Source: a virus (taxonomy: Duplodnaviria > Heunggongvirae > Uroviricota > Caudoviricetes). From it: a stretch of 22,019 nucleotides of DNA. Both the position numbers and the translations under genes were made by a program. Under the pieces are notes generated by a model that was not told the DNA's origin, made no database searches, and worked only from the letters and a program-made list of their open reading frames with translations. How positions within the stretch are numbered: the stretch's first letter is position 1; each line of letters begins with the position of its first letter. Positions 1 to 22,019 of the stretch are shown one piece after another. The stretch lies in IMG/VR virus record IMGVR_UViG_2585427746_000008; one strand, given 5' to 3'.

Positions 1-984
1 ATGACGGCGAAAACAGCACCGAAAGTCACGCTGTGGGAGTTCTTCCAGCAGTTAGGCAAAACCTTCATGTTACCCGTGGCATTATTGTCGTTCTGCGGCA
101 TTATGCTCGGCATTGGTAGTTCTCTTAGCAGCCATGATGTCATAACCCTGATCCCGGTCCTGGGCAACCCCGTGTTGCAGGCTATCTTTACCTGGATGAG
201 TAAGATTGGCTCGTTTGCTTTTAGTTTCCTGCCTGTCATGTTCTGTATCGCCATCCCGCTGGGCCTGGCACGCGAAAATAAAGGCGTAGCGGCATTCGCT
301 GGCTTCATCGGTTATGCGGTAATGAACCTCGCGGTAAACTTCTGGTTGACCAATAAAGGCATTCTGCCAACCACGGATGCCGCGGTTCTGAAAGCCAATA
401 ACATCCAGAGCATTCTTGGGATCCAGTCGATCGATACCGGGATCCTCGGTGCGGTGATCGCCGGTATTATCGTCTGGATGCTGCATGAGCGTTTCCATAA
501 TATCCGCCTGCCGGATGCGCTGGCATTCTTCGGCGGTACGCGCTTCGTACCAATTATCTCCTCGCTGGTGATGGGCCTTGTCGGCCTGGTGATTCCATTA
601 GTCTGGCCGATTTTCGCCATGGGTATTAGCGGCTTGGGCCATATGATAAACAGCGCGGGTGATTTCGGACCGATGCTGTTTGGTACCGGTGAACGTCTGC
701 TGTTGCCGTTTGGTCTGCATCACATTCTGGTGGCATTAATTCGCTTTACCGACGCAGGCGGCACGCAGGAAGTCTGCGGTCAAACCGTCAGCGGCGCACT
801 GACCATCTTCCAGGCGCAATTGAGTTGCCCGACCACTCACGGTTTTTCTGAAAGCGCCACGCGTTTCCTTTCGCAAGGTAAAATGCCTGCGTTTCTCGGC
901 GGTCTGTGTAACCAGGTAAATCATTTGATACCGACAAGGGTTTTAGTGAAAGGAGGTGAAATCACCTGTAAGATACTGAAATAA
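1..984 (+). CDS. malX: PTS sugar transporter EIIC domain (MalX-like), N-terminal ~302 codons only; frame runs into phage DNA after ~nt 906 and stops at 984 (disrupted gene)
   Basis: ORF starts at nt 1 with MTAKTAPKVTLWEFFQQLGKTFMLPVALLSFCGIMLGIGSS, a polytopic membrane protein typical of glucose/maltose-family EIIC. From memory this matches E. coli MalX. The last ~25 codons (CNQVNHLIPTRVLVKGGEITCKILK) are unrelated and coincide with the start of phage-end repeats. Confidence 0.6.
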   Translation: MTAKTAPKVTLWEFFQQLGKTFMLPVALLSFCGIMLGIGSSLSSHDVITLIPVLGNPVLQAIFTWMSKIGSFAFSFLPVMFCIAIPLGLARENKGVAAFAGFIGYAVMNLAVNFWLTNKGILPTTDAAVLKANNIQSILGIQSIDTGILGAVIAGIIVWMLHERFHNIRLPDALAFFGGTRFVPIISSLVMGLVGLVIPLVWPIFAMGISGLGHMINSAGDFGPMLFGTGERLLLPFGLHHILVALIRFTDAGGTQEVCGQTVSGALTIFQAQLSCPTTHGFSESATRFLSQGKMPAFLGGLCNQVNHLIPTRVLVKGGEITCKILK

Positions 985-1085
985 AACAGGTGATCGATGA
1001 TTCTGGAGGTTGTTTAGTTTTGATACTGATTAAATAAAATCCGGTATAAAATTAAGGTATCGGCAACAAATTTGATACTGCACAT
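905..1085 (+). repeat. attL-like terminal region with repeated putative transposase-binding sites
   Basis: Direct copies of TTTGATAC(C/T)G at 924-933, 1019-1028 and 1071-1080, a near copy at 971-978, and inverted imperfect copies (cggtataaa 1042-1050, ggtatcgg 1056-1063). Also a 9-bp perfect inverted repeat atcacctgt/acaggtgat at 961-969 and 985-993. Confidence 0.6.
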
Positions 1086-1211
1086 ACTGCTTATGGACGT
1101 TTTTAAAAGTACTTAAAATGTCTTTTATGCTAAAAAGTTTATATCAATATCGATCTGGTCACAAATCAAGTTGAAAGTGCTCGCTAAGTGCATGGCCTGG
1201 GCTTCATGGGG

Positions 1212-1730
1212 TTACGCTTTGGCTTCTTTATGGGTTAAATTGAAATGATGATCCTTGGTTTCATCTCCCTCGAAAATCTCTCTAACCTTTTGATCTGATA
1301 AATTATTAAGGCTCAATGCTGCCAGGCGTCGAATACCTGTTAAAGCGATCAACTCTTGATTCTCTTGATTGCAGAATTCCAGCAATTTTTCTACCCCTTT
1401 CCTTCTCAAGGTGTAAATAACTAATTCTTGCTCTTCTTGGCTCAAAGTGTCGATGAGTTCGAGCAACTCGCTATTGCCACCGTTCTTTTGAGGGGGCTGG
1501 TGTTTTATTTCTGCACTACCTGTAATGATGGAAACAACATGTGCAGGTAAGTCGCTTAAACGGTAGGCAAATGCTCTCCCTCTGATACCAGGTGTAGTTA
1601 CCGAACGTTTTTCCCATCCTTCATTTTTTGCTCGTTTATGAAGCCCAGCCAGAGATGAAGGAAGACCTCCAACCCCCAACAAGTCACTGGCAAGGATCCA
1701 TTCTTGGTCAAGGATCATATCAAACTCCAT
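1212..1730 (-). CDS. Mu c-like repressor with N-terminal winged-helix DNA-binding domain
   Basis: Leftward ORF directly inside the left end, as in Mu. The motif LPSSLAGLHKRAKNEGWEKR is nearly repeated at the N-terminus of the transposase (LPSSLAGLHKKAKREAWKTR), the arrangement known for Mu repressor and MuA. The real start may be the second Met at 1718, which has a GGAG upstream. Confidence 0.75.
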   Translation of the reverse strand: MEFDMILDQEWILASDLLGVGGLPSSLAGLHKRAKNEGWEKRSVTTPGIRGRAFAYRLSDLPAHVVSIITGSAEIKHQPPQKNGGNSELLELIDTLSQEEQELVIYTLRRKGVEKLLEFCNQENQELIALTGIRRLAALSLNNLSDQKVREIFEGDETKDHHFNLTHKEAKA

Positions 1731-1946
1731 TTGATATTAACTTTTGTTTATATCTTTATGTGGTTTATTTCAAAAATAACTCAATAAAAAACAAATAGAT
1801 ACAGAGCAAATTTAAAAATTTGAAATTAACCAGTTGATATTTACTAAGTTAATATCTAACATATCAAACATACACTAGTGAGTAACTCAATAGAGTAGCA
1901 CACATGAGTAATAAAGTTTGCCATAGAAAGTACACAGGGGGCCATT
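1731..1946. promoter_or_regulatory. AT-rich early operator/promoter region between divergent repressor and ner
   Basis: Very AT-rich 216-bp spacer. Perfect palindrome CAAATTTAAAAATTTG at 1807-1822. Candidate rightward sigma70 promoter TTGATA-N17-TAACAT at 1834-1862, bracketed by inverted repeat TTGATAT (1834-1840) and ATATCAA (1861-1867). Confidence 0.5.
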
Positions 1947-2192
1947 GTGAGTCTTATTGAAGATTGGTCTTCCGCCGATATAAAGGCAGCCTTAGAAAAA
2001 CGCGATACCAATTTGTCACGTTTATCAAGGGAAAATAATTTGCAGCCTAGGACTTTGGGTAATGCTTTGCGAGTTCCCTACCCTAAAGGTGAAAAGATAA
2101 TTGCTAGGGCTATAGGTGTAGAGCCACAGGTTATTTGGCCTACTAGATATGAACGACGTGCGCGGAGGAAATATGTGGGTTGCAATGACTGA
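1947..2192 (+). CDS. ner: Ner-like DNA-binding protein (Ner/Nlp family)
   Basis: 81-aa ORF with GTG start as first gene of the early operon. Resembles Mu Ner in size, position and motifs (LSRLSREN..., PKGEKIIA, PQVIWPTRY versus Mu PKGEQIIA, PEVIWPSRY). Confidence 0.8.
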   Translation: MSLIEDWSSADIKAALEKRDTNLSRLSRENNLQPRTLGNALRVPYPKGEKIIARAIGVEPQVIWPTRYERRARRKYVGCND

Positions 2193-4257
2193 ATTGATTT
2201 CATTCAGTGACCTACCTAGTTCTTTGGCAGGTCTGCACAAAAAAGCAAAGAGGGAAGCGTGGAAAACGCGGCTAAAACCAGGGGTAAAAGGGAAAGTTTT
2301 AGAGTGTGAAATAGGGGCTTTGCCTTTAACTGTTCAGCAGGCAGTACGCGAACGCTATGCCCTGCAACTGATGACGCAAAAAGCCGATGAATCACCGGCT
2401 CCGGTAGTGACAAAGGCCAGGCGCTCACCTGCCGTGGTTGATGCGGTGGAGGCATATCGCGGATCACCACAACTGATGCTCGAACGCCTCAATGCCCTGA
2501 CTGAAAACCAGCGCCAGGTGGCTGATGCACGAATCGCGATCGTCAGCGAAGTTCTGAAAGTCGCGCAACAACCTGGTTTCAGCTGTGCGAAGGCTATCCG
2601 GTTTATCGTTGACAACCTGGCACGTTCGCAACTGGACGAGCGCATTGTGGCAATGGTTGAGACGGCGAACGCCAAAAAGGGAAACAGCCGTGCGTTGAGT
2701 GAAATCACGCTGAAACGCTGGATTGCAGCCTTTAACAAGGCGCAGAACGCCGCTGAACGCCTGCTTTTGCTGGCACCTGGTAAGCGCCAGGAAATAAAAG
2801 CCGAAGATATTAACTGGCTGCCCGAATTTCTGGCGCAGTATCGCCAGTCAAACGGCCGACCAATGACCGAGGCTTACGAGGATTTTGTCGCTGAATGGCA
2901 GCACCGGCACGCTGATGAGCCTTATATGCTCGATATCATGCCGTCTTACGACACCATCCGCCGCGCAATGAAGAAACTGCCGGAAGTGGTGAAACAAAAA
3001 GGCCGGGTGACCGGCAGTGAATACCGCCAGCTTGAGGGATTCACGCGCCGCGACTGGTCCAGAATGCCGGTGAATTATGTCTGGATTGGTGACGGTCACG
3101 GCATGAAGCTGAAATGCAGGCACCCGGTTCACGGGCGGCCATTTGCACCGGAAGTGACCTTTGTTATCGACGGTGGCACGCGCTTTGTGGTGGGCTGGAG
3201 CCTTGACCTGGCTGAAAATGTTTTCGCCGTAGCCGGTGCCATACAGTACGGTATTCGTAATCACGGCAAACCGTTTCTGTATTACTCGGATAACGGTTCC
3301 GGGGAAACCGCCGACATCCTGGATAAGGAAGTTGTGGGGATCCTGCCGCGACTGGGGATTAATCACCCAACCGGGATTGCCGGTAACCCGCAGGGACGGG
3401 GCATTATCGAACGGCTTAACCGCACGTTACCGATGCGTATAGCCCGTAAATACCGCACCTATTTCGGGAAAGGTGCAGATCGCGAGACGTTACGCAAAAC
3501 CAACCGCGATTTACGCTCGGCATTTACCGCCCTGCAACAGGGCAAACGGCTGAACGCCCGGCAACAGTCAGCGATGCGTGATTTACCGTCCTGGTCTGAA
3601 CTGATTGATGCCATTCGTGATGGCGTTGAGTGGTACAACAACCGGCCGCACGATGAATTACCCATGAAGCCGAACGGGAAGCATTACAGCCCGGCGGAGT
3701 TCAGAAAAAAACGCCTGGCAGAAGAGGACACGGAAATTGAATGGCTGTCCGATGTTGAGCTGCGGGATATGTTCCGGCCAATGGTGGAACGCCCTGTAAG
3801 ACGCTGTGAAATACGCTGGCTGAATAATATTTACTACGCGCCCGAGCTGAGTGATGAGCATGGCCGCAAGGTGCTTATCAGCTATGACATTCATGATGCC
3901 GAACGAATTACCGTACGTCGCCCGGATGGCAGCGTGATTTGCGAGGCGGTATGGGACGGCAATAAACGCGAAGCCTTCCCGGTCAGCGCGGAATACTACA
4001 AACAGCAGCAACGCCTTAAAGGTATGCGTAAACGCGCAGAGGAAAAAATCCGTGATGCCGAGGATGAGGTTGTCAACGTGCTGGAGCACAAGCCGCAGGA
4101 GCCCTGGCTGGAAAACATATACCGCCCTGTGGGTAATACGGTGACCGTTCAGCAACCTGCCGTTGATGATGAGCCTGATGAAGAATACGAGCGTAATTTC
4201 CAGCGGGGATTGCAGTTGCTCGAAGCGAAATTAAAAGAAAATGACCCTCTGGCCTGA
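2173..4257 (+). CDS. DDE transposase (MuA-like)
   Basis: Roughly 695 aa. N-terminal winged-helix motif shared with the repressor. Catalytic-core-like motifs VWIGDGHG, YSDNGSGE and GRGIIERLNRTL are consistent with a D-D-E triad. GGAGG lies 4 nt upstream of ATG 2173; the gene overlaps the ner 3' end. Confidence 0.9.
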   Translation: MWVAMTELISFSDLPSSLAGLHKKAKREAWKTRLKPGVKGKVLECEIGALPLTVQQAVRERYALQLMTQKADESPAPVVTKARRSPAVVDAVEAYRGSPQLMLERLNALTENQRQVADARIAIVSEVLKVAQQPGFSCAKAIRFIVDNLARSQLDERIVAMVETANAKKGNSRALSEITLKRWIAAFNKAQNAAERLLLLAPGKRQEIKAEDINWLPEFLAQYRQSNGRPMTEAYEDFVAEWQHRHADEPYMLDIMPSYDTIRRAMKKLPEVVKQKGRVTGSEYRQLEGFTRRDWSRMPVNYVWIGDGHGMKLKCRHPVHGRPFAPEVTFVIDGGTRFVVGWSLDLAENVFAVAGAIQYGIRNHGKPFLYYSDNGSGETADILDKEVVGILPRLGINHPTGIAGNPQGRGIIERLNRTLPMRIARKYRTYFGKGADRETLRKTNRDLRSAFTALQQGKRLNARQQSAMRDLPSWSELIDAIRDGVEWYNNRPHDELPMKPNGKHYSPAEFRKKRLAEEDTEIEWLSDVELRDMFRPMVERPVRRCEIRWLNNIYYAPELSDEHGRKVLISYDIHDAERITVRRPDGSVICEAVWDGNKREAFPVSAEYYKQQQRLKGMRKRAEEKIRDAEDEVVNVLEHKPQEPWLENIYRPVGNTVTVQQPAVDDEPDEEYERNFQRGLQLLEAKLKENDPLA

Positions 4258-4334
4258 AATAAAAAAATAACCCGAGCGGCGACTCAGGTTATTTGATTAA
4301 ACTCGGAGAACTGTCTCAACGCGAGGTGAATAAT

Positions 4335-5267
4335 ATGACCGATATAAACGATGTAATCAAGACCATTGATGAACTTATTGATGGCGGCGTGCTGACGCAG
4401 TATGCCATCGCCAGAGAGGCGGGAATTTCCGACGGCACATTATCGGCTTTCCGCAAGGGGAAATATAAAGGCGATAACGCCGCTGTGGCTGCTTCCCTGC
4501 GCTCCTGGTATGAGAACTGGAATAAACAAAGCGCACTGCCGGAACCGCCGCAGTTTGTGGAAACTCAGACAGTCCAGGAGCTGCGCGCACTGTTTCAGGC
4601 GGTTCGCCTGATGGGCTGTATTAACGTTATTGTGGGCGTACCGGGTGTGGGTAAAACGGCCACTGCCCGTAATTACTGCCAGGAGCAACCAAACACCTGG
4701 ATGATCACCCTGTCACCCGCGCACTCCAGCGTCACGGAGTGTCTGCTGGAGCTGGCCGATGCGCTGGGGATTGATTACACCCGCGCGAACAAAGGGGCAT
4801 TATCCCGCGCCATCCGCCGTCGCCTGATGGGAACGCGTGGACTGGTGATTGTGGATGAGGCGGATCATCTTGGTATTGACGGTCTGGAGCAACTCCGGGC
4901 AATTCAGGACGCCACGGGGATCGGGATGGTGCTTATTGGTAACCCGCGCGGATTGTTTAAAGGTGGACGCCGCGCCTTTGATGATTTATCGCGCCTGTTC
5001 AGCCGTCTTGCCCGTACAAAACAACTTCGCAAGGCCAAAAAGGCGGATGTGCTGGCCATTGCCATGGCGTGGGGGATCAGTGGTGAGGCTGAGCTGGCCG
5101 TCATGCAGGCTATCGCTGAAAAGCCGGGAGCGTTACGCGTTCTGACACATACGCTTAACCAGGCGTGGCTCACCGCCAGCGGTGAAGGCGCGGCGCTGAC
5201 AGAAAAACATATTAATGCGGCCTTTAAAGAGGTTTATACCAACCCTGAATTACTCTCACAGGTGTGA
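4335..5267 (+). CDS. Transposition helper ATPase (MuB-like AAA+)
   Basis: Walker A motif GVPGVGKT and Walker B motif VIVDEADHL. Lies immediately downstream of the transposase. GAGGTGA RBS precedes ATG 4335; the ORF track start at 4293 lacks an RBS. Confidence 0.85.
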   Translation: MTDINDVIKTIDELIDGGVLTQYAIAREAGISDGTLSAFRKGKYKGDNAAVAASLRSWYENWNKQSALPEPPQFVETQTVQELRALFQAVRLMGCINVIVGVPGVGKTATARNYCQEQPNTWMITLSPAHSSVTECLLELADALGIDYTRANKGALSRAIRRRLMGTRGLVIVDEADHLGIDGLEQLRAIQDATGIGMVLIGNPRGLFKGGRRAFDDLSRLFSRLARTKQLRKAKKADVLAIAMAWGISGEAELAVMQAIAEKPGALRVLTHTLNQAWLTASGEGAALTEKHINAAFKEVYTNPELLSQV

Positions 5268-5269
5268 TT

Positions 5270-5491
5270 ATGGCGGTATTTAATATTCCTGATATTTACG
5301 GACGCTTTTACCTGGTTAATTTCGATAACGTGAAGGTGATTTCACTGGCCGAAAATAAAGAATGTGGCGATTTACTTTTTGAATTTAATGACCGCACACG
5401 AATGGTGATATCTGCCGGACTTGATCGCGAAGGTGCGACAGAAGTTTACAGCGGAATATGCCGTTCTGTTGGTGCGAAACAAGTCAGCTAA
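5270..5491 (+). CDS. hypothetical small early protein
   Basis: ORF with AGGTG RBS 7 nt upstream of ATG 5270; start is tightly packed against the B stop codon. Confidence 0.5.
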   Translation: MAVFNIPDIYGRFYLVNFDNVKVISLAENKECGDLLFEFNDRTRMVISAGLDREGATEVYSGICRSVGAKQVS

Positions 5492-5503
5492 ATGAGGTGT
5501 TAT

Positions 5504-5758
5504 ATGAATATGCAATCCTGCGGTAACAAAATGAATTTATTCGACTCCCTGAACAGCGCGCGCCGTCTGACCGAACTTGCCGGTGCGGTACTGGAACGCA
5601 GTAAGCGCTATCCGCAACGTTTTGCACTGAAAACCACGCCGCCGGTAGGCAACGTGCAGGGAACCGGTGAAATTGAAATCACCATACAGACCAACGGCCT
5701 GCGCCGCCGTGTGAAGGCCACCCGCATCAGCGGCTGCACGGTTTACTGGGAGGTGTGA
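5504..5758 (+). CDS. hypothetical small early protein
   Basis: ORF with AGGTG RBS 4 nt upstream of ATG 5504; same strand and tight packing as neighbours. Confidence 0.5.
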   Translation: MNMQSCGNKMNLFDSLNSARRLTELAGAVLERSKRYPQRFALKTTPPVGNVQGTGEIEITIQTNGLRRRVKATRISGCTVYWEV

Positions 5759-5759
5759 G

Positions 5760-5918
5760 GTGAAAAAAAATCTCATTGCATGGGCGTGGTCGAGTGGTCT
5801 TATTGAGTTTGGTTACGTCCTGCCGGAAGGTGCATTGCCGATAGTTGCCGGAAAGCCTGCCACGGTACGGCATGTGATTGAGGTTATGGCGCGTCATGGA
5901 CGTGATGAACAGGAGTAG
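5760..5918 (+). CDS. hypothetical small protein (52 codons, GTG start), possibly the N-terminal part of a longer gene interrupted by an in-frame TAG
   Basis: Not in the ORF track because it is under 60 aa. GTG at 5760 is preceded by AGGTGTGAGG. The same frame stays open for 40 more codons after TAG 5916-5918 and ends in a TGA that overlaps the next gene's ATG. Confidence 0.3.
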   Translation: MKKNLIAWAWSSGLIEFGYVLPEGALPIVAGKPATVRHVIEVMARHGRDEQE

Positions 5919-6037
5919 TTACTGGTTCCGGGGATACCGGAAGCGGTGACGGAGGAAGAAGCCTTTAATGCCATGATTCGGTTCTGCCGTGAGGTCAGAC
6001 GCCGGGTCAGTTATCCAAACAGAACGAGGACCAGAGG

Positions 6038-6310
6038 ATGAGTAAAGTCGTACGCATTATTTTCGAATACAAGGAGCACGTTATCCATAAAAACCCTGAT
6101 GGAACAGTGCGCATGGGGGTAAGTCTGGACATACGTTCAACCGGGATAAAGCAGAAAGGTGATGGACCCGCCATGATTTTTGGGGTGGTTATGCTCGCGG
6201 AAAGCAGAGACTTTGCTGAACTTGTAGCAATGAAAGCCAGTGCGCTCATGAAAGATATGAGCATGCGTTCCGGGGTTATTAAAGGTAATGAATTTAATCA
6301 GCAGGGGTAA
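6038..6310 (+). CDS. hypothetical early protein
   Basis: 90-aa ORF beginning MSKVVRIIFEY, in the early operon; its start overlaps the preceding TGA. Confidence 0.55.
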   Translation: MSKVVRIIFEYKEHVIHKNPDGTVRMGVSLDIRSTGIKQKGDGPAMIFGVVMLAESRDFAELVAMKASALMKDMSMRSGVIKGNEFNQQG

Positions 6311-6314
6311 TTCC

Positions 6315-6608
6315 ATGAGCAAAGTACGCGTTATTTTTGAATTTAATCATGTTTCGCATGACGAAAAGTTGGCAGGCAATGACTGTGTTGAAGTGCATGA
6401 AAAGATTGGAGTGGATGTGAAAACAGAACGTGATACGGATAACAGCCCGACGTCACTCTGTGACGTTTATGCAAGTATTCTCCAGTATCACAGTCCTGCA
6501 ATTATTCAGTTTCTCTCAGCGGAATTTCAGGCATCTGTACAGGCTTTTGGGGCGGATGCCATCATTAAACGCCACCGCGTGCATAAAGCATCAGGCACAC
6601 TGCAATAA
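6315..6608 (+). CDS. hypothetical early protein, paralogue-like to the preceding gene
   Basis: Begins MSKVRVIFEF, like the upstream neighbour's MSKVVRIIFEY. ATG 6315 follows the upstream stop closely. Confidence 0.55.
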   Translation: MSKVRVIFEFNHVSHDEKLAGNDCVEVHEKIGVDVKTERDTDNSPTSLCDVYASILQYHSPAIIQFLSAEFQASVQAFGADAIIKRHRVHKASGTLQ

Positions 6609-6619
6609 GGAAAAACAAA

Positions 6620-7150
6620 ATGGCTAAACGCGTTACAAAATTAAAGGCCGCAGCCGAGGCGGCACCGCAGACCCGGGAAGAAGTCAGTCGCGATATCCGT
6701 CGCTTTGGGGATATGCAGCGAGAGGCGCTGCGCCTGGAAACGGCAATGAATGATGAAGTGGCAGAAATCACCGCCCGTTATACGCCGCAGATTGAAAACC
6801 TTAAAAAAGAAATCAAAGTGCTTTTTAAGGGGATTCATGACTGGTGCAAAACCAACCGCGATGAGCTGACGAACGGTGGCGAAACCAAAACTGCCAATCT
6901 GACAACCGGAACGGTGTCATGGCGGCTGGAAAAGCCATCATGCAGCGTCAGCCGTGATGTGGAAGGTGTGATTGAAATGCTGCGCCGTATGGGGCTTGAG
7001 CGTTTCATCCGCACGAAAGAGGAAGTGAATAAGCAAGCCATTCTGGCGGAACCGGATGCGGTAAAGGGTATTGCCGGTATTAAGGTGAATAAAGGCGCTG
7101 AAAGTTTTTCTGTCGAGCCTTTTGAACAGGACGCCGGACTGAATAAATAA
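6620..7150 (+). CDS. gam: Gam-like host-nuclease inhibitor (Mu Gam / Ku-like DNA end-binding)
   Basis: 176 aa with blocks recalled from Mu Gam: MAK...K..AA, LRLETAMNDEVAEIT, NRDELTNGG, TANLTTGTVSWR, LERFIRTKEEVNK. AAGGAAA RBS upstream. Confidence 0.85.
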   Translation: MAKRVTKLKAAAEAAPQTREEVSRDIRRFGDMQREALRLETAMNDEVAEITARYTPQIENLKKEIKVLFKGIHDWCKTNRDELTNGGETKTANLTTGTVSWRLEKPSCSVSRDVEGVIEMLRRMGLERFIRTKEEVNKQAILAEPDAVKGIAGIKVNKGAESFSVEPFEQDAGLNK

Positions 7151-7247
7151 CACCGCATTAAATCTTTAGATATCACATTGTTTTAATTATGGCGCTCGCG
7201 TCAGAGGGCTGCTTGCGCCTGTAAACTGAAAATAAGGAACAGGAAAT

Positions 7248-7790
7248 ATGGCATATTTTTATTTCAAATTAGACAGAGCACAGACAAATAAATATTTCAC
7301 CAAATATCAACAGACTGTTTTACCGCTACGCAACAGTATTCTTCGGACGTTACTGAAAAATACAGGCGCTGCCGGATTGCGCTTAAAGCCGTTCGCCATG
7401 GACAGAATCAGTGAGTTTTATTTTGCCGGTGCTCTGCCTGCGGGCTGGCGTAAGCGCGATGATGTGGCTTTTATCGGTAGCGGACAGTGCTTTATAGCCA
7501 GACCTGATGAGTCATGCCCTGAAGGACCGGCGATTGCCACAATGGTTGAAGCCGCTGAACGCGATTTAAGAAAGCGACCTGATTTCCTTGTCTGGCTCTG
7601 TGAAAAGCTGGGGGTAATGAGAATGCCCTCCATGTTTAACACAGACTCCTGGTGGACCCCGTCTCTCTCCCGTGATGCCCTGTGCGTGGTGTTTAAAGTA
7701 GGTGCTTATGGCAGGGAAATAAACGGGCGTATTCCTGAAGAATGTCAGGAAATTAAACATTCTGAATATGTGGCGCTGACGGAGGAATAA
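7248..7790 (+). CDS. hypothetical protein, first gene of a translationally coupled four-gene cassette
   Basis: 180-aa ORF with AGGAACAGGAAAT RBS, following a 97-bp gap after gam. No family recognised. Confidence 0.55.
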   Translation: MAYFYFKLDRAQTNKYFTKYQQTVLPLRNSILRTLLKNTGAAGLRLKPFAMDRISEFYFAGALPAGWRKRDDVAFIGSGQCFIARPDESCPEGPAIATMVEAAERDLRKRPDFLVWLCEKLGVMRMPSMFNTDSWWTPSLSRDALCVVFKVGAYGREINGRIPEECQEIKHSEYVALTEE

Positions 7791-7793
7791 TTC

Positions 7794-8327
7794 ATGATAG
7801 ATGCAAAAGTGCTTGAAGGGGTTAAAAACTGGCTGAGCATTTACGGGCGTCTGACCTGCGGCGTTCTGGCTCAAAGAATGAATATGCCGCCATCCTCGAT
7901 GGTCTATTTTCTGCGTGATGCGGTTGATGCCGGTGTGCTGACAGAATGTAACGGTTTTTATGATATTCCGCGTCCCCGCCCGGTACAGCCGGTTCGTCGC
8001 AAATGCCGCCAGGAGTCTGTGGCTGATGATGTTCAGTGGTGCAGCTTCAGAAAATCCCTGCCGTGGGTTGAAGGGCATGATATTCCGTCGATGGCGTGGG
8101 AATTTGCGCAGGGCGTTCTGACCTGTGAAACCGTTTATGTGGTGGCTGAAGTTGATGAGCAGGCAATGAAAGAAGGTGTGCCCCAGTTTGTGATGGCGTA
8201 TATCGACATTCGCCTGGGGACCATTATCTGCGGTTTAAGCGGCTGGAATATCACCGAACATGTTCTGCGTTACCTGATTGTTGACCGGACGGCAGCGCCT
8301 GCCGGGATATCTGCGGAGGTGGCGTAA
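7794..8327 (+). CDS. hypothetical protein
   Basis: 177-aa ORF with GGAGG RBS, starting 4 nt after the upstream stop. Confidence 0.55.
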   Translation: MIDAKVLEGVKNWLSIYGRLTCGVLAQRMNMPPSSMVYFLRDAVDAGVLTECNGFYDIPRPRPVQPVRRKCRQESVADDVQWCSFRKSLPWVEGHDIPSMAWEFAQGVLTCETVYVVAEVDEQAMKEGVPQFVMAYIDIRLGTIICGLSGWNITEHVLRYLIVDRTAAPAGISAEVA

Positions 8328-8842
8328 TGTTCTTTAAAACATCGAACCCTTCCGCGCTGGCTGCGTGGCAAAAATATCAGCAGGACTGCCAGCAAGTTAA
8401 GGATGAGGCAAAACGCCTTGAGGCCGTGCTGAATGTTGAGTGCCGGTCGGTATTTGTATCCGGTATCAGCGGTTTTTGTTTTAAGGGGCTGCGTTTTACG
8501 AATGACAAATATCCTTTTCATCGTGATTTATGGCGAAAACCGACTGCGTCGAATGGCTGGAGCTGCACGCCGCGCACATCGCGCATTCCCAAAGCCCTGC
8601 GCACTGCCTCTGACGAACTGAACAGTCTGTGGCGTGAATATTCGCCCGTCACGTATGCCAGAACCGATGCCCTGTTGTTCTGGCTGGGCATTGATTTCTC
8701 AGCAATCCTGTATGGCCCTGTGGAGTGGTTCTGCGTTGACGATGTGATTTATCTTCAGTGCGGTGTAAAACCCGCAAATCAGAAAATGACCGAAATTCTG
8801 TCTGATGAGTTTTATGCTGCTGAAAAGCGAGTCAGGGGGTGA
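8327..8842 (+). CDS. hypothetical protein
   Basis: 171-aa ORF; its ATG overlaps the upstream TAA (GTAATG) and is preceded by GGAGGTG. Confidence 0.55.
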   Translation: MFFKTSNPSALAAWQKYQQDCQQVKDEAKRLEAVLNVECRSVFVSGISGFCFKGLRFTNDKYPFHRDLWRKPTASNGWSCTPRTSRIPKALRTASDELNSLWREYSPVTYARTDALLFWLGIDFSAILYGPVEWFCVDDVIYLQCGVKPANQKMTEILSDEFYAAEKRVRG

Positions 8843-8845
8843 TGC

Positions 8846-9397
8846 ATGATGAAATTACAACCCATGGGGCGAAAAGGTCGTGCACCTGCTCATGTCCGCC
8901 CGTGGACACCTGAAGAAGATGCGCTGCTGATTGCGCTTTATTCCTCCACCCCGGTTAAGGATATTGCCGCCAGAATAAAAAGAAGTGTCTGGGCCGTATA
9001 TAACCGGACTGGCGTATTGCGCAGTACATACCCGGAGTTGCTGAAATATAAACGACCGCGATTTACACCTGATGAAGATAAATTTATCCGAAAAAATGCC
9101 CGGACAATGACCTGCCAGCAAATGGGGGATTATCTCGGACGTAATAAAGACTCTGTCAGGTGCCGCGCAGGAATGATTGGTGCCGGATTAACAAAGTGCG
9201 GTGAGTTACGCCCCGGCACACGTATATCTGATGAGGATGTTCGTCTTATACGTGCACTACGGGATTCCGATTACCCTCGCCGTCTGTCATTCCGGGAAAT
9301 TGGCGAAAAGTTTGGCATATCTGAACATTCTGCTCACGCTGTTTATTACCGTCGACGGACCGCCGAGGACGCTGTATTACGGGAGTTAACGCCATGA
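8846..9397 (+). CDS. putative DNA-binding protein with three tandem helix-turn-helix-like repeats (Myb/SANT-like)
   Basis: Three spaced repeats: WTPEEDALLIALY...IAARIKRSVWAVYNR, FTPDEDKFIRKN...MGDYLGRNKDSVRCR, ISDEDVRLIRALR...IGEKFGISEHSAHAVYYRR. Strong AGGGGGTGA RBS. Confidence 0.5.
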   Translation: MMKLQPMGRKGRAPAHVRPWTPEEDALLIALYSSTPVKDIAARIKRSVWAVYNRTGVLRSTYPELLKYKRPRFTPDEDKFIRKNARTMTCQQMGDYLGRNKDSVRCRAGMIGAGLTKCGELRPGTRISDEDVRLIRALRDSDYPRRLSFREIGEKFGISEHSAHAVYYRRRTAEDAVLRELTP

Positions 9398-9579
9398 TAA
9401 AGAGACTTGTATTTTTCGCAATTATCGTTCCAGTGTGGGGGACTGGTTTTATATTTGCGATTACAGGAAACCTGTCCATTATGCCTGACATTTGGTTCTT
9501 TATCAGGATGTCGCTCTTCCTGTTTATTATGGATTTTCTCATCGGTATATACATTCGTATTTCCGGGAGGCGTAAATGA
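9394..9579 (+). CDS. small hydrophobic membrane protein (61 aa)
   Basis: Almost entirely hydrophobic (LVFFAIIVPVWGTGFIFAITG and FFIRMSLFLFIMDFLIGIYI), consistent with two transmembrane helices. Lies in a low-GC segment; the start overlaps the upstream stop. Confidence 0.45.
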   Translation: MIKRLVFFAIIVPVWGTGFIFAITGNLSIMPDIWFFIRMSLFLFIMDFLIGIYIRISGRRK

Positions 9580-9950
9580 GAAAAATCACGTCCTTGTCAG
9601 AGTTACAGGAGATGAATATGAGCATTGAATTAAGAACGTCTTATGAATATCGTAAAATTCTTATCGCCGGAGGTATGAAACCGGAAGATGCGGAAAAAAT
9701 CGTTTCTTTTATGGATAAAGAATGTGACAAACGGGATGTGCCAGAAATTATTATGGATGACATGATTCTGGATTCAGCCGTAGCGTTAAGTCCGTTATGG
9801 ATTGTGCATTCTCTTGCAGAAATTGCCAGAGGCACCGATAAAATGGCTGCTGTTGCTGCCCTTCAGACGCTTAATGAAATGCGTATATCTCCACGCCCGA
9901 CATTAATACATATGATTCTGTCCAGCATGGAGGATAAAGCTAATGAATAG
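9576..9950 (+). CDS. hypothetical protein (124 aa) in low-GC island
   Basis: GGGAGG RBS upstream; start overlaps the upstream stop (ATGA). Confidence 0.5.
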   Translation: MRKITSLSELQEMNMSIELRTSYEYRKILIAGGMKPEDAEKIVSFMDKECDKRDVPEIIMDDMILDSAVALSPLWIVHSLAEIARGTDKMAAVAALQTLNEMRISPRPTLIHMILSSMEDKANE

Positions 9951-10140
9951 TCTACCCGCTGGATGGGCGCGGCCATTGATGGCTAAGAAGCATCATTTTT
10001 TTAAAACAGGTGAAAATATCAGTATATGTGGGCGGTGGTTATATCTGGCTCATAATCGCGAGCCGGATACATTTGAAAGCCCTGATGACTGTGCCGAATG
10101 CCGCAGAAGACTGAATAAGGAGAAAGATAATGGACAGTAG
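9943..10140 (+). CDS. small Cys-containing protein, possible zinc-ribbon (65 aa)
   Basis: GGAGG RBS upstream. A Cys in ...SICGRW... and a later CAEC pair, about 20 residues apart, suggest a metal-binding knuckle. Confidence 0.4.
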   Translation: MNSLPAGWARPLMAKKHHFFKTGENISICGRWLYLAHNREPDTFESPDDCAECRRRLNKEKDNGQ

Positions 10141-10426
10141 TTCGCAGTTGTTCTGGTGTTTATATATCACATCGTTTTTCGGTGCATTCGTCATTACACG
10201 ATGGCTGTGCCGGAAAGTTATCAGTATTTTTCATAAAAAATACCTGATTGGGCTGGCGGCGGCTTCTCTGATTAATGCACTTGCCAGATATCATAAGGGG
10301 GAATACTACTCAAGAATAAAAACTGTTGATGGTTTTAATATTTTTGTGATTCCTCCGGAGTATCGGGTTCAGCTCGATCGGGAAAATAAAATCTATCATA
10401 TCAGCAGGAGTGTTGATACAGCATGA
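10130..10426 (+). CDS. small membrane-anchored protein (98 aa)
   Basis: AAGGAGA RBS upstream. N-terminal hydrophobic helix LFWCLYITSFFGAFVITRWL. Low-GC sequence. Confidence 0.5.
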   Translation: MDSSSQLFWCLYITSFFGAFVITRWLCRKVISIFHKKYLIGLAAASLINALARYHKGEYYSRIKTVDGFNIFVIPPEYRVQLDRENKIYHISRSVDTA

Positions 10427-10932
10427 GAGGGAAACTGATATCCGCCATTCATGTGGCAAAGCGCGAGCTTGCCCTGGATGATGAAACCTATACATTCGTG
10501 CTGCTGGCAGCCACCGGCAAATCCAGTTGCCGGGATATGTCACCGGATGAGTTATCCCGCGTGCTGGATGTTTTCAAAAAACGCGGTTTTAAAGTGCGTC
10601 AGAAACCGGTTAACCGGGCCTTAAAACCGGGTACGGTGACCGCCAAAATTCGCGCCATCTGGAAGGTAATGCACCGGCAGGGCTTTATCGCTGATGGCGG
10701 GGAAACGGCCCTTAACCGCTGGGTGAAGTCGCAGACGGCCGCGCAGAACGGTGGCGAAGGTGTGGCTAACTGGCAGTGGCTGGAGCAACACCCCGCACTG
10801 GCCTCGGATGTGCTGGAGCGTCTCAAACGCTGGCACCGTCGCAAGATGCTGGATGTGCTGGGGATGTCAGCGCGTACAGTGATGAGTTATGAGCGCGTTT
10901 GCAGGCTGTATGAAGAATCCTCCCCTTTTTAA
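10423..10932 (+). CDS. gemA: GemA-like protein (Mu gp16 family)
   Basis: N-terminus LISAIHVAKRELALDDETY...ATGKSSCRDMSPDEL is characteristic of the Mu gp16/GemA family as I recall it. It is the last gene before the early terminator, as in Mu. Confidence 0.7.
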   Translation: MRGKLISAIHVAKRELALDDETYTFVLLAATGKSSCRDMSPDELSRVLDVFKKRGFKVRQKPVNRALKPGTVTAKIRAIWKVMHRQGFIADGGETALNRWVKSQTAAQNGGEGVANWQWLEQHPALASDVLERLKRWHRRKMLDVLGMSARTVMSYERVCRLYEESSPF

Positions 10933-10936
10933 CCCC

Positions 10937-10968
10937 AAATCCCGCCACAGCGCGGGATTTTTATTTTA
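10937..10968 (+). terminator. Rho-independent terminator ending the early operon
   Basis: 9-bp stem AAATCCCGC / GCGGGATTT (10937-10945 and 10952-10960) with a 6-nt loop, followed by TTATTTT. Confidence 0.7.
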
Positions 10969-11002
10969 AACTTGCCCTGTGTAATGATGACCGGAGGCGG
11001 GT

Positions 11003-11425
11003 ATGGCTGAAACACAGATGAGCATGTTTGGTGACAGCGAACAGCTGCACGCGCTGATTGACCGTCTGGATGATATTCCTGATGATGAGCTGAAAAAGAA
11101 CTGGCCCGGCACGCTGCGGGACCTGGTTGATGTGATCAGTGCTGAACTGCACCGTCAGGGGATTGAACCTGCTCAGGCGGGAATGCTTGCCCGTAAGGTT
11201 GCAGCCGCACAGGCCGGGTACATGGGCGGGCGTGGTTATTATCTCCCGGTCGGTGAATCCCTTTTCACCGAACTGCGCAATAATGAAATTTTTTCCCGCT
11301 GGAGCCAGGGCGAAAAAATTGAAACCCTGCGCCGCCACTACCAGATGTCAGAGACGCAGATTTACTCCGTTATCCGCAACCAGCGTCGCCTGCATCAGGA
11401 ACGCACGCAGCCACGGCTTTTCTGA
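11003..11425 (+). CDS. Mor/C-family transcriptional activator
   Basis: 140 aa with a C-terminal HTH (ETLRRHYQMSETQIYSVIRNQRRL) resembling Mu Mor/C, including the conserved YLP..G motif (GRGYYLPVGESL). Located after the early terminator and before the lysis genes; GGAGG RBS. Confidence 0.75.
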   Translation: MAETQMSMFGDSEQLHALIDRLDDIPDDELKKNWPGTLRDLVDVISAELHRQGIEPAQAGMLARKVAAAQAGYMGGRGYYLPVGESLFTELRNNEIFSRWSQGEKIETLRRHYQMSETQIYSVIRNQRRLHQERTQPRLF

Positions 11426-11496
11426 TATTCCGCAAATCCTGCCCACTTTTTCCCACGGTTACGCTGACTCAGAGAACACCATGAGACAGCGTAACA

Positions 11497-11997
11497 ATGC
11501 CAAAACTCCCCGCACCCCTGCGTAAAAAGCTGATTGCCCTTGTTCTGGCCGGAGCCGGGACGTTCACCATTGCCACGCACTACACCGGCTACTGGGAAGG
11601 GAAAGAAAACACCACGTACATTGATCCCACCGGCACCCCCACCATCTGTTACGGCCATACCGGCCCGGATGTGAAACCGGGGATGACAAAAACTGATGAA
11701 GAGTGTCTGGAGCTGCTGGAAAAGGACATGAAATGGGCCTTTGCGGCTATCGATCGTCATGTTCAGGTGCCGCTTACCCGTGGTCAGACGGTGGCGCTGG
11801 CCTCCTGGATTTTCTGGGCCGGTGAAACGAACTTTCGCAACTCCACGCTCCTGCGCCTTATCAATGCCGGGCAGATGCCCGCGTCCTGTAAGCAGTATAT
11901 CCGCTGGATTTATTCAAAGGGGGTAAAACTCCCCGGTCTTGAGGCCCGCCGTTCGGCGGATGAATGGTTATGTCGTTACGATTTGCCGAAAGTCTGA
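11497..11997 (+). CDS. SAR endolysin (T4-type lysozyme fold, glycoside hydrolase family 24)
   Basis: N-terminal signal-anchor-like segment LIALVLAGAGTFTIA followed by catalytic-region motif YWEGKENTTYIDPTGTPTICYGHTG and NFRNSTLLRLINAG, resembling P21-type SAR lysozymes. Confidence 0.85.
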   Translation: MPKLPAPLRKKLIALVLAGAGTFTIATHYTGYWEGKENTTYIDPTGTPTICYGHTGPDVKPGMTKTDEECLELLEKDMKWAFAAIDRHVQVPLTRGQTVALASWIFWAGETNFRNSTLLRLINAGQMPASCKQYIRWIYSKGVKLPGLEARRSADEWLCRYDLPKV

Positions 11998-12074
11998 ACC
12001 GCTTCTGGCGACCGCTCATGATTGCGCTGCTGTGTGCCGTTGTGCTGCTGCGGGGTGTGCTGTGGCTGCGGTGA
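11964..12074 (+). CDS. candidate 36-aa hydrophobic peptide between endolysin and spanin genes
   Basis: Small ORF (MVMSLRFAESLNRFWRPLMIALLCAVVLLRGVLWLR) with one predicted TM helix, overlapping the endolysin 3' end. Not in the ORF track (under 60 aa) and no convincing RBS. Confidence 0.2.
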   Translation: MVMSLRFAESLNRFWRPLMIALLCAVVLLRGVLWLR

Positions 12075-12109
12075 ACAATCCCTTACCGGCCCTGATTGCC
12101 GGAGGCTGT

Positions 12110-12460
12110 ATGGCGGCGCTGGGGGTGATGAGCGTGCTGGCTGCCGTGGTATGGGGAATGCACCAGAAGACGCAGCGCCTTGAGGACAATAATCATGTGC
12201 TTGTGCGTGAACGGGACGAAGCCCGTCTGGTGCTGGCAAACCAGCAACGCACCCTGCAACTCATTTCACAAATCAGCAAGGCGGCCACGAATGAAAAGCA
12301 ACAGAACATTCAGCACAGCGAGGAACAGCAGAGCGTTGTCCGCCGGTCGCTGGCAACAGTGCCTGCGGCCTCTGTTCCTGTGCCTGATGATGTGGCTGAG
12401 CGGGTGCGCCGGGCCGTCTGTGAAATACGTGCCTGTGCAGCCGGTTCCGATCCCCGCTGA
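12110..12460 (+). CDS. i-spanin (Rz-like inner-membrane spanin subunit)
   Basis: N-terminal TM helix AALGVMSVLAAVVWGM followed by a charged helical periplasmic region. GGAGG lies 4 nt upstream of ATG 12110. The longer ORF from 11939 lacks an RBS and overlaps the endolysin. Confidence 0.65.
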   Translation: MAALGVMSVLAAVVWGMHQKTQRLEDNNHVLVRERDEARLVLANQQRTLQLISQISKAATNEKQQNIQHSEEQQSVVRRSLATVPAASVPVPDDVAERVRRAVCEIRACAAGSDPR

Positions 12461-12662
12461 ATGGCTGGCTGACTGCCTGGTCCCTCCTGCGCCGGAGCCG
12501 TTCACGTTTGGGGCATCGGTCACTTACAACCTGCAACTGCTGGCGGTAATCAAGAACTGCAACGTGGACAAGGCCAGTATTCGTCGTCTGGAGGCGCGGC
12601 GACAACATGAATTTACTGATATGGCCGGAACGCCTGCTGTTCCGGCAGGAAAGACGAAGTAA
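12291..12662 (+). CDS. o-spanin (Rz1-like outer-membrane lipoprotein), overlapping the i-spanin gene in another frame
   Basis: Lipobox LSGC followed by a proline-rich mature region (SVKYVPVQPVPIPAEW...PPAPEP). Starts inside the i-spanin gene in a different frame and extends past its stop. The exact start is uncertain; ATG 12291 gives an unusually long leader and an internal TTG may be used. Confidence 0.6.
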   Translation: MKSNRTFSTARNSRALSAGRWQQCLRPLFLCLMMWLSGCAGPSVKYVPVQPVPIPAEWLADCLVPPAPEPFTFGASVTYNLQLLAVIKNCNVDKASIRRLEARRQHEFTDMAGTPAVPAGKTK

Positions 12663-12669
12663 GGAAAAA

Positions 12670-12900
12670 GGTATGGATGATTCAGATTGTGCTCAGGCTG
12701 TCATGGAGCGGGCAACAGAACGCGCCCTTTGTGACCGGCTGACACGTAAGCGCCGGGTGGCGGAGACACCGGGCAGGCGTGTATGCGCGGACTGCGGGGG
12801 TGACATTCCGGCTGCCCGTCTGGTTGCCGTGCCGGATGCCATCCGTTGTGTGAACTGCCAGAACATCATGGAGGCCGGTCATGTGGGTCAGCATCGTTAA
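12670..12900 (+). CDS. TraR/DksA-family C4 zinc-finger protein
   Basis: CxxC...CxxC pattern CADCGGDIPAARL...AIRCVNCQ typical of phage TraR-like proteins. AAGGAAAAAGG RBS before ATG 12670. Confidence 0.7.
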   Translation, partial: GMDDSDCAQAVMERATERALCDRLTRKRRVAETPGRRVCADCGGDIPAARLVAVPDAIRCVNCQNIMEAGHVGQHR

Positions 12901-13192
12901 AGATTATGTTGTGCCGATCCTGTCGGCAACGGCCACGGCCGGGGGGATCTTCATGGCGCTGATGCGCAAAACCTTCGTCCCCCGCGAGGCCTTTGAAAAA
13001 CTCTCCGATCGGGTTGAGCGGGTGGAGAGCCGGATTTCCGGCCTGCCCACGCAGCAGGAGGTGAACAGACTCAATATCGAAATCACCACCCTGCGCGGTG
13101 AGCTAAAGGCCACCAACGCCACCCTGAAATCCGTCTCTCATCAGAACGAACTGCTGCTGGAGCAGGCTGTAAGGAAAAAACACAATGAGTGA
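12881..13192 (+). CDS. membrane-anchored coiled-coil protein, candidate releasin (Mu gp25-like)
   Basis: N-terminal TM helix (VVPILSATATAGGIFMAL) followed by a heptad-rich helical region. Its position after the spanins and TraR-like gene matches Mu gp25. Confidence 0.5.
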   Translation: MWVSIVKDYVVPILSATATAGGIFMALMRKTFVPREAFEKLSDRVERVESRISGLPTQQEVNRLNIEITTLRGELKATNATLKSVSHQNELLLEQAVRKKHNE

Positions 13193-13475
13193 TTTCATTA
13201 CTGAAGATCAGCGTCTTGTCATTCTGCGGTCGCTGGCGGATTACAACGGCGAACTGGGCGAATCCGTGCTTCAGGACTGCCTGGATGATTACGGCCACCG
13301 CGTGTCCCGCGACACCGTTCACACCCACATTGCCTGGCTTGCTGAGCAGGGACTGGTGCGTAAGCGCACGCTTGTTAACGGTTATTTCATCGCTGAACTG
13401 ACCGGCCGGGGTCAGGATGTGGCGGAAGGTCGTGCCACTGTTCCGGGTGTGAAGAAACCACGCGCAAGGGGGTAA
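13185..13475 (+). CDS. hypothetical protein, possible winged-helix (Mu gp26 position)
   Basis: 96-aa ORF with AAGGAAAAAA RBS; its start overlaps the upstream stop. Confidence 0.5.
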   Translation: MSDFITEDQRLVILRSLADYNGELGESVLQDCLDDYGHRVSRDTVHTHIAWLAEQGLVRKRTLVNGYFIAELTGRGQDVAEGRATVPGVKKPRARG

Positions 13476-13477
13476 CG

Positions 13478-14059
13478 ATGGATAAGCCGACGCGTGGCCG
13501 TGTACGCAAGGTGGATTTGCTCCCCGACAGCATTCGTAAGCCGCTGCTGGAAATGCTGCGTGAAAAACGCCTGACGCAGGTCCAGATCCGCGAGGAAATC
13601 AACCGTCTGATCCGTGAGGCAGGCCTGCCGGAAGAGCAGCAGCTTTCACCGGCGGCCATCAGCCGGGAAGCCTCCCGTAATGAGCTGATTGCCCGTAATC
13701 TGCGTGATTTACGCGAGCAGACAAAAGCCATGATGGCCGAACTGGGGGATAAGCCGACCGGTGAAACCACGGCACTGATTCTGGAGATGTCCCGTGCCCT
13801 GATGTACCGCCGTCTGCGTGCCGCCACCGAATCCCTGAACAGCGACAGCGATGTGGATATGCGCCTTATTAAGGACATCCTCCTGTCGGCACAGCGTGCG
13901 GAAAGTGCCGCCGAGCGCAGCATTAAGCGTGAAAAAGAAATCCGGGCCGCATTTGCTGAAGAGATGGCGAACGCCGTCACCGACGAGTTGCGCGGCGTGG
14001 ATGGCATGAGCGAGCAGATAGAATTCCGTATCAGGCAGATGCTGCTTGGTAAGGCGTAG
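13478..14059 (+). CDS. putative terminase small subunit (Mu gp27-like)
   Basis: N-terminal motif RKVDLLPDSIRKPLLEMLREKRLTQVQIREEINRL resembles Mu gp27-family proteins as recalled. Lies just upstream of the large terminase. Confidence 0.6.
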   Translation: MDKPTRGRVRKVDLLPDSIRKPLLEMLREKRLTQVQIREEINRLIREAGLPEEQQLSPAAISREASRNELIARNLRDLREQTKAMMAELGDKPTGETTALILEMSRALMYRRLRAATESLNSDSDVDMRLIKDILLSAQRAESAAERSIKREKEIRAAFAEEMANAVTDELRGVDGMSEQIEFRIRQMLLGKA

Positions 14060-14069
14060 GAGGTGAATC

Positions 14070-14318
14070 GTGGTAACAGATAACCGCTCACTGATGAGCA
14101 GTGCTCATCAGAAGGCATTCAGTCTTGCAACACAGTTACCTCCTGAAACCATAAAAGCGTGTCGTGAGTTGACTGAACTCAGCATTGCCGGGGAAATATC
14201 CCTGGAACAACTGCATTCGCTGCTGGCAGGGGCTGTCACTGATGAGTTGAGTGGCGTGGACGTGATGACTGAAGAGCTTGAGTTCCGAATCAAAAGCATT
14301 CTGACAGGTAAAGCCTGA
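14070..14318 (+). CDS. hypothetical 82-aa protein whose C-terminus duplicates the C-terminus of the upstream small-terminase-like protein
   Basis: Strong AGGAGGTGA RBS before GTG 14070. C-terminus AVTDELSGVDVMTEELEFRIKSILTGKA matches AVTDELRGVDGMSEQIEFRIRQMLLGKA of the 13478 product. Confidence 0.5.
   Translation: MVTDNRSLMSSAHQKAFSLATQLPPETIKACRELTELSIAGEISLEQLHSLLAGAVTDELSGVDVMTEELEFRIKSILTGKA

Positions 14319-22019: not shown

Follow-up and report, generated by a model that had tools for sequence, protein, structure and literature searches.

A Mu-like transposable prophage of the Sp18 type splits malX of Escherichia coli in two

The analysed stretch of DNA (22,019 nt, hereafter the window) starts with the 5' part of the sugar transporter gene malX of Escherichia coli and continues into a transposable, Mu-like prophage of the Sp18 type, which splits malX in two and represents a natural gene knockout. 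The left ~21 kb of the prophage are covered (907..22019, plus strand). The window stops where its source contig ends, at position 22,019 inside the head genes, and does not extend to the tail genes or to the right end of the phage.

In agreement with an earlier sequence-only reading, which had proposed a prophage inside a MalX-like PTS permease gene and a truncated gene fusion as the result, window positions 1-906 align with nt 1-906 of malX of K-12 MG1655 over 906/906 nt with 0 mismatches, and phage sequence begins at 907. This malX 5' fragment (1..906, plus strand) comprises codons 1-302 of the 530 codons for the PTS protein EIICB-Mal, and all 302 amino acids (302/302) are shared between the window and K-12 MalX. 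At the divergence point, position 907, the window reads TGTAACCAGGTA and malX reads CCAGGTGCAGCG. Frame 1 corresponds to MalX until ...SQGKMPAFLGGL, followed by CNQVNHLIPTRVLVKGGEITCKILK and a TAA stop codon at 982-984; the coordinates given in the earlier reading, an EIIC-like frame recognisable to about 906 and a stop at 984, were hence correct. The translation yields a truncated fusion ORF (1..984, plus strand), also present on public contigs, that encodes 327 aa, namely MalX 1-302 plus 25 residues contributed by the left end of the phage. Intact malX alleles part from the window exactly at 907 instead of remaining colinear with it through 907-984. A phage-free allele, which the same reading had suggested looking for, exists in K-12 and in many other strains; gene and flank together, 3,406 nt, contain a single mismatch.

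Intact MalX contains a full EIIC domain (aa 19-361) and an EIIB domain (aa 454-486) according to Pfam. In the fusion product, the Pfam match to PTS_EIIC (aa 19-300) covers profile positions 1-259 of 319, which is most but not all of EIIC, and EIIB is absent. Because the N-terminal product is left without the last fifth of EIIC and without the EIIB phospho-cysteine motif (NCITRLR), which stays in a 241-aa ORF downstream, truncated MalX is expected to have lost transport.

Since the source of the window is a draft contig ending within the prophage, the junction between malX and the phage could in principle be a mis-join made during draft assembly. The chance that it is such a chimera is negligible. 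An artefact is excluded because independent assemblies in NCBI, ENA and Logan contain the identical 327-aa fusion ORF on at least 23 contigs, with 'Escherichia coli 4-203-08_S4_C3' as one example. In addition, the break lies exactly at the phage terminus that is defined by insertions in complete genomes, and the reciprocal ORF at the right junction is found on 19 contigs (see below). The exact fusion protein has been deposited as KDU65874.1 and KEL07377.1, and the 10,984 nt in which the window overlaps with JOQQ01000025.1 (GCA_000714175.1) are 100% identical.

To define the phage ends, both junctions of ten independent insertions were extracted; the sources were five whole prophages, three further genomes (Sakai among them) and the record of an Stx2c phage. 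The left terminus is TGTAACC in every one of the ten, with differing host bases in front of it, and the right terminus is always ...GGTATCAAAAAAATCGCCGCGCTATA. The insertions thus share the termini TGTAACC...GCGCTATA; as the right end reads ...CTATA, the phage ends are of the form TG...TA. We assign the left end (attL) to 907..1090 on the plus strand, based on the terminus common to ten insertions with unrelated flanks and on an enriched sequence motif. The breakpoint had previously been considered ambiguous by about 2 nt, with the phage starting at either 905 or 907. The ambiguity is now settled in favour of 907, and position 905 is discarded, since the host bases before TGTAACC differ between the ten insertions.

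The target-site duplication is 4 bp long in 10/10 insertions (TCTG, CGAG, TTTT, CTGA, TGCT, CGCA, TGCC, TAAA, CATC and one more). Its left copy in the window is TCTG at 903..906 (no strand assigned), as indicated by all ten other insertions and by the ORF at the malX right junction. The 5-bp duplication that the sequence-only reading had expected was not borne out. From what is known of phage Mu, one would anticipate a 5-bp duplication, here GTCTG, together with TG...CA ends and a phage end at 905, and a TG is indeed also present at 905-906. Such canonical behaviour has practically no probability left for the phage described here. The base in front of the right-hand repeat is always an A of the phage, and a 5-bp duplication is excluded because this A disagrees with the host base at 8/10 sites; the variable bases before TGTAACC place the end at 907, and the ORFs predicted for a 5-bp junction are absent from the public collection.

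These predictions concern the malX right junction, which lies outside the window. The expected junction was built from the phage right end, either TCTG (4 bp) or GTCTG (5 bp), and malX from nt 907 onward, and the ORFs were derived from it. In the 4-bp model, the DNA would read ...ATCGCCGCGCTATA, followed by TCTG and then CCAGGTGCAGCG. The ORF predicted by this model consists of MQIGIKKIAALYL plus MalX 303-530 and has 241 aa; a protein look-up found an exact copy of it in NCBI, ENA and Logan data, on 19 contigs in all. Three 5-bp junction ORFs with alternative start codons were absent from the same public collection in an exact look-up. The reciprocal malX junction and the TCTG duplication are thereby confirmed at the protein level. 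The sequence beyond the right phage end, which the earlier reading had suggested aligning with malX, is represented by an ORF that runs from the phage end through TCTG into malX from codon 303 onward.

The 'first phage-end repeat' that had been noticed at the breakpoint is real. The motif TTTGATAC occurs at 924, 1019 and 1071, and the window contains 4 copies of it against 0.41 expected. Putative transposase-binding repeats are L1 with the core TTTGATACC (924-932), L2 (1019-1028) and L3 (1071-1080), the latter two both reading TTTGATACTG; a weaker repeat, AAGATACTG, lies at 970-978 and an inverted repeat, GGTATCGG, at 1055-1062. The left end carries 3-4 copies of the TTTGATAC type and the right end three or four. 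The assignment of the ends is further supported by the position of GATAC, the core of the first end repeat, which starts at nt 21 counted from the terminus on either side.

The genes next to the left end are those of a transposable phage. Transcribed towards the malX fragment is a gene for a repressor of the Mu c type (1212..1730, minus strand; Pfam HTH_Tnp_Mu_1, E=1.6e-6), whose N-terminal domain is similar to the Mu repressor. It is followed on the plus strand by a ner-like early regulator (1947..2192; Pfam HTH_35, E=6.7e-27), a 694-aa transposase of the MuA family (2173..4257) and a 310-aa MuB-type AAA+ target-capture ATPase (4335..5267). The transposase matches the Pfam families Mu-transpos_C (E=3.7e-17), HTH_Tnp_Mu_1 and, weakly, rve, and aligns collinearly with MuA (22% identity, E=2e-14); the ATPase matches Phage-MuB_C and AAA_22 and is 48% identical to Mu B (BLASTP E=5e-97). 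When the transposase sequence was searched against the PDB, the MuA I-alpha domain and retroviral integrase cores were matched and the MuA catalytic core was not, a result that shows divergence and nothing more. In the remainder of the window, Pfam searches on the called genes of JOQQ01000025.1 and comparison with a related prophage reveal Kil, Gam, GemA/Mor and further early genes, followed by lysis and head genes, the last two groups assigned from the related annotated prophage. A related complete prophage in O157:H7 Balcarce_24.2 has a length of 39,284 bp, and its left-end segment is 99.9% identical.

TTGATAT / ATATCAA repeats in direct and inverted orientation cluster between the repressor and ner genes, at 1710-1870, and one further copy is located downstream of the repressor gene at 1133-1147. 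These repeats resemble the TTGATAC end repeats and probably represent operators or an enhancer. ARAGORN detected a tRNA nowhere in the window; in the related prophages L013 and L016, a 'tRNA-OTHER' called by PGAP (at 18487-18566 and 22529-22616, respectively) lies between the genes for head morphogenesis and those for virion morphogenesis, at a position equivalent to ~18.9 kb of the window.

The same phage occurs in other strains. The segment 907-2200 is found in ten complete E. coli genomes at 99.7-99.9% identity and in three more at about 97.5%, and the left end is located, at 99.8-99.9% identity, at unrelated loci, including qor, hyfF, ypdA, torZ and a site beside yahO; sorM, other prophages and an Stx phage also harbour insertions. 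The immunity region with the repressor and ner genes, which is contained in 907-2200, is common to only 13 complete genomes. In about 220 other genomes, several of O157:H7 among them, the match is limited to 88 nt at the very beginning of the left end, which points to heteroimmune mosaic variants as for Mu and D108. The right-end sequence is present in 226 complete genomes, including that of O157:H7 Sakai, where it is annotated as 'prophage Sp18, Mu-like phage'.

The near-random insertion of Mu-type phages, on which the sequence-only reading had relied, is borne out by ten other sites that are unrelated and carry differing 4-bp duplications. Targeted insertion, with malX acting as an attachment site or strong hotspot of a site-specific phage, is accordingly highly improbable, even though TCTG is also duplicated at the qor insertion and the archetype Sp18 likewise resides in a PTS gene, sorM. 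Apart from the scatter of the other insertions, the phage has the A and B transposition genes and no integrase. Moreover, an insertion in malX is present in none of 5,426 complete E. coli genomes, although 226 have the right end of the phage. In that search, 5,417 of the 5,426 genomes matched the query, all matches listed were to malX and ended at 906, and the malX-phage junction was spanned in none of the 5,426.

Behind the malX junction, the prophage has been lost to different extents in different carriers. Window positions 4805-21719 are deleted in carriers L002-L004, a deletion extends from window position 3293 to the tail-fibre region in L008, and a break is seen at window position 2600 in L005; in all of them the malX junction is identical. 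Because the same junction carries differing internal deletions, we infer a single ancestral insertion that was inherited and then decayed. That the junction arose several times independently, rather than once with subsequent vertical inheritance, is very unlikely, given that it is nucleotide-identical in a phage that otherwise uses many sites and that several internal deletions behind one junction fit inheritance followed by decay. The flanks do not discriminate between the two possibilities: over 8.7 kb they are near-invariant, with 99.95-100% identity among carriers and 99.97% to phage-free K-12, which leaves a single clone unproven by this region. SNPs in the flanks were for this reason dismissed as proof of one clone, phage-free K-12 being equally close.

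Two other features of the carriers were observed. Between the tail genes that remain in L002-L004 and their counterparts in the O157 prophage, identity is only about 75%. The beta-glucuronidase gene uidA is split into ORFs of 295 and 309 aa in L001-L004, L006 and L009, and is intact (603 aa) in L005, L007, L008 and L010, suggesting that one sub-lineage of the carriers has acquired a frameshift; in L001 (JOQQ01000025.1) the split gene occupies 4907-6717, which is about 3.3-5.1 kb upstream of where the window starts. The malX::prophage allele can serve as a lineage marker in which stepwise decay of a prophage is visible, and with its series of in situ deletions it could provide a natural time series for the decay of transposable prophages.

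Taken together, it is almost certain that, in a K-12-like E. coli, an Sp18-type phage integrated into malX by DDE transposition at codon 302/303. For the individual steps of the transposase and the ATPase, the pathway established for Mu serves as the model. The transposase of the MuA family would have recognised the TTTGATAC-type repeats at either end of the phage, with the MuB-type ATPase presumably assisting by delivering the target DNA. The two 3'-OH phage ends would then attack phosphodiester bonds of malX that are 4 bp apart, and gap repair by the host would duplicate TCTG. The predicted product consists of malX' (codons 1-302 with a tail of 25 codons), a prophage of ~39 kb, 'malX (codons 303-530) and malY. 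It is likely that Sp18-type phages in general use a variant of Mu transposition, characterised by a transposase only ~22% identical to MuA, asymmetric TG...TA ends and a 4-bp staggered cut.

For the host, the insertion also affects the second gene of the operon: cut off from the malX promoter by ~39 kb, malY is probably not expressed from that promoter. The malXY genes form an accessory operon that is normally repressed by MalI. Because of this repression the knockout phenotype may be mild, and as malXY is an accessory operon the physiological effect of losing malX is probably small. The importance of the insertion lies mainly in annotation. The locus should be described as malX split by a transposable prophage of the Sp18 type, and not by the name 'EIIC family protein' (327 aa) that the deposited records use. 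The exact termini TGTAACC...GCGCTATA and the 4-bp duplication will help in the automatic delimitation of prophages, because tools that assume the 5 bp and TG...CA of Mu will misplace the ends. The event itself is an ordinary one, in which a known kind of transposable prophage has disrupted a dispensable sugar-transporter gene. Phages of this family, their random mode of insertion and also the 4-bp duplication are all on record, and what is new is one more insertion site.

Regarding the duplication, a 2021 review-style introduction lists only duplications of 5 and 6 bp for transposable phages, and describes their ends as TG-CA (or TA-TA) (PMC8705779). None of the papers searched states the duplication length of Sp18-type phages. 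The 4-bp duplication is nevertheless already on record, though discussed in no paper found; the sole record is a feature annotation in GenBank entry LC727881.1.

The prophage is a member of the Mu-like Sp18 group, as it possesses A and B genes and a divergent repressor/ner pair, occupies many unrelated sites and generates a short duplication. With bacteriophage Mu (Muvirus mu) it shares the left-end layout of repressor, ner, A and B, followed by Gam, Mor, lysis, head and tail genes, the invertase and com/mom, as well as its transposable nature, near-random gene-inactivating insertion and multiple repeats at each end. It differs from Mu in the sequences of A (22% identity) and B (48%), in the consensus of the end repeats (TTTGATAC), and in a 4-bp duplication with TG...TA ends where Mu has 5 bp and TG...CA. 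No Mu record was among the nucleotide matches in a megablast search of a phage genome collection. Phage Mu proper (Muvirus) was rejected as the identity of the prophage on the grounds of the duplication, the ends, the low identity of A and the lack of a nucleotide match in that search.

A closer relative is Mu_JNE082796 (LC727881.1), with which 81% of window positions 907-8000 align at 96% identity; in its GenBank entry, the depositors marked identical termini as well as a 4-bp 'duplication due to insertion'. Mu_JNE082796 is inserted in an Stx2c phage, whereas the prophage of the window resides in a chromosomal sugar-transporter gene. Sp18 itself has been described as an intact, packaged, non-circularising, transposable prophage whose locations vary by strain (PMC2669165, PMC7430833, PMC10132054). 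In the Sakai genome (NC_002695.2; 5040334-5040987 and 5079720-5079917) it is annotated at 5040971-5079729, and its true termini are at 5040970-5079724. Sp18 of E. coli O157:H7 Sakai and its STEC relatives have the same termini as the prophage described here, TGTAACCAGGT.AATCATTTGATACC... on the left and ...GGTATCAAAAAAATCGCCGCGCTATA on the right, and agree with it in gene order, variable insertion sites and the 4-bp duplication. Sp18 also interrupts a PTS gene by its own insertion, in this case sorM, while the prophage of the window is located in malX of a host with a K-12-like malX allele.

Follow-up and report, generated by a model that had tools for sequence, protein, structure and literature searches.

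In bacteriophage Mu, each end of the phage DNA carries three sites for the A protein that are unequal in spacing and orientation, and these are bound by the Iβγ region of the transposase while the Iα domain contacts the enhancer (PMC3562280). Mu insertion produces a 5-bp target duplication, and CA-3′ is conserved at both termini (PMC3562280), while the phage B3 gives 6-bp duplications (PMC8705779). A third described system is Sp18, a prophage of E. coli O157:H7 Sakai that is already annotated as ‘Mu-like phage’ in the genome record. Its DNA is packaged without circularisation (PMC2669165), and its sites are strain-specific (PMC2669165, PMC7430833). The repeats at the ends of Sp18 are not described in the literature we searched, outside which lie the older comparisons of Mu-like phages in subscription journals, and binding or transposition assays with this phage did not come to light there either.

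The window analysed here, a stretch of 22,019 nucleotides of Caudoviricetes DNA (IMG/VR record IMGVR_UViG_2585427746_000008), begins in host sequence. Positions 1–906 (+ strand) hold the 5′ part of malX (PTS maltose IICB), which is split by the prophage; the match to annotated malX is 100% and ends at 906, past which comparison with intact genes shows that uninterrupted malX reads ...GGTCTG/CCAGGTG, the slash marking the junction. From 907 the sequence is that of the phage (TGTAACCAGGTAAATCATTTGATACC... / TGTAACCAGG...), and 13 other complete E. coli genomes carry it, at loci that are not related to one another (qorA, ypdA, hyfF, yahO, torZ, sorM, cas7e and others), with matches that start at 907 or a few bases from it. 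Because malX identity stops here and the same start recurs at unrelated loci, we place the left terminus of a transposable prophage at 907 (5′-TGT... at 907–909, + strand, with CA-3′ on the transferred strand), on which the flank comparisons agree. The preliminary description of this DNA, which had located the repeats at the left end of a phage, was correct in this respect. The malX insertion of the window occurs in none of 5,426 complete E. coli genomes, and so represents a strain-specific transposition event. Our overall reading is that 907–1085 is very probably the attL of an Sp18-type Mu-like prophage in malX, and that the direct TTTGATAC(C/T)G cores within it are the A-bound sites L1–L3.

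Three direct copies of TTTGATAC(C/T)G lie 18–174 bp inside the terminus at 907, at exactly the positions first reported: TTTGATACCG at 924–933, and TTTGATACTG at both 1019–1028 and 1071–1080. We define site L1 as 913–938 (+), an invariant alignment block with its GATAC 21 nt from the terminus. Site L2, at 1008–1033 (+), has its GATAC at offset 116, and site L3, at 1059–1085 (+), has its GATAC at offset 168; both are supported by motif match, alignment and weight matrix. L3 differs in carrying a 5′ extension, ATCGGCAAC, at 1059–1067. This extension, ATCGGCAAAAC, is kept in the Sakai, Raoultella and Klebsiella copies, with the consensus ATCGGCAA(A/C)(A/C) across copies, which suggests that L3 together with its conserved extension may be a two-part site of ∼22 bp.

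The inverted imperfect copies that had been put forward as additional sites did not hold up, although their letters are present. The match at 1042–1051 (− strand), TTTTATACCG, is absent in Sakai Sp18 and in every relative compared, and is probably due to chance, while the inverted copy at 1056–1063 overlaps ATCGGCAAC, the conserved 5′ extension of L3. Two further candidates, a GATAC 66 nt from the left terminus and GCCGATACG 62 nt from the right one, were rejected as extra sites, being conserved neither in the relatives nor in the VL40 type of prophage described below. A partial direct copy, TAAGATACTG, is found at 969–978, unremarked in the preliminary description, within the L1–L2 spacer; reading the sequence around it shows an 8-bp inverted repeat, TCACCTGT/ACAGGTGA, spanning 963–993 (+). 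Sakai Sp18 has this inverted repeat unchanged, while the Klebsiella-type relatives lack it; it is a candidate for a pac or host-factor site and not for a conserved A site.

The pac of Mu lies close to its left end, and it could be supposed that the repeats are themselves part of a packaging signal, all the more as the spacer at ∼940–1000 is strongly conserved with Sakai. Headful packaging, however, starts from one end only, whereas the motif is symmetric at both ends of the prophage with matching offsets, and the 963–993 spacer with its inverted repeat is the better pac candidate; we therefore consider a packaging role for the repeats highly improbable.

The right end lies outside the window, which stops inside the head genes. 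[quoted passage not shown] Read inward from the right terminus, L001 gives TATAGCGCGGCGATTTTTTTGATACCG...CATTTGATACCG...TATTTGATACTA (full stretch, TATAGCGCGGCGATTTTTTTGATACCGATTTGCATTTCATTTGATACCGCTGAAAAACGCCGATACGCAACTTATTTGATACTAAATCGG), that is, three copies of the motif, inverted relative to those of the left end and all within 85 bp of the terminus, as had been proposed for the right end when the repeats were first noticed. The GATAC offsets of these copies, R1–R3, are 21, 43 and 78, in L001 and in Sakai alike.

The number and placement of the copies bear on whether the repeats might simply have clustered by chance in AT-rich non-coding DNA. In the window, 10 matches to the motif with at most one mismatch were found where 2.5 are expected, a number reached by none of 100 shuffles. 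Across both strands of the 39,284-bp prophage there are eight copies of TTTGATAC against an expected ∼0.9, six of them within 175 bp of the termini and all six pointing inward. The malX flank at 1–906 contains no TTGATAC on either strand, in keeping with the preliminary description, for which a similar density of the motif in flanking host DNA would have told against the array. The region is indeed AT-rich, and a further exact copy lies in a head gene at 21194, but three or more copies on one strand of a 175-bp stretch have a Poisson probability of ∼1e-9, the array is mirrored at the right end, and it is invariant across genera. Chance clustering is accordingly the least likely of all the explanations we considered. 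As to the internal copies, the exact TTTGATACCG of the major head protein gene occupies 21194–21203 (+), and a reverse-strand TTTGATAC lies within the A gene (L001 prophage coordinate 3400, −); both are probably chance occurrences.

A survey that took a single genome from each species gave seven relatives of A, and the left ends of seven copies were aligned (two from E. coli, one from Raoultella, one from K. grimontii, two from Klebsiella and one from Pluralibacter; A 53–93% identical). Mean column identity across this alignment is 57%, and outside the three motif blocks no run of at least four bases is invariant. In the copies from Raoultella, K. grimontii, Klebsiella (two) and Pluralibacter, whose A proteins are 53–57% identical to that of the window, the left end also starts TGT..., followed by ATTTGATA(C/T) with GATA at offset 21 and by two further copies with GATA at 92 and 134. 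A weight matrix trained on the non-E. coli left ends only ranked L1 first (score 25.5), L3 second and L2 fourth among the ∼44,000 positions of the window.

Inside the left end, the window carries the early genes of a Mu-like phage. A c-type repressor with a Mu DNA-binding domain (Pfam HTH_Tnp_Mu_1) is encoded at 1212–1718 (−), and RefSeq copies of this gene are annotated as DNA-binding protein. Between c and ner, at 1713–1858, TTGAWATWAAC is repeated at least seven times; this array, probably of operators, is overlapped by a promoter-like site at 1834–1862; a scan of 880–2200 for promoters and terminators gave a weak early-promoter candidate only. One isolated, perfect TTGAWATWAAC is found at 1137–1147 (−), in the gap that separates L3 from the 3′ end of c. 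There follow a Ner-like early regulator at 1947–2192 (+; Pfam HTH_35, E 7e-27), the 694-residue transposase A at 2173–4257 (+), with Mu-transpos_C and an N-terminal Mu DNA-binding domain, and a MuB-like AAA+ target-DNA activator at 4293–5267 (+; Pfam Phage-MuB_C and AAA_22).

The alignment of A with MuA is colinear, with 22% identity, and candidate counterparts of the catalytic DDE residues can be picked out in it. Residues 1–59 match the Iα domain of MuA (1TNS) and the DNA-binding domain of the Mu repressor (1G4D). For residues 60–300 the best structural matches are the MuA transpososome (4FCY) and the Iβ end-binding subdomain of MuA (2EZL), with TnsB next, and Foldseek likewise puts 4FCY first for the structural model of A, which is of moderate quality (mean pLDDT 72). 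A Pfam search of A did not detect the Iγ family. The modelled fold thus supports, within the limits of such a model, an A protein that carries a MuA-like end-binding domain diverged in sequence, and this divergence fits the different site consensus. The suggestion that the array implies a transposase of distinct end specificity is likewise borne out, as far as can be judged from a neighbouring A that is MuA-like and only 22% identical to MuA. Among deposited phages, the nearest by A are a Mu-like insert in an Stx1 phage (92%), Pseudomonas VW-6B (45%) and Klebsiella Kp4852-3 (40%).

Two natural experiments bear on which protein reads the motif, the first of which is provided by Sakai Sp18. Over ∼1000–2340 of the window, a region that runs from c through the operators and ner to residue ∼70 of A, the two prophages are nearly unalignable, while the flanks are 94–98% identical. 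The Sakai repressor is different, its operators are ACCAAAAATACC palindromes, and residues 1–70 of its A protein are 44% identical to those of the window. Everything from A residue ∼70 onward is 94–100% identical, the right ends are identical, and the first ∼95 bp of the left ends are 84–94% identical. The same three motif copies are found at the same offsets in both prophages; L2 and L3 lie inside the swapped module, yet they keep the motif and the exact offsets of Sakai Sp18. Read from the sequences, this is a heteroimmune module swap in the style of Mu and D108, with the ends untouched.

The swap bears directly on the possibility that the repeats are operator-type sites, bound by the repressor or by the repressor-like Iα domain of A. 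The operator TTGAWATWAAC resembles TTTGATAC, an operator-like copy lies near L3 (the one at 1137–1147), and the N-termini of the repressor and of A are 42% identical, all of which would fit such a role. Sakai Sp18, however, has another repressor, other operators and another A N-terminus, and still its end motif and offsets are unchanged and its right end is identical. The end motif therefore follows the rest of A (residues 71–694), and not the repressor, the Iα-like domain or the immunity module as a whole, and we regard operator-type sites as a very unlikely explanation.

The second natural experiment is a sister lineage, represented by VL40, RM9088 and Shigella SFBU1023, whose A proteins are 73% identical to that of the window. 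These prophages have TTCAAGATAA in place of TTTGATAC, in three copies at the left end and three inverted copies at the right end (L012, 1737–1900; L006, reverse strand, 41540–41705; L024, 1700–1825; L025). As the right end of RM9088 is truncated by IS elements, that of VL40 was taken instead. TTCAAGATAA differs from TTTGATAC by two extra base pairs between the ATT and GATA parts, while the spacings at the right end are identical in the VL40 type and Sp18 (R1–R2, 22 bp; R2–R3, 35 bp). Comparison of the VL40-type A protein with that of the window gives 28–52% identity over residues 1–150, 52% over residues 71–150 and 88–96% over the catalytic core (residues 251–430).

This switch argues against IHF, or another architectural protein of the host, as the reader of the repeats. 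In favour of such a reading, the L1–L2 spacer of Mu is bent by a host protein, and the ATCAA core of the IHF consensus occurs in the reverse complement of the motif, GTATCAAA, with TATCAA present in that of each copy. In L1–L3, however, the TTR at the 3′ side of that consensus is missing at the right spacing, and in the sister lineage all six copies have become TTCAAGATAA, without ATCAA, within the same host species; a host site would not change with the phage lineage. All six sites having changed together within one host species, a phage-encoded reader is favoured over a host factor, and the IHF-type reading is, in our estimation, less probable still than that of operator-type sites.

With A as the preferred reader, the two lineages also indicate how its specificity may be encoded. 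Residues 71–250 of the Klebsiella-type transposases are 41–62% identical to those of the window A, and these phages keep TTTGATAC; the corresponding residues of the VL40-type A are 52–66% identical, and there the motif has switched. The motif does not track the overall divergence of the end-binding region, a point against A as the reader, and from these alignments it would appear that specificity must rest on a few residues.

To the differences in the sites are added differences at the points of cleavage. All five Sp18-type insertions for which both flanks were available have a 4-bp target duplication, as has one VL40-type insertion. The duplicated sequences are TCTG in qorA, TAAA in sorM, CTGA in ypdA, TTCG in cas7e, GATA in the IS609 tnpA and TTCA for the VL40-type insertion; two of the Sp18-type duplications, those in qorA and sorM, were checked against the intact genes. 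The loci used were L001 (511–514 and 39799–39802), L002, L007–L011 and L022–L025, together with the window junction at 903–909, for which the predicted duplication in malX is TCTG (903–906). Of the five Sp18-type insertions, no more than one or two could be read as having 5 bp duplicated. A right end at ...CTATAT, as suggested by BLAST, gave inconsistent duplications (5 bp and 3 bp), and with more insertions this resolved to 4 bp and an end at ...CTATA. The copy in strain 2313 (NZ_AP027159.1; L021/L009) was set aside as a duplication pair, having hyaE on the left and torS on the right with no shared duplication, which suggests that the chromosome has been rearranged across a prophage copy or between copies.

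The right terminus of the Sp18 type is consequently TA-3′ (L001 39787–39798, ...CGCCGCGCTATA), and the left end is 5′-TG, with CA-3′ on the other strand. The VL40/RM9088 type (L025/L024) has 5′-TA at both ends (TATGACTAGG... and ...GCGCGCTTTA). In the literature searched, with the older subscription-journal comparisons of Mu-like phages again outside it, neither a 4-bp duplication nor a TA-3′ terminus is reported for a Mu-like phage. The Sp18 type may thus be a mechanistically distinct branch of Mu-like phages, with a 4-bp stagger, tolerance of TA-3′, and at least two transposase/end pairs in E. coli (TTTGATAC and TTCAAGATAA) that possibly do not cross-react, a proposal on which we find ourselves evenly divided. 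Should such a branch prove real and so far undescribed, nature would have provided a system in which to map the few residues that determine end specificity and stagger length in MuA-family transposases.

By analogy with Mu, transposition of this prophage can be pictured as follows. A (2173–4257) would bind L1–L3, probably through its Iβ/Iγ-like region (residues ∼70–250), and the inverted copies R1–R3 at the right end would be bound likewise. Six bound A subunits would then pair the two ends, bridged through their Iα-like N-termini to the operator array at 1713–1858, which we infer doubles as the transposition enhancer. Cleavage by A would fall at the terminal TG.../...TA, and the 3′ ends would be joined, with a 4-bp stagger, to target DNA selected by the MuB-like protein. 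The binding of A to the repeats, the domain assigned to reading the motif, the role of the enhancer and the order of assembly are all taken over from the Mu model in this scheme, and would apply here in so far as that analogy holds.

Arrays of transposase-binding sites are expected at the ends of Mu-like prophages, and with Sp18 already annotated as Mu-like the finding is in itself an ordinary one. Its value for annotation lies in the exact termini, the site consensus and the geometry, by which prophages common in Shiga-toxin-producing E. coli can be delimited, and the repeats offer a defined target for biochemistry. Of somewhat more interest are the 4-bp duplication, the non-CA terminus, the swap of the immunity module and the switch of all six sites. 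The last of these could be of use in working out how ends are recognised, or in the design of MuA-like transposition tools free of cross-reaction.

Set beside the known systems, the locus has the features of a Mu-type end: a host junction, occurrence at many loci, a motif array at both ends, genes for A and B together with c and ner, and sites that change with the transposase lineage. It lacks those of Mu proper (Muvirus), namely the CGAAA core, CA-3′ at both termini, a 5-bp duplication and close similarity to MuA. The original suggestion, of sites like L1–L3 of Mu but with a different consensus, is supported at the level of sequence by the inverted copies at the right end, the Mu-like offsets, the conservation across genera, the switch of six sites and the lack of CGAAA. 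In Mu (AF083977), CGAAA lies at offsets 22, 127 and 167 from the left end and 22 and 44 from the right, with an inverted site at ∼57; GATAC of the prophage lies at 21, 116 and 168 on the left and 21, 43 and 78 on the right. As in Mu, there are three sites per end, those on the left are direct, the terminal core lies 21–22 nt from the cleaved end, R1 and R2 are 22 bp apart, and a long L1–L2 interval is followed by a shorter L2–L3 interval. The neighbouring genes c, ner, A and B, and a repressor related to the N-terminus of A, are likewise shared. Unlike in Mu, where R3 is inverted at ∼57, R3 is here direct at offset 78; L1 and L2 are 95 bp apart and not 105 bp, the core is TTTGATAC(C/T) where that of Mu is ...CGAAA(A/R), and neither CGAAA nor TTTCG occurs in the left 200 bp of the prophage. 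The TA-3′ right terminus, the 4-bp duplication and the 22% identity of A to MuA set it apart further.

Mu and D108 are heteroimmune, differing in c, the operators and the N-terminus of A while sharing their ends, and the window and Sakai Sp18 form a pair of the same kind. The window-type left end is present in 13 of the 5,426 complete genomes, and the shared right end in 226 genomes (228 records). The prophages of the VL40, RM9088 and Shigella SFBU1023 type have the same architecture, with three sites per end and a 4-bp duplication, but with TTCAAGATAA replacing TTTGATAC. Further afield, the TnsB sites of Tn7 and CAST elements and the ends of B3/D3112-type Pseudomonas phages are likewise arrays of repeated sites at both ends, recognised by DDE transposases that share a superfamily with A; the model of A has TnsB among its structural neighbours, and D3112-type A proteins are ∼30% identical to A. 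The Tn7/CAST and B3/D3112-type ends probably differ from those of the window in consensus, site number and spacing.

Follow-up and report, generated by a model that had tools for sequence, protein, structure and literature searches.

An inverted repeat in the L1-L2 spacer of an Sp18-type Mu-like prophage as a possible part of its packaging site

The left end of the prophage

The window, i.e. the whole 22,019-nucleotide stretch of DNA that was analysed, contains the left 21 kb of a Mu-like prophage of the Sp18 type lying in malX, with phage bp 1 at position 907. The sequence up to position 906 is shared with more than 5,000 E. coli genomes, in which it is annotated as malX. Prophages of this type were found in 233 of the 5,426 complete E. 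coli genomes (∼4%); many of the carriers are Shiga-toxin strains, and the insertions lie in genes as well as in other prophages. A scan of the window for tRNA genes found none. The features of the left end are as follows.

1..906, + strand: 5' part of malX (PTS maltose IICB), interrupted by the prophage
907..994: conserved terminal block, phage bp 1-88, comprising L1 and the L1-proximal spacer, with the right arm of the repeat as its final bases
924..933, + strand: L1 transposase-binding core TTTGATACCG, of the direct-repeat family
946..980, + strand: four pentamers with 10-bp phasing (GTGAA at 946, GTGAA at 956, CTGTA at 966, CTGAA at 976)
950..959, + strand: AAGGAGGTGA, a perfect Shine-Dalgarno-like 10-mer read from the sequence, overlapping the second pentamer
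961..969, + strand: left arm ATCACCTGT, with an inverted GTGAT pentamer at 961-965 (- strand); invariant in 44 left ends
970..985, + strand: loop AAGATACTGAAATAAA, 16 nt, A+T-rich, with a degenerate GATACTG copy and the TAA of the malX frame (982-984)
986..994, + strand: right arm ACAGGTGAT, with a fifth, direct GTGAT pentamer at 990-994; the last conserved bases before divergence
995..1012: hypervariable patch between the block and L2
1019..1028, + strand: L2 transposase-binding core TTTGATACTG, a direct repeat in the aligned left ends
1071..1080, + strand: L3 transposase-binding core TTTGATACTG, likewise
1212..1730, - strand: repressor with a Mu DNA-binding domain (Pfam PF02316), within a swapped immunity module (phage bp 89-1428)
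2149..4257, + strand: Mu-type transposase (Pfam PF09299 and PF02316), 22% identical to MuA

An open reading frame (1..984) crosses the malX-phage junction and runs to the TAA in the repeat loop, so the preliminary description of this locus was right that a truncated host transcript would read into the phage here. As these phages insert at random, such a transcript is not a constant feature of the left end.

The layout is that of the Mu attL type, with one long L1-L2 spacer on the left and close-set sites on the right. From start to start, the distance is 95 bp for the L1 and L2 cores (with 85 bp between them) and ∼22 bp for R1 and R2; the right end, taken from the identical prophage L013, has three closely spaced sites, no inverted repeat and no GTGAW. 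The motif TTGATACYG is enriched (4 found, 0.25 expected). The repeat was correctly placed within the transposase end-repeat array of a Mu-like prophage, its position being between L1 and L2. The GATACTG in its loop had been taken for a further end-repeat copy; the match is real (GATACTGA at 972-979 equals the L2 core at 1022-1029), but the loop copy varies among relatives (GATGCTG, TATACTG, AATACTG and CATACTG). The L1, L2 and L3 cores are almost invariant among the same relatives, with one L2 variant, GATATCG. The loop reads AAGATACTGA, lacking the TTT of the core TTTGATACYG, and with four variants among relatives it was rejected as an extra transposase site.

The inverted repeat and its possible readers

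The repeat (phage bp 55-88) is a perfect 9-bp inverted repeat, as had been described, but its second arm lies at 986-994 and not at 985-993, which gives a loop of 16 rather than 15 nt. Counted over the whole window, there are 7 perfect inverted repeats of 9 bp whose loop is 3-20 nt, compared with 2.0 ± 1.8 in Markov simulations; with about two expected, a single such repeat somewhere in the window is unremarkable. A 9-bp repeat inside the 85-bp L1-L2 spacer arose in 51 of 20,000 shuffles (probability 0.003), and one inside the 305-bp non-coding left end in 157 of 5,000.

A second palindrome, AGGTGA-AA-TCACCT at 954-967, overlaps the repeat, and this, together with the perfect 9-bp dyad symmetry, would suit a site for some other dimeric sequence-specific protein of host or phage (e.g. 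a regulator of end usage) with the arms as half-sites. The 9-mer, however, recurs only once in the window and is found neither at the operators nor at the right end, a 25-bp spacing of half-sites is unusual for a simple dimer, and the repeat holds no IHF-like site: a search for the IHF consensus WATCAANNNNTTR with up to one mismatch gave no match in 961-994, the single one-mismatch match overlapping the L1 core. We consider a dimeric protein of this kind improbable. The sole other copy of the 9-mer, at 15490, is a chance occurrence, and the excess of one-mismatch matches comes from Shine-Dalgarno-like ACAGGAGAT sites, so the 9-mer was rejected as a regulatory motif. Use of the Shine-Dalgarno-like 10-mer at 950-959 was also rejected, there being no usable start codon, and a scan for small open reading frames found nothing conserved across types.

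The preliminary description had further suggested that an RNA structure might insulate the phage from host read-through. As RNA the stem-loop is predicted to have a stability of -11.3 kcal/mol (z = -3.3) on the + strand and -12.8 kcal/mol (z = -4.0) on the - strand, and a structure of this general form, as in a Rho-independent terminator, is predicted for either strand. A - strand hairpin would be the 3'-terminal structure of the leftward repressor transcript, either stabilising it or weakly terminating it so that it does not enter host DNA; a + strand hairpin would stop read-through from the host. Consistent with a - strand role, the hairpin is the minimum-energy fold there in both contexts (z between -3 and -4), with UUU after it, the stretch from the repressor stop codon to the phage end holds no other terminator, and the one arm change that we found, T to C on the + strand in the relative L189, retains a G-U pair in the - strand RNA. 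Against this, the stem is short (9 bp, of which 4 are G-C pairs), the 16-nt loop is longer than the 3-8 nt normal for a terminator, and there is no proper U-tract on either strand (the tails after the stem are CGAUGAUU on the + strand and UUCACCUCC on the - strand). A terminator scan of both strands from 700 to 2200 found none, and the best Rfam match over 962-993 reached 9.4 bits (E = 7.3), i.e. no family was matched. On the + strand the fold in a 71-nt context avoids the 9-bp stem, and the downstream sequence is hypervariable. An RNA hairpin would in addition leave unexplained both the pentamer array and the fact that the 30 bp before the left arm are conserved. The insulator idea thus did not hold up, and we regard any RNA role for the repeat as highly improbable.

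Conservation of the terminal block

The terminal block was matched by the 233 E. coli genomes, ∼220 of which match phage bp 1-88 only, with identities of 96-99%. In an alignment of 44 left ends at different insertion sites, the block is near-identical in all of the Sp18-type left ends examined, across immunity types. Within the spacer part (bp 28-88) there are 0-2 differences between immunity types and 4 in L189, the most divergent relative, whereas the adjacent shared transposase gene, with 9-18% divergence at its four-fold sites, would lead one to expect 5-11; the block has therefore evolved 4-8 times more slowly than the synonymous sites of that gene. The repeat is kept in all closely related prophage ends, the very comparison that had been proposed as the test of its importance.

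Conservation stops at the right arm. The adjoining patch occurs as seven alleles (six in the 44 ends plus the hybrid in L189), which differ even where two phages are otherwise 96% identical, and the same terminal block is found with at least six immunity or patch types. Within the block, variable positions number 0 of 18 in the arms and 7 of 49 elsewhere (P ∼0.10), loop positions 971 and 974 being among those that differ. The idea that the arms are more conserved than their surroundings was dropped, as this difference is not significant and L189 has a changed left arm (ATCACCTGC). With that single arm variant in more than 45 ends, no covariation of the stem could be assessed. The repeat is absent from relatives with transposases 54-78% identical and from all those below ∼90%. 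For phages with small terminases 72-75% identical, left ends could not be read, the contigs ending ∼230 bp upstream of the transposase with no E. coli counterpart, and a broader scan for the left-end pattern returned mostly chance matches.

These observations bear on whether the repeat has any function of its own. It could be an accident of this lineage, e.g. the template-switch 'correction' of a quasi-palindrome, preserved because the block is young or because it is carried along with L1, in which case the length of the spacer would matter more than its sequence. Such an origin fits the two repeats expected by chance in the window, the conservation of the arms being no better than that of their neighbours, and the lack of a repeat in any relative below ∼90% transposase identity; moreover, the spacer can be aligned with the Mu or L206 type, from which a few substitutions could create the repeat. 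It fits less well with the low probability within the spacer itself, with the 4-8-fold excess of conservation over synonymous sites, and with the arms being made of the same pentamer in which the block is enriched. We consider a neutral repeat unlikely.

Phased pentamers and a candidate packaging site

Each arm contains a GTGAW pentamer, inverted in the left arm (961-965) and direct in the right, where it is the fifth direct copy (990-994). With four GTGAW copies in 61 bp (p = 0.0002), this cluster is denser than any other in the window; the repeat and cluster together occupy phage bp 40-88 and are absent from the right end of L013. At the same position, relatives without the repeat carry helically phased GGGAW pentamers. 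The pentamers at 946, 956, 966 and 976 are in register, with a 1-bp offset, with GGGAG, TGGAT, GGGAT and GGGAT at bp 39, 49, 59 and 69 of L206, and the same phased series corresponds to bp 33, 43, 53 and 63 of Mu; what differs is the pentamer. GGGAW arrays accompany four unrelated transposase-site cores, i.e. Mu's own, TTTGATAC, TTCAAGATAA and GAGAAAT. L016/L206 is a mosaic in which the left 4.3 kb (attL, c, ner, A and B) is window-like, yet the spacer array is Mu-like; from bp 4298 on it is 97% Mu, and its small terminase is 99% identical to that of Mu. The relevant terminase genes of the window are the following.

13185..13475, + strand: small winged-helix-like protein, counterpart of Mu gp26, with weak helix-turn-helix Pfam matches, just upstream of the small terminase
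13478..14059, + strand: small terminase subunit, Phage_Mu_Gp27 family (Pfam PF11985, E = 3e-33), the proposed reader of the block
14318..15982, + strand: large terminase subunit, from position and length as Mu gp28 and synteny with Mu and L013

The small terminase (TerS) shares 57% identity with Mu gp27, whose annotation is terminase small subunit. Mu gp26, annotated as a winged helix-turn-helix protein, has the syntenic place of the 13185..13475 product, which is possibly a co-factor in pac recognition; the large terminase gave no match in a Pfam search. At least eight contigs or records carry both TerS and a left end with the repeat, and in all of them TerS is of the window type (97-100%). 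L202 has GTGAT three times, and its closest relatives have window-clade terminases (72-74%), from which its own terminase type is taken. The window clade differs from all GGGAW phages in its N-terminal region, with RGRV(R/K)K in place of RGRxSK and KPLL in place of xxLH/N/D, and the GTGAW type co-occurs with a distinct small-terminase clade. From these sequence comparisons the block appears to go with its cognate small terminase, and not with the transposase or the immunity module, though the association amounts effectively to one switch event. In the Klebsiella phage Kp4866-3 the small terminase is only 46% identical to that of Mu and GGGAW is retained, so that the overall divergence of the terminase is no guide to the pentamer type, and GGGAW may be ancestral.

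We propose that the inverted repeat, which lies in the L1-proximal part of the L1-L2 spacer, belongs to the pac site, and give this reading a probability of a little under one half (∼0.45). It is favoured by (i) the position of the repeat between L1 and L2 at the left end only, as for Mu pac, (ii) the constraint on bp 28-88, with conservation ending exactly at the right arm and giving way to a hypervariable patch, (iii) the dense GTGAW cluster in register with the pentamers of L206 and Mu, (iv) the independence of GGGAW arrays from the transposition module, as seen from the four site cores and the L016/L206 mosaic, and (v) the match between the GTGAW repeat and a distinct terminase clade. Mu and the Sp18-type phages have the same host species and different pentamers, which favours a phage-encoded reader over a host one. 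The Mu pac site was reportedly mapped genetically inside the L1-L2 spacer by Groenen and van de Putte in 1985 (Virology 144:520), a paper cited by PMC5418689, and we take its coordinates to be about bp 32-58, where Mu carries its GGGAW pentamers. The likeness to Mu pac extends to the absence from the right end, the ∼10-bp phasing in the same register, and a small terminase of the Gp27 family in a phage that packages its DNA. Sp18 DNA is packaged efficiently (PMC2669165), and a working pac must therefore exist in the lineage. The differences are that the pentamer here is GTGAW, that one copy is inverted, that a fifth copy follows the phased series at a distance of 14 bp, and that the block is conserved to bp 88 and includes a 9-bp inverted repeat, which Mu does not have.

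Several points weigh against a packaging role. The link between terminase clade and pentamer reflects that essentially single evolutionary switch, conservation of the arms does not exceed that of the other sites in the block, one arm being changed in L189, and the low divergence of the 88 bp could stem from recent recombination instead of selection. We also know of no terminase geometry that fits the 25-bp centre-to-centre spacing of the arms.

If the site does act in packaging, late lytic growth would find phage copies dispersed through the host chromosome, and the small terminase, perhaps with the upstream winged-helix protein, would read the short pentamer array, and only at the left end. 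The large terminase would then cut the host DNA a short way to the left (here in malX), and head filling would proceed rightward. For Mu and most relatives the array is GGGAW in a single orientation with ∼10-bp phasing, and for the Sp18 type GTGAW/CTGWA with one inverted copy and a fifth direct one; the pentamers at 961-965 and 990-994, each extended to 9 bp, make up what was first described as a hairpin. What we infer here is terminase binding at this place, identity of the block with pac, and a role for the inverted geometry. Repeat-built terminase sites are found elsewhere, e.g. the R sites of lambda cosB with an IHF bend, the hexamer clusters of P1 pac and the pacL/pacR boxes of SPP1, in which short repeats, some of them opposed, lie on both sides of a centre that is A+T-rich or bent and serve as the target of an oligomeric small terminase. 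The sequences and small-terminase families are unrelated to those considered here, however, and these sites lie on concatemers or circles rather than at the edge of an integrated transposable genome.

It had also been suggested that the repeat is a DNA cruciform or a protein-binding site in the transpososome. Protein binding is plausible, but we favour packaging, with pac read by the small terminase, over a transposase site. A related possibility is a flexible, supercoil-sensitive hinge, i.e. a partial cruciform or melted bubble, that would attract HU, bend the spacer and bring together the transposase subunits on L1 and L2. In Mu, HU binds and bends the L1-L2 spacer (PMC3145075), and the Mu attL spacer resembles the present one in its place within a three-site left end, with 85 bp here compared with a '74 bp spacer' in Mu (PMC3820752, PMC3145075). 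The repeat has its dyad at 977.5, ∼2 bp off the point midway between the L1 and L2 cores, the repeat and the long spacer are both left-end only, and Mu and D108 retain a 12-bp palindrome, GGCTTGCAAGCC, in the same spacer. HU, however, needs no specific sequence, and its binding would leave unexplained the near-total conservation of a constrained, lineage-specific segment whose pentamer differs between phages of the same host. Extrusion of a cruciform with a 16-nt loop is unfavourable (the predicted stability as DNA is about -7 kcal/mol), and relatives with the same transposase-site core have 71-bp or 104-bp spacers and no repeat. Intrinsic curvature of the window spacer was rejected, its 10-bp AA/TT or GG periodicity not being significant, unlike that of the spacers of relatives. 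An architectural hinge therefore seems to us quite unlikely.

Beyond the packaging reading itself, we put forward, as a more speculative and somewhat unlikely proposal, that the pentamer array is a packaging-specificity code, in which the single-base switch from GGGAW to GTGAW would have been matched by a small number of N-terminal changes in TerS (RGRxSK to RGRV(R/K)K, and others), and the inverted copy would rewire the seating of the subunits on the DNA in this lineage.

For Mu, the textbook transposable phage, pac is to our knowledge known only by deletion mapping in Mu itself, with no recognition motif defined. Even if the repeat is neutral, the analysis corrects its misreading as a terminator or as an extra transposase site. 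A defined pac motif that differs by terminase clade would make packaging specificity, and the cross-mobilisation of co-resident Mu-like prophages, testable; it would do the same for a fixed left boundary of immunity-module exchange, and would aid the marking of true prophage ends when genomes are annotated. If the specificity code is true, it would explain why immunity modules are swapped only to the right of bp 88, and the left-end sequence alone would predict which transposable prophages package or hijack one another.

The left end and the inverted repeat

The repeat is a real feature: its two arms match perfectly as inverted copies over 9 bp and are 16 nt apart. The preliminary description had recognized it, with the second arm (985-993) and the loop (15 nt) each off by one, and had rightly placed it within the end-repeat array. 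The repeat occupies phage bp 55-88, in the long spacer between the transposase-binding sites L1 and L2.

Features of the window
1-906: 5' part of E. coli malX (genome matches)
From 907: left 21 kb of the Mu-like prophage, beginning TGTAACCAGG...
924-933: L1, transposase-binding core TTTGATACYG
961-969, + strand: left arm, ATCACCTGT (read from sequence)
986-994, + strand: right arm, ACAGGTGAT (read from sequence)
1019-1028: L2, transposase-binding core TTTGATACYG
1071-1080: L3, transposase-binding core TTTGATACYG
1212-1730, - strand: repressor (Pfam)
1947-2192: Ner-like gene (Pfam)
2149-4257: transposase (Pfam)
4293-5267: MuB-like ATPase (Pfam)
13478-14059: Gp27-family small terminase

Mu has the same end architecture as the window prophage, with a long L1-L2 spacer on the left and close-set sites on the right; at the right end of the identical prophage of strain STEC2018-553 (L013) three transposase sites lie close together, and no copy of the repeat was found there. 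Lineages differ in the left-end terminal dinucleotide, which is either TG or TA (TGTAACC vs TATAACC; window 907-908, the relatives L003, L004, L146 and others), and the L013 right end is apparently TA/TT, not the canonical CA complement. In L013, between the genes for head morphogenesis and virion morphogenesis, RefSeq has a 'tRNA-OTHER' annotation (18646-18725, - strand; equivalent to about 18888-18967 of the window); ARAGORN found no tRNA in the whole window.

The 22-kb window holds 7 inverted repeats with perfect 9-bp arms and a loop of 3-20 nt, against 2.0 +/- 1.8 in Markov simulations, so on a window-wide count the repeat is unremarkable. Within the 85-bp segment that holds it, a 9-bp inverted repeat arose in only 51 of 20,000 shuffles. 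A further example, AAATCCCGC-N6-GCGGGATTT at 10937-10960, lies just past the ORF at 10423-10932 and ahead of a Mor-like gene (11003-11425), and is likely a terminator; the annotation of Mu has one at the equivalent position.

The predicted stability of a hairpin at the repeat is moderate, at -11.3 kcal/mol for RNA of the + strand (z = -3.3), -12.8 for the - strand (z = -4.0) and about -7 kcal/mol for DNA. The 16-nt loop disfavours the DNA cruciform that had been suggested. An RNA structure insulating the phage from host read-through, also suggested, fares no better, as the fold predicted for + strand RNA in context omits the 9-bp stem and searches for a terminator signature and an Rfam family found neither. 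The data are weakly compatible with an RNA hairpin, on the - strand only, that would close the repressor transcript at its 3' end: the minimum-energy fold of that strand is this hairpin, and the arm change in L189, a more distant left end, preserves a G-U pair, but the missing terminator signature and Rfam family count against this hairpin too.

The conserved 88-bp block and the module beyond it

The left end is present in 233 of 5,426 complete E. coli genomes. The entire 305-bp non-coding region was matched in only 13 of these; in the others phage bp 1-88 alone matched, at 96-99%, and the matches stopped exactly at the final base of the right arm. We aligned five left ends and then 44, each set from different insertion sites, and found the 88-bp block to be almost invariant. 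Conservation in related prophage ends, which the preliminary description had left to be checked, extends to both arms, invariant in the 44 left ends (variable sites: arms 0/18, rest of the block 7/49; P about 0.10, our estimate from the alignment counts). In L189 the left arm is ATCACCTGC and the loop is changed. The loop does contain the GATACTG end-repeat copy that had been described (GATACTGA at 972-979, which recurs unchanged as the core of the following end-repeat, 1022-1029), but since GATGCTG, TATACTG, AATACTG and CATACTG occur among relatives this copy does not qualify as a conserved transposase site.

Spacer bp 28-88 showed 0-2 differences between types (4 in L189). With four-fold degenerate sites of the neighbouring transposase gene, which the types share, diverging by 9-18%, 5-11 would be expected. 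The deficit suggests that the segment as a whole is either under purifying selection or of more recent common origin, and recombination could be the source of the low divergence. Within the block, AAGGAGGTGA (950-959) is perfectly complementary over 10 nt to the 3' end of 16S rRNA and is kept in all left ends with one G-to-A variant; neither a start codon at usable distance nor a conserved ORF was found, and overlap with the second GTGAA pentamer may be the entire reason for its presence.

Directly after the right arm lies a hypervariable patch of ~18 bp (995-1012) with seven alleles of equal length, including CGATGATTCTGG, GTCTGGATGAGC, GTATACTTCGGA, TTCAATCTGGGC, GACTGGATGAGT and GGCTAGATGTGC; that of L189 is a hybrid of two alleles. 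Its divergence is far above that of synonymous sites, and some phages with 96% identity to each other over the following 3 kb carry different alleles. Beyond the patch the L2 and L3 cores are conserved within divergent sequence, and similarity to the window resumes within the transposase gene, at ~phage bp 1429; bp 89-1428 therefore constitute an immunity module that can be exchanged and that takes in the transposase N-terminus, a comparable exchange being seen between Mu and D108. The module (window 995-2334) holds L2, L3, the repressor, operators, ner and the first ~60 transposase codons. The 88-bp end and the transposase body stay the same around at least four repressor types (172, 176, 184 and 203 aa), and the window's immunity type is rare (13/233 genomes). 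Mu and D108 (L005, L251) carry a perfect 12-bp palindrome, GGCTTGCAAGCC, at bp 79-90 of the L1-L2 spacer, near the onset of their divergence (~bp 95), which parallels the way the window repeat closes its conserved block.

Phased pentamers in the L1-L2 spacer

The repeat was absent from prophages with a 54-78% identical transposase (E. coli, Shigella, Klebsiella, Raoultella and Pluralibacter prophages and viral contigs), even where the site core TTTGATAC was shared. A neutral repeat fits this absence, and fits arms that show no extra conservation over the rest of the block. The L1-L2 distance is 71 or 104 bp in these distant relatives and 95 bp in the window. Where the window has the repeat, the relatives show GGGAW pentamers, all on a single strand, with offsets of 0, +20 and +30 and a TGGAT/AGGAA at +10. 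The arrangement is the same in Mu (GGGAG 33, TGGAT 43, GGGAT 53, GGGAT 63) and in a Vibrio Mu-like phage. Helically phased GGGAW in this spacer is conserved across E. coli Mu, Klebsiella and Vibrio Mu-like phages (Mu bp 33-67; the relatives L008-L012; OK490420.1 bp 24-62; PV485168.1 bp ~485-527). Because they are found beside four unrelated transposase-site cores, GGGAW arrays are not transposase sites.

At the corresponding positions the window has GTGAA 946, GTGAA 956, CTGTA 966 and CTGAA 976, in a register at most 1 bp off that of L206, a relative with the same site core, and the cores of the repeat's two arms are an inverted GTGAT (961-965) and a direct GTGAT (990-994). The block is enriched for GTGAW (p = 0.0002) and holds the densest cluster of this pentamer in the window; the right end has none. 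In L202, from a second lineage with TTCAAGATAA as site core, GTGAT occurs three times in direct orientation (0, +10 and +30) and GGGAW is absent.

The Mu L1-L2 spacer is bent by HU (PMC3145075), and a role for the repeat as an architectural, HU-recruiting hinge fits its position, the dyad lying about 2 bp from the L1-L2 midpoint. However, a hinge would leave the sequence-level constraint and lineage specificity unexplained, the loop length that disfavours a cruciform counts against it, and the 10-bp periodicity, significant in several GGGAW spacers (p = 0.002-0.05), is not significant in the window's. An IHF site was rejected, as the repeat contains no IHF-like sequence at one mismatch or fewer.

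Small terminase and a candidate packaging signal

Groenen & van de Putte are reported to have mapped the Mu packaging signal (pac) genetically, in 1985, to the L1-L2 spacer at about bp 32-58. Their paper is among the references of PMC5418689. As Mu and Sp18-type phages, the lineage of the window prophage, both infect E. coli, a host factor would not account for their differing pentamers and is probably not what reads them. The L016/L206 phage is 97% Mu from bp 4298 onward, with a small terminase 99% identical to Mu gp27. Its left 4.3 kb, which spans the attL sites, c, ner, A and B, belongs to the same type as the window's: A-B is about 74% identical in nucleotides, and the transposase is 75% identical in amino acids to the window's, to which MuA is 22% identical. 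Even so, the spacer of this phage contains an array like that of Mu, CCGGGAGGA..TGGAT..CGGGAT.TGATGGGAT. GGGAW is likewise found in other phages that combine Mu's small terminase with the TTCAAGATAA core.

In every case that could be linked to a repeat-bearing left end (same contig or record; at least 8) the small terminase is of the window type (97-100%), which is 57% identical to Mu's; the closest relatives of L202, from which its own is inferred, have small terminases of the window clade (72-74%). N-terminally, the window clade has RGRV(R/K)K and KPLL, against RGRxSK and xxLH/N/D in all GGGAW phages examined. This correlation of clade with pentamer amounts to a single evolutionary switch, and GGGAW may simply be ancestral, because Klebsiella phage Kp4866-3 keeps it although its small terminase shares only 46% identity with that of Mu.

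Natural Mu chimeras, 97% Mu from bp 4298 (kil), comprise L016/L206 (IMGVR_UViG_2778261638_000005), L204, L220 and L221; a module related to the window's has taken the place of the left 4.3 kb, with attL, c, ner, A and B. The DNA of their transposases is 90-96% identical over the best aligned segment, but two end-site cores are in use among them, TTTGATAC and TTCAAGATAA. Between the window's small and large terminase genes lies an 82-aa ORF (14070-14318; no Pfam match), whose last ~30 residues (…AVTDELSGVDVMTEELEFRIKSILTGKA) copy the small terminase C-terminus (…AVTDELRGVDGMSEQIEFRIRQMLLGKA). It sits in a 259-bp segment that is absent from the otherwise identical L013 and that also contains a perfect 9-bp inverted repeat (14091-14111). 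In the deposited genome of Yersinia phage vB_YpM_3 (L412, MT374852.1), the 108 bp (bp 1-108) preceding the Mu left end are probably packaged host DNA, their size being as expected for left-end cuts in headful packaging.

Sp18 DNA is packaged efficiently in O157 Sakai (PMC2669165), so a functional pac exists in the Sp18-type lineage. The GTGAW array would be this lineage's version of the pentamer array conserved in Mu-like phages, and from sequence comparison we tentatively read the repeat, with a probability of about 0.45, as part of a candidate left-end pac built from that variant. We judge this likelier than the meanings favoured in the preliminary description; the remaining confidence is shared among an architectural role, neutrality, a site for another DNA-binding protein and an RNA hairpin. 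The repeat is a variant of an already known kind of site, and pac recognition in transposable phages becomes testable at the level of the motif.

Follow-up and report, generated by a model that had tools for sequence, protein, structure and literature searches.

Between two divergently oriented genes of the window, by which we mean the whole 22,019-nucleotide stretch of DNA analysed here, lies a short AT-rich region (26% G+C vs 53% for the window) that a preliminary description had read as the control region of a Mu-like phage, with a palindrome and a promoter bracketed by inverted repeats as its operators. This raises the question of which elements in the region are likely to work as operators, which proteins would bind them, and how closely the resulting switch resembles those of phages Mu and D108.

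Positions 1–906 of the window are the E. coli gene malX (100% identical), into which a Mu-like prophage is inserted, with its left end beginning at approximately 907 (TGTAACC...). In other E. coli, the prophage DNA from about 907 onward occurs at many different chromosomal sites (with ypdA, hyfF, yahO, torZ and meaB among the neighbours), and variable insertion sites of this kind are the signature of a transposable phage. The end itself contains a repeated 8-bp sequence:

907–1080, + strand: prophage left end, in which TTTGATAC is repeated three times (924–931, 1019–1026 and 1071–1078).

We presume these three repeats to be the transposase end-binding sites L1–L3. TTTGATAC occurs four times in the window vs 0.41 expected, and the three-copy layout is also present in the FRIK804 and Salmonella P0013 loci. 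The prophage belongs to the Sp18 family of Mu-like transposable prophages and shares its backbone with Sp18 (Sakai) and Phi804-3 (FRIK804): the first 98 bp of its left end are 95% identical to theirs, and identity is 96.7% from 2335 onward. Sp18 and Phi804-3 are Mu-like prophages of Shiga-toxin-producing E. coli that are transposable and have variable insertion sites (PMC7430833, PMC10132054).

The early genes run in the order c, transcribed leftward, followed by the rightward series ner-A-B:

1212–1718, − strand: gene for the c repressor (168 aa with the ATG at 1718 as start), in an open reading frame that stays open back to 1730.
1947–2192, + strand: ner gene, 81 aa, with a GTG start and GGGGG at 1936–1940 as ribosome-binding site.
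2173–4257, + strand: Mu-type transposase gene A, whose N-terminal domain is encoded by the first ~54 codons (2173–2334).
4293–5267, + strand: MuB-like ATPase gene, third of the rightward ner-A-B series.

The early open reading frames fall into Pfam families PF02316, PF13693, PF09299 and PF09077. The c product matches PF02316 with a score exceeding the curated cut-off (E=1.6e-6), as well as PDB entries 1G4D (Mu repressor DNA-binding domain, E=4e-5) and 1TNS (MuA domain I-alpha, E=1.2e-4), and its N-terminal domain is a Mu-type winged-helix DNA-binding domain. The N-termini of c and A both match PF02316 and are 42% identical to each other over 55 aa (E=3e-14). Ner matches PF13693 (E=6.7e-27), Mu Ner (PDB 1NEQ, E=2.5e-17) and EnrR (7F9H, E=3.6e-16), and is 53% identical to Mu Ner by BLASTP (47% in a multiple alignment) and 56% identical to D108 Ner by tblastn (53% in a multiple alignment). 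A repressor gene had been placed at 1212–1730; the gene is there, although its start is more probably 1718 than 1730, because GGAG (1727–1724) lies 6 nt upstream and the RefSeq relatives are 168 aa long. The flanking genes thus show the families expected of a Mu-like control region for repressor and Ner, as the preliminary description had proposed, and window 1719–1946 is the divergent c/ner early control region, governing lysis and lysogeny, of a Mu/D108-type prophage.

Early transcription toward ner would start from a conserved promoter:

1834–1862, + strand: early rightward promoter (the Pe equivalent), with −35 TTGATA at 1834–1839, a 17-nt spacer and −10 TAACAT at 1857–1862.

This promoter reads exactly as it had been reported earlier, agrees with the consensus at 9 of 12 positions, and holds a conserved position in the relatives. 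A consensus promoter scan alone is not significant (2 sites vs 3.5 expected), and 1834–1862 is the top rightward candidate, in the same alignment columns, in 8/8 aligned relatives and in Yersinia pekkanenii. Transcription is predicted to start near 1869–1870. Searches of the intergenic regions of the window and its relatives for a leftward c promoter returned no convincing or consistent candidate, those on the minus strand being weak and inconsistently placed (e.g., GTTACT-17-TATGTT).

Comparative footprinting was applied to the intergenic regions of eight loci with repressors 37–99% identical to that of the window, and Y. pekkanenii was added later. This repressor family has few members, its 27 clusters coming from E. 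coli, Shigella, Salmonella and two metagenomic contigs, and Y. pekkanenii is one species representative that also carries it. An 11-bp motif, TTGAWATWWAC, emerged in five strong and two weak copies that form two clusters (1713–1773 and 1820–1858):

1713–1723, − strand: site 1 (weak), TTGATATGATC, two mismatches, overlapping the c start codon.
1731–1741, + strand: site 2, TTGATATTAAC, exact match, present in 8/8 aligned relatives, column identity 0.92.
1746–1756, − strand: site 3 (weak), AAGATATAAAC, two mismatches.
1763–1773, − strand: site 4, TTGAAATAAAC, exact match, position kept in 8/8 relatives.
1820–1830, + strand: site 5, TTGAAATTAAC, exact match, present in all relatives, column identity 0.91.
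1834–1844, + strand: site 6, TTGATATTTAC, exact match, its first six bases being the −35 hexamer, present in all relatives, column identity 0.91.
1848–1858, − strand: site 7, TAGATATTAAC, one mismatch, overlapping the first two bases of the −10 hexamer.

Five copies with at most one mismatch lie within 1700–1950 (251 bp), vs 0.2 expected, and none of 1000 local shuffles reached five. Moreover, an unbiased 11-mer seed search on the single sequence returned the same six sites (p ~0.02), and its family includes the weak site 1. That site occupies the same columns in 6/8 relatives, but is partly coding sequence; sites 1 and 2 flank the c Shine-Dalgarno sequence as an inverted pair. At or near the columns of site 3, stronger copies are found in S. 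sonnei (TAGATATTTAC) and Salmonella P0006 (TTGATATTTCC). Sites 5–7 (1820–1858) overlie the −35, the spacer and the −10 of the early promoter. Site 7 is the most conserved element (column identity 0.955), and with site 6 it forms a 21-bp near-palindrome, GATATTTACT-A-AGTTAATATC (1836–1856).

The strong copies keep their position and orientation in the eight relatives, with repressors as little as 37% identical, and their columns are 0.91–0.955 identical vs 0.69 for the spacer between the clusters. In Y. pekkanenii the layout is kept and every copy of the motif reads TTGAAAGMAAC; a concerted change of this kind is typical of co-evolving protein-binding sites and speaks against structure or IHF alone as the explanation. 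The c/ner region of the heteroimmune FRIK804 prophage holds only one near-copy. The TTGATAT that had been noticed earlier is the core of one copy of this motif; its repetition was missed in the preliminary description, as were the IHF-like site and the D108-like repeat described below, the latter situated within the 1731–1946 interval which that description covered.

The spacer that separates the clusters (1774–1819) is the most variable part of the region. It contains the 1807–1822 palindrome of the preliminary description and, upstream of it, an IHF-like sequence:

1789–1801, + strand: IHF-like site AAACAAATAGATA, two mismatches to WATCAANNNNTTR, in the AT-rich spacer between the clusters.

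In the alignment, P0026 and Y. pekkanenii carry a perfect IHF consensus at this position, and four other loci differ from it by one mismatch. The site lies 32 bp upstream of the −35, and its counterparts in Mu and D108, which are the only matches to the IHF consensus in their intergenic regions, lie 33 bp upstream of theirs (the Mu −35 was taken from the annotated promoter feature, and the D108 promoter is our own pattern match rather than an annotation). A second, perfect IHF consensus lies over the −35 itself, at 1827–1839 on the minus strand; it arises because sites 5 and 6 are juxtaposed, and it may be used.

Between the promoter and ner, which encodes a Ner-family protein and is the first early gene, we found an inverted repeat related to one in D108, together with a further half-site-like copy and a conserved box:

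1876–1905, + strand: imperfect inverted repeat TAGTGAGTAAC-TCAATAGA-GTAGCACACAT, putatively the Ner operator, built on the half-site GTGWGYWAC and lying 14 bp beyond the −10.
1903–1911, + strand: third half-site-like copy CATGAGTAA, with TGAGTAA repeated at 1879 and 1905, 26 bp apart.
1915–1930, no strand assigned: conserved 16-bp box AGTTTGCCATAGAAAG, located after the putative Ner operator and before the ribosome-binding site of ner.

The 1876–1905 repeat matches the perfect inverted repeat of D108, CCGTGAGCTAC-TTTATAGC-GTAGCTCACGG (D108 996–1025), which we take from work of the DuBow laboratory to be the D108 Ner operator, at 20/30 positions. A score of 20 was reached by 0/2000 shuffles (maximum 19, mean 14.1), and the best match to the D108 repeat falls at the same column in 5/8 relatives. 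The element is itself weakly symmetric (6/11 arm positions), and its spacer varies among the relatives. TGAGTAA is found twice in 1700–1950 vs 0.07 expected; in P0027 and Y. pekkanenii, both outer copies read GTGTAAC.

The 16-bp box belongs to a block (1914–1930) with a column identity of 0.875, in which TTGCCA is invariant in the eight relatives and reads TTGGCA in Y. pekkanenii. It stays nearly invariant even at a repressor identity of 37%, and is missing from the corresponding regions of Mu, D108 and FRIK804 (Sp18-type). We found no convincing RNA pairing or promoter for it. We suggest tentatively that the box could possibly provide this immunity type with a further, undescribed means of control: as the leftward c promoter that is otherwise missing, as a site for a host factor, or as a leader element acting on expression of ner/A. 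RNA structure in the early leader was considered and rejected, the consensus fold being weak (−5 kcal/mol), as was a 4-bp GCCA/UGGC leader stem, which rests on the conservation of a Trp codon and is disrupted in Y. pekkanenii. An Rfam search gave nothing above threshold, with one match at E=0.21, well below the gathering score.

In view of how the genes are arranged, of the conserved promoter and the clustered motif, and of the similarity to D108, we consider it likely that the region combines an operator, a transposition enhancer, an early promoter and a Ner operator, and works like the Mu/D108 switch; every assignment of a protein to a site is made by analogy. In Mu, two clusters of MuA sites with an IHF site between them make up the enhancer, which overlaps the operators O1–O3 that silence Pe (PMC3145075), and the Mu repressor shares homology with the transposase (PMC3820752). 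In a lysogen of the prophage described here, c would bind the TTGAWATWWAC sites co-operatively through its Mu-type winged-helix domain, on a first cluster (1713–1773) that spans its own ribosome-binding site and start codon and on a second (1820–1858) where it would occlude the early promoter and keep ner, A and B silent. IHF would bend the AT-rich spacer at approximately 1789–1801 and so bring the clusters together, and its bend may also stimulate the early promoter, as in Mu. After induction, transcription would begin near 1869, and Ner would bind 1876–1905, extending to 1911, damping early transcription and blocking leftward transcription of c. The N-terminal domain of the transposase would use the same two clusters as a transposition enhancer, and with transposase and repressor competing for the same clusters, we propose that the repressor would also block transposition directly.

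Other readings of these sites have to be set against this one. In the reading closest to the preliminary description, the 1807–1822 palindrome is the repressor or Ner operator and the TTGATAT/ATATCAA pair is the other. Both elements do lie at those positions, but the palindrome, described as a perfect 16-bp one, is imperfect: CAAATTTAAAAATTTG and its reverse complement CAAATTTTTAAATTTG differ by two central mismatches, leaving 7-bp arms, CAAATTT and AAATTTG, around a non-symmetric AA (14/16 positions symmetric). Chance was judged by dinucleotide-preserving shuffles of 1731–1946, 16% of which hold a repeat with 7-bp arms and a spacer of at most 4, so that the 1807–1822 repeat is no better than chance; 26% carry at least two 7-bp inverted repeats of the kinds that had been described. 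The left arm has a column identity of 0.55 vs 0.76 for the whole intergenic region, reads TAAATCT in STEC299 and OkiPb01678 and GCGTGCG in RM9088, and differs in all more distant relatives. The right arm is better conserved (0.875), but only because it abuts and overlaps the conserved 11-bp site at 1820–1830, and from these comparisons we judge that the palindrome is not a functional unit. The second pair, TTGATAT (1834–1840) and ATATCAA (1861–1867), is present and complementary as reported, and its left arm, which is the −35 hexamer region and also site 6, is conserved (column identity 0.96). The right arm is not: its column identity is 0.58, it reads ATTCCAA in RM9088 and ATGGT-T in Salmonella, and it is lost in RM9088, S. 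sonnei and Salmonella despite an identical or near-identical promoter block. An exact 10-bp repeat of 1716–1725, CATATCAAAC (1860–1869), overlaps this arm and could be a lineage-specific extra half-site. Weighing these points, we regard operator function of the palindrome and the pair as very unlikely; the general reading of a repressor/Ner operator layout holds, but the two elements proposed as its operators are not conserved units. An explanation that does without any phage protein, in which the motif represents sites for IHF or another nucleoid protein, or AT-rich promoter architecture, draws on the low G+C content (26%), on TTGATW being the core of the IHF consensus, and on the perfect IHF consensus TATCAACTGGTTA formed by sites 5 and 6 together (1827–1839, minus strand), which all relatives keep with at most one mismatch. 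We nevertheless hold it to be very unlikely: conservation is as high outside the IHF core (WWAC) as within it, most copies have no correctly spaced YAA/TTR half, and the motif cluster is absent from the heteroimmune FRIK804 region. Furthermore, the change to TTGAAAGMAAC in Y. pekkanenii destroys the IHF core, while the separate IHF site there is a perfect consensus.

A reading with the two phage proteins exchanged, in which Ner occupies the TTGAWATWWAC sites, particularly the 21-bp near-palindrome, and the repressor occupies the downstream GTGAGTAAC-type repeats as an O3-like operator, deserves more weight, although we still think it unlikely. The near-palindrome of sites 6 and 7 (1836–1856) has the shape typical of small helix-turn-helix repressors, and ACT(A/T)AGTTAA in the promoter spacer resembles one half, ACTTAGTTAAAT, of the Mu 1029–1058 repeat, presumably the Mu Ner operator according to work from the laboratories of DuBow and van de Putte; in the GenBank record for Mu, only the segments on either side carry a label as part of a Ner binding region. 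Nor do the comparative data discriminate between c and Ner, since in every locus found c, ner and the transposase N-terminus have been inherited as one unit; among the loci searched, none pairs the same Ner with a different c or the reverse. We rejected ACT(A/T)AGTTAA as a Mu Ner half-site, however, since the whole Mu repeat matches the window at 16/30 positions, a score reached by 90% of shuffles, and the half-site geometry would differ. Seven copies in mixed orientation over 150 bp, up to the c start codon, fit the multi-site pattern of the Mu repressor and MuA rather than a single Ner site, and the downstream element shows a significant likeness to the D108 repeat, in geometry and position as well as in sequence. 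We therefore favor c and the transposase N-terminus on the two clusters and Ner on the downstream repeat.

Arranged in this way, the region resembles that of Mu in its divergent c and ner-A-B genes, about 0.8–1.0 kb from the left end, in two clusters of short sites split by an IHF site (Mu 947–959; window 1789–1801), in a promoter-proximal cluster that overlaps the early promoter with an inverted repeat just downstream of it, and in a repressor DNA-binding domain homologous to the transposase N-terminus. It differs in that the sites are without sequence similarity, the Mu 1029–1058 repeat matching at chance level, which bears out the earlier remark that the operator sequences are unlike those of Mu. 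In addition, the repressors are 32% identical over 53 aa only, the window has no O3-like copy of the 11-bp motif downstream of the promoter, and its 16-bp box is without a Mu counterpart. The likeness to D108 is closer in some respects: the repressors are homologous over their full length (27% identity), and the inverted repeats have the same 11+8+11 geometry, starting 14 bp after the −10 in the window vs 11 bp in D108. The D108 repeat, however, is a perfect palindrome and that of the window is imperfect, and in our own reading D108 has AAATCAT-like repeats in place of TTGAWATWWAC. Judged from sequence, the prophage would share its immunity with neither phage, the inverted repeat being related to that of D108 (20/30) but not the same. 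In a phage collection, this immunity region occurred in no record: none had a Ner more than 60% identical, and DNA matches were confined to the first ~90 bp of the end. The control region thus appears to be an uncharacterised, new immunity type of a well-known kind.

Comparison with other prophages shows cassette exchange. In Sp18/Phi804-3, the common type of Mu-like prophage in O157, an unrelated cassette with no DNA match takes the place of window 995–2334, between flanks that are 95–97% identical. In the window, this interval comprises c, ner, the control region in its entirety and the first ~54 transposase codons. Compared with FRIK804, the repressor has a different DNA-binding domain and only the C-terminal 90 aa are 40% identical, Ner is 32% identical (multiple alignment), and the repeats and the palindrome are different; the transposase is 29% identical over residues 1–50, whereas residues 51–694 are 90–100% identical. 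RM9088 and a Salmonella locus display the reverse exchange: they share the c/operator/ner module and A residues 1–50 (74–76% identical) with the window, while A residues 51–200 are 36–52% identical and the end repeats are ATTCAAGATAA or TTAGGGAYAA, not TTTGATAC. Both patterns indicate that the N-terminal domain of the transposase travels with c, the operators and ner, and that residues 51–200 follow the type of end repeat. Such travelling of the N-terminal domain with the operators is expected if the 11-bp sites double as a transposition enhancer, as in Mu (PMC3145075). A TTGATA core is common to the TTTGATAC end repeats and the operator sites; we rejected shared recognition of the two as a requirement, because the same operator module pairs with ATTCAAGATAA and TTAGGGAYAA end repeats.

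The region would add a third set of cognate sites to the classic pair of Mu and D108, in an immunity type that belongs to Mu-like prophages transposing in the genomes of Shiga-toxin-producing E. coli and Salmonella, and its natural cassette exchange displays the modular logic of transposase domains. It leaves the understanding of how such switches work unchanged; for studies of prophage mobility and induction, the site map indicates which positions to mutate and where the early transcript should lie. Of the two cassettes, that of the window is the rarer, found in 14 of 5426 complete E. coli genomes vs ~220 that have only the shared end. Three near-copies of the 11-bp motif also occur at 5232–5325, and these are not immunity-specific, since the heteroimmune FRIK804 prophage has them identically.

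The prophage interrupts malX, the gene for the PTS maltose transporter IICB: nucleotides 1-906 of the window are 100% identical to the intact malX of other strains, the phage end begins at about 907 with TGTAACC, and the right end of the prophage lies beyond the window. Behind this left end, window 995-2334 is an exchangeable immunity cassette. The heteroimmune Sp18/Phi804-3-type prophage of E. coli FRIK804 has no match to this segment, with cassette flanks that are 95-97% identical, and the cassette has its right edge inside the gene for the transposase, near codon 54. Among 5426 complete E. coli genomes, 14 carry the cassette, and about 220 share the end sequence only, without it.

The ATG at 1718, rather than 1730, is the probable start of the leftward repressor gene c; it yields a protein of 168 aa, and GGAG lies 6 nt upstream of it. 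An inverted pair, ATATCAAA (1717-1724) and TTTGATAT (1730-1737), flanks the c ribosome-binding site on both sides. Across the two immunity types, the repressors have a C-terminal region in common (40% identity over 90 aa, window 1212-1480 vs 3780-4050 of L005, the locus of the other type) and DNA-binding domains that are unrelated, and the repressor is therefore modular.

In the c/ner control region, a perfect IHF consensus, TATCAACTGGTTA, lies on the minus strand at 1827-1839, a candidate site that overlaps the -35 element of the predicted early rightward promoter. It arises from the 14-bp spacing between two putative operator copies of the 11-bp motif TTGAWATWWAC (sites 5 and 6), and is retained with at most one mismatch in all relatives. 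Further downstream, every relative keeps the AGTTTGCCATAGAAAG box at 1915-1930 almost unchanged, with TTGGCA in Y. pekkanenii; Mu, D108 and FRIK804 have no counterpart. Neither a promoter nor a stable RNA pairing was found to account for the box.

Copies of the 11-bp motif are also present outside the control region:

1137-1147, minus strand: exact copy, TTGATATAAAC, with the third end repeat on one side and the 3′ end of c on the other
5232-5325: three copies with one mismatch, within 94 bp, at the junction of the ATPase gene B and the next gene

The exact copy is limited to the closest relatives (the window and STEC299), and is missing from RM9088 and Salmonella. The three copies at the B junction probably do not serve the window's repressor as operators, because the heteroimmune FRIK804 prophage has identical copies.

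For the transposase, the most likely translation start is 2173 (MWVAMTEL), with a 20-nt overlap with the 3′ end of ner that matches the annotation of relatives, and a longer open reading frame from 2149 is probably unused. Comparison of the gene (2173-4257; loci L001, L006 and L008) indicates that residues 1-50 track the repressor/operator type, not the end-repeat type, and that residues 51-200 differ according to end-repeat type. Identity over residues 51-200 is 36-52% where the ends are ATTCAAGATAA or TTAGGGAYAA, and mostly higher with TTTGATACC ends, at 46-76% (68-76% for residues 101-200).

Follow-up and report, generated by a model that had tools for sequence, protein, structure and literature searches.

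Genes A and B, two adjacent small genes in the early region of a Mu-like prophage of E. coli, are probably two diverged members of one family of small early proteins (about 90-100 aa) in Mu-like prophages, in which B would be the ancestral gene. This reading links phrog_4107 and phrog_2230, two catalogued families of hypothetical proteins, and names the ancestral member; the pair also offers a small and clean case, from the accessory early region of transposable phages, in which gene copy number and the exchange of alleles are shaped by a short repeat within the coding sequence at gene starts. On present evidence, A and B form an ordinary diverged duplication in a common E. coli prophage, and the pair bears on no long-standing open question. 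Two small points stand out: the first strand is conserved at the protein level, and the doubled gene start is involved in deletions and in the exchange of alleles.

The analysed window (the whole stretch of 22,019 nt) holds an E. coli prophage of the Mu-like, Sp18 type, with homologues of MuA, MuB, Kil, Gam, gp11, gp12, GemA and Mor (Table 1). Genes A and B are placed between MuB/Kil and Gam, a stretch that corresponds to the semi-essential early region on the Mu map. The ATG of gene A and the TGA that ends the upstream gene overlap (ATGA), 4 nt separate A from B, and gene B is directly upstream of gam. A scan of positions 5200-7400 predicted no promoter or terminator on the + strand, and both genes are therefore likely to lie within a long early transcript. 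Gene B is unlikely to start at the in-frame ATG further upstream, at 6288, because the complete N-termini of the family nearly all begin with MSK and an AGGGG is found 7 nt before 6315.

Table 1. Features in the window around genes A and B, and the Mu gene compared with them
Feature	Position	Strand	Remarks
Host PTS EIIC gene	1-984		Window start, reaching the prophage left end
Mu-type repressor	1212-1730	minus
Ner	1947-2192
MuA	2149-4257
MuB	4293-5267		Followed by a 75-aa ORF
Kil-like gene	5492-5758
phrog_1518 gene	5760-6041	+	RefSeq 'host nuclease inhibitor protein'; upstream neighbour of gene A
Likely Shine-Dalgarno of gene A, GAGG	6026-6029	+	8 nt 5' of the ATG; inferred by reading the sequence
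Gene A	6038-6310	+	90 aa, begins MSKVVRIIFEYKEH; ATG 6038, TAA 6308-6310
5' repeat, copy 1	6038-6068	+	Codons 1-10 of A and first base of codon 11; MSKVVRIIFE
Microhomology TTTTGGGG, 8 nt	6178-6185 in A, 6545-6552 in B	+	Joint of the P0036 fusion
Likely Shine-Dalgarno of gene B, AGGGG	6303-6307	+	Within the 3' end of A, 7 nt before 6315; read from the sequence
Gene B	6315-6608	+	97 aa, begins MSKVRVIFEFNH; ATG 6315, TAA 6606-6608
5' repeat, copy 2	6315-6342	+	Codons 1-9 of B and first base of codon 10; MSKVRVIFE
gam (Mu Gam-like DNA-end-binding protein)	6620-7150	+	Pfam PF07352, E 4e-40; 57% identity to Mu Gam
gp11-, gp12-, GemA- and Mor-like genes, lysozyme			Downstream of gam
Mu gp7/E6	4784-5047 of L001		Family alignment A3

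Genes A and B are already catalogued, as both match a PHROG family over its full length: residues 1-90 of A cover profile positions 1-90 of 90 in phrog_4107 (E 4.4e-61), and residues 3-97 of B cover positions 1-88 of 89 in phrog_2230 (E 1.3e-38). Both families are listed by PHROGs under 'unknown function', and RefSeq names the products as hypothetical proteins. PHROGs keeps the two families separate, and neither the link between A and B nor the restriction of A to E. coli appears in the annotations seen. Among 5426 complete E. coli genomes, the body of gene A was found at 271 places in 228 genomes and gene B at 274 places in 232 genomes, so that A almost always accompanies B. In a word-indexed search, the homologues of A were confined to E. 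coli, with at least 73% identity, and the B family was likewise found in E. coli only, with at least 76% identity among full-length members. The 1.5 kb round the two genes shares 95-97% identity with most of the Mu-like prophages of the 232 genomes; many of the carriers are O157:H7 and other STEC strains, and two Stx-phage records annotate the corresponding stretch as a Mu-like phage insertion. An apparent A homologue with 47% identity (locus L044) was rejected as a divergent relative, being frameshifted in a poor assembly.

The original prediction held that the products of A and B begin almost identically and then diverge, and the comparison bears out both statements. The N-termini MSKVVRIIFEY (A) and MSKVRVIFEF (B) keep the first ten residues almost unchanged, and the N-terminal 12-mers reach a BLOSUM62 local score of 36, while 1378 ORF pairs of the same window gave a mean of 9.8 (sd 3.3) and a maximum of 26. 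The N-terminal likeness is thus far above chance. The motif [IVL][RQKH][IVL][IVL]F[ETDQ][FY] occurs exactly twice in the six frames of the window, at the starts of A and B. In the DNA, the shared start is a direct repeat in which 25 of 28 aligned bases are identical apart from a one-codon indel; the three mismatches comprise two synonymous changes and one conservative Ile/Val replacement, and an extra synonymous difference lies at the codon indel. Past the start the two products part company, and BLASTP of the window pair aligns residues 1-17 alone (11/17 identical, E 0.004 in a single comparison).

The homology between A and B appears to exceed the first ten residues, which makes a diverged tandem pair the preferred reading. 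With narrow, E. coli-only family profiles of A and B (A1 and A2), hhalign gave E 8e-6 over 42 columns; with their first 11 residues cut off, these profiles showed no significant similarity (E 0.22), and distant orthologues of B were therefore sought. An exhaustive representative search with gene B yielded five of them (P0098 and P0100-P0103), with 93-98 aa and 25-30% identity. A, B and every distant orthologue share the strand motif M-S/K-x-x-V/A-Q/R-V/I-I/L-F-T/E-F/Y, and the distant orthologues conserve the peptide QV[IL]FTFE. Against the broad B profile (A4) that includes the N-terminus, A1 was matched with 87% probability and E 3.7e-6 over 72 columns. When the first 11 residues were cut from both, the E value was 0.0025 with the register unchanged, a score that was reached by 3 of 300 column shuffles. 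Compared with the distant B orthologues alone, A gave E 3.7e-4 over its full length and 0.0035 minus the N-terminus.

The broad-profile match keeps its register as far as residue 65-80, with an identity of about 23-25%, and the second strand and loop are alike in A and the distant orthologues (GVSLDIRSTGIK..GDGP against GISVRVRSQGLS..KCGP). In addition, B occurs in two allele classes, B1 and B2, and BLASTP of A against the B2 allele gave 23% identity over 86 aa, while A alleles aligned colinearly with B2, P0098 or P0103 over 70-86 residues at 23-27% identity. Gene A had no match to the phrog_2230 HMM at E <= 1. The signal beyond the N-terminus, p about 0.003-0.01 in these sequence comparisons, is modest, and it gives modest support to A and B as true, distant homologues across two thirds of their length or more, counted from the N-terminus; the case for deep homology stays modest because the direct comparison and the narrow profiles are blank past residue 11-17. 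The proposed tandem duplication with later diversification is partly supported, with moderate confidence: the broad profiles favour a diverged homologous pair, and the direct pairwise alignment of the window pair stops at residue 17.

Confidence is low in both AlphaFold models (mean pLDDT 64 for A and 59 for B), and both begin with a long beta-hairpin of the same length at the same position, with strands E4-18 and E24-38 in A and E4-20 and E24-39 in B and a local pLDDT of 73-79. The C-terminal halves of these low-confidence models differ, with a beta-alpha-beta arrangement in A and two helices in B. The conserved decapeptide would form the first strand of an N-terminal beta-hairpin that A and B probably have in common.

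The strongest competing explanation, to which we give about one chance in four, is that only the 5' ends are related and A is a chimera of the N-terminal decapeptide of B and a foreign body. An unrelated gene could have entered the ancestral B within its first ~30 nt, or beside them, and thereby duplicated the ribosome-loading region and ten codons. The loss of the narrow-profile match without the N-terminus, the end of the window-pair alignment at residue 17 and the different C-terminal secondary structures all fit such an event, and so do two features described below, namely that in this prophage family the gene junctions stand out by nucleotide conservation and serve as boundaries of recombination, and that a B allele swap falls exactly after codon 10. 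Against it stand the in-register similarity to residue 65-80, which is found with the broader profiles and with the distant orthologues alone, and the predicted hairpin, which spans ~38 residues in A and B and not merely 10. Moreover, the searches found no donor family for the body of A.

Under the preferred reading of a diverged pair, the distant orthologues also suggest which copy is the older one. B orthologues are single-copy, without A, in Citrobacter braakii and other enterobacterial Mu-like prophages; a scan of genome contigs with the distant orthologues as queries found Citrobacter braakii alone. All of these single-copy genes lie directly before Gam or, in many cases, before a DUF3164 gene that replaces Gam, and where the relative has a phrog_1518-like gene they start by an ATGA overlap on it. 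The two features, adjacency to gam or DUF3164 and an overlapping start, are united in one gene among the single-copy relatives and split between B and A in the prophage studied here. In addition, A retains the ancestral spacing of four residues ahead of the V-x-[VI]-I-F strand, while B is one codon shorter. B appears from these comparisons to be the ancestral gene, and A an added copy that took over the old 5' end, since A is E. coli-only, the B orthologues are single-copy and A holds the ancestral start context. A might have arisen by duplication in situ or by unequal recombination with another Mu-like phage, whose very divergent allele would have been captured in tandem; the A family cannot be placed in a tree because it has no distant relatives. 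As a side observation, the slot after the B orthologue outside E. coli holds either Gam or a 212-aa DUF3164 protein, apparently as alternative cassettes (L086, L090-L095, L097, L098, L100 and L101 versus L088, L096 and L099).

The course of events suggested by this arrangement would begin with a second copy, A, arising upstream of B in the Sp18-type lineage of E. coli, with both genes transcribed together, between MuB/Kil and Gam, as part of the long early operon. A would have kept the ancestral start context, that is, the ATGA overlap and the four residues before the V-x-[VI]-I-F strand, while B would have become one codon shorter and gained a new ribosome-binding site within the 3' end of A. 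The C-terminal halves of the two proteins presumably diverged thereafter, the decapeptide would be held by purifying selection at the protein level, and the 28-31 nt direct repeat could recombine, providing a junction for deletion of A and a boundary for the exchange of divergent B alleles.

Selection was compared in 18 distinct A and 23 distinct B sequences. Codons 1-11 of A have a pS of 0.18, as in the rest of the gene, a pN of 0.008 and a pN/pS of 0.05, and the constraint on the start of A thus acts on the peptide, as synonymous sites vary there while replacement sites hardly do. The N-terminal peptide of A is under strong protein-level purifying selection, and purifying selection is relaxed in the rest of A and B, with a pN/pS of 0.27-0.54 outside the N-terminus. 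Neither gene shows a gene-wide sign of positive selection there, and these ratios lend no support to the suggestion that the pair is driven apart by diversifying selection.

The start of B behaves differently. Codons 1-10 of B show a pS of 0.016-0.027, a pN of 0.000 and a pN/pS of 0.00; between B1 and B2 alleles the pS is likewise 0.016-0.027 in codons 1-10 and reaches 0.5-0.6 in the remaining codons. Among 26 distinct sequences, nucleotide diversity is 0-0.05 at the junctions 6006-6065, 6288-6345 and 6603-6650, about 0 across 6303-6332, and 0.1-0.23 inside the genes. The almost invariant start of B across alleles, together with the diversity minima at the three junctions, points to a boundary of allele exchange, and the start of B marks either such an allele-swap boundary or conservation at the nucleotide level.

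The second of these possibilities, extended to both genes, would mean that the shared start is preserved for a role of its nucleotides and not for the peptide, for example, as a DNA site bound by a protein, as a structured RNA or as an element for the initiation or coupling of translation. We consider this unlikely as the explanation of the resemblance. The near absence of synonymous change in the first 30 nt of B and the preceding ~25 nt and the three diversity minima within 6000-6650 speak for it, whereas codons 1-11 of A vary synonymously as freely as the rest of that gene and A and B differ purely synonymously at 3 of the 9 shared codons. Furthermore, RNA structure at the gene junctions was no better than in shuffled controls (z -0.45, +1.1 and +0.3), and what the distant orthologues conserve is the peptide.

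The diverged pair also carries traces of exchange and loss at its repeated 5' end. The B1 and B2 alleles share about 60% protein identity and are essentially identical in their first 30 nt, and a B allele swap with its breakpoint right after codon 10 is deduced from this contrast (the classes are listed at L076-L084 and L002). In prophage CI5, which lacks A, the sequence upstream of A is joined to B at ATGAG, and a viral contig (L082) is identical. The kil gene, the B2 allele, gam and the next gene of CI5 are 97-98% identical to those of tandem-bearing prophages and nested among them, and a deletion of A would be the economical reading of this arrangement. STEC299 holds a single gene in which an A-type 5' end (AGT and the extra codon) is joined at GTACGC to a B-type body (MSKIVRVIFEF...). 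This strain is an outlier, flanks included, with 87-92% identity in the A/B region, and its single gene may represent either a deletion or the ancestral single-copy state. One E. coli contig carries an in-frame fusion of A(1-49) and B(80-97), P0036, joined at an 8-nt microhomology within the gene bodies (Table 1). The 28-31 nt repeat takes part in recombination: at least one natural deletion of A, that of CI5, appears to have its junction there, and the B allele swap is bounded by it. Chance as the source of the resemblance can be set aside as highly improbable, even if MSK is a common start in bacterial and phage proteins and the direct pairwise E value is only 0.004, given the margin over the window-wide maximum score, the adjacency of the two genes, a motif that does not vary within either family and persists in distant orthologues, and natural recombinants that join A and B inside the repeat.

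As has been described for lambdoid phages, the genomes of temperate phages are mosaic, with recombination joints at gene boundaries. The A/B region resembles these mosaics in that diversity minima, allele swaps and deletion ends lie at gene junctions. It differs from them in that the conserved junction extends 30 nt into coding sequence and is tandemly doubled, and in that one copy of the repeat is demonstrably under selection at the protein level.

Searches for a function found none. Pfam had no match for A or B, the best NCBIfam match was a cytochrome model with E 0.092, far below its cutoff, and a sequence search of the PDB with A and B returned nothing meaningful. Foldseek against BFVD gave E values of at least 0.011, with no Mu protein among the 50 best matches listed, and such fold searches are weak tests since the models of A and B are of low confidence. 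Literature searches found nothing on the two ORFs. As for the anti-defence activity or toxicity that had been suggested for the pair, the libraries searched showed no sequence tie to described anti-defence proteins, and no link to toxicity was found for A or B. A and B would most likely be non-essential early accessory (host-interaction) proteins, presenting differing C-terminal surfaces on a common N-terminal scaffold. If a function is found, the pair would provide a natural experiment, in which one N-terminal strand is combined with different bodies.

Phage Mu itself contains small ORFs in the corresponding place, gp6-gp9 (formerly E5-E8), which like A and B lie between B/kil and gam. Among them, gp7/E6 is of similar size (87 aa), has no known function, and belongs to a family that repeats the pattern of A and B, with an invariant decapeptide at the N-terminus (MAKVIIEIKN) ahead of a variable body; unlike B, it is not adjacent to gam. 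Mu gp7 matched phrog_2230 weakly (E 0.009, residues 1-78 of 87), neither A nor B matched the HMM of phrog_10252, the gp7/E6 family, and hhalign of the gp7 family was not significant against A (E 0.33-0.45) or B (E 0.15-0.64). The gene resembles A by eye and was rejected as a homologue of A on the former values; it is possibly a distant relative.

The short conserved hydrophobic segment at the extreme N-terminus also loosely recalls Mor and C of Mu, which carry N-terminal beta-clamp-binding motifs with the consensus QL[SD]LF (PMC12867686). These, too, are small proteins of the Mu family, and the QV[IL]FTF of the distant B orthologues comes near in form. A and B of E. coli have R in place of Q, however, and their segment is predicted to be a beta-strand in a hairpin and not a free peptide. 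A beta-clamp-binding motif was rejected for A and B, as their VRIIFEY and VRVIFEF, like the QVIFTFE of the distant orthologues, do not fit the consensus.

A more speculative view, which we hold to be improbable, joins the two conserved aspects of the start, so that the decapeptide is a docking strand for one common partner and the duplicated 5' end is the boundary of a recombination cassette. A, B, their orthologues and perhaps Mu gp7 would then bind one host or phage partner, for instance, by beta-strand addition, while the fast-evolving remainder of each protein would carry different activities. Effectors could in this manner be gained, lost and swapped with no disturbance to the translation of the operon.

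The gene upstream of A is itself variable. In the window, the phrog_1518 gene is split by an in-frame TAG at 5916-5918 (CAG to TAG), which was seen in none of 15 other distinct upstream sequences from related loci; translational coupling to A might be affected by this TAG, because the start of A overlaps the normal stop of the phrog_1518 gene. In 8 of 22 upstream contexts nearly all of the phrog_1518 gene is deleted, and the stop of Kil is then followed by a short remnant. Loci L015, L030, L014, L020, L028 and L039 are listed for deletions upstream of gene A, and in L005 a deletion fuses the 75-aa ORF to the C-terminus of the phrog_1518 gene, with loss of kil. The last ~14 codons of the phrog_1518 gene, which include the likely Shine-Dalgarno of gene A, are kept in all 22 upstream contexts.

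Follow-up and report, generated by a model that had tools for sequence, protein, structure and literature searches.

A 22,019-nucleotide stretch of Caudoviricetes DNA (IMG/VR record IMGVR_UViG_2585427746_000008), referred to below as the window, carries a gene whose 183-aa product had appeared, in an initial annotation made from the letters alone, to contain three tandem Myb/SANT- or GcrA-like helix-turn-helix (HTH) modules. We asked whether these modules are real, to which family the protein belongs and what such a protein might do in the early region of a Mu-type phage. Judged by sequence comparison, the tri-HTH protein appears to be a real, fairly ordinary and uncharacterised DNA-binding accessory protein of a known phage family.

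The tri-HTH gene is part of the early operon of a Mu-like prophage

The open reading frame at 8846..9397 (+) is a real gene by the ORF list and its translation. It coincides exactly with the RefSeq CDS WP_000977064.1 of E. coli AST198, which has an identical product and is named by PGAP "SANT/Myb-like DNA-binding domain-containing protein". We annotate it as the CDS of a D5-like/Myb-like tri-HTH protein of 183 aa and 21 kDa (8846..9397, +, stop included) on the basis of the ORF list, WP_000977064.1, the PHROG 323 match described below and dN/dS. Direct reading of the sequence places a Shine–Dalgarno-like AGGGGG (8834..8839, +) 6–7 nt 5′ of the ATG. The Mu gp12-like gene (8327..8842, +), which always precedes the tri-HTH gene in Mu-like prophages, has its stop at 8840–8842; the tri-HTH gene starts 3 nt later and is thus tightly packed in the early operon. 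At its other end, the stop codon overlaps, as ATGA, the start of a 61-aa hydrophobic ORF (9394..9579, +), and this overlap suggests that translation of the small ORF may be coupled to that of the tri-HTH gene. The 61-aa product itself is very hydrophobic, with two predicted membrane-spanning stretches, and has no PHROG or Pfam match. An intrinsic-terminator-like hairpin after gemA (10937..10960, +) marks the end of the early operon that contains the tri-HTH gene. Compared with three collinear E. coli prophages, the tri-HTH gene has a dN/dS of 0.05–0.25, the mark of purifying selection, and it is therefore functional.

The surrounding region is a Mu-like prophage. The E. coli AST198 chromosome is 100% identical to the window over 1.6 kb around the tri-HTH gene, and sequence related to those 1.6 kb occurs in 232 of 5,426 complete E. 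coli genomes. In our phage collection, similar DNA was found only as an 'inserted Mu-like phage' in two Stx-phage records. The gene order runs from the repressor through a ner-like gene, transposase, MuB-like ATPase, small ORFs, gam, gp11-like and gp12-like genes to the tri-HTH gene, which is followed by four small ORFs, gemA, a Mor/C-family activator, lysozyme and the head genes. A PADLOC scan of the tri-HTH gene and seven neighbours gave no defence-protein match.

The region 10937–11425 holds the only Mor/C-family activator gene that we found there, with 40% identity to Mu C and 28% to Mu Mor. It lies directly before the lysozyme gene, and on its 5′ side the strong hairpin at 10937–10960, kept across the E. 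coli and Salmonella relatives, is accompanied by a region resembling the Mu t9.2/Pm arrangement. A 19–21-nt direct repeat, ACGGyTTTTmTGATATTCCGC, occurs in the gp11-like gene (7951–7971), within the Mor/C-like gene (11061–11079) and at the end of the latter (11413–11433), with two of the copies 90% identical; it may well be a product of chance. Farther downstream, the 120-nt gap between the minor head protein and virion morphogenesis genes contains a tRNA-like element (18888–18967, −), annotated by PGAP as 'tRNA-OTHER'. ARAGORN and a default Rfam scan reported nothing for this element. A permissive Rfam scan matched it to the tRNA model at 31 bits against a cut-off of 29; the anticodon region is oversized, and the predicted fold combines an acceptor-like stem of 10 bp with a good T-arm.

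Three repeats form three predicted helical bundles

The repeat motifs start at residue 20 (WTPEED), residue 73 (FTPDED) and residue 127 (ISDED), with spacings of 53 and 54 aa; the third is degenerate and lacks the W/F-T-P opening. When the repeats of this one protein were compared as single sequences, the first and second alone scored above shuffles (p about 0.008); the pairs of repeats 1 and 3 and of repeats 2 and 3 did not. Comparison of family profiles built from 30 homologues related repeat 1 to repeat 2 with a probability of 98.9% (P=2e-17), repeat 2 to repeat 3 with 92% (P=6e-7) and repeat 1 to repeat 3 with 87% (P=4e-6), and a hidden Markov model built on repeat 1 detected repeat 2 of the window protein at E=3e-8. 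AlphaFold2 predicted three separate three-helix bundles (residues 22–61, 75–110 and 129–169) and a C-terminal helix, with a mean pLDDT of 81.5 and a pTM of 0.49. From the profile statistics and the three predicted bundles, we conclude that the three repeats are real and that chance is excluded, the third being a more distant HTH.

Repeat 1 (residues 19–62; 8900..9031, +) is a Myb/SANT-type three-helix module opening with WTPEED, with helices at residues 22–32, 37–44 and 48–61. The Myb-like module of repeat 2 (residues 72–112; 9059..9181, +) opens with FTPDED, has helices at residues 75–84, 90–97 and 101–110, and aligns with repeat 1 of Mu gp9. Repeat 3 (residues 126–170; 9221..9355, +; ISDEDVRLI...FREIGEKFGIS) is a diverged HTH of sigma-r4, HTH_23 or AsnC-HTH type with helices at residues 129–140, 149–156 and 160–169, the first two of which are the most conserved part of the family. 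After repeat 3 comes a conserved C-terminal helix (residues 173–181, TAEDAVLRE; 9362..9388, +), then LxP. The modules are preceded by an N-terminal arm (residues 1–18, MMKLQPMGRKGRAPAHVR; 8846..8899, +) that is basic, conserved across the family and predicted to be disordered, with pLDDT below 50 for residues 1–15. Its family consensus is L-x-P-M-G-x-P-G-x-C-P-A-H, and its column entropy is as low as that of the structural helices. We infer that it may serve as an arm contacting the DNA minor groove or a partner. A zinc site formed by the conserved Cys and His residues of CPAH and KCGD was considered and rejected: the first Cys is replaced by Ala in the window protein, and the second is variable among family members.

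Foldseek searches of the whole predicted chain against the PDB gave only weak matches (E of at least 0.1), as expected for small domains on flexible linkers; with the pTM of 0.49, structural similarity is established in the model at the level of single domains only. Among the top structural matches were the SANT domains of CoREST and Bdp1, and SANT-type modules can mediate protein–protein instead of DNA contacts. The modules might bind the phage repressor or a host protein and not DNA, making the product an anti-repressor, as had initially been proposed, or a purely protein-binding factor with the conserved disordered N-terminal peptide as its docking motif. We consider this very improbable. 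The protein is strongly charged (pI 10.1, net charge +15), all sequence-profile matches are to DNA-binding HTH families, and the characterised relative, T5 D5, is a DNA-binding protein. For an anti-repressor in particular we found no support, and expression of the early operon starts only once repression has already been lifted.

Profile matches place the modules among Myb-like and sigma-region-4-like HTH domains

Against Pfam Myb_DNA-binding (PF00249/PF13921), the window protein scored 23.6 bits (E=5.8e-5), just short of the 24.4-bit cut-off, and 18 of the 30 family members matched this model at E≤0.01, the best at 1e-7. The family profile also matched the R2R3 region of c-Myb in register with both repeats (E=2e-4), and the initial reading of three tandem Myb/SANT- or GcrA-like modules holds up on these grounds; it also agrees with the existing RefSeq and PHROG annotation. 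Each module is predicted to be a three-helix bundle with the recognition helix third, as in Myb/SANT domains. The three Trp about 19 residues apart that characterise each Myb repeat are not present. Relative to eukaryotic R2R3 Myb (c-Myb, B-Myb, WER) and SANT proteins, the window protein keeps the first Trp only: W20 is the sole invariant Trp, the second and third Trp positions of repeat 1 are V/K and T, repeat 2 begins with F73, and repeat 3 has no Trp at the Myb Trp positions. Its third module is not Myb-like, and its setting is a bacterial virus.

All Pfam matches over the 30 members were to HTH families. Sigma70_r4 matched 20 of the 30 and HTH_23 matched 15. For the window protein itself, the sigma-70 region 4 models (Sigma70_r4 and r4_2) gave E=0.13–0.16, below threshold, and among the relatives they matched 17–20 of 30 at E≤0.01, through repeats 2 and 3. 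A search for sigma-factor identity found no other sigma regions in the protein, and the sole NCBIfam match, to sigma70-ECF, scored 13.6 bits against a cut-off of 42.9. The GcrA model (PF07750) had no match in the window protein at E≤10 and does not figure in the list of 25 families compiled for the 30 members. The family profile matched Cbp1, a three-HTH CRISPR-repeat binder, at E=7e-4. Cbp1 (Sulfolobus CRISPR-repeat DNA-binding protein, PDB 2lvs) is the product of an archaeal chromosomal gene, and its sequence similarity is marginal.

Many homologues are labelled 'AsnC family protein' by NCBI, which would make the window protein a ligand-responsive regulator of the AsnC/Lrp family. Repeat 3 indeed has weak Pfam matches to HTH_AsnC-type, as it does to HTH_10, HTH_38 and sigma-70 region 4, the first of these covering residues 131–164 at 19.7 bits, under the 27-bit cut-off. 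The match is limited to the generic HTH. The 183 residues contain no ligand-binding RAM (AsnC_trans_reg) domain, and the structure prediction shows helices only, without a beta-alpha-beta domain. An AsnC/Lrp identity is refuted by the missing effector domain that defines that family, and we find the database name hardly credible as a description of this protein.

The protein belongs with T5 D5 and Mu gp9 in PHROG 323

The window protein falls in PHROG 323, 'transcriptional regulator, D5-like' (E=2.5e-53, 182.7 bits; residues 2–182 on profile positions 80–256). The same profile finds T5 D5 at E=1.2e-71 and Mu gp9 at 5e-29. Alignment with hhalign related the family to T5 D5 over all three repeats (97.3%, E=2e-11) and to Mu gp9 over residues 65–168, that is, repeats 2 and 3 (98.3%, E=1e-14).

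T5 D5 (T5.118, 255 aa), the prototype of PHROG 323, has the three repeats in the same order as the window protein, and the WTPE and FTPDE motifs line up between the two; it too is an early phage gene product annotated as DNA-binding and encoded next to replication genes. Its RefSeq note reads 'DNA-binding protein; required for DNA replication and late transcription; also involved in shutoff'. The two proteins are only remotely similar, at about 24% identity. The conserved LKPMGxPG arm is missing from D5, which carries an additional domain of ~70 aa at its N terminus and a tail rich in Lys and Ala. T5 is also a virulent phage, whereas the tri-HTH gene lies in the accessory region of temperate phages. 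The low identity and the extra D5 domain make a transfer of D5 function uncertain. McCorquodale et al. 1979 is the primary reference for D5. A paper on DRT4 that deals with a DNA-binding protein of T5 was set aside, since it concerns ORF55 and not D5. Literature searches on the WP accession, on Myb-like HTH proteins of Mu-like and other phages, on Mu gp9 and on the semi-essential region returned nothing specific to the window protein or its close relatives.

Mu gp9 (E8, Mup09, 99 aa) is likewise a member of PHROG 323 and is encoded in the early 'semi-essential' region of Mu. It has two repeats, not three, and lacks both the N-terminal arm and the C-terminal helix. Its gene is just upstream of gam, whereas the window gene follows gp12, sitting between gp12 and a gp13-like ORF, where Mu has no gene; a gp9-type paralogue was not found in the window prophage. 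With a two-repeat homologue in Mu itself, a Myb-like HTH protein is not unusual in the Mu early region, contrary to the initial impression, and the three-repeat form keeps to one place in the gene order of many Mu-like prophages from E. coli and Salmonella.

The gene is an accessory module of temperate phages

A word-indexed search found relatives in enterobacteria only, mostly under the name 'AsnC family protein'. An exhaustive HMMER search recovered 9,813 proteins at E≤1e-3, including about 25 clusters of full-length 170–195 aa proteins that share the LKPMGxPGxCPAH arm, the KCGD linker, the F-x-E-I-x-x-K-F helix and the C-terminal TAxDA..RE.LP. Many uncharacterised phage proteins in BFVD have the same tandem-HTH build. 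A search for related loci over one-genome-per-species representatives yielded no confirmed relative. Also among the relatives are thousands of proteins of 300–1100 aa (for example, metagenomic P0023, P0025, P0027 and P0031) with 4–12 tandem ~48-aa repeats homologous to repeats 1 and 2, of consensus WTxEEDxxLxxxYxxxxxxEIAxxLGRSxxAVxxRAxxLGL; in P0023 the array is fused to a helicase domain. Such long arrays of Myb/GcrA-like modules look unstudied.

We surveyed the genomic context of 46 IMG/VR loci and 10 other contigs. In the Mu-like prophages of E. coli and Salmonella, the tri-HTH gene invariably follows gp11 and gp12, in that order, and precedes gemA and Mor. In all eight P2-like loci, the tri-HTH gene lies directly 3′ of a Dam-type methylase gene and upstream of replication gene A, with a PAPS-reductase-like gene between the tri-HTH gene and gene A in four of them. 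This early block of Dam methylase, D5-like tri-HTH, optional PAPS-reductase-like gene and gene A was seen in Salmonella and Klebsiella P2-like prophages (L002–L004, L006, L059–L062). Other copies sit in the early regions of other temperate phages. The tri-HTH gene is an accessory module exchanged among Mu-like, P2-like and other temperate phages.

The tri-HTH product could be a GcrA-like epigenetic reader that prefers Dam-methylated (GATC) DNA and/or RNA polymerase, linking methylation to phage expression or replication in the manner of Caulobacter GcrA and CcrM. We judge this improbable. The GcrA DNA-binding domain (Caulobacter; PDB 5yiu) is one module, against three in the window protein, and the GcrA likeness is confined to the fold of that domain: repeat 3 is followed by a single 9-residue helix and no C-terminal sigma70-interacting domain as in GcrA. 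In the E. coli prophage matching the window, a check for methyltransferases returned only com/mom. The constant pairing of P2-like copies with a phage Dam methylase is the ground for a more elaborate proposal, which we regard as quite improbable: the protein would be the reader half of a phage epigenetic module, a triple-GcrA-DBD-like sensor of GATC methylation that times the switch from the early to the replication or late phase, the step for which T5 needs D5, and the Mu-like copy would read host Dam methylation.

The tri-HTH gene is always found in an early operon with replication genes, and in P2-like prophages at most one gene separates it from gpA, which lies downstream. It might accordingly encode a DNA-targeting accessory subunit that marks or bends the DNA of origins or ends, serving gpA in P2-like phages and MuA/MuB in Mu-like ones, with no role in transcription. 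In line with such a subunit, T5 D5 is annotated as necessary for DNA replication, and the predicted fold resembles the bipartite HTH DNA-binding domains of the Tc3, mariner and IstA transposases. Against it, the replication mechanisms of Mu-like and P2-like phages are unrelated, as are their cis sites; the gene is absent from Mu, which replicates normally; and the window contains no repeated candidate sites. P2, which likewise replicates normally, is not known to carry a tri-HTH gene. Taken together, we hold the accessory-subunit role to be unlikely.

Alleles differ most in the predicted recognition helices

Two alleles, with about 96% and about 73% protein identity, occur in near-identical E. 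coli Mu-like backbones in which the neighbours are 91–95% identical. Their differences fall at 18–19 of 34 positions in the third helices versus 28–31 of 149 positions elsewhere (Fisher p about 1e-4), and across the family no element varies more than helix 3 of the repeats. This concentration in the predicted recognition helices hints at sequence specificity; mere surface exposure could explain the faster change of helix 3 equally well.

The allele replacement is confined to the tri-HTH gene (window versus L011; IMG/VR L036–L056), with 78% nucleotide identity and a dS of 0.66, whereas the upstream flank from gam to the gp12-like gene is 93–95% identical with a dS of 0.11–0.23. From one prophage to another, the distance between the tri-HTH gene and gemA differs by more than 1 kb. 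The 98-aa ORF at 10130–10426 is also highly divergent (52% aa).

No candidate binding site came to light. A search for repeated DNA within the window found only short matches consistent with chance. In the region upstream of the Mor/C-like gene, the terminator/dyad and promoter showed no covariation with the tri-HTH allele; the −10 region follows the Mor allele, and the hairpin is kept regardless.

Discussion

Our analysis points to an early, duplex-DNA-binding protein of the D5/gp9 family that acts on transcription and/or replication, a picture that we consider somewhat probable as a whole. Its parts differ in strength. We infer that the window protein binds duplex DNA and regard this as highly probable. 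A regulatory role, argued by analogy with D5, is conceivable and we put it forward tentatively, and the sequence specificity, targets and regulatory outcome are speculative.

A mechanism can be outlined on this basis. The product would be a monomeric, strongly basic protein (pI about 10) consisting of a flexible N-terminal arm and three independently folded HTH modules joined by short linkers, two of them Myb/SANT-like and the third a diverged HTH akin to sigma region 4 or HTH_23. Each module would insert its third helix into the major groove, in the manner of c-Myb R2R3, Tc3 transposase, the GcrA DNA-binding domain and Cbp1, such that a single molecule could hold about three short sites in succession along one face of the DNA, with additional contacts made by the N-terminal arm. 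T5 D5 is said, in papers of 1979–83, to bind duplex DNA cooperatively. The protein would presumably be expressed from the early promoter together with the transposition and replication genes, consistent with the location of tri-HTH genes beside replication genes in early operons of both Mu-like and P2-like prophages. Acting on the DNA template, it may modulate transcription and/or replication during lytic development, much as T5 D5 is annotated as acting in replication, late transcription and early shut-off.

Phage early regions commonly encode DNA-binding proteins with several HTH modules, and another one will not surprise specialists. The assignment nevertheless corrects a common misannotation, the 'AsnC family protein' label carried by thousands of enterobacterial prophage proteins, and it connects both Mu gp9 and an uncharacterised accessory gene widespread in Mu-like and P2-like prophages with T5 D5, the only studied member of the family. 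The alleles that differ in their recognition helices amount to a natural experiment on DNA-binding specificity. If the protein controls the timing of transcription or replication, it could explain part of the unexplored 'semi-essential' early region of Mu and would show how bacterial viruses use Myb-type modules.

Follow-up and report, generated by a model that had tools for sequence, protein, structure and literature searches.

A probable distal cassette slot in the early operon of a Mu-like, Sp18-type Escherichia coli prophage

A moron, in the sense of Juhala and Hendrix, is an autonomous transcription unit that brings a promoter and a terminator of its own and is often expressed from the prophage. 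The Mu-like phages of Pseudomonas carry 'regions of genomic plasticity', which contain accessory ORFs of 34–100 codons and are found mainly in the left arm, some of them at GC valleys (Cazares et al., 2014, PMC4378225). Transcription of the pE operon of Fc02, accessory genes of the plasticity regions included, occurs only after induction (PMC9936078). Within E. coli, an intact Mu-like prophage, Sp18, has been described from the O157:H7 strain Sakai (PMC2669165).

We analysed a 22,019-nucleotide stretch of a Caudoviricetes genome (IMG/VR record IMGVR_UViG_2585427746_000008; hereafter the window), in which a first-pass annotation had singled out positions 9394–10426 as a low-GC, compositionally foreign insert of four small genes that resembled a moron.

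Composition, setting and coding capacity

The gene order of the prophage (c, ner, A, B, ..., gam, gp11, ..., block, gemA, mor, lys) is that of Mu, with the block on the same strand as the flanking early genes, between the transposition and gam genes on one side and gemA and mor on the other. Its GC content is 0.409, compared with 0.513 for the early operon (2149–9393) and 0.565 for the late region (10427 to the end), and values this low occur in just 1.9% of all 1033-bp windows across the prophage, nearly all of these low windows lying in the immunity region around c and ner. The GC profile bears out a low-GC block before gemA, but the sharpness ascribed to the drop in composition holds at one edge only. 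On the right the change is abrupt, with third-codon-position GC (GC3) rising from 0.40 to 0.63 at gemA (10423–10932, plus strand; GC 0.559, GC3 0.629), a gp16-family gene (Pfam GemA, E 1.2e-29) that is conserved and closes the slot on this side. On the left GC3 shows no sharp edge, being 0.42 already in the preceding gene. This gene (8846–9397, plus strand; GC3 0.424) encodes a SANT/Myb-like, D5-like DNA-binding protein of 183 amino acids (phrog_323, E 2.5e-53, and a weak Pfam Myb match). Its alleles in three related prophages (L005, L001 and L006) show ~77% nucleotide identity, and the flanking genes show 91–95%. We place the left edge of the slot at the SANT gene, which we read as lying within the low-GC3, allelically variable zone.

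The four ORFs of the first-pass annotation are also annotated as genes by PGAP (NCBI) in near-identical prophages, and hundreds of contigs preserve their reading frames intact; the hundreds of database copies are without exception named 'hypothetical'. The strong ribosome-binding sites claimed for them were found in full, with a good Shine-Dalgarno sequence at every gene: GGGAG upstream of 9394 (spacing 8 nt), GGGAGG upstream of 9576 (5 nt), AGGAG upstream of 9618 (6 nt), GGAGGA upstream of 9943 (8 nt) and AAGGAG upstream of 10130 (7 nt). Start and stop codons overlap by 4 nt between the SANT gene and gene 1, by 8 nt between genes 2 and 3, by 11 nt between genes 3 and 4 and by 4 nt between gene 4 and gemA. 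The proposed overlapping junctions therefore stand at these four places, but that between genes 1 and 2 is doubtful, because the upstream extension of gene 2 to 9576 is specific to one architecture and the conserved core of this gene starts at 9618 (see below). The dN/dS values of genes 1–3 lie between 0.05 and 0.33, and we regard all four genes as real and under purifying selection.

Inside the block we found 5 promoter-like sites where 3.4 were expected, in a scan that covered the sigma-70 consensus only and in AT-rich DNA, which can hide weak or non-canonical promoters. Terminator-like sites numbered 5 against 2.8 expected, none of them strong. The lone strong terminator-like signal nearby lies outside the block, between gemA and the Mor-family gene, where scanning and folding identified a 9-bp hairpin followed by a U-run (10937–10960, plus strand; T-run in the DNA; −13.5 kcal/mol, z = −3.96). 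Rfam, repeat and tRNA searches returned nothing within the block.

When the four proteins, along with the alternative proteins that occupy the slot in relatives, were scanned against Pfam, NCBIfam, PADLOC and PHROGs, the only matches were to PHROG families that carry no function. Not one PADLOC defence model matched the four block proteins or four alternative slot proteins at E ≤ 0.1, and single-protein sequence searches of the PDB gave no meaningful match. Nor did the literature yield gene-level data on the block genes, the genes of Sp18 or Mu gp13–gp15.

The four gene products

Gene 1 (9394–9579, plus strand) encodes a basic 61-amino-acid peptide with a pI of 11.5. Its Kyte-Doolittle profile has two peaks above 1.6, at approximately residues 5–24 and 33–53, in agreement with the two transmembrane (TM) helices initially proposed, and there are charged residues inside the second. 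The positive charge of both termini suggests a hairpin whose two ends lie in the cytoplasm. Gene 1 has dN/dS values of 0.19–0.33 (versus L005 and L001). It matched nothing in PHROG, Pfam or PADLOC, and its sole match in phage databases was a Mu-like insert in the Stx2c phage LC727881.

Gene 2 had been taken to encode 124 amino acids, a length that does not survive comparison with its homologues, all of which begin MSIELR and share a conserved core of 110 amino acids that starts at 9618 (9618–9950, plus strand). As a conserved start, 9576 was ruled out by these MSIELR starts, by the PGAP call of 110 amino acids, by the limit of homology (in this region, similarity to other architectures, the type B prophages, begins at position 9605 of the window) and by the alignment with L001. 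The additional 14 codons form an in-frame leader (9576–9617, plus strand) that is confined to the architecture of the window. Its first 11 nt align with the start of a 75-amino-acid gene that follows gene 1 in L001, which makes the leader a probable deletion scar, with or without translation into protein.

The product of gene 2 is acidic and belongs to phrog_1988 (E 1.9e-43), the match spanning residues 15–123 of the long ORF. It is 34% identical to SfMu_14, the product of SfMu ORF14 (E 1e-15), a homologue that stands alone in SfMu, without the other block genes; Mu and D108 reportedly lack ORF14 (PMC4406740). The gene 2 protein had no match in Pfam. With dN/dS values of 0.13–0.16, the protein was modelled by AlphaFold2 as all-helical, with six helices, at a pLDDT of 53 that is too low for reliable fold comparison. 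A profile of the family matched designed helical-repeat proteins in the PDB at E 3e-8, a weak lead that could mirror the idealised helix composition of those proteins and that we judged probably compositional. One relative of gene 2 carries the NCBI name HEAT repeat.

Gene 3 (9943–10140, plus strand; phrog_2358, E 4.7e-34) encodes 65 amino acids, of which three are cysteines. The protein is not Cys-rich, but its cysteines, pointed out in the first-pass annotation, are invariant, as is His18. Alignment of the phrog_2358 family showed Gly7, Trp8, His18, Cys29, Cys50 and Cys53 to be invariant, and the His and three Cys residues did not vary among 36 diverse members. We predict a zinc-ribbon-like mini-domain with a His-Cys3 metal-binding site, although gene 3 did not match the Pfam zinc-ribbon models. 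Its dN/dS is 0.05–0.08.

The family is very widespread, comprising 977 representative clusters at E ≤ 1e-3 in an exhaustive search. Homologues occur in lytic Pseudomonas Pbunaviruses, in Klebsiella and Pantoea phages and in the early gene arrays of non-Mu elements; in unrelated phages, strictly lytic ones included, gene 3 is found on its own. We counted the presence of the family in strictly lytic phages toward a lytic role. When longer relatives were scanned with Pfam for fused domains, one DUF551 match and one sub-threshold match were the only results. The family profile also hit BPTI in the PDB (E 0.002; hhalign probability 48%). Membership in the Kunitz/BPTI family was rejected, as just 2 of the 6 Cys positions are common to both and 4 are missing; the two invariant gene 3 cysteines in question align with a disulfide pair of BPTI.

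Gene 4 (10130–10426, plus strand; phrog_17269, E 5.5e-65) encodes a 98-amino-acid protein with an N-terminal hydrophobic helix. The membrane anchor previously proposed is plausible but not certain: the hydrophobic segment comprises only 17 residues (7–23; Kyte-Doolittle 1.85), and membrane insertion is marginal on simple hydrophobicity scales. The C-terminal part is predicted to be a small beta domain that diverges fast between alleles: AlphaFold2 gave a helix at residues 3–54 and four strands, with a pLDDT of 67 (too low for reliable fold comparison), and a Foldseek search of viral structures with this model returned no match at E ≤ 0.001. Relatives are few (6 among 5.8 billion proteins) and come from E. 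coli Mu-like prophages only, the full window-type allele being present in only 62 genomes.

Two alleles of gene 4 are known to us, 51% identical overall but nearly invariant over the first ~29–36 residues, such that pN between them is 0.07 in the N-terminal part versus 0.41 in the C-terminal part. A recombination junction at codon 36 was ruled out because saturation of synonymous sites extends to the N-terminal part, which argues that the alleles are old throughout and that selection has kept the anchor (dN/dS ~0.05 despite the saturation).

Distribution among related prophages

Comparison with related Mu-like prophages, which the first-pass annotation had proposed as a check, revealed varying gene sets, with at least five slot architectures in E. 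coli. The window shares with L005 an arrangement of genes for 61, 110, 65 and 98 amino acids. L006 and L007 have 103-116-110-65-98, and L001 has 61-75-103-116-111-65-98; L008 has 109-116-102 and a minus-strand DUF2513 gene. In L014 and L015 all four block genes are absent and the slot contains genes for 110 and 95 amino acids and a minus-strand gene for 79, including a homologue of Mu gp14 (49% identity). L014 nevertheless has the same annotated protein accessions for Mor and lysozyme as the prophage of AST198, which is near-identical to that of the window. Most of the alternative cassettes are AT-rich too.

Copy counts differ accordingly from gene to gene: gemA is found at 271 places across 231 E. 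coli genomes, genes 3–4 at 247 and gene 1 at 119 of the ~271 prophage copies. Gene 1, gene 2 and genes 3–4 are distributed independently, and the single foreign four-gene insert that had been proposed gives way to a mosaic of cassettes, in which we consider the four genes separate modules. Because natural variants without them exist, they appear to be dispensable for the phage backbone. Genes 2–4, however, are present in ~90% of the closest prophage lineage, so their role there could be lineage-specific and more central than the word 'accessory' implies.

Role of the block and its nearest parallels

We favor, with a probability of roughly 60%, the reading that the block is the distal, hypervariable cassette slot of a Mu-type semi-essential early region in an Sp18-type E. 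coli prophage, occupied by early-lytic, non-essential host-interaction genes. Small accessory genes would be exchanged singly between the SANT/Myb-like gene and gemA, by recombination with other phages. Because the genes are co-oriented and joined by start/stop overlaps, and because transcription signals do not exceed chance, the early promoter would drive them, only upon induction or infection, and the repressor would silence them in the lysogen. By analogy, their products would act early in lytic growth as non-essential factors of host interaction. Genes 2 and 3 probably encode small soluble proteins that bind host or defence proteins. The products of genes 1 and 4 probably sit in the inner membrane and alter the envelope while the phage replicates, a change that might, for example, exclude competing phages or neutralise a defence associated with the membrane. 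In gene 4, the combination of a conserved anchor with a fast-diverging C terminus would be in keeping with an arms race against some variable partner.

Host killing or the timing of lysis, in which gene 1 and perhaps gene 4 would encode kil-like or holin-like toxins causing early arrest or permeabilisation, is an unlikely role for the block. Small membrane toxins and holins are of similar size and topology to gene 1, whose product is a very hydrophobic, basic hairpin of 61 amino acids with charged residues in its second TM helix, and Mu encodes Kil in its early region. Nevertheless, PHROGs, Pfam and NCBIfam yielded no similarity to any family of holins, toxins or Kil proteins; the endolysin, the spanin genes and DUF2730/gp25 make up a lysis cassette downstream, in the late region; and more than half of the related prophages lack gene 1.

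We think it quite unlikely that the block is a true moron, that is, a lysogenic-conversion cassette expressed in the repressed prophage from a weak promoter of its own, with membrane proteins that confer superinfection exclusion or abortive infection. What the block has in common with the morons of lambdoid phages is that its genes are extra, present in some relatives only, and atypical in base composition; two of its proteins are moreover predicted membrane proteins, two promoter-like sites on the plus strand (at 9630 and 9724) match 9 of 12 positions, and Pseudomonas Mu-like phages do encode exclusion genes (PMC9936078). The exclusion genes of Fc02, however, adjoin the repressor and have their own promoter, outside the pE operon (PMC9936078), whereas the block, unlike lambdoid morons, is embedded in the early operon through start and stop codons that overlap with flanking genes on the same strand. 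A promoter and terminator of its own were not found by the consensus scan, such sites being at chance level; no PADLOC model matched; and strictly lytic phages, too, carry members of the gene 3 family. The label of moron-like insert thus captures the distinct composition and accessory nature of the genes, but neither autonomous transcription nor a single insertion.

We give little credence to a more specific proposal of lytic-phase counter-defence or exclusion, in which gene 4 would act as a membrane-tethered protein, its C-terminal domain diversifying against a variable host defence or competing phages and gene 1 serving as its membrane partner, or gene 3 as a zinc-stabilised, Kunitz-like inhibitor of a host enzyme such as a protease. 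The idea of a Kunitz-like inhibitor comes solely from the weak profile resemblance to BPTI. Imm of T4 is a small early protein with two TM helices that blocks DNA injection by superinfecting phages. Gene 1 is of comparable size, likewise has two predicted TM helices and is expected to be expressed early in lytic growth, an analogy only, with no sequence similarity detected between the two.

Finally, decaying remnants or chance frames in an AT-rich spacer are a highly improbable account of the ORFs: the uniformly 'hypothetical' database copies, their want of functional annotation and the low-confidence structure models would fit it, but dN/dS (0.05–0.33 for genes 1–3, ~0.05 for the gene 4 anchor), the Shine-Dalgarno sequences, the frames intact in hundreds of contigs and the invariant metal-ligand residues of a family of 977 clusters all argue against it.

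The hypervariable-slot reading has its closest structural counterparts in Mu and SfMu, whose gp13–gp15 occupy the same position as the last early-operon genes before gemA and are likewise small and uncharacterised. Their GC is 0.44–0.49 versus 0.53–0.55 in the flanks, so a lower-GC slot is common to all, and because Mu and SfMu have it we see the low GC as a feature of the lineage rather than the mark of a recent insertion. Some of the content is related too, in that SfMu ORF14 is a homologue of gene 2 and the relative of Mu gp14 sits in the slot of a sister E. coli prophage; no similarity was detected between Mu gp14 and genes 1, 3 or 4. Mu gp13 is a Cys-rich protein of 60 amino acids whose matches to Pfam zinc-ribbon models are weak and fall below the cut-off. 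The slot of Mu includes a minus-strand gene (gp15), whereas that of the window has none. Prophages of O157:H7 (e.g. FRIK2455, L005) have the same four-gene architecture, with 87–96% nucleotide identity in genes 1–3, but differ in their gene 4 allele (51% protein identity) and divergent SANT allele.

As now known, the block holds nothing that would surprise a specialist. Its interest lies in the fact that slots of this kind have been productive sources of anti-defence genes, the anti-CRISPRs in Mu-like phages of Pseudomonas among them, and two of its genes stand out as candidates for functional screens: gene 3, for its very widespread family and invariant His-Cys3 residues, and gene 4, for its conserved anchor and fast-evolving C-terminal domain. 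The Pseudomonas plasticity regions belong to another host and lineage, with sequence homology to the block not shown, and some of them, unlike the block, have assigned functions (anti-CRISPR). Yet they and the block are alike in having small ORFs, mainly in the early arm and in some cases at a GC valley, that vary between otherwise syntenic genomes, and the position of the block in the early operon, on the same strand, follows the same pattern. In our preferred reading the block would add an E. coli/STEC example to the plasticity regions already known from transposable phages.

Prophage setting and composition of the block

The window is an Escherichia coli prophage of the Mu-like kind. It shares 99.9% identity, over the stretch queried, with one from strain AST198, and has relatives in the Sp18-type prophages of O157:H7. 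Its gene order is that of Mu: a minus-strand repressor gene is followed by ner, transposase A and B, several small genes, gam, a gp11-like gene and two genes without assigned function, then by a SANT/Myb-like (D5-like) DNA-binding gene (8846–9397, +), genes 1–4 of the block studied here, gemA (10423–10932, +), a Mor-family activator, lysozyme and the late genes. At the left end (1–1100), going by how PGAP annotates the near-identical locus of AST198, a truncated pitB and then a short yghD fragment abut the prophage end; these two genes may not normally be neighbours, which would point to host DNA having been deleted or rearranged next to the transposable prophage. PGAP also annotates a 'tRNA-OTHER' in AST198, corresponding to about 18888–18967 (−), between the minor head protein and virion morphogenesis genes; ARAGORN found no tRNA in the whole window, and Rfam was also without a match.

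The first-pass annotation had singled out 9394–10426 for a sharp drop in base composition across four short genes with strong ribosome-binding sites and overlapping junctions. The drop is real: GC is 0.409 in the block, compared with 0.513 in the remaining early operon and 0.565 downstream of the block, and 1.9% of equally long prophage windows have GC this low, nearly all of them in the immunity region. The four ORFs are present as described, each preceded by a good Shine-Dalgarno sequence, with start and stop codons overlapping at four of the five junctions. The right edge is sharp, third-position GC stepping from 0.40 to 0.63 at gemA. On the left, third-position GC is already 0.42 in the SANT/Myb-like gene, as low as in genes 1–4, and the variable zone therefore reaches further left than the proposed limit. 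Two deeply divergent alleles of that gene exist, sharing about 77% nucleotide identity in prophages whose neighbouring genes are 91–95% identical.

The ORFs are under purifying selection, which marks them as real genes. Measured against prophages 4–13% divergent, dN/dS was 0.19–0.33 for gene 1, about 0.15 for gene 2 and 0.05–0.08 for gene 3. Public databases already contain the exact sequences of all four proteins, three on >600 contigs each, under the name 'hypothetical protein' in every case, and no Pfam, NCBIfam or PADLOC model matched any of them.

Mosaic content between the SANT/Myb-like gene and gemA

Presence of the genes in related Mu-like prophages is variable, and the space between the SANT/Myb-like gene and gemA is a mosaic for which we found five architectures. 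Given as protein lengths in order, these are 61-110-65-98 aa (this window and O157:H7 FRIK2455); 103-116-110-65-98 aa (related loci L006 and L007); 61-75-103-116-111-65-98 aa (L001, the Mu-like insert of Stx2c phage LC727881); 109-116-102 aa and then a minus-strand DUF2513 gene (L008, from E. coli JKHS016); and 110-95 aa and then a 79-aa minus-strand gene (L014 and L015), which lacks all four genes and whose 95-aa protein is a homologue of Mu gp14 (49% identity). The 5,426 complete genomes of E. coli searched have the gemA backbone at 271 places, gene 3 together with the gene 4 anchor at 247 and gene 1 at 119, with the window-type allele of gene 4 in 62 genomes. Most alternative cassettes are also lower in GC (0.38–0.51), returning in every case to about 0.55 at gemA, and in Mu and SfMu gp13–gp15 occupy the same position with GC of 0.44–0.49 versus 0.53–0.55 in the flanks. 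The low-GC slot is thus a stable trait of the phage group, its content exchanged gene by gene. Accessory foreign DNA, as originally proposed, is supported, but not as a four-gene island inserted once and recently.

The minus-strand gene of L008 (4057–4467, −) encodes 136 aa, has GC of 0.39 and lies just upstream of gemA in place of genes 3 and 4; its DUF2513 match falls below the cut-off. With this opposite orientation it is a stronger candidate for a moron than any gene in the window. Minus-strand genes at this position are also seen in Mu (gp15) and in L014 and L015 (the 79-aa gene).

The four gene products

Gene 1 (9394–9579, +) encodes a basic, very hydrophobic 61-aa protein with two clear predicted transmembrane segments; the databases searched held no relatives beyond E. 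coli and Shigella Mu-like prophages. Gene 2 (9618–9950, +) encodes an acidic protein of family phrog_1988, modelled with low confidence as all-helical, that is 34% identical to SfMu ORF14, which the SfMu authors reported as not present in Mu or D108 (PMC4406740). The 124 aa first assigned to it include 14 additional codons (9576–9617) limited to this architecture; the conserved core is the 110 aa from 9618, which is also the PGAP length, with MSIELR as the N-terminus in all relatives, and sequence shared with other architectures starts at 9605, at gene 2's own ribosome-binding site. Because the first 11 nt of the leader (ATG and 8 nt) are the start of the 75-aa gene downstream of gene 1 in L001 (6235–6462), the window architecture looks like a derivative of a ~0.9 kb deletion, which would cover the 75-, 103- and 116-aa genes and fuse the start of the first in frame to gene 2.

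Gene 3 (9943–10140, +; 65 aa) belongs to a very large family, with 977 representative clusters in an exhaustive profile search. Pseudomonas Pbunaviruses, which are strictly lytic, encode relatives, as do Klebsiella and Pantoea phages, and others lie within early small-gene arrays of non-Mu-like elements; carriage by strictly lytic phages suggests that the family functions in lytic development. Gly7, Trp8, His18, Cys29, Cys50 and Cys53 are invariant, which suggests a His-Cys3 metal site. The family profile bears a weak likeness to BPTI/Kunitz (E 0.002 by hmmsearch against PDB; hhalign probability 48%), in which the disulfide pair Cys30–Cys51 of BPTI aligns with the invariant Cys29 and Cys50; the likeness may reflect either a zinc-stabilised analogue of this mini-fold or chance.

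Gene 4 (10130–10426, +; 98 aa) is restricted to E. coli Mu-like prophages and exists as two old alleles, represented by the window and by L005 of FRIK2455 (3289–3585). Between them, residues 1–36, with a hydrophobic stretch of 17 residues, are nearly unchanged (pN 0.07, dN/dS about 0.05, synonymous sites saturated), and the C-terminal 62 residues have pN of 0.41. C-terminal changes within a single allele are seven non-synonymous and two synonymous. The predicted fold (pLDDT 67) is a long helix and then four strands, for which a search of a viral structure library gave no match.

Expression and comparison with known systems

In a consensus scan, promoter-like and terminator-like sites inside the block occurred at the chance rate. 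The start of gene 1 overlaps the SANT/Myb-like stop, the gemA start overlaps the gene 4 stop, and the sole strong terminator-like hairpin lies after gemA. From these features we infer that genes 1–4 would be transcribed within the early transcript, upon induction or infection, and would be silent in the lysogen. The hairpin (10937–10960, +; 9 bp, −13.5 kcal/mol, z = −3.96, then UUUUUAUUUU) sits in the gap that separates gemA (stop at 10932) from mor (start at 11003), two genes that overlap in Mu. Early transcription may therefore stop or be attenuated ahead of the Mor-family activator, in which case the late-transcription switch would be controlled differently in this lineage.

The transcriptome of Fc02, a Mu-like Pseudomonas phage, offers a precedent for such induction-only expression: its pE operon, including plasticity-region accessory genes, is on only after induction, and its exclusion genes lie beside the repressor with their own promoter (PMC9936078). 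We propose that genes 1–4 are non-essential host-interaction factors that would serve take-over, counter-defence or competitor exclusion during the lytic cycle, with genes 1 and 4 acting at the inner membrane. For experimental work, the most promising of the four are genes 3 and 4.

The proposal that the block is a moron agrees with its variable presence and atypical composition but not with an autonomous transcription unit, so far as chance-level sites in a consensus scan can tell. The block fits both Mu's semi-essential early region and the 'regions of genomic plasticity' of Pseudomonas Mu-like phages, which consist of small accessory ORFs lying mostly in the left arm, some of them in GC valleys and some later proved to be anti-CRISPRs (PMC4378225). 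It is a further instance of this known type of region, with four uncharacterised genes.

Follow-up and report, generated by a model that had tools for sequence, protein, structure and literature searches.

The Sp18-type Mu-like prophages of Escherichia coli carry a single gene of the Mor/C family of transcriptional activators, and on sequence grounds this gene is the counterpart of the late activator gene C of phage Mu and not of mor. It was found in a stretch of DNA of 22,019 nucleotides, here called the window, where it occupies positions 11003–11425 of the plus strand, behind a terminator-like hairpin that follows gemA and directly ahead of the lysis genes. The model that we consider probable as a whole is that the encoded protein is the sole, C-type activator of the phage, that it acts at late promoters sharing a common box, that control passes from early to late, and that the hairpin serves as the terminator of the early operon.

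The prophage and its single Mor/C gene

The window is the left 22 kb of a Sp18-type Mu-like E. coli prophage. Reading from the left end it contains a repressor-like gene (1212–1730, minus strand), ner, the genes for transposase A (2149–4257) and B (4293–5267) and gam (6620–7150), followed by gp11-like genes and gemA and then by the lysis, terminase, portal, F, G, protease and major head genes. A prophage in E. coli AST198 is 99.9–100% identical to the window across 1–2.2 kb around the activator gene, and two Stx-converting phages contain regions annotated as an “inserted Mu-like phage” with 93% DNA identity to it. Of 5,426 complete E. coli genomes, 231 (approximately 4%), EHEC included, contain the region from gemA through the activator gene to lys. 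The majority of the E. coli copies are of a subtype with 83% identity, which occurs in O157:H7 and other EHEC and which we take to be the Sp18 type. The copies inside the Stx phages are annotated with a target duplication, and this, together with the number of genomes that carry the region, suggests that the element is active. The prophage type is already known, and the annotations of hundreds of genomes assign its activator to the Mor family.

The gene ahead of the hairpin (10423–10932, plus strand) matches Pfam GemA (PF06252) with an E value of 1.2e-29 and is presumed to be the last gene of the early operon; in E. coli genomes it is labelled “gp16 family protein.” On the other side the first lysis gene, which encodes an endolysin of the lysozyme type (11497–11997, plus strand; PF00959, E 1e-36), starts 71 bp past the activator gene and is followed by an Rz1-like LysC gene. 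Searches of the activator region with ARAGORN and Rfam gave no matches.

[quoted passage not shown] It matches the Pfam Mor profile (PF08765) over positions 2–107 of 107 with an E value of 6.7e-31 and 106.9 bits (cutoff 24.9), PHROG 532, “late transcriptional activator,” at 1.4e-44, and the solved structures of Mu C (9l0x, E 2e-28) and Mor (1rr7, E 2.5e-11). The ATG at 11003 is preceded at 5 nt by a Shine–Dalgarno sequence, GGAGG (10993–10997, plus strand), that is kept in the O157 type. Mor/C proteins are small, at about 100–150 amino acids, and have an acidic N-terminal and a basic C-terminal half (PMC2582627); the net charges of the two halves are −6 and +4 in the activator, −3 and +5 in Mu C and −9 and +8 in Mor. 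The beta-strand linker with its glycines, which joins the dimerisation domain to the helix-turn-helix, is also present. Within it G75, Y80 and P82 are invariant, and G76 nearly so, in an alignment of 48 family sequences, while the complete GGR..Y.P pattern (G75, G76, R77, Y80 and P82) is invariant in an alignment of ten close relatives.

A second family member was sought with a profile HMM built from 144 diverse members, comprising representatives drawn from 1.84 billion proteins together with Mu Mor, Mu C and the window protein. The HMM was run with filters off (--max) against all six-frame stop-to-stop ORFs of at least 25 amino acids from the window, the complete AST198 prophage and Mu. The window gave a single match, ORF 11003–11425, at an E value of 1.6e-51 with the next best ORF at 15, and the complete, near-identical AST198 prophage gave the same single match. 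In Mu the same HMM recovered both paralogues, C at 1e-47 and Mor at 1.7e-34. The first-pass annotation of this DNA had contrasted the two paralogues of Mu with a single recognisable Mor/C protein here, lying past a terminator that follows a GemA-like gene and directly before the lysis genes, and this description holds in every part. It had also suggested that one of the unassigned early ORFs might be a divergent Mor, to be looked for by searching the early ORFs with a Mor/C profile; HMM, hhalign and profile–profile searches all failed to find such a homologue.

We therefore see hardly any likelihood that an early ORF encodes a Mor too divergent for sequence methods. Several early ORFs do lack an assigned function, and one of them, an ORF of 183 amino acids (8846–9397), gives a weak match to the family alignment (hhalign E 8.8e-4, probability 23%), which is the highest among the early ORFs, all of them below 25%. 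The similarity is however limited to a generic helix-turn-helix stretch, and the probability was 4% in a profile–profile comparison that used a 15-sequence profile of this ORF. The invariant GGR..Y.P linker is missing in all other ORFs, every relative examined likewise gives a single gene, and the same tools recognise the family across the Proteobacteria and even in a Faecalibacterium phage. In the 183 amino acid protein two Myb/SANT-like repeats are combined with a helix-turn-helix at the C-terminus. The protein matches PHROG 323, “transcriptional regulator, D5-like,” which is the product name of gp9 in the Mu record.

The key to the identity of the activator lies in the comparison with the two Mu paralogues. 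It shares 40% of 136 aligned residues with Mu C, whereas its identity to Mor (gp17), a member of the same family, is 28%; Mor and C are 37% identical to each other. In a neighbor-joining tree of 144 sequences the activator and Mu C fall within a clade of seven sequences, apart from the Mor branch, and Mor joins this clade only at a node that spans 33 sequences. Mu C (gp21, Mup21) shares with the activator its length of 140 amino acids, its Pfam family and its place directly upstream of the endolysin gene, as well as the GGR..Y.P linker and the acidic and basic halves, and the activator has near-consensus candidates for both clamp-binding motifs. [quoted passage not shown] The counterparts in the activator, QMSMF (residues 5–9) and QPRLF (residues 136–140), each deviate from the consensus at one position. 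Its closer similarity to Mu C, its length, its place before lys and its near-consensus clamp motifs together place the protein among the C-type late activators. P0164, which at 51% is nearest to Mor, also sits directly before an endolysin gene, which indicates that the split between Mor and C is not a deep functional divide. As both MuC clamp-binding motifs are kept in near-consensus form, the activator probably needs the beta sliding clamp too, and this predicted requirement would couple late transcription to phage replication.

Candidate late promoters

Three sites in the prophage share a 19-bp box and its spacing from a −10-like hexamer. The first box, TTTCTGATATTCCGCAAAT (11419–11437, plus strand), is Plys-like and overlaps the stop codon of the activator gene (TGA, 11423–11425). 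Its −10-like hexamer, TACGCT (11460–11465, plus strand), lies 30 nt past the CCGC of the box and has no −35; with three of six consensus matches it falls below the threshold of the promoter scan and was not listed by it, and the −10 region is homologous to the Plys region of Mu, TAGACTGCCATCAGAGAA. The second, PI-like box, TTTCTGAAGTCCCGCAAAA (19606–19624, plus strand), is upstream of the head protease gene and its CCGC is again 30 nt before a −10-like hexamer, TATGCT (19647–19652, plus strand; 4/6 consensus matches, best −35 2/6). The third, TTTTTGAATTTCCGCAAAA, was located in the full prophage outside the window, 29 nt ahead of TATTCT. It was found with the seven-base core alone and then fitted the entire degenerate 19-mer, and it lies past the invertase gene and ahead of cargo genes, the position of Pmom in Mu.

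All three boxes are intergenic and on the phage plus strand, and each is followed after 29–30 nt by a −10-like hexamer that has no −35. They can be written as TTTYTGA-NN-T-YCCGCAAAW, an imperfect dyad centred near −44, a consensus that is derived from the same few sites that it describes. A fourth, PP-like box was not found, so that the candidate late promoters of the prophage number only three, two in the window and one outside it. No base of the Plys box differs in the O157 subtype or in any of the 29 IMG/VR relatives, and the PI-like box has a recognisable variant, TTCCTGAAATCCCGCAAAA, in the O157 type. A recognisable version of the Plys box, TGAGTCGCCGCAAACC, stands 30 nt before TACTCT in a locus with a 50%-identical activator, and a related Plys-like box is carried by locus L007.

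The binding sites of MuC and Mor are 16-bp dyads centred at −43.5 in promoters without a −35 (PMC2582627, PMC4390567, PMC4287176). The presumed targets of the activator resemble those of Mu C in lacking a −35 and in having a box centred near −44, while the box itself differs from the TTAT-N5-6-ATAA of Mu. The three boxes are probably the targets of the activator. By analogy with MuC, the activator would bind the imperfect dyad near −44 in place of the missing −35 and, once bound, recruit sigma-70 RNA polymerase. The promoters served in this way would be those before lys, before the head protease gene and, outside the window, before the cargo genes in the mom position.

The junction between gemA and the activator gene

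The hairpin that separates gemA from the activator gene begins 4 nt past the gemA stop codon (TAA, 10930–10932) and has the form AAATCCCGC-CACAGC-GCGGGATTT (10937–10960, plus strand), followed by TTATTTTAAA, in which the T-run TTATTTT ends at 10967. The stem has nine pairs, of which five are G-C, the loop has 6 nt, and the tail of the RNA is UUAUUUU. The RNA is predicted to fold with −13.5 kcal/mol (z −4.1; 0 of 200 shuffles fold as well), and the hairpin is the best plus-strand terminator-like site in the first 14.5 kb. Positions 10937–10967 thus combine a stable, G+C-containing stem-loop with a U-run immediately after it, as in an intrinsic terminator, and the comparable terminator-like hairpin that follows mor in Mu (Mu 9176–9196) suggests that the early transcript ends here. 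Such a terminator would close the early operon after gemA and keep leaky early transcription out of the activator and lysis genes. The 18-base stem motif was found in at least 120 stretches of unrelated bacterial contigs, which points to a generic terminator form and not to a phage-specific protein site.

The order gemA, hairpin, activator gene, lysozyme gene is conserved. It was found, with a single Mor/C match each, in the window, the O157 subtype, a Salmonella locus and locus L014, whose activators are 67% (Salmonella) and 49% (L014) identical to that of the window, the latter being 57% identical to Mu C. Locus L012 (activator 53% identical) has the same order with a 77 amino acid ORF overlapping the start of the activator gene, and L007 keeps the order and has no stable hairpin. 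The stem is kept in the O157 Sp18 type, Salmonella L006, L012 and L014, where it occurs in two copies. The Mu-like prophage of O157:H7 strain Z1813 (not Sakai), which we take as Sp18-type, has the same gene order at 83% nucleotide identity from gemA to lys, and its hairpin stem, T-run and Plys box are identical to those of the window, with one loop base differing in some copies. It represents a different subtype and departs from the window in its immunity region, in some of its early ORFs and in the 5′ leader of the activator gene.

The junction between gemA and the activator gene also collects morons, which are reverse-strand genes in E. coli M1 and L152 and a gene for a secreted protein in L014. 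Each moron is flanked by two copies of the hairpin, one of which stays directly before the activator gene. An apparent variant without the left hairpin arm, L142, proved to have an IS4-like insertion in the loop.

The activator gene begins 35 bp past the end of the T-run and 42 bp past the stem, with no ORF between. A stricter consensus scan gave no sigma-70 promoter in the 70-bp gap between gemA and the activator gene, no late-type box was found upstream of the activator gene, and no Mor-type site (AGTAA-N6-TTAAT) could be recognised there by reading the sequence. An extended −10 promoter, TGTAATGAT (10980–88), was rejected, since its start would fall inside the Shine–Dalgarno sequence and it is not conserved. 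The remaining candidate is a hypothetical −10 hexamer of a −35-less promoter, TAAACT (10967–10972, plus strand), for which the best −35 is GCCACA (10944–10949) with three of six matches. Every relative examined has a −10-like hexamer past its T-run, TAAACT in the O157 type and M1, TATAGT in Salmonella L006 and TATACT in L014 and L007, and none of these has a −35 better than 3/6. Its offset from the hairpin is the same for the TATAGT of L006 as for the TAAACT of the window, and a few nucleotides closer in L007 and in both copies of L014. Among the 29 IMG/VR relatives, 27 share the GCCACA...TAAACTT block in full length, unchanged but for one loop base of the O157 type; in these 27 the leader downstream of the block varies between subtypes.

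A strong hairpin without a consensus promoter behind it means that something must still gate the expression of the activator. Read-through from the early promoter is the simplest model; with just 4 nt between the end of gemA and the stem, ribosomes finishing translation there could get in the way of hairpin formation. Alternatively, the activator gene may have a promoter of its own, weak or dependent on an activator, that shares sequence with the terminator; a pure read-through model sits awkwardly with the moron-bearing variants, which keep a second copy of the hairpin directly before the activator gene. By either route, read-through or a weak −35-less promoter with TAAACT as its −10, the activator would be made at low level and late. 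No plus-strand terminator-like site was found between 11425 and 11497, so that polymerase that has passed the hairpin would run on into the lysis genes. Mu differs in having a terminator between C and lys, and L014 is like Mu and unlike the window in this respect.

The junction in the window, with its stop codon, hairpin and T-run, and −10-like hexamer without a −35, mirrors the mor–Pm junction of Mu, except that mor precedes the terminator and the activator gene of the window comes after it. We located Pm by its published bases from −57 to −52 (Table 3, PMC4390567). The Mor site (Mu 9173–9188) and the left half of the hairpin that follows mor overlap, and 10 nt past the T-run of that hairpin stands the −10, TATCCT.

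This likeness raises the possibility that three tiers are kept and that an early DNA-binding protein other than Mor activates a −35-less promoter overlapping the terminator to drive the C-type gene, which we regard as unlikely. The layout is that of the Mor-dependent Pm, with the hexamer in every member of the clade examined lacking a usable −35, and in the moron-bearing variants the hairpin and the block downstream stay with the activator gene. The obvious candidate for the regulator is the 183 amino acid Myb/SANT and helix-turn-helix protein (8846–9397), a PHROG 323 protein like Mu gp9 that is conserved in the E. coli and Salmonella relatives. Mu however has a member of that family and still needs Mor. 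No binding motif was identified upstream of the hexamer, the variants differ to the left of the hairpin, and −10-like hexamers easily arise by chance in the A/T-rich DNA past a terminator.

It is quite improbable, in our assessment, that the activator instead controls itself, with a trickle of read-through providing protein that binds near the hairpin and boosts its own promoter, a switch and not a cascade. Read as DNA, the stem consists of two 5-bp inverted arms around a 6-bp spacer, which is the format of Mor/C sites (PMC4390567), and the ATCCCGCCACAGC of the hairpin resembles the core of the late box, GTCCCGCAAAACC, at 9 of 13 positions. The complete late box is nevertheless unmatched at the hairpin with up to three mismatches, and no conserved −10-like hexamer lies at the distance from the CCGC core that is seen in the candidate late promoters. 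The centre of the CCCGC-N6-GCGGG dyad is exactly at −43.5 with respect to TGTAAT (10980–85), but this hexamer is absent from the O157 subtype. The Mor site of Mu is offset from its hairpin and has A/T-rich arms (mapped via PMC4390567). Nor is the dyad significantly enriched in the phage (27 occurrences in the window against 16.3 expected, a number reached by 2 of 100 shuffles, and 44 against 35.0 in L002), and the stem motif is generic in bacteria. We therefore rejected the hairpin as a Mor/C site.

A single activator in Mu-like phages

A single Mor/C activator is the norm for Mu-like phages, and the two of Mu are the exception. When the window protein was compared by tblastn with 50,697 phage records, 36 records matched, and two places were found only in Mu, D108, SfMu, Mu_3F6, PhiR68_1 and the Yersinia vB_YpM phages. 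The consensus of the family HMM found 97 places in 83 records of the phage collection; the 14 records with two places were all Mu-type (Mu, D108, SfMu, PhiR68_1 or Yersinia vB_YpM types), while phages of Pseudomonas, Vibrio, Burkholderia, Shewanella, Pseudoalteromonas, Ralstonia, Klebsiella and Faecalibacterium had one place each. Six-frame HMM scans of BcepMu, HS6 and MuM16-1 gave one match each. Although our literature search found little in the way of an explicit statement on single-Mor/C phages, “the late regulator Mor/C” has been counted as a single core gene of transposable phages (PMC8705779), and the transcriptome of Pseudomonas phage Fc02 places gemA and mor among the genes of the early (pE) operon (PMC9936078).

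The position of the single gene is not the same throughout. BcepMu (gp01), Shewanella MuM16-1 (p13), Pseudoalteromonas HS6 (gp44) and the Pseudomonas phages with a Mor of the Fc02/D3112 type have one Mor/C gene per genome, near gemA. In these phages no terminator stands between the activator gene and gemA or the other early genes that it overlaps or abuts, making it a distal gene of the early operon, and their cascade is presumed to run from early to late. The Mu C clade, to which the window belongs, differs from the BcepMu and HS6 type in having the hairpin between gemA and the activator gene and in the activator gene adjoining the lysis genes.

A three-tier cascade of the Mu kind has an early operon that ends with a Mor paralogue, and a terminator-bounded middle operon with a Mor site at Pm. 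No such paralogue was found in the window or in the whole prophage, and the window has no such operon: C of Mu lies with gp18–20 in the Mor-dependent middle operon, and the activator gene of the prophage does not. With neither Mor nor a middle operon, control would pass from early to late, as in most Mu-like phages, and gene content, along with the anatomy of the promoters, supports the reading that there is no separate Mor-driven middle tier. The first-pass annotation had suggested that the regulatory cascade may have collapsed to one tier. One activator and no Mor tier fit the evidence, but the tblastn survey indicates that this is the rule and not a peculiarity.

Loss of mor by deletion, leaving a lineage that is defective in regulation and an arrangement without function, is very unlikely. 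Taking mor and gp18–20 out of the Mu layout leaves exactly gemA, hairpin, C and lys, as such a deletion would. Mu is not inducible by mitomycin C. The same is true of Sp18, the Mu-like prophage of E. coli O157:H7 Sakai, a property that could be read as a defect had it not been shared with Mu, and Sp18 was predicted to be intact (PMC2669165). The layout and intact ORFs are kept across the 83%-identical E. coli subtypes and in Salmonella and other hosts, where the activators are 49–67% identical, and copies have recently transposed into Stx phages. The majority of Mu-like phages also have a single activator.

The combination that is particular to the Mu C clade is an activator gene isolated by a terminator in the absence of Mor. 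This may mean either that an early protein other than Mor acts at the overlapping −35-less promoter, or that there is no middle regulator and a leaky terminator together with dependence on the clamp and replication gives the delay, a proposal to which we assign a small chance. In its first form, if true, it would mean that the middle tier of Mu has been replaced by a non-homologous regulator.

The finding matters little outside Mu biology, and the means by which the activator comes on in the absence of Mor will concern specialists alone. Annotators should treat the activator gene of Sp18-type prophages as a late, C-type one, and the common box provides a handle for predicting late promoters in these prophages. 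The wider comparison corrects a natural bias, in that the textbook cascade from Mor to C is the exception, and a single Mor/C activator is the common design of transposable phages.

Cargo at the gemA-activator junction

Cargo genes (morons) accumulate at the junction between gemA and the activator gene, which is an insertion hot spot. In the E. coli M1 prophage (L005 1733-2446) the insert carries a reverse-strand gene, in the relative L152 (412-1160) it carries a different reverse-strand gene, and in the more distant relative L014 (4376-5000) the gene runs forward and its 140-aa product has a signal peptide. On either side of each of these three inserts there is a copy of the AAATCCCGC-N6-GCGGGATTT hairpin. 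One IMG/VR prophage, L142 (1-1160), holds a gene for a 373-aa IS4-like transposase that sits inside the hairpin loop, and this insertion takes away the left hairpin arm directly 5' of the activator gene.

Other elements of the window

A long inverted repeat (GTTACGCTGaCTCA ... TGAGaCAGCGTAAC, 11458-11495) reaches from the lys promoter's -10-like hexamer almost to the start codon of lys. Together with its surroundings (11415-11500, 86 nt) it folds at -21.4 kcal/mol with a z-score of -3.35, and both arms are identical to the window in the O157 subtype. The repeat may serve as a leader structure, or as an operator governing endolysin expression. Just 3' of the lysis genes lies a gene for a TraR/DksA-type zinc-finger protein (12607-12900, PF01258). 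The loci of Salmonella, L007, L014, L015 and Pseudoalteromonas HS6 have kept it at the equivalent position. In the Mu record no zinc-finger gene is annotated there.

Among the early genes, 8846-9397 encodes a 183-aa protein that carries a pair of Myb/SANT-like repeats and, at its C-terminus, a helix-turn-helix; the protein is retained in the E. coli and Salmonella relatives. It is assigned to PHROG 323, described as "D5-like regulator", and the product of Mu gp9 bears a matching name. A 13-pair palindrome with A and T runs on either side (4265-4294) sits in the 35 bp that separate the transposase genes A and B, and the terminator scan lists it as a minus-strand terminator-like site. The RefSeq annotation of the near-identical prophage L002 includes a "tRNA-OTHER" (25132-25211) between the F-like and the G-like gene, corresponding to about 18890-18970 on the minus strand of the window; ARAGORN detected no tRNA anywhere in the window, and Rfam gave no match at gathering thresholds.

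A third late-type box

Outside the window, L002 has a third late-type box, TTTTTGAATTTCCGCAAAA, on the minus strand (10741-10759), with TATTCT 29 nt further downstream. It lies between an upstream invertase gene and a downstream 2-kb DUF6645 gene, which is where Mu has Pmom. Further along L002, at the right end of the prophage, are com and mom.

Genome position and the Mor-versus-C distinction

Within the representative set, the protein nearest to Mu Mor is P0164 (L136 82-486), at 51% identity. An endolysin gene is directly downstream of it, which places this nearest relative of Mor in the "C position". Outside Mu, therefore, genome position does not track the distinction between Mor and C.

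Follow-up and report, generated by a model that had tools for sequence, protein, structure and literature searches.

A dyad box 30 nt before the −10 hexamer is the probable late-promoter signature of an Sp18-like Mu-like prophage

We analysed a 22,019-nt stretch (the window) of a Mu-like E. coli prophage of the O157 Sp18 group and predict late promoters directly upstream of lys and I, at the positions of Plys and PI in Mu. Their true signature is very probably an imperfect dyad box that precedes a TA(C/T)GCT −10 hexamer by 30 nt, with no −35 element, and the two copies of the 8-mer TTTTTCCC found in the same gaps would be unconstrained pyrimidine runs that match by chance in this strain. A preliminary description of this DNA had placed late promoters at these two positions and proposed TTTTTCCC as the activator-binding signature. 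The promoter positions hold up, on the −10 hexamers, the lack of a −35 element, the dyad box and homology to Mu. The proposed signature does not, as TTTTTCCC is the least conserved stretch, is missing from many phages with an identical activator, sits at non-equivalent positions and occurs at background frequency. Judged by their sequences, the predicted promoters correspond to Plys and PI of Mu as ordinary orthologues whose box is specific to this lineage.

Pfam searches of the window identified GemA, one Mor/C-family protein, a phage lysozyme, Mu F, G and I, and the major head protein T (Table 1). The gene that the preliminary description took for the activator is indeed of the Mor/C family, and its product is 40% identical to Mu C and 28% identical to Mu Mor. 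A Mor/C profile search returned one match each in the window, in a complete, nearly identical prophage of E. coli strain M18 (L004) and in two further relatives, L005 (Salmonella) and L010, versus two (Mor and C) in Mu. The lone Mor/C gene suggests a two-tier, not a three-tier, cascade. The early terminator stands directly before the activator gene, which is preceded by gemA and followed directly by lys. The C–lys region matched 232 of 20,395 records, in E. coli, including an O157-type Mu-like prophage at ∼86% identity.

Table 1. Positions of the genes and predicted elements discussed in the text (window coordinates unless a relative is named).
Feature	Position	Strand	Remarks
GemA	10423-10932		Pfam
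Half box CCCCAAATCCCGCC	10933-10946	+	Upstream of activator gene; overlapped by terminator hairpin
Terminator-like hairpin AAATCCCGC-N6-GCGGGATTT	10937-10960	+	Early operon end; −13.5 kcal/mol, z = −4.0
TATTTT −10 element	10962-10967	+	Upstream of activator gene, 29 nt from half box
Mor/C-family activator gene	11003-11425	+	Sole one of the prophage; Pfam Mor, E = 6.7e-31, 106.9 bits
Plys activator box TTTCTGATATTCCGCAAA (predicted)	11419-11436	+	Imperfect dyad TTTCTG / CGCAAA; overlaps activator-gene stop codon
TTTTTCCC, copy 1	11447-11454	+	Pyrimidine tract in lys late promoter spacer, about −25..−18
Inverted repeat/RNA hairpin GUUACGCUG.CUCA...UGAG.CAGCGUAAC	11458-11494	+	Pairs Plys −10 region with stretch just 5′ of lys AUG
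Plys −10 hexamer TACGCT	11460-11465	+	Predicted start ∼11472
lys, phage lysozyme	11497-11997		Pfam
Block GTGATTTTCTAACCTGTATTTAACGGG	19531-19557	+	Conserved with Mu strong gyrase site region; five-lineage alignment
TTTTTCCC, copy 2	19588-19595	+	T/C homopolymer-type tract between gyrase-site-like block and PI box, about −71..−64 from predicted start
PI activator box TTTCTGAAGTCCCGCAAA (predicted)	19606-19623	+	Ungapped alignment with Plys; MAFFT onto Mu PI C box
A5 tract, PI spacer	19634-19638	+	17-21 nt after CCGCAAA start, same offset as T5 of TTTTTCCC at Plys
PI −10 hexamer TATGCT	19647-19652	+	Predicted start ∼19659
PI −10/I start region	19647-19661		Window
PI −10/I start region, L005	18594-18620		
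PI −10/I start region, L010	10625-10650		
PI −10/I start region, L064	about 18609-18625		
I, protease/scaffold gene	19659-20783		Pfam

The terminator-like hairpin at the end of the early operon is kept across lineages, as far as Salmonella. The half box that it overlaps resembles the right half of the late box with its C-rich flank, and half box and TATTTT together may form a promoter through which the activator gene regulates itself. The region is mosaic, since in some relatives a further gene, of 140 aa and on the − strand, is inserted between gemA and the activator gene (L011 11202-11859; L008 8925-9347); in another relative, L017, a mosaic junction falls within the left arm of the early terminator hairpin.

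The two gaps of interest span 11426-11496 (C–lys) and 19482-19658 (G–I), as first described. They are not the only sizeable non-coding gaps of the late region, as had been stated: the F–G gap (18887-19007) is 121 nt long, more than the 71 nt of C–lys, and the lys–spanin gap measures 64 nt. The F–G gap contains a tRNA-like sequence (18888-18967, − strand), antisense to the late genes. When the gap was searched alone, this sequence scored 31 bits against the Rfam tRNA model (gathering threshold 29), and PGAP labels it 'tRNA-OTHER' in relatives. ARAGORN found no tRNA in the window, and Rfam at gathering thresholds gave no match in the whole window; neither program reported the F–G sequence.

When positions 11419-11468 and 19606-19655 were aligned without gaps, 32 of 50 nucleotides were identical, the best of all offsets, and 300 shuffles reached at most 29 identities (mean 23.9, sd 1.4). 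The element in common is TTTCTGA-N4-CCGCAAA, an imperfect dyad of 18 bp centred near −44.5 with a C-rich 3′ flank. Box, spacer and −10 hexamer read TTTCTGATATTCCGCAAA TCCTGCCCACTTTTTCCCACGGT TACGCT at Plys and TTTCTGAAGTCCCGCAAA ACCGGCCCCGAAAAACACCGGCT TATGCT at PI. The distance from CCGCAAA to TA(C/T)GCT is exactly 30 nt at both promoters, and the Plys spacer is 23 nt long. With up to three mismatches, the 26-nt pattern TTTCTGANNTNCCGCAAANCCNGCCC occurred at two sites only, both in the window and in L004 (expected 0.00). No −35 element was found at either promoter, where the positions at 17-bp spacing read TCCTGC (Plys, 11437-42) and ACCGGC (PI), and a scan for sigma-70 consensus promoters found none in either gap. 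Initial candidates for the PI −10 element (CATTTT at 19586 or AGCACT at 19601) and for its box (AAATC at 19563) were ruled out by the ungapped Plys/PI alignment and by the alignment with Mu. A hairpin flanking the PI −10 element (CCGGC...GCCGG) was not significant in the window (z = −1.1).

For a view of natural variation, about 80 related loci were gathered from E. coli genomes, IMG/VR, metagenomes, a Salmonella assembly, a Citrobacter genome and Logan contigs. The metagenome scan yielded mostly near-identical phages. A scan of genome contigs with a single activator protein as query gave no match, and the sole locus found there by alignment was L064 (Citrobacter braakii). Comparison of 12 distinct C–lys haplotypes and 15 G–I haplotypes showed that none of the 18 box positions vary at Plys (12 haplotypes) and two of 18 vary at PI, and that both −10 hexamers are invariant. 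The A5 tract of the PI spacer is partly kept in close relatives (AAAAA, AAAAT or AAAAC) and absent in L005 and L010.

The box recurs with equal spacing in Salmonella, Citrobacter and metagenomic lineages. Box and 30-nt spacing were found at both lys and I in L010 and in L064, whose activators are 50% and 66% identical, respectively, and at PI of L005 (activator 67% identical). Plys of L005 deviates, with half-sites TTCAACA and CCGCAGA and a spacing of 29 nt. A degenerate-pattern search of seven loci returned the box only at the expected promoter positions and on the + strand. When only the dyad was searched for (TTTCTG-N6-CGCAAA, at most one mismatch), a further + strand site appeared at 35398 in L004. 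This third site, outside the window (L004 35398-35447; L001 29976-30025), reads TTTTTGAATTTCCGCAAA ... TATTCT; in L004, TTATTCTGAC lies 29 nt from CCGCAAA, the dyad centre is at −43.5 and a terminator hairpin stands just upstream. In L001 it lies 5 nt downstream of a gin-like recombinase gene, the position of Pmom in Mu. This candidate third promoter was seen after gin or a tail-fibre assembly gene and before a gene for a 689-aa DUF6645 protein, with com and mom several genes further downstream. A rigid 50-nt position weight matrix detected nothing above null beyond the three sites. Scans for the box in the 3′ part of N, where a PP equivalent would lie, and in the sequence directly before com/mom returned weak, unconvincing matches. 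With no box recognised at either place, the late-transcription model is incomplete.

The site bound by Mu C is an imperfect dyad of 16 bp with its centre at −43.5; the footprint extends from −30 to −55, and Mu late promoters are without a −35 element (PMC2582627). Cryo-EM of C transcription activation complexes places the dyad just upstream of a non-optimal −35 element (bioRxiv 10.1101/2025.05.02.651988). In a MAFFT alignment of five G–I gaps, the window's box and TATGCT fell onto the C box TACTCAAATAGCATAACCCC and the −10 element CAAACT of Mu PI. MAFFT misplaced Mu in the C–lys alignment, so the Plys–Mu match is a manual one, anchored on the −10 element. In this register, the Plys box lines up with the C-site region of Mu Plys, TTTCCTGTCACCATAAT (Mu TTTCCTGTCACCATAATCCCGCACC...TAGACTGCCATCAGAGAA versus window TTTCTGATATTCCGCAAATCCTGCCC...TACGCTGACTCAGAGAA). 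In a check of the Mu register, two features known from the literature, the −35-like ACCACA of Pmom with its 19-bp spacer and the dyad centre at −43.5, agreed with the annotated 67-mers. No published study of late promoters in Sp18-like prophages came up in our literature search.

As reported in the preliminary description, TTTTTCCC is present in both gaps as an exact 8-mer on the + strand. Four copies occur in the window versus 1.36 expected, all on the + strand; of the two outside the gaps, one falls within the activator gene (11290) and one is antisense in the repressor gene (1608). Occurrence at background frequency, which the preliminary description had itself named as telling against the motif, is what we found: L004 carries 4 copies versus 2.58 expected, and 26 of 100 shuffles reached 4. 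An exact word of at least 8 nt was shared between the two gaps in 12.6% of dinucleotide-preserving shuffles (p = 0.126). No copy was detected at the third promoter, in the N/P region or upstream of com/mom. The accompanying 'CTG.CAG-like element' turned out to be out of register, with 10 nt between CCC and its start at lys and 0 nt in G–I, and in relatives the G–I CTGTCAG is replaced by CTGAAAG, CTGAAAA or CTGGAAG. From the end of TTTTTCCC to the −10 element there are 5 nt at lys and 51 nt at G–I. With the −10 hexamers as anchors, the two copies are thus not equivalent, since the lys copy is inside the spacer and the G–I copy upstream of the box.

Across about 55 related loci, the TTTTTCCC segments are also the most variable part of two gaps that are otherwise nearly invariant. 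At Plys, 6 of its 8 positions vary versus 6 of the other 63 in the gap (Fisher p = 1.5e-4); at G–I, it is again 6 of 8, versus 27 of 169 (Fisher p = 6e-4). The Plys variants leave the length unchanged (CACTTTTTCCCA, CCCTTTTTTCCA, CACCTTTTCCCA, CTCTTTTCCCCA, GCCTTTCCTTCA and GCCTCTCCTTCA). Those of G–I include indels (ATTTTTCCCC, ATCCCCCCC, ACCCCCCCCC, ATTCCCCCCC, ATTTTCCCC and ATTTTTTTCCCC), and to judge from these variants the segment behaves as a slippage-prone T/C homopolymer. TTTTTCCC itself was found at Plys in 17 of 54 loci and at G–I in 22 of 31. Among the 31 loci with both regions, seven have it at both sites and seven at neither. Even in loci with an identical activator, it was present at Plys in 15 of 23 and at G–I in 7 of 15. 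A base-specific activator site would be expected to vary less, so both the census and the variability speak against one. It is the T/C-rich character of both tracts, not their sequence, that is kept in all lineages, and the Plys copy may have a structural role that does not depend on sequence.

We consider it very improbable that TTTTTCCC, with the CTG.CAG element, is a sequence-specific activator-binding signature at both late promoters. In its favour are the exact 8-mer on the same strand of the two gaps that correspond to Mu Plys and PI, and the TTTTCCC in the spacer of Mu PI, but the segment changes more than any other in both gaps even where the activator is identical. Its copies are spaced differently from box and −10 hexamer (−25..−18 versus −71..−64), both would fall, by homology, outside the −30..−55 footprint of C, the third promoter and the P and com regions are without it, it is no more frequent than background, and the CTG.CAG element is neither in register nor conserved.

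Two further readings assign separate roles to the two copies. The Plys copy could be a functional spacer element of non-specific sequence, whose oligo-T/pyrimidine tract stiffens or distorts the spacer and so blocks RNA polymerase until the activator remodels it, as proposed for the T6 of Mu Pmom; the G–I copy would then be unrelated, and the A5 tract would be the PI equivalent. T5 at Plys and A5 at PI do lie at an equal offset from CCGCAAA (17-21 nt), spacer length is strictly kept, the Plys spacers of L005 and L010 also contain T runs, and Mu Plys and Pmom have T6 in their spacers (PMC4461284). This reading is nevertheless unlikely, as there are natural variants without a T run of at least 3 (GCCTCTCCTTCA in 8 loci; the L064 spacer), no A tract stands between box and −10 element at PI of L005, L010 and L064, and Mu T6 abuts the −10 element while the run here is 5 nt away. 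We likewise doubt that the G–I copy lies in the distal part of the right arm of the central strong gyrase site, or forms the U tail of a terminator at the end of the lys–G operon. Its T5 (19588-19592) is 87-91 bp, and the whole 8-mer 87-94 bp, from the position equivalent to Mu gyrase cleavage. The pyrimidine tract that holds it aligns with one upstream of Mu PI and follows the block shared with the Mu gyrase site, whose right arm is essential and has bend-inducing repeats (PMC10052514). A GC hairpin directly precedes the T run in L005 and L064. However, T-to-C replacement and indels abolish the run in close relatives, and the hairpin that precedes it in the window is weak (4 bp; region z = −1.4).

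Under our preferred reading, that of the dyad box, the single Mor/C-family protein would bind the box as a dimer or tetramer, just upstream of the −35 position and overlapping it, and would contact sigma region 4 and the alpha-CTD, as expected from homology to Mu C. Together with sigma-70 RNA polymerase, it would switch on lys, I and the after-gin promoter. The Plys TTTTTCCC would then be part of the 23-nt spacer, fixed in length and drifting in sequence, and the G–I copy a T/C tract prone to slippage, with the gyrase-site-like block on one side and, about 10 nt downstream, the box of the promoter on the other. We infer activator binding, the start sites and activator dependence from sequence, and homology and conservation are what link the box to the activator. 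One point against the model is that PI is predicted to start at the I start codon itself, an unusual position.

The −10 region of Plys is predicted to pair with the stretch just 5′ of the lys start codon in an RNA hairpin of −18.6 kcal/mol (z = −5.3). The −10 hexamer is part of its 5′ arm, and 2 nt separate the end of its 3′ arm from the lys AUG. Compensatory change was seen in 7 of 12 pairs among five sequences, and L005 and L010 have equivalent hairpins of different sequence in the same place. RNA from the predicted +1, a position at the end of the 5′ arm, cannot form this hairpin (−2.1 kcal/mol), which would therefore be confined to read-through RNA. No terminator lies between the activator gene and lys, so the hairpin could keep read-through RNA from making endolysin.

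At PI, the −10 element ends 6 nt before the I start codon in the window and L010, and 7 nt before it in L005 and L064. No Shine–Dalgarno sequence was found before the I start codon in four diverged lineages, and the I N-terminus is conserved. With the PI −10 element abutting the start codon, a leaderless I mRNA is predicted. The geometries of the hairpin and of leaderless I are kept in three to four diverged lineages whose sequences differ. Tentatively, and short of calling it probable, we propose that the Sp18-like branch has a simplified two-tier cascade with a single Mor/C activator and two post-initiation devices, the lys hairpin that masks the lys start in read-through RNA and the leaderless I mRNA, which would make lys and I strictly dependent on their late promoters.

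The predicted late-promoter model (box, 30-nt spacing and TAYGCT) should be usable for a prophage group present in hundreds of E. coli genomes, O157 and other Shiga-toxin-producing strains among them, where it would aid annotation and the design of induction reporters. The late promoters themselves are the expected orthologue of the Mu C system; mild surprises, all three of them predictions, are that there is one activator only, that the I mRNA would be leaderless and that the lys leader would fold into a hairpin.

Comparison with T4 concerns the lysozyme gene e, where, in work attributed to McPheeters et al. (1986), the ribosome-binding site is said to be sequestered in early read-through RNA and the late promoter to start inside the hairpin. 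In the lys leader, likewise, sequence near the promoter would pair with the stretch just before the start codon, and the predicted late start is at the end of the 5′ arm. Unlike in T4, the arrangement is a prediction, and both the phage family and the activator system are different.

The strong gyrase site of Mu, with its cut annotated at 17879/80, can be replaced by that of the O157 Sakai Mu-like prophage (PMC10052514). The window resembles it in the G–I location and in a block, GATTTT(T/C)(A/T)AACC(G/T)GTATTTAACGG, followed by a pyrimidine-rich tract; the TTTTTCCC tract itself, in contrast, is not conserved, and the likeness here is one of sequence and location alone. T runs within the block are spaced about one helical turn apart, and at its position L005 and L010 have repeated TTTTTGAA(A/C)G units.

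A T6 stretch is common to the spacers of Mu Plys and Pmom (PMC4461284, Fig. 1 legend); Mu Plys also has a 10-bp match with Mu PI, out of register (PMC4461284). An oligo-T run between activator site and −10 element is likewise found at Plys here. Unlike the Mu T6, which abuts the −10 element, the run stands 5 nt from it; relatives have it in varied form or not at all, and the second TTTTTCCC copy lies outside any spacer.

The differences from the Mu Plys and PI promoters, studied by Margolin/Howe and by Nagaraja, begin with the half-sites, which are TTTCTG/CGCAAA here and of the TTAT/ATAA type in Mu, and with the activator, which is only 40% identical to Mu C and stands alone in place of Mor plus C. 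No terminator separates the activator gene from Plys, and the box overlaps the stop codon. An equivalent of PP was not recognised here, and the PI −10 element abuts the I start codon where Mu has a 26-nt leader. In both phages, however, the promoters are directly upstream of lys and I with a Mor/C-family activator gene upstream, they combine a −10 hexamer and no −35 element with an imperfect dyad at about −44 and a C-rich 3′ flank, and their sequences can be aligned, TTTCCTGTCACCATAATCCCGC of Mu Plys with TTTCTGATATTCCGCAAATCCTGC of the window and the PI boxes by MAFFT.

Follow-up and report, generated by a model that had tools for sequence, protein, structure and literature searches.

Between the endolysin and i-spanin genes of a Mu-type lysis cassette lies a 36-codon open reading frame (ORF) that is probably, at about 0.7 by our estimate, a genuine gene for a small membrane peptide, additional to the genes found in phage Mu. 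The cassette was identified in a window of 22,019 nucleotides (the whole stretch of DNA analyzed here, from a Caudoviricetes virus record), of which positions 11,497–13,192 are, by homology and gene order, a Mu-type lysis cassette of a Mu-like (transposable) E. coli prophage. Overall, we consider it highly likely that the small ORF is a real translated gene, and likely, at a somewhat lower level, that its predicted product is a membrane peptide.

Of 5426 complete E. coli genomes, 231 carry prophage DNA with 90–99.9% identity to this region, which two GenBank records label “inserted Mu-like phage”. Every large gene of the cassette has a family match (Pfam, PHROGs, NCBIfam; Table 1), and the gene order is that of the Mu annotation: homologs of gp22, gp23, the o-spanin (gp23.1, Mu_55), gp24, and gp25 follow each other in the same order, with the Mor/C-family activator gene directly upstream, i.e., at the position of Mu C, which precedes lys in Mu. 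A preliminary description of this DNA had outlined a lysis cassette comprising an endolysin, two overlapping spanin genes, and the small ORF, and all of these features were recovered in place. The cassette runs on past the spanins, however, to a DUF2730 releasin gene which that description had overlooked.

Table 1 Features of the lysis cassette and its upstream activator gene (positions in the window).
Feature	Coordinates	Strand	Evidence
Mor/C-family transcription activator	11003..11425	+	PF08765 Mor 6.7e-31; RefSeq “Mor transcription activator family protein”
Putative SAR-type endolysin (GH24 muramidase), 166 aa	11497..11997	+	PF00959 1e-36; phrog_7 endolysin
Small ORF, 36 codons (ATG 11964) or 34 (ATG 11970)	11964..12074	+	Conservation, coding-type substitutions; no family match
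Likely small-ORF start ATG	11970..11972	+	ATG in 26/27 unique clade A+B sequences, also in clades C and D
GCGGGG, Shine-Dalgarno-like	12050..12055	+	6 nt upstream of i-spanin start; also encodes Arg30-Gly31
i-spanin, 132 aa	12062..12460	+	phrog_214 Rz-like spanin 2e-30; start codon inside small ORF
o-spanin precursor, 123 aa	12291..12662	+	PF23793 (LysC) 1.7e-17; phrog_3001, phrog_456
Lipobox LSGC, Cys codon 12405–12407	12396..12407	+	Read from sequence
TraR/DksA-type C4 zinc-finger protein	12673..12900	+	PF01258 8e-12; TIGR02419 2.4e-19
DUF2730 protein, Mu gp25 releasin homolog	12881..13192	+	PF10805 1.2e-22, residues 6–97 of 103

The first gene of the cassette had been described as coding for a SAR-type endolysin, an assignment that our analysis upholds. 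The best PDB match of the protein is 3HDE, the SAR endolysin R21 of phage 21 (2.9e-25, alignment from residue 5), it is 40% identical to Mu gp22, and the catalytic triad E-x8-D-x5-T can be read from its translation (WEGKENTTYIDPTGTPT), with E34 and D43 invariant in the alignment with Mu gp22. A short basic N-terminus (MPKLPAPLRKK) is followed by LIALVLAGAGTFTIATHYT, a weakly hydrophobic, Gly/Ala/Thr-rich stretch whose summed insertion energy is +3.3, compared to ~0 for the transmembrane domain (TMD) of the i-spanin. Combining a GH24 domain, the triad, and a weak N-terminal signal-anchor preceded by basic residues, the endolysin is, judged from its sequence, a clear homolog of Mu gp22 and R21, with putative SAR tethering and release. 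Its within-clade dN/dS is 0.09.

Both spanin genes are also as previously described. The i-spanin, 25% identical to Mu gp23 (E=6e-6), has its TMD at the N-terminus and a helical domain in the periplasm. The o-spanin, 42% identical to its Mu counterpart, is encoded in the +1 frame of the i-spanin gene, overlapping its last 170 nt and ending beyond it, and its LSGC lipobox fits the consensus [LVI][ASTVI][GAS]C (PMC6139136), while relatives carry LTGC, LIGC, LTAC, or LVAC. This layout resembles P2 lysB/lysC-type pairs, in which a LysC-family (PF23793) o-spanin with a consensus lipobox is likewise read in the +1 frame and runs on beyond the i-spanin stop. By contrast, the predicted 38-residue basic signal peptide, which precedes a lipid-modified Cys39, is unusually long compared to other overlapped spanins (28 residues in Mu), and its length is kept across clades. 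The preliminary description had suspected an internal non-ATG start on account of this length. However, the TTG in question is not conserved in the related clades B and C (defined below), whereas ATG 12291 is conserved in clades A, B, and C, at a constant distance of exactly 38 codons from the lipobox Cys. The overlapping i-spanin codon there is AAT, GAT, or CAT, such that the AT of this ATG is always kept. Since the spacing of the ATG is maintained between clades, the long basic signal peptide appears to be a conserved trait and not the product of a misplaced start, and ATG 12291 is the most likely o-spanin start. RefSeq places the start at 12420, downstream of the lipobox, and automated annotation has been found to misplace the starts of many spanins (Kongari et al. 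2018, PMC6139136).

Downstream of the spanins, the zinc-finger gene occupies the position of Mu gp24, whose product also contains a CxxC...CxxC arrangement. The DUF2730 protein is 33% identical to Mu gp25 (E=2e-18) in shared synteny, and has the properties expected of a releasin: its DUF2730 domain is full-length and includes the N-terminal TMD, and its gene neighbors that of a SAR endolysin in a Mu-like phage. The releasin function of gp25 has been described: Mu lyses its host without a holin, and the releasin frees the membrane-tethered endolysin (Chamblee et al. 2022, PMC9239132). In the cassette studied here, the SAR endolysin would accordingly be exported and then kept in the inner membrane, the DUF2730 releasin would free it from that membrane, and the overlapped two-component spanin would fuse the inner and outer membranes. 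The late cassette contains no recognizable holin, and no holin candidate besides the small ORF.

The small ORF lies in the third frame, overlapping the 3′ end of the endolysin gene by 34 nt and the start of the i-spanin gene by 13 nt. Its presence as a 36-codon hydrophobic ORF bridging the two genes agrees with the preliminary description and sets the cassette apart from that of Mu, where no ORF lies between gp22 and gp23 and the i-spanin start overlaps the endolysin end by 17 nt. The product, MVMSLRFAESLNRFWRPLMIALLCAVVLLRGVLWLR, consists of a positive N-terminus and one C-terminal TMD, a 19-residue hydrophobic segment (residues 17–35; Kyte–Doolittle 2.3, insertion energy ~0) with a propensity comparable to that of the i-spanin TMD. 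The peptide ends in GVLWLR, 0–1 residues past the hydrophobic segment, and all its charges are N-terminal. From these features we infer a single-pass inner-membrane peptide of N-in/C-out topology, with ~16 cytoplasmic residues of net positive charge and a Trp-Arg pair at the interface. The RefSeq pipeline leaves the ORF unannotated, while some records do call the peptide (“Uncharacterised protein [Shigella sonnei]”; a Caudoviricetes hypothetical protein).

Next, we evaluated the distribution of the small ORF among related sequences. It was found in four diverged clades: clade A from E. coli/Shigella; clade B from Citrobacter braakii and others, ~70% identical to clade A across the region at the nucleotide level; clade C (L101/L102); and clade D (L170), the endolysins of the latter two being 48 and 55% identical to that of the window, respectively. 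Of 24 unique clade A and B sequences, 23 have an intact ORF, of the same length in both clades, and it is intact in clades C and D as well, the clade D version coding for 48 aa; a 1-nt insertion in L029 breaks the frame from the upstream ATGs. Absence of such conservation had been named beforehand as a reason to discard the ORF. The hydrophobic 19-mer, with an insertion propensity like that of the i-spanin, and the positive N-terminus occur in all four clades, and the Trp-Arg at the predicted interface is invariant even in the diverged clades C and D. Beyond these clades, L040 and most of L104–L163 represent other phage types in which an equivalent ORF is absent. By endolysin similarity, L100 falls among the ORF-bearing clades, yet it lacks the small ORF; since the ORF is missing from both L100 and Mu, it must be dispensable for this type of cassette.

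Sequence searches with the peptide returned little. For the clade A version, there was no match in Pfam, PHROGs, NCBIfam, or PADLOC, and the peptides of the other clades yielded sub-threshold, TMD-level matches only in these databases (E about 0.03). A phmmer search of 1.8 billion representative proteins retrieved nothing but the clade B peptide and a single repetitive protein, the latter spurious, a word-indexed protein search with the 48-aa clade D version found nothing, and degenerate DNA patterns run over viral and metagenome contigs recovered only clades A–D plus chance matches.

The substitution pattern is that of a protein-coding gene. As clades C and D comprise essentially one sequence each, selection tests cover clades A and B only. 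We analyzed changes along a minimum spanning tree in codons 12–29, the part of the ORF that is free of overlap with other genes. Of 72 changes, 36 were synonymous, compared to 21.7 expected when the same mutations were relocated at random (P=0.0002), and the excess was seen in clade A alone (P=0.0004) and in clade B alone (P=0.007). Within-clade dN/dS ratios were 0.24 and 0.34 for the small ORF, next to 0.19 and 0.22 for the i-spanin. Frame 0 alone joins a low dN/dS (0.38) to the absence of stops, the other frames having either ratios of ~1 or more, or stops. Codons 1–11 show no constraint of their own, with a dN/dS of 0.04 in the endolysin frame and about 2 in the small-ORF frame. On the opposite strand, the antisense ORFs 11976–12239 and 12016–12189 were rejected, all three minus-strand frames holding stops in several related sequences.

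Translation likely starts at ATG 11970, giving a peptide of 34 aa. Among the 27 unique clade A and B sequences, the only exception at this position is a GTG (L010), while ATG 11964 is replaced by GTG in five of eight clade B sequences. ATG 11970 is built from a rare Leu codon (TTA/CTA) and the Cys codon of the endolysin motif EWLC; 9.3% of the Leu codons of the prophage are TTA or CTA, and this codon is kept in all four clades, whereas the ORF-less L100 has CTG. The Shine-Dalgarno match before 11970 is weak (GGCGGA, 10 nt away), at a site also constrained by the endolysin coding sequence. Met19 (ATG 12018) was rejected as a start, as upstream codons 15–18 are strongly constrained; the mostly synonymous changes at codons 15–19 (WRPLM; nine synonymous vs. 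two non-synonymous) indicate that the coding region begins upstream of Met19. Programmed frameshifting, either from endolysin to peptide or from peptide to i-spanin, appears improbable from a reading of the sequence, with a slippery heptamer at neither junction.

At its 3′ end, the small ORF is tied to the i-spanin gene. The i-spanin start (GTG 12062) aligns with an ATG in clades B and D and a GTG in clade C, and in all clades falls within the Leu33-Trp34 codons of the small ORF. RefSeq annotates this start in strain AST198 and GTG 12032 in O157. Extensions of the i-spanin to ATG 11960 or GTG 12032 were considered and rejected: the frame is open, but dN/dS is 1.8 upstream of 12062, and the clade C and D equivalents of ATG 11960 are followed by a stop. 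The putative ribosome-binding site of the i-spanin, GCGGGG, lies within the small ORF, and its CGGGG does not vary at any nucleotide among the four clades, even at the wobble position of the Arg codon; conservation of Arg30-Gly31 may hence serve the i-spanin ribosome-binding site instead of the peptide. With the small-ORF stop 13 nt past the i-spanin start codon in all four clades, ribosomes terminating on the small ORF would be handed over to the start of the i-spanin gene. Such translational coupling would supply ribosomes to the i-spanin GTG, which is weak in this clade, within a coupled chain that we propose to run from the endolysin through the peptide and i-spanin to the o-spanin.

Given this arrangement, the small ORF could conceivably be a leader whose translation matters while the peptide itself is functionless. 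The constant stop position, the invariant GCGGGG, and the unconstrained codons 1–11 are all in line with this, and coupling is apparently general, as the i-spanin start overlaps the endolysin end in ORF-less relatives (Mu, L100, L103, and L163). Yet a coupling-only leader predicts a dN/dS of ~1, where we observed 0.24–0.38, i.e., values near those of the i-spanin and accompanied by a synonymous excess; the retention of hydrophobicity and of the Trp-Arg in clades C and D is not expected either, and the i-spanins of clades B and D, having an ATG and the same Shine-Dalgarno-like element, would have less need of coupling, which together make this explanation improbable. Even less probable, indeed the least of the alternatives considered, is the option raised in the preliminary description that the ORF is spurious, i.e., an untranslated by-product of GC-rich composition and neighboring constraints. 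It is true that the ORF is short, preceded by a weak ribosome-binding site, and absent from RefSeq, and that a frame without stops is no rarity in this stretch, frame 2 (that of the i-spanin) being likewise open in clades A and B. However, that open frame has a dN/dS of 1.8 vs. 0.38 in frame 0, and the synonymous excess is frame-specific and significant in two clades independently. Constraint at the RNA or DNA level would not favor third codon positions, and neither an RNA element in the interval (folding z=0.18; no Rfam match) nor a promoter or terminator inside the cassette was found. Conservation in four clades with a coding-type substitution pattern thus argues against a spurious ORF.

Among readings that grant the peptide an existence of its own, the preliminary label “pinholin-like” would make it a true minimal holin or pinholin, building up in the inner membrane until, at a set moment, it collapses the proton motive force and thereby triggers SAR-endolysin release. 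R21-type enzymes are released on membrane depolarization, and the peptide offers a strongly hydrophobic single TMD in a cassette devoid of rival holin candidates. Its gene overlaps the SAR endolysin 3′ end just as lydD overlaps lyz in the P1 lyz-lydD-lydE cluster, where a membrane-protein gene starts in the 3′ end of a SAR-endolysin gene and overlaps the next small gene (PMC9025707). LydD, an experimentally shown pinholin, is an 84-aa protein that contains two TMDs and is highly basic at its C-terminus (Bednarek et al. 2022, PMC9025707), though; it has no sequence similarity to the 34–36-aa peptide, and the P1 spanin genes are unlinked. S21 68 of phage 21 likewise contains two TMDs, and its gene precedes that of R21, whereas the peptide has one hydrophobic segment in 36 residues and is encoded downstream of the endolysin. 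A hydrophilic, highly charged C-terminal cytoplasmic domain is a defining feature of holins and pinholins. Of these features, the peptide shows the presence of at least one TMD but no charged C-terminal cytoplasmic domain: because it has one TMD at its extreme C-terminus, no charged tail, no second SAR-like TMD, and no holin family match, it lacks the hallmarks of either class. In addition, no polar or glycine-zipper face is kept across clades, the cassette already has a releasin, the holin replacement in Mu (PMC9239132), and the peptide is absent from L100 and Mu. We therefore do not think that the peptide is a canonical holin, and regard a minimal pinholin as unlikely, about on a par with the leader.

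Small additional membrane factors needed for lysis do exist. Lcc6 of the Shewanella phage LambdaSo is, like the peptide, a small phage protein with a single TMD that does not belong to the holin/endolysin/spanin triad, and acts at the inner-membrane step of SAR-endolysin lysis; it differs in being 65 aa long, with its TMD at the N-terminus and 43 aa of cytoplasmic tail, in being encoded far from the lysis genes, and in partnering a pinholin (bioRxiv 10.1101/2024.01.23.576932), and no similarity between the two was detected. Mu gp20 is closer in layout (39 aa, short N-terminal segment, single C-terminal TMD, N-in/C-out) but stems from a middle gene upstream of C, shows no detectable sequence similarity to the peptide, and is dispensable for lysis (PMC9239132); the gp18–gp20 region is absent from this prophage. 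Alternatively, the ORF may be an evolutionary relic, i.e., the stranded 5′ end of an ancestral i-spanin gene, cut off by a frameshifting duplication or insertion and now functionless. The i-spanins of Mu, L100, and L103 start where the small ORF starts here, the peptide is laid out like an i-spanin N-terminus (short N-terminal segment, TMD, Trp), and each of the two hydrophobic segments opens with a Pro codon, the distance of 74 nt between these codons, which is not divisible by 3, being one that would suit a frame-shifting duplication. However, alignments of the peptide to i-spanin N-termini of its own clade scored no better than composition-matched shuffles (P 0.12–0.82), the best case being Mu gp23 with P=0.02, uncorrected for 20 tests. 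An origin of the small ORF by duplication of the i-spanin TMD thus found no support, local alignment scores lying within those of composition-matched shuffles. A relic would furthermore lose its open frame, its rare-codon ATG, and a dN/dS of 0.24–0.34 across clades diverged by ~30% or more, and we consider this scenario very unlikely.

With a genuine small membrane-peptide gene as the preferred reading, our best guess is that the peptide modulates the inner-membrane step of lysis, influencing when or how efficiently the SAR endolysin is released, or the membrane potential. A role in lysis, suggested by the genomic position of the gene, is to us slightly short of an even chance, and either specific mechanism, depolarizing or release-modulating, has at most a low probability. 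Equally tentative is the bolder proposal of a new kind of lysis factor for Mu-type phages lacking a recognizable holin, a minimal tail-anchored peptide of the inner membrane that would either depolarize it as a one-helix pinholin or time endolysin release by binding to the SAR domain or to the releasin. Translational coupling would keep its production at a fixed ratio to that of the spanins.

Taken together, these results bring to light what looks like a previously uncharacterized and normally unannotated small membrane-peptide gene, in a prophage group spanning O157:H7 strains, Shigella sonnei annotations, and Citrobacter braakii. They also expose weaknesses of standard annotation in lysis cassettes, which overlooks the small gene, places the i-spanin start inconsistently between genomes, and calls the o-spanin from below its own lipobox, thereby removing its defining signal. 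The peptide is thus a concrete candidate for an additional lysis control element in widespread Mu-like prophages. If the proposed new lysis factor proved true, the term “holin-less” would fail for a large group of Mu-like prophages, including those of E. coli O157:H7, and no lysis-timing protein smaller than this peptide would be known from a tailed phage.

The region is a Mu-type lysis cassette, because both its gene order and its homologues match those of phage Mu. The RefSeq annotation of three copies and the curated Mu annotation yield the order GemA, Mor/C-family activator, lysozyme, i-spanin, o-spanin (LysC), TraR/DksA zinc finger, DUF2730, gp26-like and gp27. The endolysin matches PF00959 (1e-36) and shares 40% identity with Mu gp22; among solved structures, its nearest relative is the SAR endolysin R21 of phage 21 (3HDE), in an alignment extending to the N-terminal anchor. 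A basic N-terminus (MPKLPAPLRKK) leads into a weakly hydrophobic anchor with many Gly, Ala and Thr residues, and the enzyme displays an E-x8-D-x5-T triad. For the i-spanin, the matches were PHROG 214 and Mu gp23; for the o-spanin, PF23793 (LysC) and its Mu counterpart, the latter at 42% identity. All cassette elements named in the preliminary description were located by ORF listing and sequence reading. When plus-strand ORFs of 30 codons or more were scanned for hydropathy, the only strongly hydrophobic products of the late cassette were the i-spanin and that of the 36-codon ORF between endolysin and i-spanin (hereafter, small ORF). In Mu itself, lysis proceeds without a holin, and the releasin frees the SAR endolysin (PMC9239132). 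Of 5426 complete E. coli genomes, 231 contain prophage DNA that is 90-99.9% identical to positions 11400-13250, and two matching GenBank records are labeled as an inserted Mu-like phage.

Features of the lysis cassette (first four rows from ORF listing and sequence reading)
Feature	Coordinates	Strand	Remarks
Endolysin ORF	11497-11997	+	frame 1
Small ORF, 36 codons	11964-12074	+	frame 0
i-spanin, long ORF	ends at 12460	+	frame 2
o-spanin ORF	ends at 12662	+	frame 0; contains MKSN...LMMWLSGC
C4 zinc-finger gene	12673-12900	+	Mu gp24 is likewise a C4 zinc finger
DUF2730 gene, full-length domain	12881-13192	+	33% identity to Mu releasin gp25

Related loci gathered from viral, genome and metagenome collections carry the small ORF at equal length in four diverged clades of Mu-like prophages (A-D, the window belonging to clade A), all sharing GemA-to-gp27 synteny within the extent of each locus. 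Identity between the encoded peptides spans a range similar to that of the spanins. Compared with the O157:H7 copy, seven base differences lie 3' of the endolysin stop, in six frame-0 codons; five of these codons change synonymously and one from Val to Leu, while in the i-spanin frame the same differences are all non-synonymous.

Peptides encoded by the small ORF in the four clades
Clade	Identity of endolysin	Identity of peptide to clade A	Peptide
A (E. coli, Shigella)			MVMSLRFAESLNRFWRPLMIALLCAVVLLRGVLWLR
B (Citrobacter braakii and others)	84% (region ~70% at nucleotide level)	61%	MVMPLRLTAVLVHYWRPVMVSVLCVVLLLRGVLWLA
C	48%	42%	MVMSEWIARCAERHWRSGITGLLIMVIILRGILLCLA
D	55%	64%	MVMSERFADAVNRLWRPAMLAALGGVIVLRGVLWLI

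Several loci depart from this arrangement. A contig shared by two related loci (L029 and L051, IMGVR_UViG_2526164665_000023) has a 1-nt insertion in the run GCCGAAAGTC, at about the equivalent of position 11988, which brings the last two-thirds of the small ORF into the endolysin frame; the resulting protein would be an endolysin ending in a transmembrane domain (TMD; ...YDLPKSLNRFWRPLMIALLCAVLLLRGVLWLR), and the insertion could be either a sequencing error or a natural fusion. Locus L100 (2950-3090) encodes an endolysin 53% identical to that of the window and has no small ORF; in the corresponding frame a stop follows codon 14, and the endolysin ORF extends ~32 codons beyond its usual end, overlapping the i-spanin start by 82 nt. 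In an unrelated, holin-carrying phage (L148, 3091-3237), an ORF of 48 codons whose product has a C-terminal TMD (…RLVFILFLFVFGTFISAIRWW) is located between SAR endolysin and i-spanin, with an overlap into the i-spanin ORF, and could be an analogue that arose independently of the small ORF; at the same position, L162 carries a 52-codon ORF with an N-terminal TMD.

We evaluated selection on codons 12-29, which overlap no other gene, by mapping changes onto a minimum spanning tree built from 23 distinct sequences. Overall, 36 of 72 changes on the tree were synonymous, against 21.7 expected when the same mutations were relocated randomly within the segment (P=0.0002). Clades A (20 synonymous vs 10 non-synonymous; P=0.0004) and B (14 vs 15; P=0.007) each showed the excess on their own. 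Frame 0 was the only one of the six frames to combine a low dN/dS (0.38) with the absence of stop codons from every sequence; the i-spanin frame is open across the same stretch, yet its dN/dS there is 1.8. Within clades, dN/dS was 0.24 and 0.34 for the small ORF, 0.19 and 0.22 for the i-spanin, and 0.09 for the endolysin. In the first 11 codons, which overlap the endolysin gene, constraint follows the endolysin frame (dN/dS 0.04, vs ~2 in the small-ORF frame). As judged from these sequence comparisons, purifying selection demonstrably acts on the small ORF at the level of its protein, and the ORF interlocks with both the endolysin and the i-spanin gene; we consider it very probably a real gene (probability about 0.85).

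The same substitutions bear on where translation begins. Codons 15-19 (Trp-Arg-Pro-Leu-Met) underwent nine synonymous and two non-synonymous changes, hence coding starts upstream of Met19; given the TGA directly 5' of codon 1 in clade A, the possible starts are ATG 11964 and ATG 11970. A predicted product of 34 aa from ATG 11970 is favored on the following evidence. Of 27 distinct sequences in clades A and B, 26 retain this codon and the remaining one has GTG; clades C and D retain it as well. It depends on a rare endolysin Leu codon (TTA or CTA, together 9.3% of Leu codons in this prophage), and the ORF-less L100 has CTG at this Leu codon, even though this locus falls among the ORF-bearing clades by endolysin similarity. 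ATG 11964, by contrast, becomes GTG in five of eight clade B sequences via the wobble position of an endolysin Glu codon. Exactly this 34-aa protein is called in Shigella sonnei by some annotation pipelines.

At its 3' end, the small ORF terminates 13 nt past GTG 12062. We fixed the predicted i-spanin start at this GTG, since it aligns with ATG in clades B and D and GTG in clade C, and is preceded by an invariant GCGGGG. Where relatives lack the small ORF, their i-spanin begins within the 3' end of the endolysin ORF, thus the small ORF occupies the position of the upstream coupled gene. RefSeq i-spanin starts are inconsistent among E. coli genomes, i.e., 12062 in one strain (L001, 2163) and a GTG equivalent to 12032 in O157 (L002, 2128), where the protein is named "endopeptidase". 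The i-spanin of clades A and C has a cytoplasmic N-terminus free of positive charge (MAAVNNPLP, window 12062-12090), with Lys and Arg placed after the TMD on the periplasmic side; under the positive-inside rule, such a charge layout is unusual for a type II membrane protein.

Three features recur in the peptides of all four clades: ~16 N-terminal residues with net positive charge, the invariant pair Trp15-Arg16, and a 19-residue hydrophobic stretch with an embedded Arg30-Gly31. This stretch is as prone to membrane insertion as the i-spanin TMD and far more so than the SAR anchor, and the peptide likely adopts a topology with N-terminus in and C-terminus out, essentially without a periplasmic tail. 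Arg30-Gly31 may be conserved partly because its codons form a Shine-Dalgarno-like element for the i-spanin. The peptide matched no family in Pfam, PHROGs, NCBIfam or PADLOC, an exhaustive phmmer search found no homologues outside clades A-D, and its sequence did not appear in the literature searched; as far as these resources show, the gene is undescribed. The nearest precedents are functional analogies and not relatives: LambdaSo Lcc6, a 65-aa single-TMD protein unexpectedly required for lysis; Mu gp20, of 39 aa, with a C-terminal TMD and no known role; and the P1 lydD product, an 84-aa pinholin with two TMDs, whose gene, like the small ORF, begins within a SAR-endolysin gene, at its 3' end (PMC9025707).

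Both its location and its hydrophobicity suggest that the peptide acts at the inner-membrane step of lysis. It would be translated from the late transcript and insert into the inner membrane, with termination of its translation supplying ribosomes for i-spanin initiation. The peptide may alter when, or how efficiently, the SAR endolysin is released, acting on the membrane potential or by contacting the SAR anchor, releasin or i-spanin TMD, although our confidence in any particular function is low. The pinholin-like role suggested earlier is not supported: with one predicted TMD instead of two, no charged C-terminal domain and no holin-family matches, the peptide falls outside the holin/pinholin definition, and the releasin already present in the cassette further counts against this reading.

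Other explanations dispense with a functional peptide altogether. If the small ORF were a leader whose translation, rather than product, matters for coupling, the overlaps of starts and stops would be accounted for, but not the constraint at the protein level. Its position also makes it attractive as a relic, the stranded 5' end of an ancestral i-spanin; however, peptide and i-spanin are no more similar than shuffled controls, and nothing would maintain a relic of this kind. A spurious ORF, which the preliminary description had set beside a real one, is contradicted by the frame-specific substitution pattern, and the real gene is instead borne out by its presence in four clades and its frame-specific synonymous excess. 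Scanning the interval for RNA structure, Rfam families, promoters and terminators gave no signals.

For the o-spanin, the signal peptide had been described as long from the first ATG, and indeed it spans 38 residues, five of them basic, from ATG 12291, compared to 28 residues in Mu; the long basic n-region is a family trait. The non-ATG internal start proposed alongside was not corroborated. We take ATG 12291 as the conserved start because in clades A, B and C the lipobox Cys follows it by exactly 38 codons and its AT is kept, while the internal TTG is absent from clades B and C; a secondary internal start is possible. An AAGG or AGGA element precedes this ATG. The overlapping i-spanin residue varies among clades while the last two bases of its codon (the AT of ATG) stay fixed, which makes a clear example of a start codon constraining codon choice in an overlapping gene. 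This i-spanin codon (window 12288-12293, and homologous sites in L005, L033, L101 and L103) is AAT, GAT or CAT, i.e., Asn, Asp or His. In RefSeq, the "Rz1-like lysis system protein LysC" starts at GTG 12420 (window 12420-12662; L001 2521-2763, L002 2516-2758), 3' of the Cys codon (12405-12407), and as annotated has neither signal peptide nor lipidation site; L003 has a different start again. Misplaced spanin starts are a documented type of error (PMC6139136).

Elsewhere in the window, a strongly hydrophobic 61-codon ORF (9394-9579, plus strand) in the early/middle region, 5' of the GemA-like gene, has apparently two TMDs and a basic C-terminus (…RISGRRK), in a layout that resembles a class II holin or pinholin; it had no family matches. 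Between the GemA-like and Mor/C-family genes lies a strong intrinsic-terminator-like hairpin (10937-10960, plus strand; 9 bp followed by a T-run), which would set the early/middle transcript apart from the genes for the activator and lysis. An apparent host membrane-protein gene enters from the window edge (1-984), followed by the prophage end; by position, a minus-strand ORF (1212-1730) and two large plus-strand ORFs (2149-4257 and 4293-5267) would correspond to Mu repressor, transposase A and transposase B.

Taken together, the Mu-type cassette itself is known, and what appears new is the small membrane-peptide gene intercalated in it. Within a specialized system, this gene would represent a clean, widespread and directly testable candidate.

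Follow-up and report, generated by a model that had tools for sequence, protein, structure and literature searches.

A small gene between the terminase genes of Mu-like Escherichia coli prophages is a chimera of a head-protein module and a small-terminase tail

Introduction

In phage Mu the gene for gp27, the predicted small terminase of Mu-like phages, is followed directly by that for gp28, the large terminase: gp27 runs to 12891 in NC_000929 and gp28 begins at 12899, and no gene separates them, in agreement with the first-pass annotation of the locus described here. Small proteins that act on terminase subunits and alter packaging are encoded by satellites; SaPI Ppi and E. coli PICI Rpp target the small terminase (TerS) of the helper phage. 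Extra genes between conserved genes are the phage 'morons' or mosaic-junction accessory genes of Hendrix and colleagues. TerS of lambda and of P22 uses its flexible C-terminal part to bind the large terminase, TerL, at the N-terminus (PMC9611059). Genes of the MuF superfamily lie immediately 3' of the portal gene, and SPP1 gp7, a relative of Mu F, binds the portal (PMC5576092).

We describe here an 82-codon gene, ORF82, located between the gp27- and gp28-like genes of a Mu-like prophage (Table 1; the window is the whole 22,019-nt stretch of DNA that was analysed). Its last ∼ 28 residues are a paralogous copy of the C-terminal peptide of Mu gp27 (DUF3486; PF11985, PHROG 426), with which it also shares the operon, a stop codon that overlaps the start of the large terminase gene, and a predicted loop and terminal helix, but it has neither the N-terminal helix-turn-helix region nor the long central helices of gp27. 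Residues ∼ 3–50 are homologous to residues ∼ 31–80 of Mu F/gp30, a MuF superfamily protein like SPP1 gp7, and the motifs NW, AHxxAFxxA and I..G.S are common to both; the ORF82 family shares merely this ∼ 50-residue N-terminal segment with F/gp30, without the MuF domain proper, and its genes adjoin the small terminase gene, not the portal gene. Like a moron, ORF82 sits between conserved genes in some close relatives and is missing from others, has a lower GC content and occupies a site whose cargo differs between phages. It differs from morons in having no detected promoter or terminator, in reading in the same direction as its neighbours, in its putative translational link to an essential downstream gene and in being assembled from pieces of structural and packaging genes that the phage itself possesses rather than from foreign cargo. 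Ppi and Rpp are the closest functional precedent for a decoy role, but ORF82 is encoded by a phage, within a complete Mu-like prophage, and the sequences are unrelated. The copied peptide is the same kind of short flexible C-terminal TerS segment as the TerL-binding peptides of lambda gpNu1 and P22 gp3 (PMC9611059), although these have no sequence relationship to ORF82 and binding of gp28 by the gp27 tail would be by analogy. The gene matches PHROG 30922 over its full length; this family has no functional annotation, and the ORF82 type of gene has thus already been catalogued from prophages, with neither its composite origin nor its genomic polymorphism on record there.

Results

Gene order and translation signals

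The prophage around ORF82 is Mu-like and complete, having genes for transposase A/B, lysis, terminase, portal, F, protease and major head. The 193-aa product of the upstream gene matches Phage_Mu_Gp27 (PF11985) over its full length (residues 12–193, E 3.1e-33 against Pfam) and PHROG 426, 'terminase small subunit' (E 8.6e-55), and is 58% identical to Mu gp27. Downstream, the 554-aa product matches PHROG 2, 'terminase large subunit' (E 6.3e-43), and its gene has 68% DNA identity to Mu gp28. The three genes run in one direction as a late (packaging) operon. No plus-strand terminator was found in 14060–14320 and no sigma-70-like site in 13000–14800, and ORF82 has no detected promoter or terminator of its own; the window contains no structured RNA or tRNA.

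Table 1. Coordinates of the features discussed in the text (positions in the window).
Feature	Position	Strand	Basis or remark
gp27-like small terminase gene	13478..14059	+	193 aa; PF11985 and PHROG 426 matches
Tail copy 1, gp27 residues 166–193, AVTDELRGVDGMSEQIEFRIRQMLLGKA	13973..14056	+	conserved block of the gp27 family
Variable cassette between junction alleles of the prophage group	13985..14362	+	∼ 380 bp; alignment with insert-free relatives
Shine-Dalgarno AGGAGGTGA of ORF82	14058..14066	+	overlaps the gp27 TAG stop; -16.1 kcal/mol
ORF82, chimeric small gene (PHROG 30922)	14070..14318	+	GTG start, 82 aa
N-module, codons 1–55, 'mini-MuF' predicted three-helix module	14070..14234	+	family homology, AF2 model
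Tail copy 2, ORF82 residues 55–82, AVTDELSGVDVMTEELEFRIKSILTGKA	14232..14315	+	BLASTP, PHROG 30922 positions
TGATG stop/start overlap, ORF82/large terminase gene	14316..14320	+	read from sequence
gp28-like large terminase gene	14318..15982	+	554 aa; PHROG 2 match
F/gp30 minor head protein gene	17555–18886		3' of portal gene (15973–17571); PF04233, TIGR01641
F/gp30 segment, residues ∼ 31–80, paralogue of the ORF82 N-module	17645..17794	+	hhalign, single-sequence comparison

ORF82 aligns with PHROG 30922 from end to end (E 7.6e-57, residues 1–82 on profile positions 1–82 of 82) and terminates in AVTDELSGVDVMTEELEFRIKSILTGKA. The gene is intact with 82 codons in 15/15 loci, PGAP calls it as a CDS in 25/25 complete E. 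coli genomes that carry it, and the start codon, ATG or GTG, has a constant position in all sampled alleles. Pairing of TAGGAGGTGAATC-GTG with the 3' end of 16S rRNA (-16.1 kcal/mol) is the strongest among 15 gene starts tested in the window, followed by gp27 (-11.9 kcal/mol), which bears out the earlier impression that ORF82 has the strongest ribosome-binding site in the region. The Shine-Dalgarno sequence is kept in every ORF82 allele and also in the tail-less ORF67 allele. Expression of ORF82 as a read-through or fusion product of gp27 was rejected, since ORF82 is read in frame +1 with respect to gp27, whose own frame closes with a TAA seven codons past its TAG.

In insert-free relatives gp27 and gp28 are joined by an identical TGATG overlap, and comparison of the alleles indicates that the ORF82–gp28 TGATG is this ancestral overlap, retained. 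The region upstream of gp28 has almost no Shine-Dalgarno sequence (-3.9 kcal/mol), so that stop/start overlap and weak ribosome-binding site, the features of a translationally coupled pair, are both present. When coupled and uncoupled alleles were compared, several uncoupled alleles likewise had weak Shine-Dalgarno sequences, and gp28 may therefore not depend on coupling.

The C-terminus of ORF82 is a copy of the gp27 tail

The first-pass annotation had described the end of ORF82 as a near copy of the last 28 residues of gp27. A single BLASTP comparison with the 193-aa protein aligned the two C-termini with 20/31 identities and 26/31 positives (E 1e-12); of the 28 residues originally quoted, 19 are identical, including L171, G173, D175, M177, E179, E182, I185, L189, G191 and K192. 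The local alignment score of the two tails is 62, compared with a maximum of 28 among 500 shuffles, so the similarity is significant. Self-alignment of the region recovered the repeat in the DNA as well: 13961–14059 is 64% identical to the sequence a constant 259 nt further on (best other offset, 41%). In the 150 nt upstream of the tails, in-register identity is 31%, which equals background. Consistent with this boundary, gp27 matches the PHROG 30922 profile only at positions 51–82. ORF82 matches no Pfam family at E ≤ 0.1, the gp27 domain included. Its similarity to gp27 is limited to the last 31 residues. ORF82 is not a small terminase.

The gp27 tail belongs to the stretch that is best conserved among gp27 proteins (homologues 40–100% identical), in which L171, R172, G173, D175, G176, S178, E179, E182, I185, L189 and G191 are invariant. 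Of these 11 positions, 8 are unchanged in ORF82. It has the changes R172S, G176V and S178T at invariant positions and L190T at a conserved hydrophobic one; all four are fixed across the ORF82 alleles, and further gp27-invariant positions vary between them (G62S, L70P). At the DNA level tail copy 2 is 79% identical to the tails of insert-free alleles and 68% identical to tail copy 1; no gp27 allele with a tail nearer to copy 2 than this 79% was found. We suggest that the changes in the tail (ELSG, DVMT, ILTGKA type) arose after the fusion. An AF2 model predicts a disordered linker (59–67) and a terminal helix (68–79) for the ORF82 tail, and in the low-confidence gp27 model (pLDDT 54) a long helix ends ahead of a loop (172–178), which is followed by a terminal helix (179–189).

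The N-terminal module belongs to a small-protein family related to F/gp30

The first 55 codons of ORF82 have a different relationship. The module is predicted to consist of helices 5–22, 25–39 and 45–60 (pLDDT 75–85; 70.5 for the whole of ORF82). Foldseek with the ORF82 model gave no significant match in PDB or BFVD, and no relatives of gp27 or F with solved structures were found. An origin of the module as a diverged gp27 fragment was rejected, the hhalign probability between its family and the gp27 family being 0.1%. Its homologues are instead small genes that follow gp27 in about a quarter of the sampled Mu-like phages, adjoin the 3' end of gp27 and have a strong ribosome-binding site of their own. 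Two tail-less members illustrate the family, which we call mini-MuF: P0012, an ORF located after gp27, matches phrog_30922 with E 2.6e-14, and ORF69 of locus L045 is 33% identical to the N-module (E 6e-8). The frame stays open across phages in which the small proteins are merely 20–35% identical. A gp27 tail on a mini-MuF gene occurs only in the E. coli ORF82 lineage. Vestigial tails were sought in the tail-less alleles (endings GKT, GYA, GCA), and the local alignments were no better than shuffles in six loci (p > 0.2); the fusion is therefore the derived state.

Several comparisons link this family to the minor head protein. Against F/gp30 N-termini (residues 31–77) the family gave an hhalign probability of 94.9% (E 4.3e-8), with portal, gp28 and gp27 as negative controls all at 0.3% or less. 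ORF69 of L045 matches a Vibrio MuF protein by BLASTP (E 5e-9), and the link between N-module and F was recovered by tblastn over 2.3 Gb of phage DNA (E 7e-3) and with phrog_220 (E 0.0018). The register of the hhalign alignment recurs when the N-module is compared with F as a single sequence (E 8.7e-4) and when ORF82 and P0012 alone are used (E 0.0025). Together these alignments indicate that the N-module and its family are homologous to F/gp30 residues ∼ 31–80. The MuF domain model (PF04233/TIGR01641) is not matched by the small proteins; nine family members gave no Pfam match even at E ≤ 10 and none in NCBIfam. ORF82 is placed between the small and large terminase genes, not downstream of the portal gene. 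PADLOC, run on the small ORFs and on other cargo of the junction, returned no meaningful match. One antisense ORF at the junction had a marginal PADLOC match to a Type I methyltransferase (E 0.003).

ORF82 occupies a variable junction

Insert-free relatives are near-identical to the prophage up to ∼ 13985 and again from ∼ 14362, and lack 259 nt. The variable cassette takes in the first ∼ 17 codons of the gp28-like gene, and the GC content across 14000–14400 is 47–50% versus ∼ 59% in gp27. A survey of related prophages found the 259-bp ORF82 insert in 25 of 231 E. coli records that hold the junction; the other 206 lack exactly 259 bp and read gp27-TGATG-gp28. Among 80 IMG/VR loci the gap between gp27 and gp28 ranges from 0 to 631 nt, with inserts of 44–631 nt in other Mu-like phages. 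These comparisons indicate that the gp27/gp28 junction is an insertion hot spot of Mu-like phages.

Spread of the gene is narrow. Protein searches with ORF82 returned 11 clusters among 5.8 billion proteins and 6 matches among 1.84 billion representatives, and the gene is absent from the GTDB species representatives (one genome per species) and from 50,697 phage records. Variants include in-frame deletions (79 and 80 aa), shorter gene calls of 49 aa and one frameshifted form; deletion derivatives of the sister allele are found in L020, L025 and strain CI5. Prophages with ORF82 interrupt five different host genes, from which we conclude that the lineage is mobile and viable.

Constraint on the ORF82 peptide

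In the same eight prophages, polymorphic sites at codon positions 1/2/3 number 0/0/16 in gp26, 0/0/25 in gp27, 9/6/46 in gp28 and 0/6/7 in ORF82; the pattern in ORF82 differs from that in gp27 (Fisher p = 6e-4). Nine distinct ORF82 alleles give 10/13/19, which is not different from uniform (p = 0.22). Pairwise dN/dS is 0.14–0.62, about 0.4, with p = 0.04 for the most divergent pair. Constraint on the peptide is weak and far below that on gp26 and gp27. Although their DNA diverges by up to 7%, the 15 loci and 25 complete genomes contain neither a stop nor a frameshift, and in strain M18 the N-terminus is heavily substituted (pS 0.67) yet in frame with 82 codons. By our estimate merely ∼ 2 stop-creating changes are expected among the ∼ 42 polymorphic sites, so the open frame is weak evidence of selection. 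A dN/dS below 1 together with the four fixed tail substitutions may reflect some selection at the peptide level, possibly for an altered function.

Discussion

The alignments indicate that ORF82 is a chimera of a mini-MuF module and a TerS tail and not a simple duplication. Of the 'partial duplication remnant' proposed initially, one half stands: the last ∼ 27 codons do come from gp27. The first 55 are unrelated to gp27 (hhalign 0.1%) and F/gp30-like, and the gene sits in a variable cassette. We regard it as very improbable that ORF82 is a diverged tandem duplicate of the 259 bp (82 codons) at the end of gp27, and so a truncated small-terminase paralogue. The 259-nt offset of the tails does equal the insert length, and with MAFFT the N-module can be forced into a weak alignment with residues 112–165 of gp27; duplication of a 259-bp unit was nonetheless rejected on the background in-register identity upstream (31%), to which are added the 0.1% profile probability, the N-module homologues without a gp27 tail and the relation to F/gp30 instead.

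The explanation that we prefer, and to which we would give an even chance, is that ORF82 is a translated, dispensable accessory gene made by recombination, whose tail persists mainly as the coupling region of gp28. Illegitimate recombination at the gp27/gp28 hot spot would have created it: in one E. coli lineage, a mini-MuF gene may have been joined in frame to the 3'-terminal ∼ 27 codons of a gp27 allele at an Ala-x-Ala joint (LVAHA/QSS in P0012, LLAGA/VTDEL in ORF82 and EMANA/VTDEL in gp27, the slash marking the joint). The fused gp27 allele would have brought its native stop/start overlap with gp28, the outcome being a complete gp27, then ORF82 (mini-MuF plus gp27 tail), then gp28. Ribosomes would load at the very strong Shine-Dalgarno sequence of ORF82, read through the copied tail, stop at the TGATG and reinitiate on gp28. 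The tail would thus be kept mainly for the translation-initiation and coupling region of gp28 and not for binding the partner of the gp27 tail, and any activity of the protein probably resides within the mini-MuF module.

Two other readings, each of which we consider unlikely, bracket this one. The copied tail might be a functional mimic of the TerS tail that binds the gp27-tail partner, which, if lambda and P22 are a guide, would be the large terminase in its N-terminal region. ORF82 could then be a competitor (decoy) that tunes terminase assembly, or an adaptor that tethers the large terminase to the partner of the MuF-like N-module, possibly portal or procapsid. Such a role would fit a tail copied from the most conserved, hence functionally important, block of the gp27 family, the retention of 19 of its 28 residues, the predicted flexible linker and helix, as in gp27, the presumed co-expression with both terminase genes from a very strong Shine-Dalgarno sequence, a dN/dS below 1, and the descent of the N-module from F, a head protein related to the portal-binding gp7 of SPP1 (PMC5576092). 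However, that the tail of Mu gp27 binds gp28 is itself an analogy; R172, G176 and S178, invariant in all sampled gp27 tails, are lost, other gp27-invariant positions vary between ORF82 alleles (G62S, L70P), the polymorphism is near-neutral, whereas gp26 and gp27 show a far tighter pattern, the gene is missing from Mu and from ∼ 90% of close prophage relatives, and related mini-MuF genes have no tail. With R172, G176, S178 and L190 lost and constraint much weaker than in the neighbouring genes, the sequence data speak mildly against the decoy or competitor idea. Conversely, ORF82 might be a neutral recombination scar, untranslated or with a harmless product, and too young to have decayed. The narrow spread (11 clusters in 5.8 billion proteins, 6 matches in 1.84 billion representatives), the fit of codon-position polymorphism to uniform (p = 0.22) and the deletion, 49-aa and frameshifted variants, along with the sister-allele deletions, would be expected of a scar. 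A near-perfect Shine-Dalgarno sequence that is conserved, a start held in position as ATG or GTG in all alleles and a dN/dS of about 0.4 would not, and neither would the open frame in 15 loci and 25 complete genomes (weak on its own) or the parent mini-MuF family that keeps its frame open at 20–35% protein identity.

We think it decidedly unlikely that ORF82 is a bridging or blocking factor, its N-module binding an F partner, plausibly portal or procapsid, and its tail the large terminase. Were this so, ORF82 would dock the terminase on procapsids without the small terminase, or set the time of packaging by titrating both partners; alternatively, host defences that detect terminase or proteins associated with the portal might be drawn to it as a decoy. 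Mini-MuF proteins without a tail would then be an unrecognised class of small regulators of packaging or head assembly.

On the preferred explanation, a translated accessory gene made by recombination, ORF82 documents a new small phage gene in which parts of one packaging gene and one head gene of the phage itself would have been fused in frame at a recombination hot spot, in a way that preserved the putative translational link to an essential downstream gene. It also points to an unannotated small-protein family, derived from the N-terminal part of MuF, the minor head protein, whose genes follow that of the small terminase in many Mu-like phages. If the copied peptides have lost their partners, ORF82 would be an ordinary mosaic scar with a lesson for annotation, namely that PHROG 30922 represents a chimera and not a small-terminase fragment. 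If the partners are still bound, ORF82 and related proteins could serve as natural probes of the surfaces that matter in gp27 and F.

Gene context of ORF82

The window holds the left two-thirds of a Mu-like prophage, with repressor-like, transposase A and B, lysis, gp25/gp26-like, gp27 (small terminase), gp28 (large terminase), portal, F, G, protease/scaffold I and major head T genes; the interrupted host gene encodes PTS EIIC. Neither Pfam nor NCBIfam identified the gp28 gene at the thresholds used; its terminase identity comes from PHROGs only, and PGAP calls it 'hypothetical protein' in all E. coli genomes examined. In protein P0016 (Logan contig, 291 aa) gp26 and gp27 are fused in one gene call (…KKPRARGVTMDKPTRGR…), which implies either that the gp26 stop has been lost there or that the contig is misassembled.

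Features of the window and of compared junction loci
Feature	Record	Position	Strand	Remarks
Host PTS EIIC coding sequence	window	up to ~984		
Probable prophage left end	window	960-1110		
GATACTG-containing motif, three copies near left end	window	about 975, 1023, 1075		resemble transposase-binding repeats
gp27-like small terminase gene	window	13478-14059		PF11985 E 3e-33; PHROG 426
gp27 end compared with L004	window	13985-14059		
Variable cassette	window	~13985-14362		insert-bearing and insert-free alleles near-identical to ~13985 and again from ~14362
ORF82	window	14070-14318	+	GTG start, 82 aa; between gp27 and gp28 genes
ORF82, first 18 codons	window; L003 (E. coli M18)	14070-14123; 1671-1724		
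gp28-like large terminase gene	window	14318-15982		PHROG 2
gp28 variable N-terminus	window	14318-14365		and equivalents in other alleles
Antisense 39-aa ORF	L010	4181-4300	-	
Longer junction inserts (examples)	L045; L047; L051; L067; L070	3067-3697; 3073-3708; 3073-3699; 3067-3707; 3073-3660		
Hydrophobic junction ORF	L079; L087	3070-3243; 3067-3255		57-62 aa
Deletion derivative	L020	~3079-3160		

ORF82 joins a copy of the gp27 tail to a second module

That the ORF82 C-terminus copies that of gp27, as the first-pass annotation had claimed, was borne out by BLASTP (20/31 residues identical, 26/31 similar, E 1e-12) and by a local alignment score of 62 for the two tails, above all 500 shuffles (maximum 28). 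The DNA copies lie at an offset of exactly 259 nt with 64% identity (best alternative offset, 41%). Half of the identical residues are encoded by differing codons and the replacements are conservative, which argues for an old copy rather than a recent repeat. The tail DNA is closest to that of the insert-free E. coli allele, in which gp27 directly overlaps gp28 (79%, with an identical GGTAAAGCCTGATGAA junction, versus 68% to its own gp27 tail).

Conservation in the gp27 family peaks over the last ∼ 45 residues, with L171, R172, G173, D175, G176, S178, E179, E182, I185, L189 and G191 invariant at 40 to 100% overall gp27 identity. All ORF82 alleles carry R172S, G176V, S178T and L190T; none of these occurs in about 50 distinct gp27 tails, so the changes appear to postdate the exit of the peptide from its gp27 context. 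Among themselves, the ORF82 alleles also vary at other positions that are invariant in gp27 (G62S, L70P). The AF2 model of ORF82 comprises three helices in the N-module (residues 1-55; pLDDT 75-85), a disordered linker (59-67) and a terminal helix (68-79); that of gp27 likewise closes with a loop and a terminal helix, at low confidence. Foldseek gave no significant match to the ORF82 model in PDB or BFVD.

A gp27 origin of the N-module was rejected, in-register DNA identity upstream of the tail being 31%. Two weak hits, one to phrog_220 (E 0.0018) and one by tblastn in a Vibrio Mu-like phage (E 7e-3), suggested the minor head protein. The N-module belongs with a family of small post-gp27 proteins, here termed mini-MuF, one of which (ORF69 of locus L045) is 33% identical to ORF82 (E 6e-8), 37% to the 67-aa P0012 of locus L010 (E 2e-13) and 39% to residues 35-78 of Vibrio MuF (E 5e-9). 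With hhalign, the family matched an alignment of F/gp30 N-termini (this window, Mu, Vibrio, L010) over F residues ∼ 31-77 (probability 94.9%, E 4.3e-8), and ORF82 and P0012 alone did so in unchanged register (E 0.0025). The profile did not match the gp27 family (probability 0.1%), and portal, gp28 and gp27 controls remained at ≤ 0.3%. No MuF Pfam or TIGRFAM model matched mini-MuF proteins, which are paralogues of the N-terminal F segment and not MuF-domain proteins.

The extra small gene of the first-pass annotation is thus a real feature, yet more composite than was envisaged there: a chimera in which a gp27 tail follows a mini-MuF module. The joint falls at an Ala-x-Ala common to both parents (marked by a slash: P0012 LVAHA/QSS, ORF82 LLAGA/VTDEL, gp27 EMANA/VTDEL). 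Forms without the tail are found widely and the one with it in a single E. coli lineage, which makes the fusion the derived state.

Distribution and mosaicism

Mu passes from gp27 to gp28 without any gene between, as stated in the first-pass annotation. A check of related prophages, also proposed in the first-pass annotation, found ORF82 in 25 of 231 E. coli records with this junction, at 93-100% DNA identity and without exception called as a CDS, several complete genomes being 100% identical across the region. The other 206 lack exactly 259 bp, and their gp27 ends in TGATG, overlapping gp28. Because near-identity between the two allele types stops and resumes at the limits given in the table, the variable cassette takes in ∼ 25 codons at the end of gp27, the whole of ORF82 and ∼ 15 codons at the start of gp28; its GC content is 47-50%, down from ∼ 59%. 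Insert-bearing gp27 differs from that of the insert-free L004 (E. coli E2855) at five positions only, all in the last 12 residues (EQIEFRIRQMLLGKA versus EQLESRIKGILLGKA), which marks a sharp mosaic boundary within the conserved tail-coding region.

All sampled ORF82 alleles (15 loci, nine distinct sequences) have 82 codons, ATG or GTG at one position and the same Shine-Dalgarno sequence (SD). The first 18 codons of the E. coli M18 allele diverge in frame (pS 0.67, pN 0.32) and the remainder is nearly identical to the window, a pattern that suggests an additional recombination breakpoint inside ORF82. The family, already catalogued as PHROG 30922 without assigned function, has a very narrow distribution: 11 clusters in 5.8 billion proteins, every named one from E. 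coli, six matches in 1.84 billion representatives, and none in 50,697 phage records or in a one-genome-per-species search.

An insertion hot spot between gp27 and gp28

Across 80 IMG/VR loci with gp27 homologues 40-100% identical, the gp27/gp28 gap is about 0 in most and 44-631 nt in many, so that Mu-like phages at large have a hot spot for insertions here. In 11 tail-less loci the first ORF of the insert, 56-84 aa long and related to the N-module, lies directly behind the gp27 stop with an SD in front, and local alignment found no vestigial gp27 tail in those examined. L010, a third junction allele from metagenomes, shares gp27 and SD with the ORF82 allele and continues into P0012, which is homologous to ORF82 residues 1-55 and ends without the gp27 tail; 120 nt later gp28 begins with yet another N-terminus. 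An antisense ORF in that spacer (MMLQTQLELLERYLSG...) has a strong SD (GAGAGGAGAGATGATG) and overlaps the P0012 gene at its 3′ end. The first ∼ 15-20 residues of gp28, upstream of a conserved PRKIDL motif, differ completely among junction alleles (MNKAKEKSPSLIQMTPP, MNNAEELSPLLTNTVST, MSKRTGEEKIKPDTGLIKLSPP).

Longer inserts among L016-L095 carry extra ORFs, plus-strand ones of 63-67 aa (phrog_21398) and antisense ones of 61-89 aa (phrog_25148) starting MKEKLTIDQKIEIA; the L045 insert has an antisense ORF of 162 aa. This layout looks like independently expressed cargo. PADLOC gave no meaningful match for hot-spot insert ORFs, one antisense ORF being marginal to methyltransferase (E 0.003). In the more distant L079 and L087, a very hydrophobic ORF, predicted to be a small membrane peptide, overlaps the gp27 stop with its start. 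L020, L025 and E. coli CI5 (NZ_CP011018.1) derive from the P0012 allele by deletion: of the small gene they keep only the first four codons (ATGGCAACAG), fused to the bases immediately ahead of gp28. A prophage can thus persist after losing this gene.

Expression signals, constraint and interpretation

The sequence TAGGAGGTGAATC precedes ORF82 and pairs with the 16S 3′ end at -16.1 kcal/mol, first among 15 gene starts tested, in agreement with the strong ribosome-binding site noted in the first-pass annotation. The gp28 SD reaches only -3.9 kcal/mol; when coupled and uncoupled junction alleles were compared, several of the uncoupled ones likewise had weak gp28 SDs. The ORF82 stop overlaps the gp28 start as TGATG, exactly matching the gp27-gp28 overlap of insert-free relatives.

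Polymorphic sites counted in the same eight prophages, by codon position 1/2/3, number 0/0/16 in gp26, 0/0/25 in gp27, 9/6/46 in gp28 and 0/6/7 in ORF82 (Fisher p = 6e-4, ORF82 versus gp27). The nine distinct ORF82 alleles (10/13/19) do not differ from uniform (p = 0.22). Pairwise dN/dS is 0.14-0.62 for ORF82 and 0.2-1.3 for mini-MuF proteins at large, which are small and evolve fast. Insertion sites of ORF82-bearing prophages lie in five different host genes (PTS EIIC, hsdR, torZ, a MASE1-domain gene and a fimbrial usher gene). It follows that the lineage has moved about by transposition or infection, and that productive packaging can proceed with ORF82 present.

The reading we prefer, at roughly even confidence, is that recombination at the hot spot created an accessory gene whose copied tail is kept mainly for carrying the ancestral gp28 translation-initiation and coupling region. 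ORF82 and gp28 would be translationally coupled through the TGATG overlap. This would account at once for three observations: a frame that stays open, a very strong SD and a peptide under weak constraint. Alternatively, ORF82 could act as a terminase decoy, its two modules bridging or titrating packaging partners: in lambda and P22 the small terminase binds the large terminase N-terminus through its flexible C-terminal part (PMC9611059), and the SPP1 MuF protein gp7 binds portal (PMC5576092). These contacts come from phages other than Mu, the ORF82 tail lacks several gp27-invariant residues and constraint on ORF82 is weak; we consider a decoy unlikely. A neutral scar seems about as probable as a decoy, and an open 249-nt frame at this divergence argues only weakly against it.

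ORF82 is best classed as a real feature, a mosaic-junction accessory gene assembled from pieces of packaging and head genes that belong to the phage itself. Its distribution is narrow, its constraint weak and its role putative; on the other side, its evolutionary anatomy is clear, and it belongs to a mini-MuF family that is unannotated.
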